From contig RQSC01001187.1 of the NCBI GenBank assembly GCA_013416795.1, positions 1 through 25,071 of the forward strand: 25,071 nt of DNA, read 5' to 3'. Every line of letters starts with the position of its first letter. Positions within the stretch are counted from its first letter, which is position 1. The notes below the pieces were generated by a model that was not told the origin of the DNA, searched no databases, and saw only the letters and a list, made by a program, of their open reading frames with translations. Below, in pieces: positions 1 to 25,071 of this stretch. Origin of the DNA: Prasinococcaceae sp. CCMP 1430. Lineage: Eukaryota; Plantae; Prasinodermophyta. A program made the translations under genes and the position numbers.

Positions 1-245
1 CCAGGCGGAGACGGCGCGCAAGGCGCTGCTGCTGGCCACGCAGGCCCTCGGTGTGGACGCAGCGGCCGTACGCGCGGCGCGCGACGACGTCGATGCCCTC
101 TTCGAGGCGATGCTCGGGTGGGACGGGGGAGGAGAGGGCGGCGGTAGACGTTTCACCGCTGATGAGCTTTTGCGGCGGATGGGATCGCGCCATGGCAAGC
201 TCGGGCTGGTGCGGCTGGAATACGAGCGCGGTGCCGACAATGCAC
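1..245 (+). pseudogene. Truncated copy of the ankyrin-family N-terminal module, fused in frame to the 5' leader of copy A; its own 5' end lies outside the window
   Basis: Encodes QAETARKALLLATQALGVDAAAVRAARDDVDALFEAMLGW...FTADELLRRMGSRHGKLGLVRLEYERGADNA, homologous to the start of copies A/B/C. It breaks off within the first ankyrin repeat and runs into the leader (cacctttcgccgacgtc) that precedes the ATG in copies A and C. Confidence 0.75.
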
Positions 246-280
246 GCACCTTTCGCCGACGTCATCGCCTGCACGTCGAC

Positions 281-1213
281 ATGAAGCGGGCCCGCGAAGA
301 GGATGCTAGCTCCGGCGCATCGGGCGCCGGCGGGGGTGACGCGGGCGGGGGCGCGAGCGGCGGCGGCGGCGCGAGCGGCGCCCAGGCGGAGACGGCGCGC
401 AAGGCGCTGCTGCTGGCCACGCAGGCTCTCGGTGTGAACGCAGCGGCCGAACGCGCGGCGCGCGACGACCTCGACGCCTTTTTCGAGGCGATGCTCGGGT
501 GGGACCCTGCGGATGGACCTTTCACCGCTGATGAGCTTTTGCGGGAGGGATTGTGCTACAGCAAGCCCGTGCTAGTGCGGCTGGCGCTCGAGCGCGGTGC
601 GGACATACATGCCAGTCCACACTACGGCGAGAAGGCCGCGCATATGGCCGCTCGGGAAGGCGAATCCGACTGCCTGAAGCTGTTACTCGAGGCGGGCGTC
701 GACAAGGACGTGCGCGACTCTAGACAATACAGCGTTGGTATGACCGTTTTGGAGACAGCCGCGCTGTACAGCCATGCCGACTGCGTGAAGGTGCTGCTCG
801 AGGCGGGCGCCGACGTCGATCTGGGCAACATAAAATACGGCTCGACGCCCTTGTGGCGCGCCGCGAGCAACGGGGACTTCGTCTGCGTGAAGTTGTTGCT
901 CGAGGCGGGCGCCGACGTTGACAAAGCTGACGAAAAAAGTTGCACGCCCTTGCGTGTTGCCATGGAGGCTGCCATGGAGGAGGACGTGTGCGATATATCC
1001 CAGTACGGGCATTACAAGGTGGATCCGGTCAACTGTGTCAGGCTGCTGCTCGAGGCGGGAGCGCGCATCGACGCCGGCACCAAGAAGTACGCCTTCATCA
1101 AGGAGTACCACCTCGGTGAGGCGGCCGCGCTGATCAAGGCGGCGCTCGAACGACGGCGGAAGCGCAGGCGCTCGAATGACGGCGGAAGCGCAGGCCGGCG
1201 GCGCGCGCGCTGA
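281..1213 (+). CDS. Ankyrin-repeat protein, copy A (about 5 repeats, intronless, basic NLS-like ends)
   Basis: ATG at 281 has the same gtcgacATGaagcgg context as copies B and C. Repeats of the type TPLWRAA..G...CVKLLLEAGADVD. Ends RRRKRRRSNDGGSAGRRRAR*. Confidence 0.9.
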   Translation: MKRAREEDASSGASGAGGGDAGGGASGGGGASGAQAETARKALLLATQALGVNAAAERAARDDLDAFFEAMLGWDPADGPFTADELLREGLCYSKPVLVRLALERGADIHASPHYGEKAAHMAAREGESDCLKLLLEAGVDKDVRDSRQYSVGMTVLETAALYSHADCVKVLLEAGADVDLGNIKYGSTPLWRAASNGDFVCVKLLLEAGADVDKADEKSCTPLRVAMEAAMEEDVCDISQYGHYKVDPVNCVRLLLEAGARIDAGTKKYAFIKEYHLGEAAALIKAALERRRKRRRSNDGGSAGRRRAR

Positions 1214-1389
1214 TCGCTCGTCGGGTGAGCGTTTCGTAAGATTGCCAGTGCACACACAGGCACAGCGGCTCGCGCGCCACACCGCGCGCGCGGCCCCAGC
1301 CTCCCCCTGCCCCCCAAGTCCCCCCCCCCCCCCGCTGCCTGCGCACCCACACACGCACCTTCCGACGACCTCGTCTCTTGCACGTCGAC

Positions 1390-2602
1390 ATGAAGCGGGC
1401 GCGCGAAGAGGGGGCCGGCCCCGGCGCATGGGGCGCCGGCAGGGGCGACGCGTTCGGCGGCGCGAGCGGCGCCCAGGCGGAGACGGCGCGCAAGGCGCTG
1501 CTGCTGGCCACGCAGGCCCTCGGTGTGAACGCGGCGGCCGTGCGCGCGGCGCGCGACGACCTCGACGCCCTCCTCGACGTGGTTATCGGTAGACGTCTCA
1601 CCGCTGATGAGCTTTTGCGGGTGGGATCGTGCCGCGGCAAGCCCGGGCTAGTGCGGCTGGCGCTCGAGCGTGGTGCAGACATAAATGCACGTGATGGTCG
1701 CACAGGCGAGACCGCCGCGCATTTGGCCGCTGAGGGAGGCAACCCCGAGTGTCTGAAGCTGTTACTCGCGGCGGGCATCGACAAGGACGTGCGCGCCGGC
1801 TCTGGTGTACACGGCGATGGTGGTATGACCCTCTTGGTGACGGCCGCGCTGAACGGCCATGCCGACTGCGTGAAGGTGCTCCTCGAGGCGGGCGCCGACG
1901 TCGATCTGGCCAACAAATTCGGCTGGACGCCCCTGTGGCGCGCCGCTGAGCACGGGAACGCCGACTGTGTGAAGGTGCTGCTCGAGGCGGGCGCCGACAC
2001 GGAGCTGGGCAACGACGCCGGCTGGACGCCCTTGTGGCGCGCCGCGAGCAAGGGGAACTCCGTCTGCCTGAAGCTCTTGCTCGAGGCGGGCGCCGAAAAG
2101 GACAAAGCTGACGAAGAAGGCTCGACCCCCTTATTGGAAGCTTCGTATAGCGGGAACGCTGACTGCCTGGAGCTGTTGCTCGAGGCGGGCGCCGAAAAGG
2201 ACAAACCTGACCCAGACGGCCGGACCCCCTTATGGGAAGCTGCGCGTAGCGGCCATGCCGACTGCCTGAAGCTGTTGCTGGAGGCGGGCGCCGATAACGA
2301 CAAACCTGACGCAGACAACCGGACCCCCTTTTGGACAGCTGCATGTCACGGCCGTGCCGACTGTATGAAGCTCTTGCTCGAGGCAGGCGTCGACATAAAC
2401 CGAACCGACGATAGACGGACGCCCTTACATGTCGCAGCCGAAAGGGGACACGACGCCTGCGTCAAGCTGCTGCTGGAGGCGGGCGTGGACCCGTGCGTGC
2501 GTGATCACAAGGGCAATACTGCACTCGATTTTGCCCAGGGGAACGCGTGCTCTAGCTCGAGTGCTTCGAGTCTGAGGCGCGCGTTGAATGAGCGCGTGAA
2601 TG
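1390..2602 (+). CDS. Ankyrin-repeat protein, copy B (about 9-10 repeats), cut at its 3' end by the N at 2603
   Basis: MKRAREE start and a canonical ankyrin array. By eye, 1442-2602 is identical to 4910-6070 of copy C. Sequence after the N is unrelated to the C-terminus of copy C. Confidence 0.85.
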
Positions 2603-2603
2603 N
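2603..2603. other. Single N, probable assembly gap or contig join
   Basis: Identity to copy C stops exactly at this base and unrelated coding sequence begins immediately after it. Confidence 0.8.
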
Positions 2604-3054
2604 CGACGCCGACGCCGACGGCGCGGACGCGGACGCGGACGCCCTCGGCGGCGTGAGCGCGGCGGACGCGCGCGCCGTCGGCAGGGCGCTCAGGGAGGCC
2701 GCCGAGAGCAAGGCCGCGAAGAAGAAGAAGAAGAAGAAGAAGAAGAAGAAGGGCAAGAAGAGCAAGCAGGGCGCGGCCGAGGGTGACGCGCCCGCGAAGG
2801 AGGCGGATGGGGCGGCCGAGGGCGGCGACGCGGAGGGCGAGCGCGAGGGGGGCAAGGCAGACGAGGCGAAGGGCGGGGCGGAGGCGGACGAGGAGGGCGG
2901 CGAGGGGGGCGGCGCGCGCGAGGCGTCGCTGGGCGTGCGCTCCGGCGCGGTGGCCAAGGCGTCCAAGTCCAAGTCCAAGGCGAAGAGGAAGAAGGAGAAG
3001 CGCAAGAAGAAGCGCGACAGGAACAAGGCCAAGGAGGCGCGCGAGAGGGAGTAA
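2604..3054 (+). CDS. 3' end of an unidentified gene with an acidic/Ala-rich and poly-Lys tail; 5' part missing
   Basis: Open frame DADADGADADADALGG...AAKKKKKKKKKKKGKKSK...KRKKEKRKKKRDRNKAKEARERE* with GC-rich third positions and (AAG)11 at 2719-2751. Confidence 0.7.
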
Positions 3055-3100
3055 CGACCGCGTGCGATGCTGGGGGCTCCGAGCGACGCAGGCGCACGCG

Positions 3101-3384
3101 CGTGTGTGTGTGTGTGTATACGTGTGTGTGTGTGTGTGTACGTGTGTGTGTGTGCGTGTACGTGTGTGTGTGTGTGTGTGTGACTAGTTACTACAGTAGC
3201 GCTATATTACCGCGCGAAAGCGCACACGTACACACACACACACACACGTACACACACACACACACATACACACACACACACACGCATGCGCTCACGCCTC
3301 GCTTGGCGCGCTGCCTGTGTGCTGCGCCGCTGGCGTCGTAGCCTTCGCGCGCGCGGCCTCGCGCTCCCACCGCGCCGACACCTT

Positions 3385-3478
<94 letters not shown>

Positions 3479-3762
3479 GTGTTTTTGTGTGTGTGTGTGT
3501 GCGTGTGTGTTCGTGCGTCAGCTGCATGCACGCATGCACGCTCACCCGCGCGCGCGCCGCGAAAGCGCTCGCGCACCCTCGGCGGGCGCCCCCTCCCGCG
3601 CCGGCGTGGACGGCGCGTCGTCTGCGTCTGCCTCGGGCCACGGGCGCCAGAACCCTTTGCCGAAGAGGCCCGTGCCGTCGCCGACGTCGACGTCGACGGC
3701 CGCGTCCGCGACGTCCGCTGAGTCTGTGGCTGCGTGTGTGGCTGTGTGTGTGTGTGTGTGTG

Positions 3763-3827
<65 letters not shown>

Positions 3828-4280
3828 GTGGGTGTGCACGCGCACGCGTGTGAGTACATGCTCCTCGGAACGCGAGCACACACACACGGGCGCGGGCGCG
3901 CACACACACACACACCCGCGCGCACGCACCTTTGTCTTGCGCGCGCTCCGCCGCGCGGCGCGCCCTCGCGCGCTTCGCGGCCTTCTTGCCGAGCGACGCG
4001 GCGATGGCGGCGACGAGCAGCGCGGCGCACACCAGCGTGAGGATGGACCAGAACGGGTTGGCGTTCACGAAGGTCTCCCAGCCATCCATGCCGCTGCCCG
4101 CGAGGGCGCGACCCATCGCGCGAGCGCGTGCCTGCGCGTGCGCGTGTGTGTGCGCGTGTTCGCTCGCCTGTGCGCGCGTGTCTGCGCGTGCGCGTGCACG
4201 CGCGCGCACGTTTCCTTCCGTGCGCACGCGCGCGTGTGCCTGCGCGCGCTGTGGCCACCGACACGCTCACACAAGCGCAA

Positions 4281-4318
<38 letters not shown>

Positions 4319-4319
4319 G

Positions 4320-4361
<42 letters not shown>

Positions 4362-4440
4362 CACACACACACGCAGACACACACACACACACACACACAC
4401 GCACGCACACACACGCACGCGCGCGCGCTCGCGCGTTCGT
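3101..4440. repeat. Cluster of (GT)n/(CA)n microsatellites in and around the small membrane-protein gene
   Basis: Tracts at about 3101-3182, 3224-3284, 3384-3510, 3740-3830 and 4270-4420. Confidence 0.95.
3292..4116 (-). CDS. Small single-pass membrane protein of unknown function, spliced (exons 4116-3930, 3723-3577, 3381 to about 3296; 3' end uncertain)
   Basis: [51 protein letters not shown] has a hydrophobic helix followed by a basic stop-transfer patch. Phase-compatible GT-AG junctions (AAAG|GTGCGT, cacag|ACTC, GAGG|GTGCGC, cacaag|GTGT). Confidence 0.6.
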
Positions 4441-4489
4441 GTTCGAACGCAGCAGCGCCGCGCGCGCGCAAACGCCTCCGATAGGGTCT

Positions 4490-4700
4490 GCTCTCAGCAT
4501 TTTGATACGTCAAAATGAATCCACAATCCCAACGGTTTTCCTGTTATGAGGTTTAGGTTTGGAAGATGACCCCATTGTTACTCATCGGCAGCCGTGGGCT
4601 TGTTTGACCTCACTTTATGCGCTTCGTAGGAAATTTTAAGAATAAAGGCAGGCGTTTGTTTGTACGTATGAACGAGCGTCTTCAAAACGACGGAAGGGGT
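4490..4700. promoter_or_regulatory. AT-rich divergent intergenic island, probable promoter region
   Basis: Marked drop in GC between divergent ATGs at 4116 (-) and 4858 (+). Contains GGTTTAGGTTT near 4550 and an 8-bp inverted repeat CATTTTGA-tacg-TCAAAATG at 4498-4517. Confidence 0.55.
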
Positions 4701-4857
4701 TTGGAGAGCGTTTCGCGCCGGACGGAGTCGCGGCTGAGCGCGCGGGCGTGCCACACCGCGCGCGCGGCCAGAGCCTCCCCCCGCCCCCCTCGTTCCCCCC
4801 ACCTGCCCGCGCACCCGCGCGGGCACCTTTCGCCGACGTCGTCGCTTGCCCGTCGAC

Positions 4858-6198
4858 ATGAAGCGGGCGCGCGAAGAGGAGGCTGGCCCCAGCGCATCGG
4901 GCGCTGGCGGGGGCGACGCGTTCGGCGGCGCGAGCGGCGCCCAGGCGGAGACGGCGCGCAAGGCGCTGCTGCTGGCCACGCAGGCCCTCGGTGTGAACGC
5001 GGCGGCCGTGCGCGCGGCGCGCGACGACCTCGACGCCCTCCTCGACGTGGTTATCGGTAGACGTCTCACCGCTGATGAGCTTTTGCGGGTGGGATCGTGC
5101 CGCGGCAAGCCCGGGCTAGTGCGGCTGGCGCTCGAGCGTGGTGCAGACATAAATGCACGTGATGGTCGCACAGGCGAGACCGCCGCGCATTTGGCCGCTG
5201 AGGGAGGCAACCCCGAGTGTCTGAAGCTGTTACTCGCGGCGGGCATCGACAAGGACGTGCGCGCCGGCTCTGGTGTACACGGCGATGGTGGTATGACCCT
5301 CTTGGTGACGGCCGCGCTGAACGGCCATGCCGACTGCGTGAAGGTGCTCCTCGAGGCGGGCGCCGACGTCGATCTGGCCAACAAATTCGGCTGGACGCCC
5401 CTGTGGCGCGCCGCTGAGCACGGGAACGCCGACTGTGTGAAGGTGCTGCTCGAGGCGGGCGCCGACACGGAGCTGGGCAACGACGCCGGCTGGACGCCCT
5501 TGTGGCGCGCCGCGAGCAAGGGGAACTCCGTCTGCCTGAAGCTCTTGCTCGAGGCGGGCGCCGAAAAGGACAAAGCTGACGAAGAAGGCTCGACCCCCTT
5601 ATTGGAAGCTTCGTATAGCGGGAACGCTGACTGCCTGGAGCTGTTGCTCGAGGCGGGCGCCGAAAAGGACAAACCTGACCCAGACGGCCGGACCCCCTTA
5701 TGGGAAGCTGCGCGTAGCGGCCATGCCGACTGCCTGAAGCTGTTGCTGGAGGCGGGCGCCGATAACGACAAACCTGACGCAGACAACCGGACCCCCTTTT
5801 GGACAGCTGCATGTCACGGCCGTGCCGACTGTATGAAGCTCTTGCTCGAGGCAGGCGTCGACATAAACCGAACCGACGATAGACGGACGCCCTTACATGT
5901 CGCAGCCGAAAGGGGACACGACGCCTGCGTCAAGCTGCTGCTGGAGGCGGGCGTGGACCCGTGCGTGCGTGATCACAAGGGCAATACTGCACTCGATTTT
6001 GCCCAGGGGAACGCGTGCTCTAGCTCGAGTGCTTCGAGTCTGAGGCGCGCGTTGAATGAGCGCGTGAATGGTGTCGATCAGTACGCCGAGGTCATCGCCG
6101 TGCTCGCGGCGGCGGGCTCGGGCAGCGGCTCGGCTGGGAGCGGCGCGGCCGGGGGGCGGCGGCGCGGCGCCAGCGCAGGCAGGCGGCGCGCGCGCTGA
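4858..6198 (+). CDS. Ankyrin-repeat protein, copy C (complete, about 9-10 repeats, intronless)
   Basis: MKRAREE start, shared helical N-terminal module, 33-aa repeats (GWTPLWRAA..GNADCVKVLLEAGAD) and a C-terminal GASAGRRRAR*. Confidence 0.92.
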   Translation: MKRAREEEAGPSASGAGGGDAFGGASGAQAETARKALLLATQALGVNAAAVRAARDDLDALLDVVIGRRLTADELLRVGSCRGKPGLVRLALERGADINARDGRTGETAAHLAAEGGNPECLKLLLAAGIDKDVRAGSGVHGDGGMTLLVTAALNGHADCVKVLLEAGADVDLANKFGWTPLWRAAEHGNADCVKVLLEAGADTELGNDAGWTPLWRAASKGNSVCLKLLLEAGAEKDKADEEGSTPLLEASYSGNADCLELLLEAGAEKDKPDPDGRTPLWEAARSGHADCLKLLLEAGADNDKPDADNRTPFWTAACHGRADCMKLLLEAGVDINRTDDRRTPLHVAAERGHDACVKLLLEAGVDPCVRDHKGNTALDFAQGNACSSSSASSLRRALNERVNGVDQYAEVIAVLAAAGSGSGSAGSGAAGGRRRGASAGRRRAR

Positions 6199-6331
6199 TC
6201 GCCCGGGTTTGCATTTCGTACAGTAGGATCACGCGTGCACACACAGGCACAGCGGCTCGCACACACGCACGCAGACAGACTGTACGCACGCACCCGCGTG
6301 CTCTCGCCCGGCGTCGCCCCGTCGCGCTGCG

Positions 6332-8480
<2,149 letters not shown>

Positions 8481-8548
8481 CCCCGCCCCCGCGCGTGAGC
8501 CGAGCGGGCCACACACACACGTGCAGTAACGGCCGAGCGAGTGCCGTG

Positions 8549-8680
8549 GTTTGGGGTAGGGATTAGGGTTATATGCGGTATTAGGGTTTAGAATAACGCA
8601 CAGAGCACGGGCGCCGCTCCTTTGATTTTGACCTCTGCCGATTTGGGTTCGTATTAGGGTATTGGTGCTAGTAGGGTTTC
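8549..8680 (+). repeat. Degenerate telomere-like / telo-box motifs (G-rich on +)
   Basis: TAGGG 8557, TTAGGG 8563, TTAGGGTTTAG 8581-8591, TTTGGG 8642, TTAGGG 8654, TAGGGTTT 8672. Confidence 0.75.
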
Positions 8681-8706
8681 CGCTGATGCACGGAGTATTG
8701 ATCTGT

Positions 8707-8960
8707 GATGTGAGATTGCACAGTAGTATCCCGTGGGTGAGCCATCGCATATACTTCGTGTACCATAAACGGTTGCATCCGAAATGATGTGAGATTGTAC
8801 AGTACGTAGTATCCCGTGGGTGCGCCATCGCACATACTTCGTGTGCCATAAACGGTTGCATCCGAAATGATGTGAGATTGCACAGCAGTATCCCGTGGGT
8901 GAGTCATCGCATATACTTCTTGTGCCGTAAACGGTTGCATCCGAAATGATGGGAGATTCG
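8707..8960. repeat. Tandem repeat with a 79-bp unit, about 3.2 copies, AT-richer than the flanks
   Basis: Units 8707-8785 (79 bp), 8786-8868 (83 bp, 4-bp insertion), 8869-8947 (79 bp) and a partial unit from 8948. Unit 1 is GATGTGAGATTGCACAGTAGTATCCCGTGGGTGAGCCATCGCATATACTTCGTGTACCATAAACGGTTGCATCCGAAAT. Confidence 0.95.
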
Positions 8961-9202
8961 TAGCGATACACGCGCGCGTTCCCCAACCGCCGCGCGCAGC
9001 GCAGCGCGCGCAGCGCGCGCGCGCGCGCGCGCTACGGCGCCAGCGTGCCCCCGCGCGCGCGTGCGTGTGTGCGCTCGCGCGGGCTCGCATGGCCGCGTGT
9101 GAAGACGCCGCACACACGCGCCCGCACACACACGCAAGCGCACGCGCACGCGCACACGCACACGCGGCGCGCGCACGCGCGCGTGTGTGCGCGTGTGCGT
9201 GT

Positions 9203-9246
<44 letters not shown>

Positions 9247-9324
9247 GCGCGCGCGTGTGTGTGTGTGGCACGCGCACGCGCGCGCTCGCGCGCACCAGCC
9301 GCCGCGCCGGTGCGCTTTTCGTCT

Positions 9325-9381
9325 GTAACCAACCCTAATATACAACCCTTAATACGCGCTCGGAACGAACCTAAACAAACC
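9325..9381 (-). repeat. Degenerate telomere-like / telo-box motifs (C-rich on +, opposite orientation to 8549-8680)
   Basis: AACCCTAATA 9331-9340, AACCCTTAA 9344-9352, AACCTAAAC 9368-9376. Confidence 0.65.
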
Positions 9382-9464
9382 ACGGGCGGCCCCGGGGGGT
9401 GCGGGGACGACCTCCACACGCGCGGCTTCGAGCCGGGCGCCCCCCCCGAGGCCGTCGCGCCGCT

Positions 9465-10558
9465 CTAGTACGACCTCACGTAGGGCTTGGGCACCACCCC
9501 GGCGGCGGGCGCGCTCATGCCCCTGTCCCTCTCCTCGACGGCCTGGGCGTCGAGCTGCGCCTGCCAGCGCAGGTCCTTGAGCATCCCCGCGATGGGCGGG
9601 TGGGACGGCGCGGGCGCGCCCTTGGGCGGCCTGAGCCGCCCGCCGTGGGGCAGGACGAGGCGCCCCTGCGCGCGCGGCTCGTCGCCCTGCAGCCTGGCGG
9701 CGTACAGCTTGAGCGCGCGCAGCTCCTCGCAGGTCTCCAGCTTGAGCTCGCTGAGCTCGTCCGACCACAGCATGAGCGTCTCCAGCTCCGCGCAGCACTC
9801 GAGGTCGATGCTCCGGAGGTTGCGGCACTGGACGAGCGCCTTCTTGAGGCCCGTGCACCGCGACAGGTTGAGGTGCGTGAGCGAGTCGCTCTGCACCTGG
9901 ACGAACTCGAGCGCCGGGCAGCTCCCCAGGTCAAGCCTGGACAGCGCCGGCAGCGCCGCGGCGGGCGACACCACCACGCGCGTGAGCAGCGACGCTCCCT
10001 TGAGCTCGAGCCGCTCGAGCTCGGGGGGCGCCAGCCGCACGATCTCGGCGGGGAACGAGTCCCGCATGGACGGCGAGTACGTCACCCGCACCACCTTGCA
10101 CGCCGAGAGGATGCGCTCCCTGGCAGGGCGCGCCGCCGTCGCGACACGAGTGAGCGCGAAAGTCAGGGTGCACGCGCGCGCGTGTGCGCATGCGCGTGCG
10201 CATGCGCGTGCCGGCGCGTGTGTGTGCGCGCGCGTGCGTGTGTGAGAGAGAGCGCGTGTGTGTGCCCGTCGGGTGCGGCATGGTCAGCGCGTGCGCGCAG
10301 CGGCGCGCTCGCGCTCGCGGCGGCCGCCGCTCGACGACGACGGCGCCCGCGCGGCTGCCGGGAGGGGACCGCGCGCGCTCACCTGATGGCGCCCCACGTG
10401 GGCCACAGCGCGGCATCGGGCAGCGCGTCGGGCGGCCTGTCCCAGCGCCGCGCCTGGACGGCCCCCTCCCACTGCGGGTCGTGCGGCGGCTCGGCCGGCC
10501 CCGCGGACTTCTTGCCCTTGCCGCCCTTCTTCTTGCCGCCCTTCTTCTTCTTGGCCAT
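9465..10558 (-). CDS. DRC6: Nexin-dynein regulatory complex subunit 6-like LRR protein (FBXL13/FAP169 family), 2 exons (10558-10383, 10119-9465), 276 aa
   Basis: Spliced product MAKKKKGGKKK...AEPPHDPQWE...LPDAALWPTWGAIRERILSACK...SMRDSFPAEIVRLAPPEL...LETLMLWSDELSEL...PSHPPIAGMLK matches, from memory, the motifs of Chlamydomonas DRC6 (AEPPHD, WPTWGALRERVL, LETLMLWTDEL, PSHPPIA). The phase-2 GT-AG intron has a CTGAC branch-like motif. Confidence 0.82.
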
Positions 10559-10769
10559 GGCCGCGCGCGCGGGGGGGCGCGCGCCCCGCCGCGCGCGCGC
10601 GACGTCTGCCGCAGCGGTCTGGGCCGCAACGCGCCCCTCTCCTGTCCTCCTTGCCCCCACGCGTGCGCGAGCGCGCGCTCCCCTCCCCGCCTCCCCCCCA
10701 CCGACGTGCGCGCACGCGCGTCGCACCCTCTCGCTCGCCCCCGCGCGCCCGCGCCGCTTTGGGCAGGGC

Positions 10770-11110
10770 GCTTTTTTTTTACAGAAAAAATGTTTTGTTT
10801 TAAAAATCCGCGGATTTCTGCGCCGATTTCAGTCAATAATTCCGCTAATTTCGCTGCGGCCGACTCAAAATCCACTCTTTTTCACGCGCGCGTTTCCCCG
10901 TTTGGTTTTTGAGTTTGATTTTATTCGCCTTTTCCATCCACAAATCCGCCGAAATTCGCCGCGCCGAATCGATGCGTTTTCGTACGTGCGTTTCCCCTTT
11001 TTGATTTTGATTTTATTCGCCTTTTCCACCAACCAATCCCGCCGAAATTTGCCGCGCCGAATGAATGCGTTTTAATATGCAAACTCGCTTTTTGATTTTT
11101 TTTTTTCGGG
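10770..11110. promoter_or_regulatory. AT-rich core of the divergent DRC6/NPHP1 intergenic region with a tandemly duplicated 90-100 bp element
   Basis: 10889-10980 and 10988-11073 share gcgtttcccc...gattttattcgccttttcca...aatcc(c)gccgaaatt(c/t)gccgcgccgaat...atgcgtttt. Confidence 0.65.
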
Positions 11111-11558
11111 GCGTGCGGCCGCGCGCGCTCGGGGAACGCGCCCGGCGCCCCCGCGACCCCCCCGGGTCAGGGGAAGAGCCGGGGGGGGGGACCCGGGGGT
11201 GAGCGGGTCGCACCCGGGATGAAGCCGGTGCACGCGAGGCGGAGACCCCGGTCGGGCGCCCGTGCCGGCGTGGGGAAGGAGGTGTGCGCGTGACCGTTAG
11301 GTTGTGATGTGTGCGCGTGTGTCGGCGGGTGGGTGGGGGCGGTGGGTGGGAGCGGTGGGGCTGCTCCTCAGCAGCGCCGACGCTCTGCGAGCGCACGCCG
11401 CGCGCGTCCACTGGGGGGATGGGGCTTTGAGGGCCCGTGCGAGGGCGCGTGGGGCGCACGCGCGTGAGGGCGTGCGAGGGCGTGCGAGTGCGTGGGCCAC
11501 AGCGCAGGCCGCCGAGGGCGGGGGCGCTGCGCGCTCGGCCGTGCGCGGCCAAACAGCC

Positions 11559-14019
11559 ATGGAAGGCCCCGAGGAGGTGGCTGACGCGGCGTCCGACGCC
11601 TTGGATTACCATTACTACGAGGACGGCGAAGGCAACAAGGGCTACTACGACGACGCGGGCAACTACTACCCCCTGGGCGACACCACGGGCTACTACAGCG
11701 CGGACGGAGAGTACCACCTGTATGAGGCCTCCCAGGCGACCAGCGGCGCCGGCGACGCAGCGACGGCGGAGGCGGAGGCTCCCACGGCCGTGGCGGACGG
11801 CGACGGCGCTTCTCCCCCCGCCCCCCCCCCCTAGCGCCGGTGCCGGCGGTGGCACACAAGCCCCCGTCGCAAAGCCTGCGCTCGCACCCAAGGTGACGGC
11901 TCTGGACTTGTTGAGGAACCTCAAGGGCGCGACGAGCGCGAGCGTGCCTCTAGCAGCGGACACGGAGGCTCCGCCCGCGGCAGAGTCAGCGGCCGAGGAG
12001 TCCCCGCTTGTGGAAGTGTCAGCGGCGGAGGAGGTCGCGCCCGTGGAAGCTGCGGCAGAGACGCCGGCGACGTCAACAGAGGAGGAGGTCACGCCCGTGG
12101 AAGCTGCGGCGGAAATGCCGGCGACGTCACCGGCGGAGGAGGTCGCGCCCGTGGAAGCTGCCCCGGAAACGCCGGCGACGACGCCCGCCACACCTCCCGT
12201 CCAGCCGCCCGAAGCGGCGGTCGCGGAAGCAATTCCGCCGCGCCCCGTGCCCGCCGCAGCCATGCCCGTGCCGCAAGCAGTGAGCGAGTCCTCCCAGCTC
12301 TTGTCCCTCGGCCCCCTGCAGAACGGCTGCCTTCCTTCGGCACTGGGCAGACTGGCGCTGCATGGCACACATGGCCTAGCCGCCGTGCTGCATCCCACCG
12401 TCGGAGAGTCACAACTCGCGGCCGCTATGGCCGACGCGCCCGCCGACGCCCTGCGCATTGCGCCGGCCTTCCTGGTTGAGCTCGTGCAGGCGACAGGAGT
12501 CCCGTGCCCCGGGGTGTCCGCGCAGGGCCGCCGCGTGGTCGCACGGCGCGCGCGAATGGTGCTGTTCGACGGCGAGCGCTTCTTAGGCAACACGCTTTGT
12601 GTGGGCGCCATCGCACGCGCTGCGAGCCCGGCCGCCGGCGTGCCATCCGCTTCGACGAGTGCGGGCGCAAGCGATGCCTCCAGCTCGTGGACCTTCGACC
12701 TGCGCGAGCGCAGCGGTCGAATCGACCCAAACGTCGGCGGCGTCGATATGCCGTCGGCAGCCGCTCGCCGCGGGCGCCAGCCGGCAGCGCCGATCCTCGT
12801 GCGATCGCGGCTGCGCCCAGAGGGTCTCTCGTTGCTCGTGGAGCTTACGCTGGCGTACGAGTGCAGCAACGAGGAGGCCGCGCGTGCGCGCAACGGCTTT
12901 GCTGCGGGTGTCTGCGTCGAAGAGGAGGTGTGTGCAGCCTTTACCGCTGTGAGACTCCCTCTCGTCGAAGACCACACCGGTGCGACACGCCTACAAGGCG
13001 AGGGCGTGCGGACTTTGAACCTGCCGCTCTTTACAGGATCGCTCGACGCCCCGAAAGCGGTCGCGGGCGCGCAAGGGGCAGGCGCGGCCTCGCAGCAGCC
13101 CGGTCGTCATCCCACCGCGGATGCCGCCGGCGTCCCTGAGCTGGTGATACGCCTGAGCGCAATATCGATGAGCAAGGGTGCTGCTGACGCTGCACAGGGC
13201 GCATCGATGGGGCCCCAGACCGCGTTGCTGCCGTTCGACGAGCGCGGACGCGCGCTTGTGGAAGCGCTTAGCGCGTATACCCACGCGATGGCGAGCGCGC
13301 TGGGGTGCGTGATCGCCGCAAGGCGTCGCTTAGAGTTGCCCACGCGCACGCGAGTGCTTGTTTGCGCGCACAGGGCGTGCCTCAAGTGCGCGCACTGGCA
13401 CACTGCCACCTCGTGCTGCTCCGCTCGCTGACAAACGCTCACGCCTGTTCGCGCGCGTCACCGCGCATGTCTCAGCTCCACGCCAGCATCCTCGTCGTTC
13501 GCGTGGCCTGTGGCGTGCTTGCCAGCGCTGCTGGACCACAGCCTCCTCAGGGAGCGATTCATGGACGCCTGGCACGCGGAGTGGCAGGCGGCCAAGCGCA
13601 GACGGGGTCGGAAATCGTCCAAGGTACGTGGGGCATGCGCGTCGTCGCGAGCCCTCGCGCGTGCCATCACGTAGCGTGACAAAGACGGCTTTGCTGACCC
13701 TTCCCTTCTCCGTCCGCGTCCGCTCGCTCGCTCGCTTTCGGTTGCCTGCGCCTCCTGATTGTCGCTCCGTGCACAGGCGGGCGCAAAGGACATCGACGGG
13801 CTGGTTTCCACGCTTGCCCGTCATTGCGCGGCACTGTACCCTCTGCTGGGCGTGGCGTCGCTCGGGCGCTCCTCGGCGCTCGAGGGCGACGGCACCGCTG
13901 CCAGCAAGGCCTCGGACGTCCTGGCCTCCGCCGCATTGAAGGAGGGGCACGAGCTGACGGCGGACGCCTCGCTCGCGCACAGGCCGTTCAACGTGCGGGA
14001 GGTCACTGTGGCCATCTAG
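11559..14019 (+). CDS. NPHP1: Nephrocystin-1-like transition-zone protein; exons 11559-13304, 13476-13623, 13777-14019, with a +1 frameshift in the C-run at 11821-11831
   Basis: C-terminal half aligns, from memory, with the NPHP1 homology domain: LGPLQNGCLPSALGRL, HPTVGESQLA, RARMVLFDGERFLGNT, SWTF, LSLLVELTLAY, PALLDHSLLRERFMDAW, HRPFNVRE (human LGVLEKGFRPSTLSQL, QPELMPSQLA, HVRLCLFDGNKVLSNI, TWTF, LGILFELGISY, PMLLEQPDVMDALRSSW, HEPFDLSE). Both introns are phase-compatible. Confidence 0.75.
12028..12189 (+). repeat. Coding tandem repeat, 3 x 54 bp (EEVAPVEAAAETPATSxx)
   Basis: Units start at 12028, 12082 and 12136. Confidence 0.9.
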
Positions 14020-14353
14020 TGCGCGGCCGACTCCCCTTCGCGCTCTTCGGTTCGCAGCGCCGCTGCTGAGCGCCGCGGTGCACGCTCCAGGGCGTTACGA
14101 CGCGCGCCACGCGCGCGTGCGCGCTGGGGTGGGCGCACGCCGCGGCGCGGGACGTGCTCCGTCGCTATGGATGGTACGCACGTGCTGTAGTAAGACACAA
14201 CGCCACGGCGGTGCACACGGGTGCGCGCCAGCGGTATGGAAGACGTAATCGTGACGGGCATGGGCACAACGCGCGTGCATGCGCAAACGTGCATGTGTGG
14301 GCGCGCGTGCAATGCGCCAACGGGCACTGCCGCCCCTCTCCCCCTCTCTCTCT

Positions 14354-15502
14354 CTAGTAGAGCCCCGCGAGACACGCGTCGCACGCCGCCCTGAACGCGG
14401 CCGCCGCGTCCGCGCTCATGTCGCGCGGCGCGCTCACGCGCCCACGCTCGAAAGCGAGCGCGGCTGCGCCCGCCGCGCGCATCCTCGCCGCCCGCGCACG
14501 CACGGCGGCGACGTCGCCCCCCTCCTCCTCGAGCTTCTTGAGCTCCGCGGCGCCAGGGGTCGCGCACGGCGAGATGGGTCGCGAGCACCCCGGGCGGCCG
14601 CCCGCCTCGGCGGCGTCGAGCAGGCACCCCGCGAGCGCTTGCAGGTGCGCCTCGACGGCCTCGCGCACCTCATCGCTTTCGGCGTCGACGCCCGAGTTAG
14701 CGAGCGCGTCCGCAACCACCGCCTCGAAGTTGTCCGCCAGGCGCGCGCCGGCCTCGAGCGCGCCTCTCGCCTCGGCGTCGGCGTCGGCGGCCGGCGCGGG
14801 CACGCTCGCCCTGCCCGCCGCCAGGCCAAAGAGCTGGCGCACGACGGTGTTGTGCGTCTCCGCGTCGGCGCGCACGCGCGCGTACGCTGGCACGGAGGCC
14901 ATCGCCTCAAACCACGGCGCGCAGCGCTCGCGCAGGCCGTCGTGCGCGCGGAAGGTCGGCAGGTTGGCGACGAGGAGCGACATGGAAGGGGCCACCAGCA
15001 CGTCGGCGAGCGTCATGCCGTCGCCGCCGCACACGAAGCCGTCGGCGAAGTAGTGCTCCACCCGGTCGAGCACCGCGTCGAGCTCGTCGCGCGCGTCGTC
15101 CGCGCCACTCACGAGGTACCGATAGCCCACCGCTGTGAGCGCCCCGTCGCCTTCCACCTCCGCGCCCACGAAGGCGTCGTAGCGCTCGCGCTCCGCGCTG
15201 CCCTCCTCGGGGACCAGCCGCGGCGCGTCGGGGAAGCGCTCCTCGATCTCGCGCAGCAGCGCGTCCGACTCCCACACCAGCTTGTCGTCCGCGGCGAACC
15301 TCGCCGCGGGCACCAGCGCGGTGGGCACCATCTCCTTGTACCACTCGGGCTTGTTGCGCAGGTCGATGAACTCGGTGTCGTACGCGATCCCCTTGTGCTC
15401 GAGCGCGAGCCACACGCGCTCGCAGAAGGGGCACCAGGCGTTGGTGTCGCGGTACAGCGTAAGCGCCGGCTCGCCGCGCGAGGCGGGCGGGCGCGTGCGC
15501 AT
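14354..15502 (-). CDS. Cyanobacterial-type glutathione S-transferase-like protein with a CPFC motif and C-terminal extension; start codon uncertain
   Basis: LTLYRDTNAWCPFCERVWLALEHKGIAYDTEFIDLRNKPEWYKEMVPTALVPAARF...LVWESDALL is a thioredoxin-fold GST N-domain with a Cys motif. C-terminal APRDMSADAAAAFRAA is recalled from cyanobacterial and algal homologs. Intronless. Confidence 0.85.
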   Translation of the reverse strand: MRTRPPASRGEPALTLYRDTNAWCPFCERVWLALEHKGIAYDTEFIDLRNKPEWYKEMVPTALVPAARFAADDKLVWESDALLREIEERFPDAPRLVPEEGSAERERYDAFVGAEVEGDGALTAVGYRYLVSGADDARDELDAVLDRVEHYFADGFVCGGDGMTLADVLVAPSMSLLVANLPTFRAHDGLRERCAPWFEAMASVPAYARVRADAETHNTVVRQLFGLAAGRASVPAPAADADAEARGALEAGARLADNFEAVVADALANSGVDAESDEVREAVEAHLQALAGCLLDAAEAGGRPGCSRPISPCATPGAAELKKLEEEGGDVAAVRARAARMRAAGAAALAFERGRVSAPRDMSADAAAAFRAACDACLAGLY

Positions 15503-15572
15503 CGACAGTGGCCACGTGTGCAGGTGTGGCAACACAATTGCCGTGTCATGCAGGCTTCCCCGCGCGCTGTCG

Positions 15573-16403
15573 ATGGCCGCATCGCTCGCTGCCGCGCTGC
15601 CGTTGGCGCCGCCGCCGCTGGTGGCGCGGATGCTGCGCCCCGATGGCACGCTGGTGCGCGAGGTGCCGTTCGTGCCGTGTGCGGACGCGGCACCGGGCGA
15701 CTCAGGCGAGGGTCTGTGGACCGCGCTCGTGCCAACGACGCCGCTCGATGCGCCGGGCGCGCACGACATAGTCGTGCAAACCGCGGGCGTGCTGCGCTCC
15801 GAACCGAGGCGCGTGTCGCTGCACTCGCGGTCCTTCGGCGTGGAGCACATCTGGCTGCCCAGCGACAAGTCGGCGCTCGCCAACGGCGGCGGCGGCGCTT
15901 CGGGACCCCGCACGCGCCGCGACGAAGGCGCAGCCGTCGCTGCCTTTCTGCGACGATTCACGCCGCCGCACGGCGACGCCGGCCGCCTCGAGCCTGCGGC
16001 GCGGCCGCTGCGGCATCCGAGTCGGGCGCCCATCTCGTCCGGGTACGGCCTGCAGCGCTACTACGACGGCGTGTTTGCCGAGGGCTACTTCCACAAAGGG
16101 TACGACTACGCGGCAGGCACGGGCTGGCCGGTCGTCGCGCCGGCTAGCGGCGTCATCGCCCTCGTTGGCGCCGAGGCCGACGGGTTCGAGGTGCACGGCA
16201 ACTGCGTCGGCATCGATCACGGCGGTGGCGTGGCATCGCTGATGCTGCACCTGGACAAGGCCAGCGTGGCTGTCGGGGAGCGCGTCGAGAAGGGACAGGA
16301 GGTCGGCGAGGTTGGCGACACGGGCATTGCCACGGGGCCGCACCTGCACTGGGGGTTCTACGTTTCGGGCGAATCGGTGAACCCCGCCGACTGGCTCGAG
16401 TGA
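15573..16403 (+). CDS. M23 family zinc metallopeptidase (LytM/NlpD-like catalytic domain), cyanobacterial type; start uncertain
   Basis: ISSGYGLQRYYDGVFAEGYFHKGYD (HxxxD) ... HGNCVGIDHGGGVASLMLHL ... VGDTGIATGPHLHWG (HxH); upstream ALVPTTPLDAPG motif as recalled from cyanobacterial homologs. Confidence 0.9.
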   Translation: MAASLAAALPLAPPPLVARMLRPDGTLVREVPFVPCADAAPGDSGEGLWTALVPTTPLDAPGAHDIVVQTAGVLRSEPRRVSLHSRSFGVEHIWLPSDKSALANGGGGASGPRTRRDEGAAVAAFLRRFTPPHGDAGRLEPAARPLRHPSRAPISSGYGLQRYYDGVFAEGYFHKGYDYAAGTGWPVVAPASGVIALVGAEADGFEVHGNCVGIDHGGGVASLMLHLDKASVAVGERVEKGQEVGEVGDTGIATGPHLHWGFYVSGESVNPADWLE

Positions 16404-16598
16404 GCTCCTCGAGCGCGCGCAGGCGCGCGTCGCAGCAAAGGTAAGAGCTCAAAATCTTTGGTCGCATCCCGCCATAGGCGGTCACGCTTTATTATAGTGC
16501 AAGCGCAGGGCCACGCAAGGGCATGCCCCAGCCCCACAGGCGTACCGCAGCCGCGCGCGCGCTCGCCGAGCGCCTAGGCGTGCCGCCTCCCACGAGCC

Positions 16599-16752
16599 CT
16601 AGTAAGCTGGGTAGTTCGGCTGCGGCGGATAGTTGCTCGCAGGGTAGGGATGATGGCCAGGCGGTGGGCCTGGCGGGCCGGGAGGCATGCCAGGCGGGCC
16701 AGGCGGGCCGGGAGGCATGCCAGGCGGGCCAGGCGGGCCGGGCGGGCCGGGC

Positions 16753-16753
<1 letters not shown>
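16599..16753 (-). CDS. Possible terminal exon encoding a Pro/Gly/Tyr-rich tail, antisense to the apparent first exon of the ABC gene
   Basis: Reads [50 protein letters not shown] with mixed Pro codons. No AG acceptor is visible at its 5' edge, so the model is doubtful. Confidence 0.3.
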
Positions 16754-16810
<57 letters not shown>

Positions 16811-17171
16811 GTGTGTGTGTGTGTTCGTGTGTGTGTGCGCGCGCGTGTGTGTGTGTGTTTGAACGCATGCGCTGACGCGCACGCCCGCGCGCGCGCAAGG
16901 CGCGAGGACGCCGAGCGGCGCAGGCGCAGCCGCGGGGGAGGAGCCGAGCGACGCAGGCGCGCGCCGCTGAGGCAGCCGCTGCTCCCTGTCGCCGATGAGG
17001 ACGCCGAGGCCGCGGCAGACCTCGAGGCGGCGGCCGACGCCGACCTGGGCTCCTCCCCCGCGGAGCTCGCGGCGGCGCTCGCGCGGCACAAGCGCGACGT
17101 GCTGAGCAAGTGGCGCGCGTCGGCCGTCGAGGCGGCGCTCTTCGCGCTGTCGATGGGCTTTCAGGTGTGTG

Positions 17172-17203
<32 letters not shown>

Positions 17204-17232
17204 CGTGTGTTTATGTGGCTGTGTATGCGTCT

Positions 17233-17289
<57 letters not shown>

Positions 17290-17292
17290 TGC

Positions 17293-17347
<55 letters not shown>

Positions 17348-19771
17348 CTGACTGACGCACCTCCGGCCTCACCTCTTCGCGCTGTCGACGGTGCTCGCAG
17401 GTGCTCGCCGCGGTGAAGTGCGTGCGCTTCCACTTCGCGGCGCTCTCCGGGGGGGCGCTGCGGTGGGAGCAGGCGGTGCTCATGGCCGCGGCGGTGCCGC
17501 TGGTGGGGACGGAGACGCTGCTCGCCAGCTCGCTGCTGGAGGACCTCACGCGGCGCTCGGGCCTGCTGCGGAGGCGGCTGCACGCGCACGAGCTGCACTA
17601 CGACCCCTCGCTGGCGGGGCACGTGTGCGACCTGTGCCGCCTGCCCGTCAAGGTGTGTGTGTGTGCGTGCGTGTGCGTGTGTGTGTGTGTGTTTGTGTGT
17701 GTGCGAATACGCGCGAGGATGTGCGCGCCTGTGCGTGAGAGTGAGAGTGAGCGGATGTCTGCGAGTGTGTGCTGACTCCCCCCCCACATCCCACCCCACC
17801 CCACCCCACCCCAAGGGTGGGGTGAGCTGCAAGACGTGCGACTTCGACGTCTGCGAGACGTGCCTGCTCCGCGGCGACGCGCGCGTCGCCGAGCGGCAGC
17901 TGCGCGGCGACCGCGGCGCGCGCGAGGCGGAGGAGCTCAGCCCGCTCGCCTACCTGCGCCGCGCGCTGCGGCTGGCGTCGCGCCAGCTGCCGCTGCTGTG
18001 CCTCGCCTTTGCCATGCTCGCGGCGAGCTGCGCCACGCAGCTCTTCCTGCCCAACTACCAGGGGGGCGTCATCGACAGGGTGATACAGGCCGACCGCGCG
18101 GGCTTCGAGCGCGCCATGGTGACCTACCTGGCGATCTGCGCGAGCCAGGGCTTGGTTGGCGGCGTGCAGCGGCTCAGCTTCAACGTGGTGGGGCGCAGGA
18201 TCGCCAAGGACGTGCGCGACGCGCTCTTCGTGGGCATCGTGCAGCAGGACATCGCGTACTTCGACGGCACCACCACCGGCGACCTCGTGAGCCGGCTCAG
18301 CTCGGACGTCAACGCGATGGTGTCGCCCGTGCAGACGGTGCTCGGGTCGACCGTCTCCAACGCCGCCACGCTCGTGGGCGGGCTGGTGATGTGCTTCGTC
18401 ACCTCGTGGCGGCTCTCGATGCTCGCGTTCACGACGGTCCTCCCCGTCAGCATGGTCACGCAGCGCTACGCCAAGTGGAGCCAGCGCCTCAACCGCGAGA
18501 TCTTCTCCAAGCTCGGCGAGGCCTCCACGGTGGCCAACGACGCGCTGGGGAACATCCGCACGGTGAGGGCCTTCTCCACCGAGCCCGCCGAGATCCACAA
18601 GTACACCACCAAGACGCGCGAGGCCATGCAAAAGGGAGTGCGCGACGCGGTGGGCGGCGCGGGCTCGTACGCGCTGAATAATTACCTCGACCTCGGCGCC
18701 ATGGTGCTCATGCTGTGGTACGGCGGGGTCATCGTCATGAGCGGCGACGGCTCGCTCACGGCGGGCGGCCTCATCACCTACCAGCTCTACTGGAACATGC
18801 TGCAGTCGTCGTTCAAGTCGCTGCAGAACGTCATCACCTCCTTCACGCGCGCGGCGGGCGCCGCGCAGCGCGTGCTCAGCCTGATGGACTCCATGCCCGA
18901 CATCGACCCCGACGCCGGCGAGCCATGCGCGCAGCCCGTCCGCGCGCGCCTGGCGTTCGAGGGCGTCGAATTCGCCTACCAGATGCGCCCCGACAAGCCC
19001 GTGCTGCGCGGCGTCACGCTGGACGTGCCGTCCGGCGCGGTGGTCGCTCTGGTGGGCAAGTCGGGCGGTGGCAAGAGCACGATGGTGCACCTGGCGCTGC
19101 GCTTCTATGACCCCACGGCGGGACGCATCACCTTCGACGGCGTGGACCTCAAGCAGCTCAACCTGCGCGACGTGCACCGCTACATGGGCGTGGTGTCGCA
19201 GGAGACGCAGATCTTCGCGCAGGACATATTGTACAACGTGAGGTACGGCGTCGGCGACGACGCCGAGTACACCGATGAGGACGTTATCGCCGCGTGCAAG
19301 GCCGCCTCGGCACACGACTTCATCGTGGGGCTTGGGCCCGAGGGATACCGTACGCGCGTTGGCGAGCGCGGCGTGCGGCTGAGCGGCGGGCAGAAGCAGC
19401 GCATCGCCATCGCGCGGCTGCTGTTGAGAAAGCCGCGCATGCTGCTGCTGGACGAGGCGACGAGCGCCCTCGACGCCGAGTCGGAGGCGAGCGTGCAGGG
19501 CGCGCTCGACGCGCTGACGTCGAGCCGCAACTTCACCATTCTGCTGGTTGCGCACCGCCTATCGACGGTCATCAACGCCGACAAGATCGCCGTCGTCGAC
19601 AGCGGCTGCATCGCCGAGCAGGGCCCGCACGAGGAGCTGTTGGCGCAGGGCGGCATCTACGCGCGGCTCGTGTCCAAGCAGCTCGCCAAGCGCGCCAACC
19701 TCATCGAGGACGGCACGGGTGCGAGCGCGGGCGCGGGCACGGACGACGTGGTGGACGCGCTCGCCGAGTGA
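16687..19771 (+). CDS. ABCB/TAP-like half-size ABC transporter with an N-terminal extension containing a DC1/C1-like zinc finger; exons 16900-17164, 17401-17652, 17816-19771; first exon unresolved (about 16650/16687-16754)
   Basis: Membrane domain with [16 protein letters not shown] and [11 protein letters not shown], Walker [10 protein letters not shown], signature [13 protein letters not shown], Walker [12 protein letters not shown] and H-loop AHRLSTV. All three introns have GCTGAC branch motifs; introns 2 and 3 are phase 0. Confidence 0.92.
16754..17770 (+). repeat. Intronic (GT)n microsatellites of the ABC gene
   Basis: Tracts at about 16755-16858, 17165-17343 and 17653-17702. Confidence 0.95.
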
Positions 19772-20019
19772 CGCGAGGTTGCGCACGAACACGCTCAAAC
19801 ACAAACGCGCGCGCGCGCATACTGTACACACACTGTATAATGCCCTTCATTCAACGCGCCGTGTCCAAAGACGAGCGCGCTTGCGCTCCTGAGTGGGGTG
19901 CTCTCACCGGCAGCAGGCAGCCGTCCGCCGGACGGCCTCGGGCGCCATCGTCGGCGCCGTGCCGACCTCCGCGAGCTGCGCCGGCGTGGCGGCGTCGGCG
20001 TGCAACGGGTGTGTGACGG

Positions 20020-20105
20020 AGAAGTTGTTTTGGGAGGATTGATTTTAACCCTATTATTTTAACCTCAATGCATAAAGCTCCCGAAACCTAAACCTCAACA
20101 CCAAG
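20020..20105 (+). promoter_or_regulatory. AT-rich island with telo-box-like motifs upstream of the FG-GAP gene
   Basis: ttttAACCCTAtt near 20047, ttttAACCTCAA, and gAAACCTAAACCTCAA near 20084, about 300 bp before the ATG at 20395. Confidence 0.5.
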
Positions 20106-20394
20106 CAGGGCACGAGCGCGCGCGCCACACCGCACACCTCACTGCCCTCCTCCCCGCCGCCCTTCGGGCAGGGCGCTGGCCGGTGGGGGGCAGTGACCGC
20201 CTCCATCTCCGTCTCCCTCGCCCCCCCGGCCTCTCCTCCTGGCAGGCGGCGCTGCCTGCCGCGCCGGCGCGCGCGAGCCCGCTGGCAGGCCCCGCAGCGA
20301 TCGGCGGGGCGCTCTCGGTGCAGGGCGGCAGGGGGGGCGCGTCTGCACGGGGGGCAGGGGAGAGCGGTCGCGGCGGGTCGCGTTGCGGGCGGCC

Positions 20395-22866
20395 ATGCGG
20401 CGCCGCGACGCCGGCGCGGTGCTGCTAGGAGTGCTCGCGCTCGCGTGCGGCCTGCGTCGCGAGGGCCGCTACAGCGTGGGCGTCGCGTGGCGCTTCGACA
20501 CCGGCGGCTCCGCGCAGGTGCACGCGCAATGCGGTCGATGGGCCCGAGCGTGTGGCCCAGGCTGATGGTGGGAGCGCACAGCGGGTGCGCTGAGCGGCTC
20601 GGGCGGCGGCCTGGGGGGGTTCCTCGGGTCGTCCGGCGGCGCTCTGCGCGGCGCCCACCAGTCGGCGCCGCTGGTGGCGCCGCTGGTGGTCGACCTGAAC
20701 GGCGACGGCTTCAAGGAGGTGCTCGTGGCGACTGCGGGGGCGTCGCTCTCGCTACTATCTCCGCCGGGGTCGGCGACAGCCGTGGATGCCGATGGCGCGG
20801 CGGGCGGCTCGGCGCCACGCGCGAACGTGCTCCGCACCGTGTCGCTGCTGCCCAAAGGCGTGCGCGTGGCCGCCGGGCGGACGCCCGTGGCGATGGCGTC
20901 GGGCGTGTTGGAGGACCCCGAGGGAGACGCGCGGGGCGCCGGCATTGCGGGCAGCAACGGCACCGCGGCCGGGCGCGGGCGTCGCGTCGTCGCGGTGCTC
21001 ACCGCGAACTGGCTGCTCGTCCTGCTCGACCACAACCTGGATGTGCTCTGGGAGGCGTCGCTCGCCGACGTGTTCGGGCGCGGGCGCGCGCGCGAGGCGG
21101 CCGTGCTGGTGACCTCGCACTCCGTGCAGGCGGGCGACCGCGGCATGGTCGTGGTCGCGGGCGCAGGCGACGTGCGCGGCTTCGCCGACGGCGGCGACGA
21201 CCTCGGCCTGGAGGACGCAGTGGACAAGGAGCTCTTCGCAGAGCGCGAGGGCGACAAGCGCGCGTTCGGCGAAACGCTGGACGATCGGCCGCTGAAGGAG
21301 GGCGAGCGCGCCCATCACAGGCGCGAGCGCAGCGCGGGTGGCTCCGAGCCGCGCGGCGCGCGCTACGTCGCGTTGGAAGGCGGCAGCGGCACGCGCCGGT
21401 GGACCGCGCTCAGCCACGGGCCGGGCGCCGCCCACGGCGGTGCGGACGCCCACGCCGCGCTCCACGCCGAACTCCACGACCAGCACTCGTACAAGCTGGA
21501 CGCGCAGAGCACGGAGCGCGTCGATTTCCACGCGGCCAGCTGCCGCCCCTTTCGCGAGAGCGTGCTGCGCGGAGCCACGCCGCACGCGTGGGCGCGCCGC
21601 ACGGACACGCGGCTGGCGCTCGCGCACTTTGGCGAGGGCCGCCGCGGGCGCACGTCCAACGCGCACAACGCCGCCGCCGGCCGCATGCGCGACCGCCTCG
21701 GCGGTGCCGCGCAAGCCATCGGCGAGACCGCAGACGCGCTCGGCATGCACCGCCACGGCGGCGGCGGTGCTGAGGCGCGTGACGCCCACGCTCGCGCGCA
21801 CGAGCGCGTGTCGGCCGGCGGCGCTGGCGTGCGCGGCGCGCTGCGTGACAACGCGCTCGTGGCGCATCTCTCAGAGGGCATCGAGGCGATCAACCTGTAC
21901 ACGGGCGAGACGATATGCTCGCTGCTGCTACCCTCGCCGGGGCTGCACGCCGACCTCGACGGCGACGGCGTGCTCGACCACGTCACGGCGATCGGCGCGC
22001 TGCACGGCTCGGGCGCGCATGTCGCCCAGCCGAGCGCGCGGGGGCACGAGCCGCGCGCGTGCTGGGCGCACGCCGCCACTGGCGCGCTCCGCGAGCATCC
22101 GATGTTCGACGGCTCCATCTGCAAGCTCGGCGGTGGGCTGGACCGCGGGCTGGGCAGTAAAGCCTCCCATCGCCAGTTTGGCCGCGCGGGCGATCCGCTC
22201 GCGCCGCTCGAGGTCGCGCCGCCCGTCGCGGTCCCGCACGGCCACGCGCGCCACCGGCGCCACCGCGGCGAGGACGGCGCTGGCGGCAGGGGGCTGCGCG
22301 CGCGCGCCGACGCCGCCTTCCTGAACAGCAGGGGGGAGGTCACCGCCTTTGCCACCGACGGCACGCGCCGGTGGCAAGTGCGCACCGACGTCGCCTGGCG
22401 CAACGAGATGCTGCCGAGCGGTGTCCCGGGCTCGCGCATCGTGCCCACCCTCGAGCTCATGCCGCTCAGGTGGGACGCGGCTGGCAGCGCGCACGCTGCG
22501 CACGCCGCGCGCGACGCTGCGCAGGCCGGCGGTTCGGTCGACTACGCCGGCCCGGCCGTGCTGCTGGCTGCCGGAGAGTACAGTGCGGCGCTGCTGTCGG
22601 CGAGCAGTGGCCGGCGCGAGCAGACGTTCGCGCTGCCAGCGCCGCCTGCTATGCCGCTTGTCCTGTGCGACTTCGACGGCGACGGGTACACCGACATACT
22701 GCTCGTCGGCGAGCACGCCGTCTACGGCCTCGTGCAGCAGCGCCACCCGGGCGCGATTCTGTTCAGCGTGCTCCTGGGCGGGCTCTTCGTTGCCATGGCC
22801 CTCATTTACGTCACGCAGGACGTCTCGTCGCCCGACGCCCCGAGGGCGACCGACGACGACGAGTAG
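20395..22866 (+). CDS. NERD1: FG-GAP repeat membrane protein of the At3g51050/NERD1 family; exons 20395-20517 and 20662-22866
   Basis: N-terminus MRRRDAGAVLLGVLALACGLRREGRYSVGVAW resembles the recalled plant MRKRDLAILML...LQHEGDF..KEAWF. PLVVDLNGDGFKEVLVAT, HADLDGDGVLDHV and LCDFDGDGYTDILLV are FG-GAP-type motifs. C-terminal transmembrane helix ILFSVLLGGLFVAMALIYV. Confidence 0.85.
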
Positions 22867-23168
22867 CGAGCCGCGCGGGCAGCTCACTGGGCGTCTAATG
22901 AGAACCCGCACGTTTTTGTACGCGCCAGAAATGCGGGCGCGCTCGAGCGCTCGCCCATCGCCGTGGATGCGCGCGCGCGAGCGAGCGAGCGCTGTGCGCG
23001 TGCCGCGGGCGCACGCGCACCGCGGGCGCGCTCGTTGCACAGACAATAGATGCATCATGTTATAGGTGTCGACGATGGTCTGCCCGGTGGTCGGCTGTGT
23101 TGCCATGCTGATCGCTCCGTACCACGAGCTACAGTGTACAGTACGTCCCATACTACAGAAAGAGGGCA

Positions 23169-24289
23169 TCAGGCGCTCAGCCCTTGCACCGCGGCGCTCA
23201 CCCCGGCCTCCTGCCGCTGGCGCTCGCGCAGCCGGCGCCGCTCCTCGCGCCGCTCCTCTCGCGCCTGCTCGCGCCGGCGGGCGAGCAGCGCCTCCGTCTG
23301 CTCCAGCGCGCTGAAGAATATGACGCCCCCGACGCCGATCCAAAGCAGGCGTGGGCCGATGCCCGCGAAGAGCGCGCCGACGCCCTCCTCGCGCACGATG
23401 GCCGCCGCCATGCCCGTCATCGAAGGTCGCGCGCCGCCCAGGCTGGAATGGTCCATCAGGCGCGTCTTGATGACGTCCAGGGGCGTCGTGATGGCGCCCG
23501 TCACCATGCCCGCCAGCCCGCCCAGCGTCGCCGCCTCCGTCGCGCTGAGCTGCTGCTCCGTATTATCCCCCCCCGCGCCGCCGCCCTGCGCCTGCCCCTG
23601 CGCCCGCCTCCTGCAGGGCATGCGGATGTACGCCGCCTTGAGCTGCTCGTACACCGTGAACTCGATCGCGTTGAAGGGCACGTCGCGCAGCAGCACGGGC
23701 GTCAGGCCCGCGAAGAGGCCCCGCTTGCCCGAGACGCTCACGATCGAGTTCACGGCGCCCACGAACGTGACCTTGCGATGCACGACCGCCGCCGACACCG
23801 TCCCGGACGCCGTCACGACGGCGGTCGGCGTGCACGCGGTCTGCATGTGCTGCTTGGCCACCTCGAGGGGCTGCCGCACCACCGTGGATATCACGCTCGC
23901 CACCGCCGCGCTGGTGAACTGCGCCACGCTGCTCAGCTCCTTGGGCAGCCGCTCCTGCAGGTCGCGCCGCAGCGGCTCGTAGCAGCCGAAGAAGAGGGCC
24001 GTCTGGACGACCGCGCCGGAGGTCGACGTGCCCACGCCGGCGTACATGCCCTTGAAGAGCGCGCCGCCGCCCCAGCTGCCCGCGACCATCATGCGCGTCT
24101 TGATGGTGTCGACGGGGTAGAGCAGGAACTCGGCGAGGCCGCCCGCCACTCCCCCCGACATGGCGGCCTCGGCGACCACCGCCGCTCCGCCGCGCGCCGC
24201 GCCCTCGGCGTCCTCGTCCGCCTCGAACTCGTCGCCGTAGCCCGGCGTCGCGAGGCCCTCGCGGATGGCGACGGGCACGGCGACGACGG
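23169..24289 (-). CDS. SAMC: Mitochondrial carrier family (SLC25) protein, S-adenosylmethionine carrier (SAMC/PET8)-like; 5' end interrupted by the N at 24290
   Basis: Three PX[DE]XX[KR] signatures (YPVDTIKTR, QPLEVAKQH, TPLDVIKTR), plus LLRDVPFNAIEFTVYEQLK and GIGPRLLWIGVGGVIFF as typical of SAM carriers. The substrate assignment is family-level only. Confidence 0.85.
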
Positions 24290-24290
24290 N
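24290..24290. other. Single N, probable assembly gap in the 5' part of the carrier gene
   Basis: The carrier frame stays open up to the N (GTG-started ORF in the track) and no clear carrier N-terminus continues beyond it. Confidence 0.65.
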
Positions 24291-24779
24291 CCACGGTCCC
24301 TACGGGGCGTTGCAGCGCTGCTGCGCGGCGCGGTGCGCCAGCACGAGCTCGCACCCGGAGGTGGATGGCGTCTGCGCGCCCTCCCCAAAGCGCATACGCC
24401 CCGACCCACGCTTCCCTGCATCCATGCGCGCACATGCCTCCCCCTTCCTAACCCCCCCGCATTCGCGCGTTGGACGCACCATCGGAACGACCTTGCCGCC
24501 GCCCTTGCTCCCCGTGTTGCCCGGTGGGTGTGGGCGGGCAGGGGCTCTCCCGCGCGCTCGCGCGCGCGCGCGCTCTGCCGCCAAGCTCCCCCCCCCCCCG
24601 CGACGCGCCCGGCGCGCGCAGGGACAGGAGGGCGCGCGCACAGGGGAAGACGAGGGCAGGGGGAGGAGGGGGAGAGAGAGAGAGAGAGAGAGAGAGGCAG
24701 AGCAGCGGCGCCCCCCCCACACACACACACACCCCACCGCCGCCACAGCGCGCGCGCGCGGACCTTCCGCCGCGCCCAA

Positions 24780-25030
24780 ATTTGCCCTCCTCTCATCCGG
24801 AAAATGACGCAAACCCTAGTCACACAGCATCGTAAAAACGTTTCTCGGATTGAAATTCGACACGCGCGAACGCGCCCCGGAATCGCGCGGCCGCGCGATT
24901 CCGCGCGCGCGCGCGCGCGAACGCGCGCGCCCAAACCGTAACCTCCTCCCTCCGAACCCCCTCCGAATTCCACATCAAAACGAATCACAAAGTCAGATTT
25001 TATACACCCTACATTATGGATTGTACCGTA
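24780..25030. promoter_or_regulatory. AT-rich island with a telo-box (AAACCCTA at 24811) and a perfect 26-bp palindrome (24878-24903)
   Basis: GC drop upstream of the carrier gene. CGGAATCGCGCGGCCGCGCGATTCCG equals its own reverse complement. Confidence 0.55.
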
Positions 25031-25071
25031 AAGCGCGCGCGCGCGCGCGAACGGCGCGCGCCGCCGGCCGC

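Follow-up and report, generated by a model that had tools for sequence, protein, structure and literature searches.

New spliceosomal introns have known origins in few clear cases, and in most gained introns the trace of that origin is gone. An ABCB half-transporter gene in the window (the whole 25,071-nt stretch of DNA that was analysed) raises the question of how its second intron arose, as the preliminary description had noted that the closing nucleotides of this intron repeat those of the preceding exon. The features of the gene are given below.

16900-17164, plus strand: exon 2, part of the N-terminal extension of the ABCB half-transporter gene; 3′ end firm, 5′ end at a CAAG|G acceptor provisional.
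17138-17164, plus strand: R1, the upstream repeat copy, which is the last 27 nt of exon 2, encodes LFALSMGFQ and ends in CAG before the donor.
17165-17400, plus strand: intron 2, 236 nt, phase 0, donor CAG|GTGTGT, acceptor GCAG|GTG; splicing predicted and backed by homology.
17165-17344, plus strand: degenerate (GT)n tract, most of intron 2 (TRF: period 2, ~90 copies, 85% matches).
17348-17356, plus strand: CTGACTGAC, a pair of overlapping CTGAC motifs that resemble branch points, 44-52 nt 5′ of the acceptor.
17373-17400, plus strand: R2, the 28-nt copy of R1 that closes intron 2, with the acceptor AG at 17399-17400.
17390-17409, plus strand: a 10-nt tandem pair, GGTGCTCGCA and GGTGCTCGCC, across the acceptor; GGTGCTCGCC belongs to exon 3 and the first unit holds the R1/R2 differences.
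17401-17652, plus strand: exon 3, 84 codons, with a hydrophobic helix-like stretch and the first CxxC of a zinc-finger-like motif.
17653-17815, plus strand: intron 3, 163 nt, in the order GT repeats, CTGAC, CCCCA repeats.
17816-19771, plus strand: core exon, 651 codons and a stop (1956 nt), uninterrupted, with the second half of the zinc-finger-like motif, the ABC transmembrane domain and the ATPase.

The core exon (17816-19768) was 100% identical to PRCOL_00007057-RA of the green picoalga Prasinoderma coloniale, to which the window is assigned, and Pfam identified ABC_membrane (PF00664, 1e-51) followed by ABC_tran (PF00005, 2e-29) within it, the domains of an ABCB half-transporter. In many homologues the core is preceded by PF03107 or PF26235; a Pfam search with exon 3 alone gave no match. 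For the searches, exons were used as separate queries, and an 85-nt sequence joining the two exon ends was compared by alignment with the end of intron 2. The N-terminal extension proved homologous to that of relatives, with exons 2 and 3 aligning to residues 20-118 of the homologue P0123: the last 19 residues of exon 2 corresponded to residues 20-38, and exon 3 to residues 39-118 at 64% identity (E = 8e-34). Exon 2 had coding-type periodicity (GC by codon position 0.83/0.59/0.92), and GC3 was 1.0 in exon 3 and 0.96 in the core exon. The public model PRCOL_00007057-RA (685 aa) begins at MAAAVPLV within exon 3, 3′ of intron 2, and omits 23 codons, among them the first CxxC of the zinc-finger-like motif. 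Aligned homologues thus support the longer gene model of the preliminary description. That description had also placed three introns in the N-terminal extension and none in the core, which held for introns 2 and 3 and for the uninterrupted core exon; codon periodicity was absent upstream of 16755 (16523-16753), which leaves exon 1 and intron 1 provisional.

Removal of intron 2 joined residues that match consecutive residues 38|39 of P0123 with no gap, and the resulting junction, LSMGFQ|VLAAVKC, was matched residue for residue by homologues. Excising 17165-17400 leaves a single copy of the repeat followed by GTGCTC.

Exon 2 ends in CTCTTCGCGCTGTCGATGGGCTTTCAG|GTG (17138-17167) and intron 2 in CTCTTCGCGCTGTCGACGGTGCTCGCAG|GTG (17373-17403). 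The claim that the end of exon 2 is copied at the end of the intron was confirmed: the 16-mer CTCTTCGCGCTGTCGA occurs exactly at both 17138-17153 and 17373-17388, and the two copies, including the GTG after each, were identical in 27/31 columns with one gap (87%). In the gapped alignment, 16/16 exact positions were followed by three substitutions and a 1-nt indel, and all four differences were confined to 17389-17397. The distance from R1 to the donor equals that from R2 to the acceptor, and the repeat is thereby in register with both splice sites.

Two null tests were made with pseudo-introns of the window. Among ~60,700 GT...AG pseudo-introns (60-500 nt, both strands), no other pair outside arrays had an in-register exact run of at least 14. 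With gaps allowed, intron 2 scored 19.5 against a mean of 6.0 (SD 1.66) for AG|GT...AG pseudo-introns, and an equal score was reached only by the R1/R2 repeat itself on the opposite strand. In a repeat search of the window, R1 and R2 (spacing 235) were the sole direct repeat of at least 14 nt within 500 nt, excluding low-complexity sequence and tandem arrays (coding repeats, satellites). By our arithmetic, a 16-mer match at 70% GC has a probability of ~2.5e-9 per pair, with ~0.03 such matches expected anywhere in the window and ~2e-7 in register for a given intron. The earlier judgement that a chance match is unlikely was borne out by both null tests. A coincidental match, or an artefact of assembly or polishing in repeat-rich sequence, is hardly credible as the source of the repeat. 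GT repeats are abundant in the region and hard to assemble, and the P. coloniale genome is a long-read assembly with short-read polishing (PMC7455551), both of which were counted in favour of an artefact; but the null tests exclude chance, the copies have a mixed, coding-like composition, carry four differences and lie outside the repeat tract, and an artefact would not yield a restored reading frame at a junction confirmed by homology.

The direction of copying was read from homologues. The R1 peptide LFALSMGFQ appears as LFVLSMAFQ in the homologue P0002 and is recognisable in P0011, P0003 and P0008, and the motif is retained in more distant homologues as LSSGLQVFVGIKC, NTMLQIYVGVKC and ASALQIYSGIKC. 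R2 is frameshifted relative to the R1 coding sequence. Since R1 encodes the residues that homologues conserve, R2 is the derived copy. Conservation of the R1 residues likewise ruled out the converse, in which R2 with the 10-nt tandem unit removed would be the ancestral coding sequence. The clustering of the R1/R2 differences, which we estimate at p ~0.04 under random placement, suggests a single local templated change that followed the duplication.

The orthologue comparison that had been proposed for intron 2 was made, and the intron was absent from the relatives sampled. The nearest lineage in the protein collection was the P0002 cluster (78% identical), whose members are ORFs of 760-794 aa without interruption, encoded on ENA/Logan contigs 12-17 kb long (maximum 17,357 nt). 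These ORFs read through the intron 2 site as LSMAFQVYAAVKC and through the intron 3 site as CRLPVANPISCMTCDF, and introns 2 and 3 appear to be missing in the P0002 lineage, to judge from uninterrupted ORFs on long contigs. Upstream of TKWR, the same ORFs carry MWLTPPTRILFTLTLL(L)Q, a pyrimidine-rich stretch unrelated to exon 2 of P. coloniale. The last codon of this stretch is Gln, and its length differs from contig to contig; it resembles an unspliced intron sited elsewhere in the gene, in which case the contigs would be genomic. The distant genomic homologues L004, L005 and L009/L010 have introns elsewhere and none at the Gln|Val site or at the intron 3 site; L005 and L009 have in common an intron ~20 codons downstream (LQ|G) that Prasinoderma is without. 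These three came from a metagenome scan with P0002, in which no Prasinoderma-like DNA and only homologues of ≤61% identity were found, and they served as outgroups. For the exon 2 portion of ORF 16523-17413, a word search gave no match. The intron 2 site is a conserved Gln-Val, encoded as CAG|GT, a ready-made splice site, in three of six homologues. On the four lineages compared, the simplest reading would be a gain of intron 2 on the way to P. coloniale. The absence in the P0002 cluster (as read from its ORFs) and in L004, L005 and L009, together with the derived nature of R2, supports the core of the earlier proposal, that the repeat is a footprint of intron gain.

The order R1, filler, R2, exon 3 is that expected for an insertion with target duplication. 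Probably, though with ample room for doubt, a single repair or insertion event in the P. coloniale lineage duplicated a target of ~27-31 bp at a pre-existing CAG|GT and left filler between the copies; the single-event origin, the geometry of the break and the source of the filler are the reconstructed parts of this reading. CAG|GT would already have been in the coding sequence before the event. The event could have been the fill-in of a staggered break from both sides, or some comparable short duplication that included filler. The terminal AG|GT of the first copy would have become the donor and the terminal AG of the second copy the acceptor, an arrangement in which splicing would restore the original reading frame exactly. 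The CTGAC branch site would have been brought with the filler or acquired soon after. The second copy, now intronic, would be free to decay, its changes being confined to the last 12 nt, and the GT repeat would have expanded later by slippage, like those of other introns here. Among the observations that count against this reading, the clustered R1/R2 differences demand an extra local event, and elsewhere in the gene introns 1 and 3 have no flank repeat beyond the splice consensus (CAAGG in intron 3), their flank-repeat scores of 7 and 5 being no different from the null.

The acceptor of intron 2 is the first AG 3′ of the CTGAC motifs, and the intron has no AG at the boundary of filler and R2 or between the CTGAC motifs and the acceptor. 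As the boundary has no AG, the present acceptor derives only from R2. This bears on the alternative that intron 2 is older, by any route, and that R2 was added later, either by a templated repair patch or by partial conversion in which a spliced cDNA paired by homology on the exon 3 side and had an illegitimate join within the intron; either would set the last bases of exon 2 and the AG against exon 3. Such an addition would likewise leave the copy directly against exon 3 in mRNA register, and the 10-nt tandem pair across the acceptor indicates that local templated changes did occur in this place, where microsatellite introns are unstable. We nevertheless consider a late addition unlikely, because it requires a second event and the disappearance of an earlier acceptor, of which the filler/R2 boundary retains no AG, and because the intron is lineage-specific in any case, so that a single gain is simpler.

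The preliminary description had named two routes to such a repeat, tandem duplication of an AGGT-containing segment and insertion with a target-site duplication. In the Rogers model, an intron is created by tandem duplication of an AGGT-containing exon segment (reviewed in PMC3443670). Applied to intron 2, the duplicated exonic segment would have been about as long as the intron, and the intron would consist of a copy of the exon 3 start and, after it, one of the exon 2 end, the former being later overwritten by GT repeats. This is the route with most documented cases (PMC3443670), and it would account for the copy of the upstream exon end at the intron end and for CAG|GTG at both junctions: as in the model, the exon end with its AG|GT is present twice, the first copy providing the donor and the second the acceptor. 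GT tracts also shift length fast. However, a copy of the exon 3 start was not detectable, only ~30 nt were duplicated, and the DNA between the copies is unrelated. The best local score of the 208-nt interior against exon 3 was 10.5 (null mean 8.7, maximum 13), a score matched by 10% of control coding stretches, and the exon 3 start shares only GTG with it. The model would further require that ~208 nt of sequence of equal age was deleted and replaced while R2 is still 27/31 identical. We regard whole-segment duplication as improbable here; the lack of similarity between the interior and exon 3 favours filler, and of the two routes the insertion with target duplication fits while the classic tandem duplication does not.

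The filler itself gave no donor: the non-repeat parts of intron 2 (17205-17240 and 17342-17372) had no match elsewhere in the window, where only repeat-like or 10-12-nt matches to these islands were found. An RNA structure at 17130-17420 was no more stable than that of shuffled sequences (z = -0.17), and Rfam found no family in the window.

New introns with similar ends are described in Daphnia pulex, where exon-end copies of 4-12 bp at the far end of neointrons mark gains during the repair of staggered double-strand breaks (PMC4202315; reviewed in PMC3443670). As in intron 2, splicing there restores the original coding sequence, the filler is without known source, and the intron is absent from relatives (here according to their ORFs). 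The duplication is 27-31 nt long in intron 2 as against 4-12 bp in Daphnia, and the interior is a GT microsatellite of a kind typical of this genome. In the introners of Micromonas, Aureococcus, Chrysochromulina and Symbiodinium, one splice site comes from a target-site duplication of 3-9 bp (PMC9860276). A duplication of 27-31 nt beside 4-12 bp in Daphnia and 3-9 bp in introners makes the geometry of the break unusual, and we infer that it had long overhangs or arose from two nearby nicks.

Paired-nickase work in plants reportedly yields tandem duplications from the repair of two nearby nicks on opposite strands. These target duplications are tens of bp long, sometimes with filler, a size that fits intron 2; they come from an experimental system, and for intron 2 a pair of nicks is an analogy only. 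We know of no link between such duplications and intron gain.

That the insert is a copied mobile element of the kind that generates introns, whether an introner or another transposon, with the repeat as its target-site duplication, was judged very unlikely. In several algae, introners carry one splice site and obtain the other from the target duplication (PMC9860276), and intron 2 likewise has an AG|GT-like insertion site, a donor side supplied by the insert and an acceptor AG supplied by the duplicated target; at least one further intron in the window also has an exon-end/intron-end repeat. Unlike introners, the insert has no terminal inverted repeats at its ends and belongs to no multi-copy family within the window, and the four introns examined have in common only GT repeats and CTGAC. 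The duplication exceeds every reported target duplication 3- to 10-fold, lies far above 3-9 bp and is not fixed in length, differing from the about 14-19 nt of the other case. A literature search found no paper linking introners with Prasinoderma. The mechanism of intron 2 is best described as an insertion with an unusually long target duplication.

Intron 2 and that other case had been put forward as independent footprints of one intron-gain process.

7476-7579, minus strand: comparison intron, 104 nt, whose last 14 nt (AGCCTGCCTGCCAG) repeat the exon end AGCCTGCCCGCCAG (7580-7593).

The architecture at 7476-7598 is the same as that of intron 2, but the repeat is much weaker (13/14 identical, score 11.5, ~99th percentile of the null), which makes this part of the proposal weaker. 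A homologue search (word search) with the minus-strand exon at 7580-7737 gave no match. We consider it doubtful, though conceivable, that P. coloniale has an ongoing and previously undescribed process in which GT-prone filler enters at CAG|GT and the acceptor is furnished by an unusually long target duplication (~15-30 nt); in that event, a scar of this type would be found in many young introns of the species. Were such scars in genome-wide excess, intron births could be dated in P. coloniale, whose genome is small (25 Mb) and whose phylum diverged ahead of the split between chlorophytes and streptophytes; mutation-accumulation lines and wild metagenomic variants of the species exist. Recurrent scars would imply, by the length of the duplication, a break geometry unlike that of the Daphnia and introner cases, and a recurrent process would make intron birth datable and dissectable in a deep-branching green lineage. 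As a lone case, intron 2 would be a tidy textbook example and a correction of the public gene model. With copies 87% identical, a register that includes both splice sites and an ancestral, uninterrupted state visible in relatives, it looks like the scar of a recent gain, an event of a known type that is seldom this clear.

The (GT)n tract between the copies, cited earlier alongside the repeat, is present (17165-17344). GT repeats also open introns 1 and 3 and the intron at 7476-7579, and CTGAC precedes the acceptors of the same three introns; being common to the other introns here, the tract is not diagnostic of an insertion in intron 2. Two ankyrin copies, 99.8% identical, were considered as a clock of repeat turnover and were unusable, their homology stopping before the repeats. 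Wild variants provided a comparison: they differ at 1/651 core residues, and in the variant P0135 intron 3 is present with a length of 213 nt vs 163 nt in the window. A change of this size between near-identical variants means that repeat content can be secondary. The GT repeat is fast-changing and probably a secondary feature, and the original filler may have been much shorter than the present one.

In the P0123, P0128 and P0002 ORFs of the nearest lineage (P0002 cluster, 78% identical), TKWR is preceded at the protein level by MWLTPPTRILFTLTLL(L)Q. This stretch is pyrimidine-rich, ends in a Gln codon and differs in length by one Leu from contig to contig. It is probably an unspliced intron, located where the P. 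coloniale gene is uninterrupted, in which case intron positions turn over between P. coloniale and the P0002 lineage. Two distant genomic homologues from the metagenome scan, L005 and L009, have in common a further intron:

L005, ~880-1010: intron after ...(S/T)LQ
L009, ~9860-10000: the same intron, after ...(S/T)LQ

This intron lies ~20 codons downstream of the intron 2 site and is absent from both P. coloniale and the P0002 lineage.

Intron 3 (17653-17815) was compared with wild metagenomic P. coloniale variants. In P0135, which has an identical exon 3 and a core that differs at 1 of 651 residues, the reading frame stays open across intron 3 for 71 codons, corresponding to 213 nt versus 163 nt in the window. 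The CCCCA repeats ahead of the acceptor are different once more in P0133. Within the species, the length of introns is changing fast.

The public model of the ABC gene, PRCOL_00007057-RA, starts with MAAAVPLV (window 17476-17815 region) and joins ...RRRLH directly to GGVSCK, omitting 23 codons that include the first CxxC of a zinc-finger-like motif. Because homologues retain these 23 codons, the 5′ end of the model looks wrong.

Upstream of exon 2 lies a repeat:

16599-16898 (minus strand) and 16666-16742: 30-nt unit, 2.6 copies

Read on the minus strand, the repeat encodes PGPPGPPG(M)PPG..., followed by 18 residues and a stop. No clear codon periodicity was found on the plus strand of the region (16599-16898, 16666-16742). 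Two readings of the stretch are possible: the C-terminal end of a minus-strand gene rich in proline, or a putative plus-strand first exon of the ABC gene.

The neighboring genes are as follows:

15700-16403, plus strand: peptidase M23-like C-terminus (HLHWGFYVSGESVNP)
14354-15400, minus strand: glutathione-S-transferase-like ORF

Both appear intronless; a few genes hold most of the introns of the window.

Two other repeats were present in the window. A segment of an ankyrin-repeat gene occurs in two copies (1433-2602 and 4901-6070). As the copies are 99.8% identical across 1170 bp and their homology stops abruptly at 2602/6070, their alignment indicates very recent duplication or gene conversion. 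A tandem satellite at 8706-8958 (period 79-83 bp, 3.2 copies, 88% matches) is flanked by GT/CA microsatellites and sits in the lowest-GC kilobase of the window (0.61).
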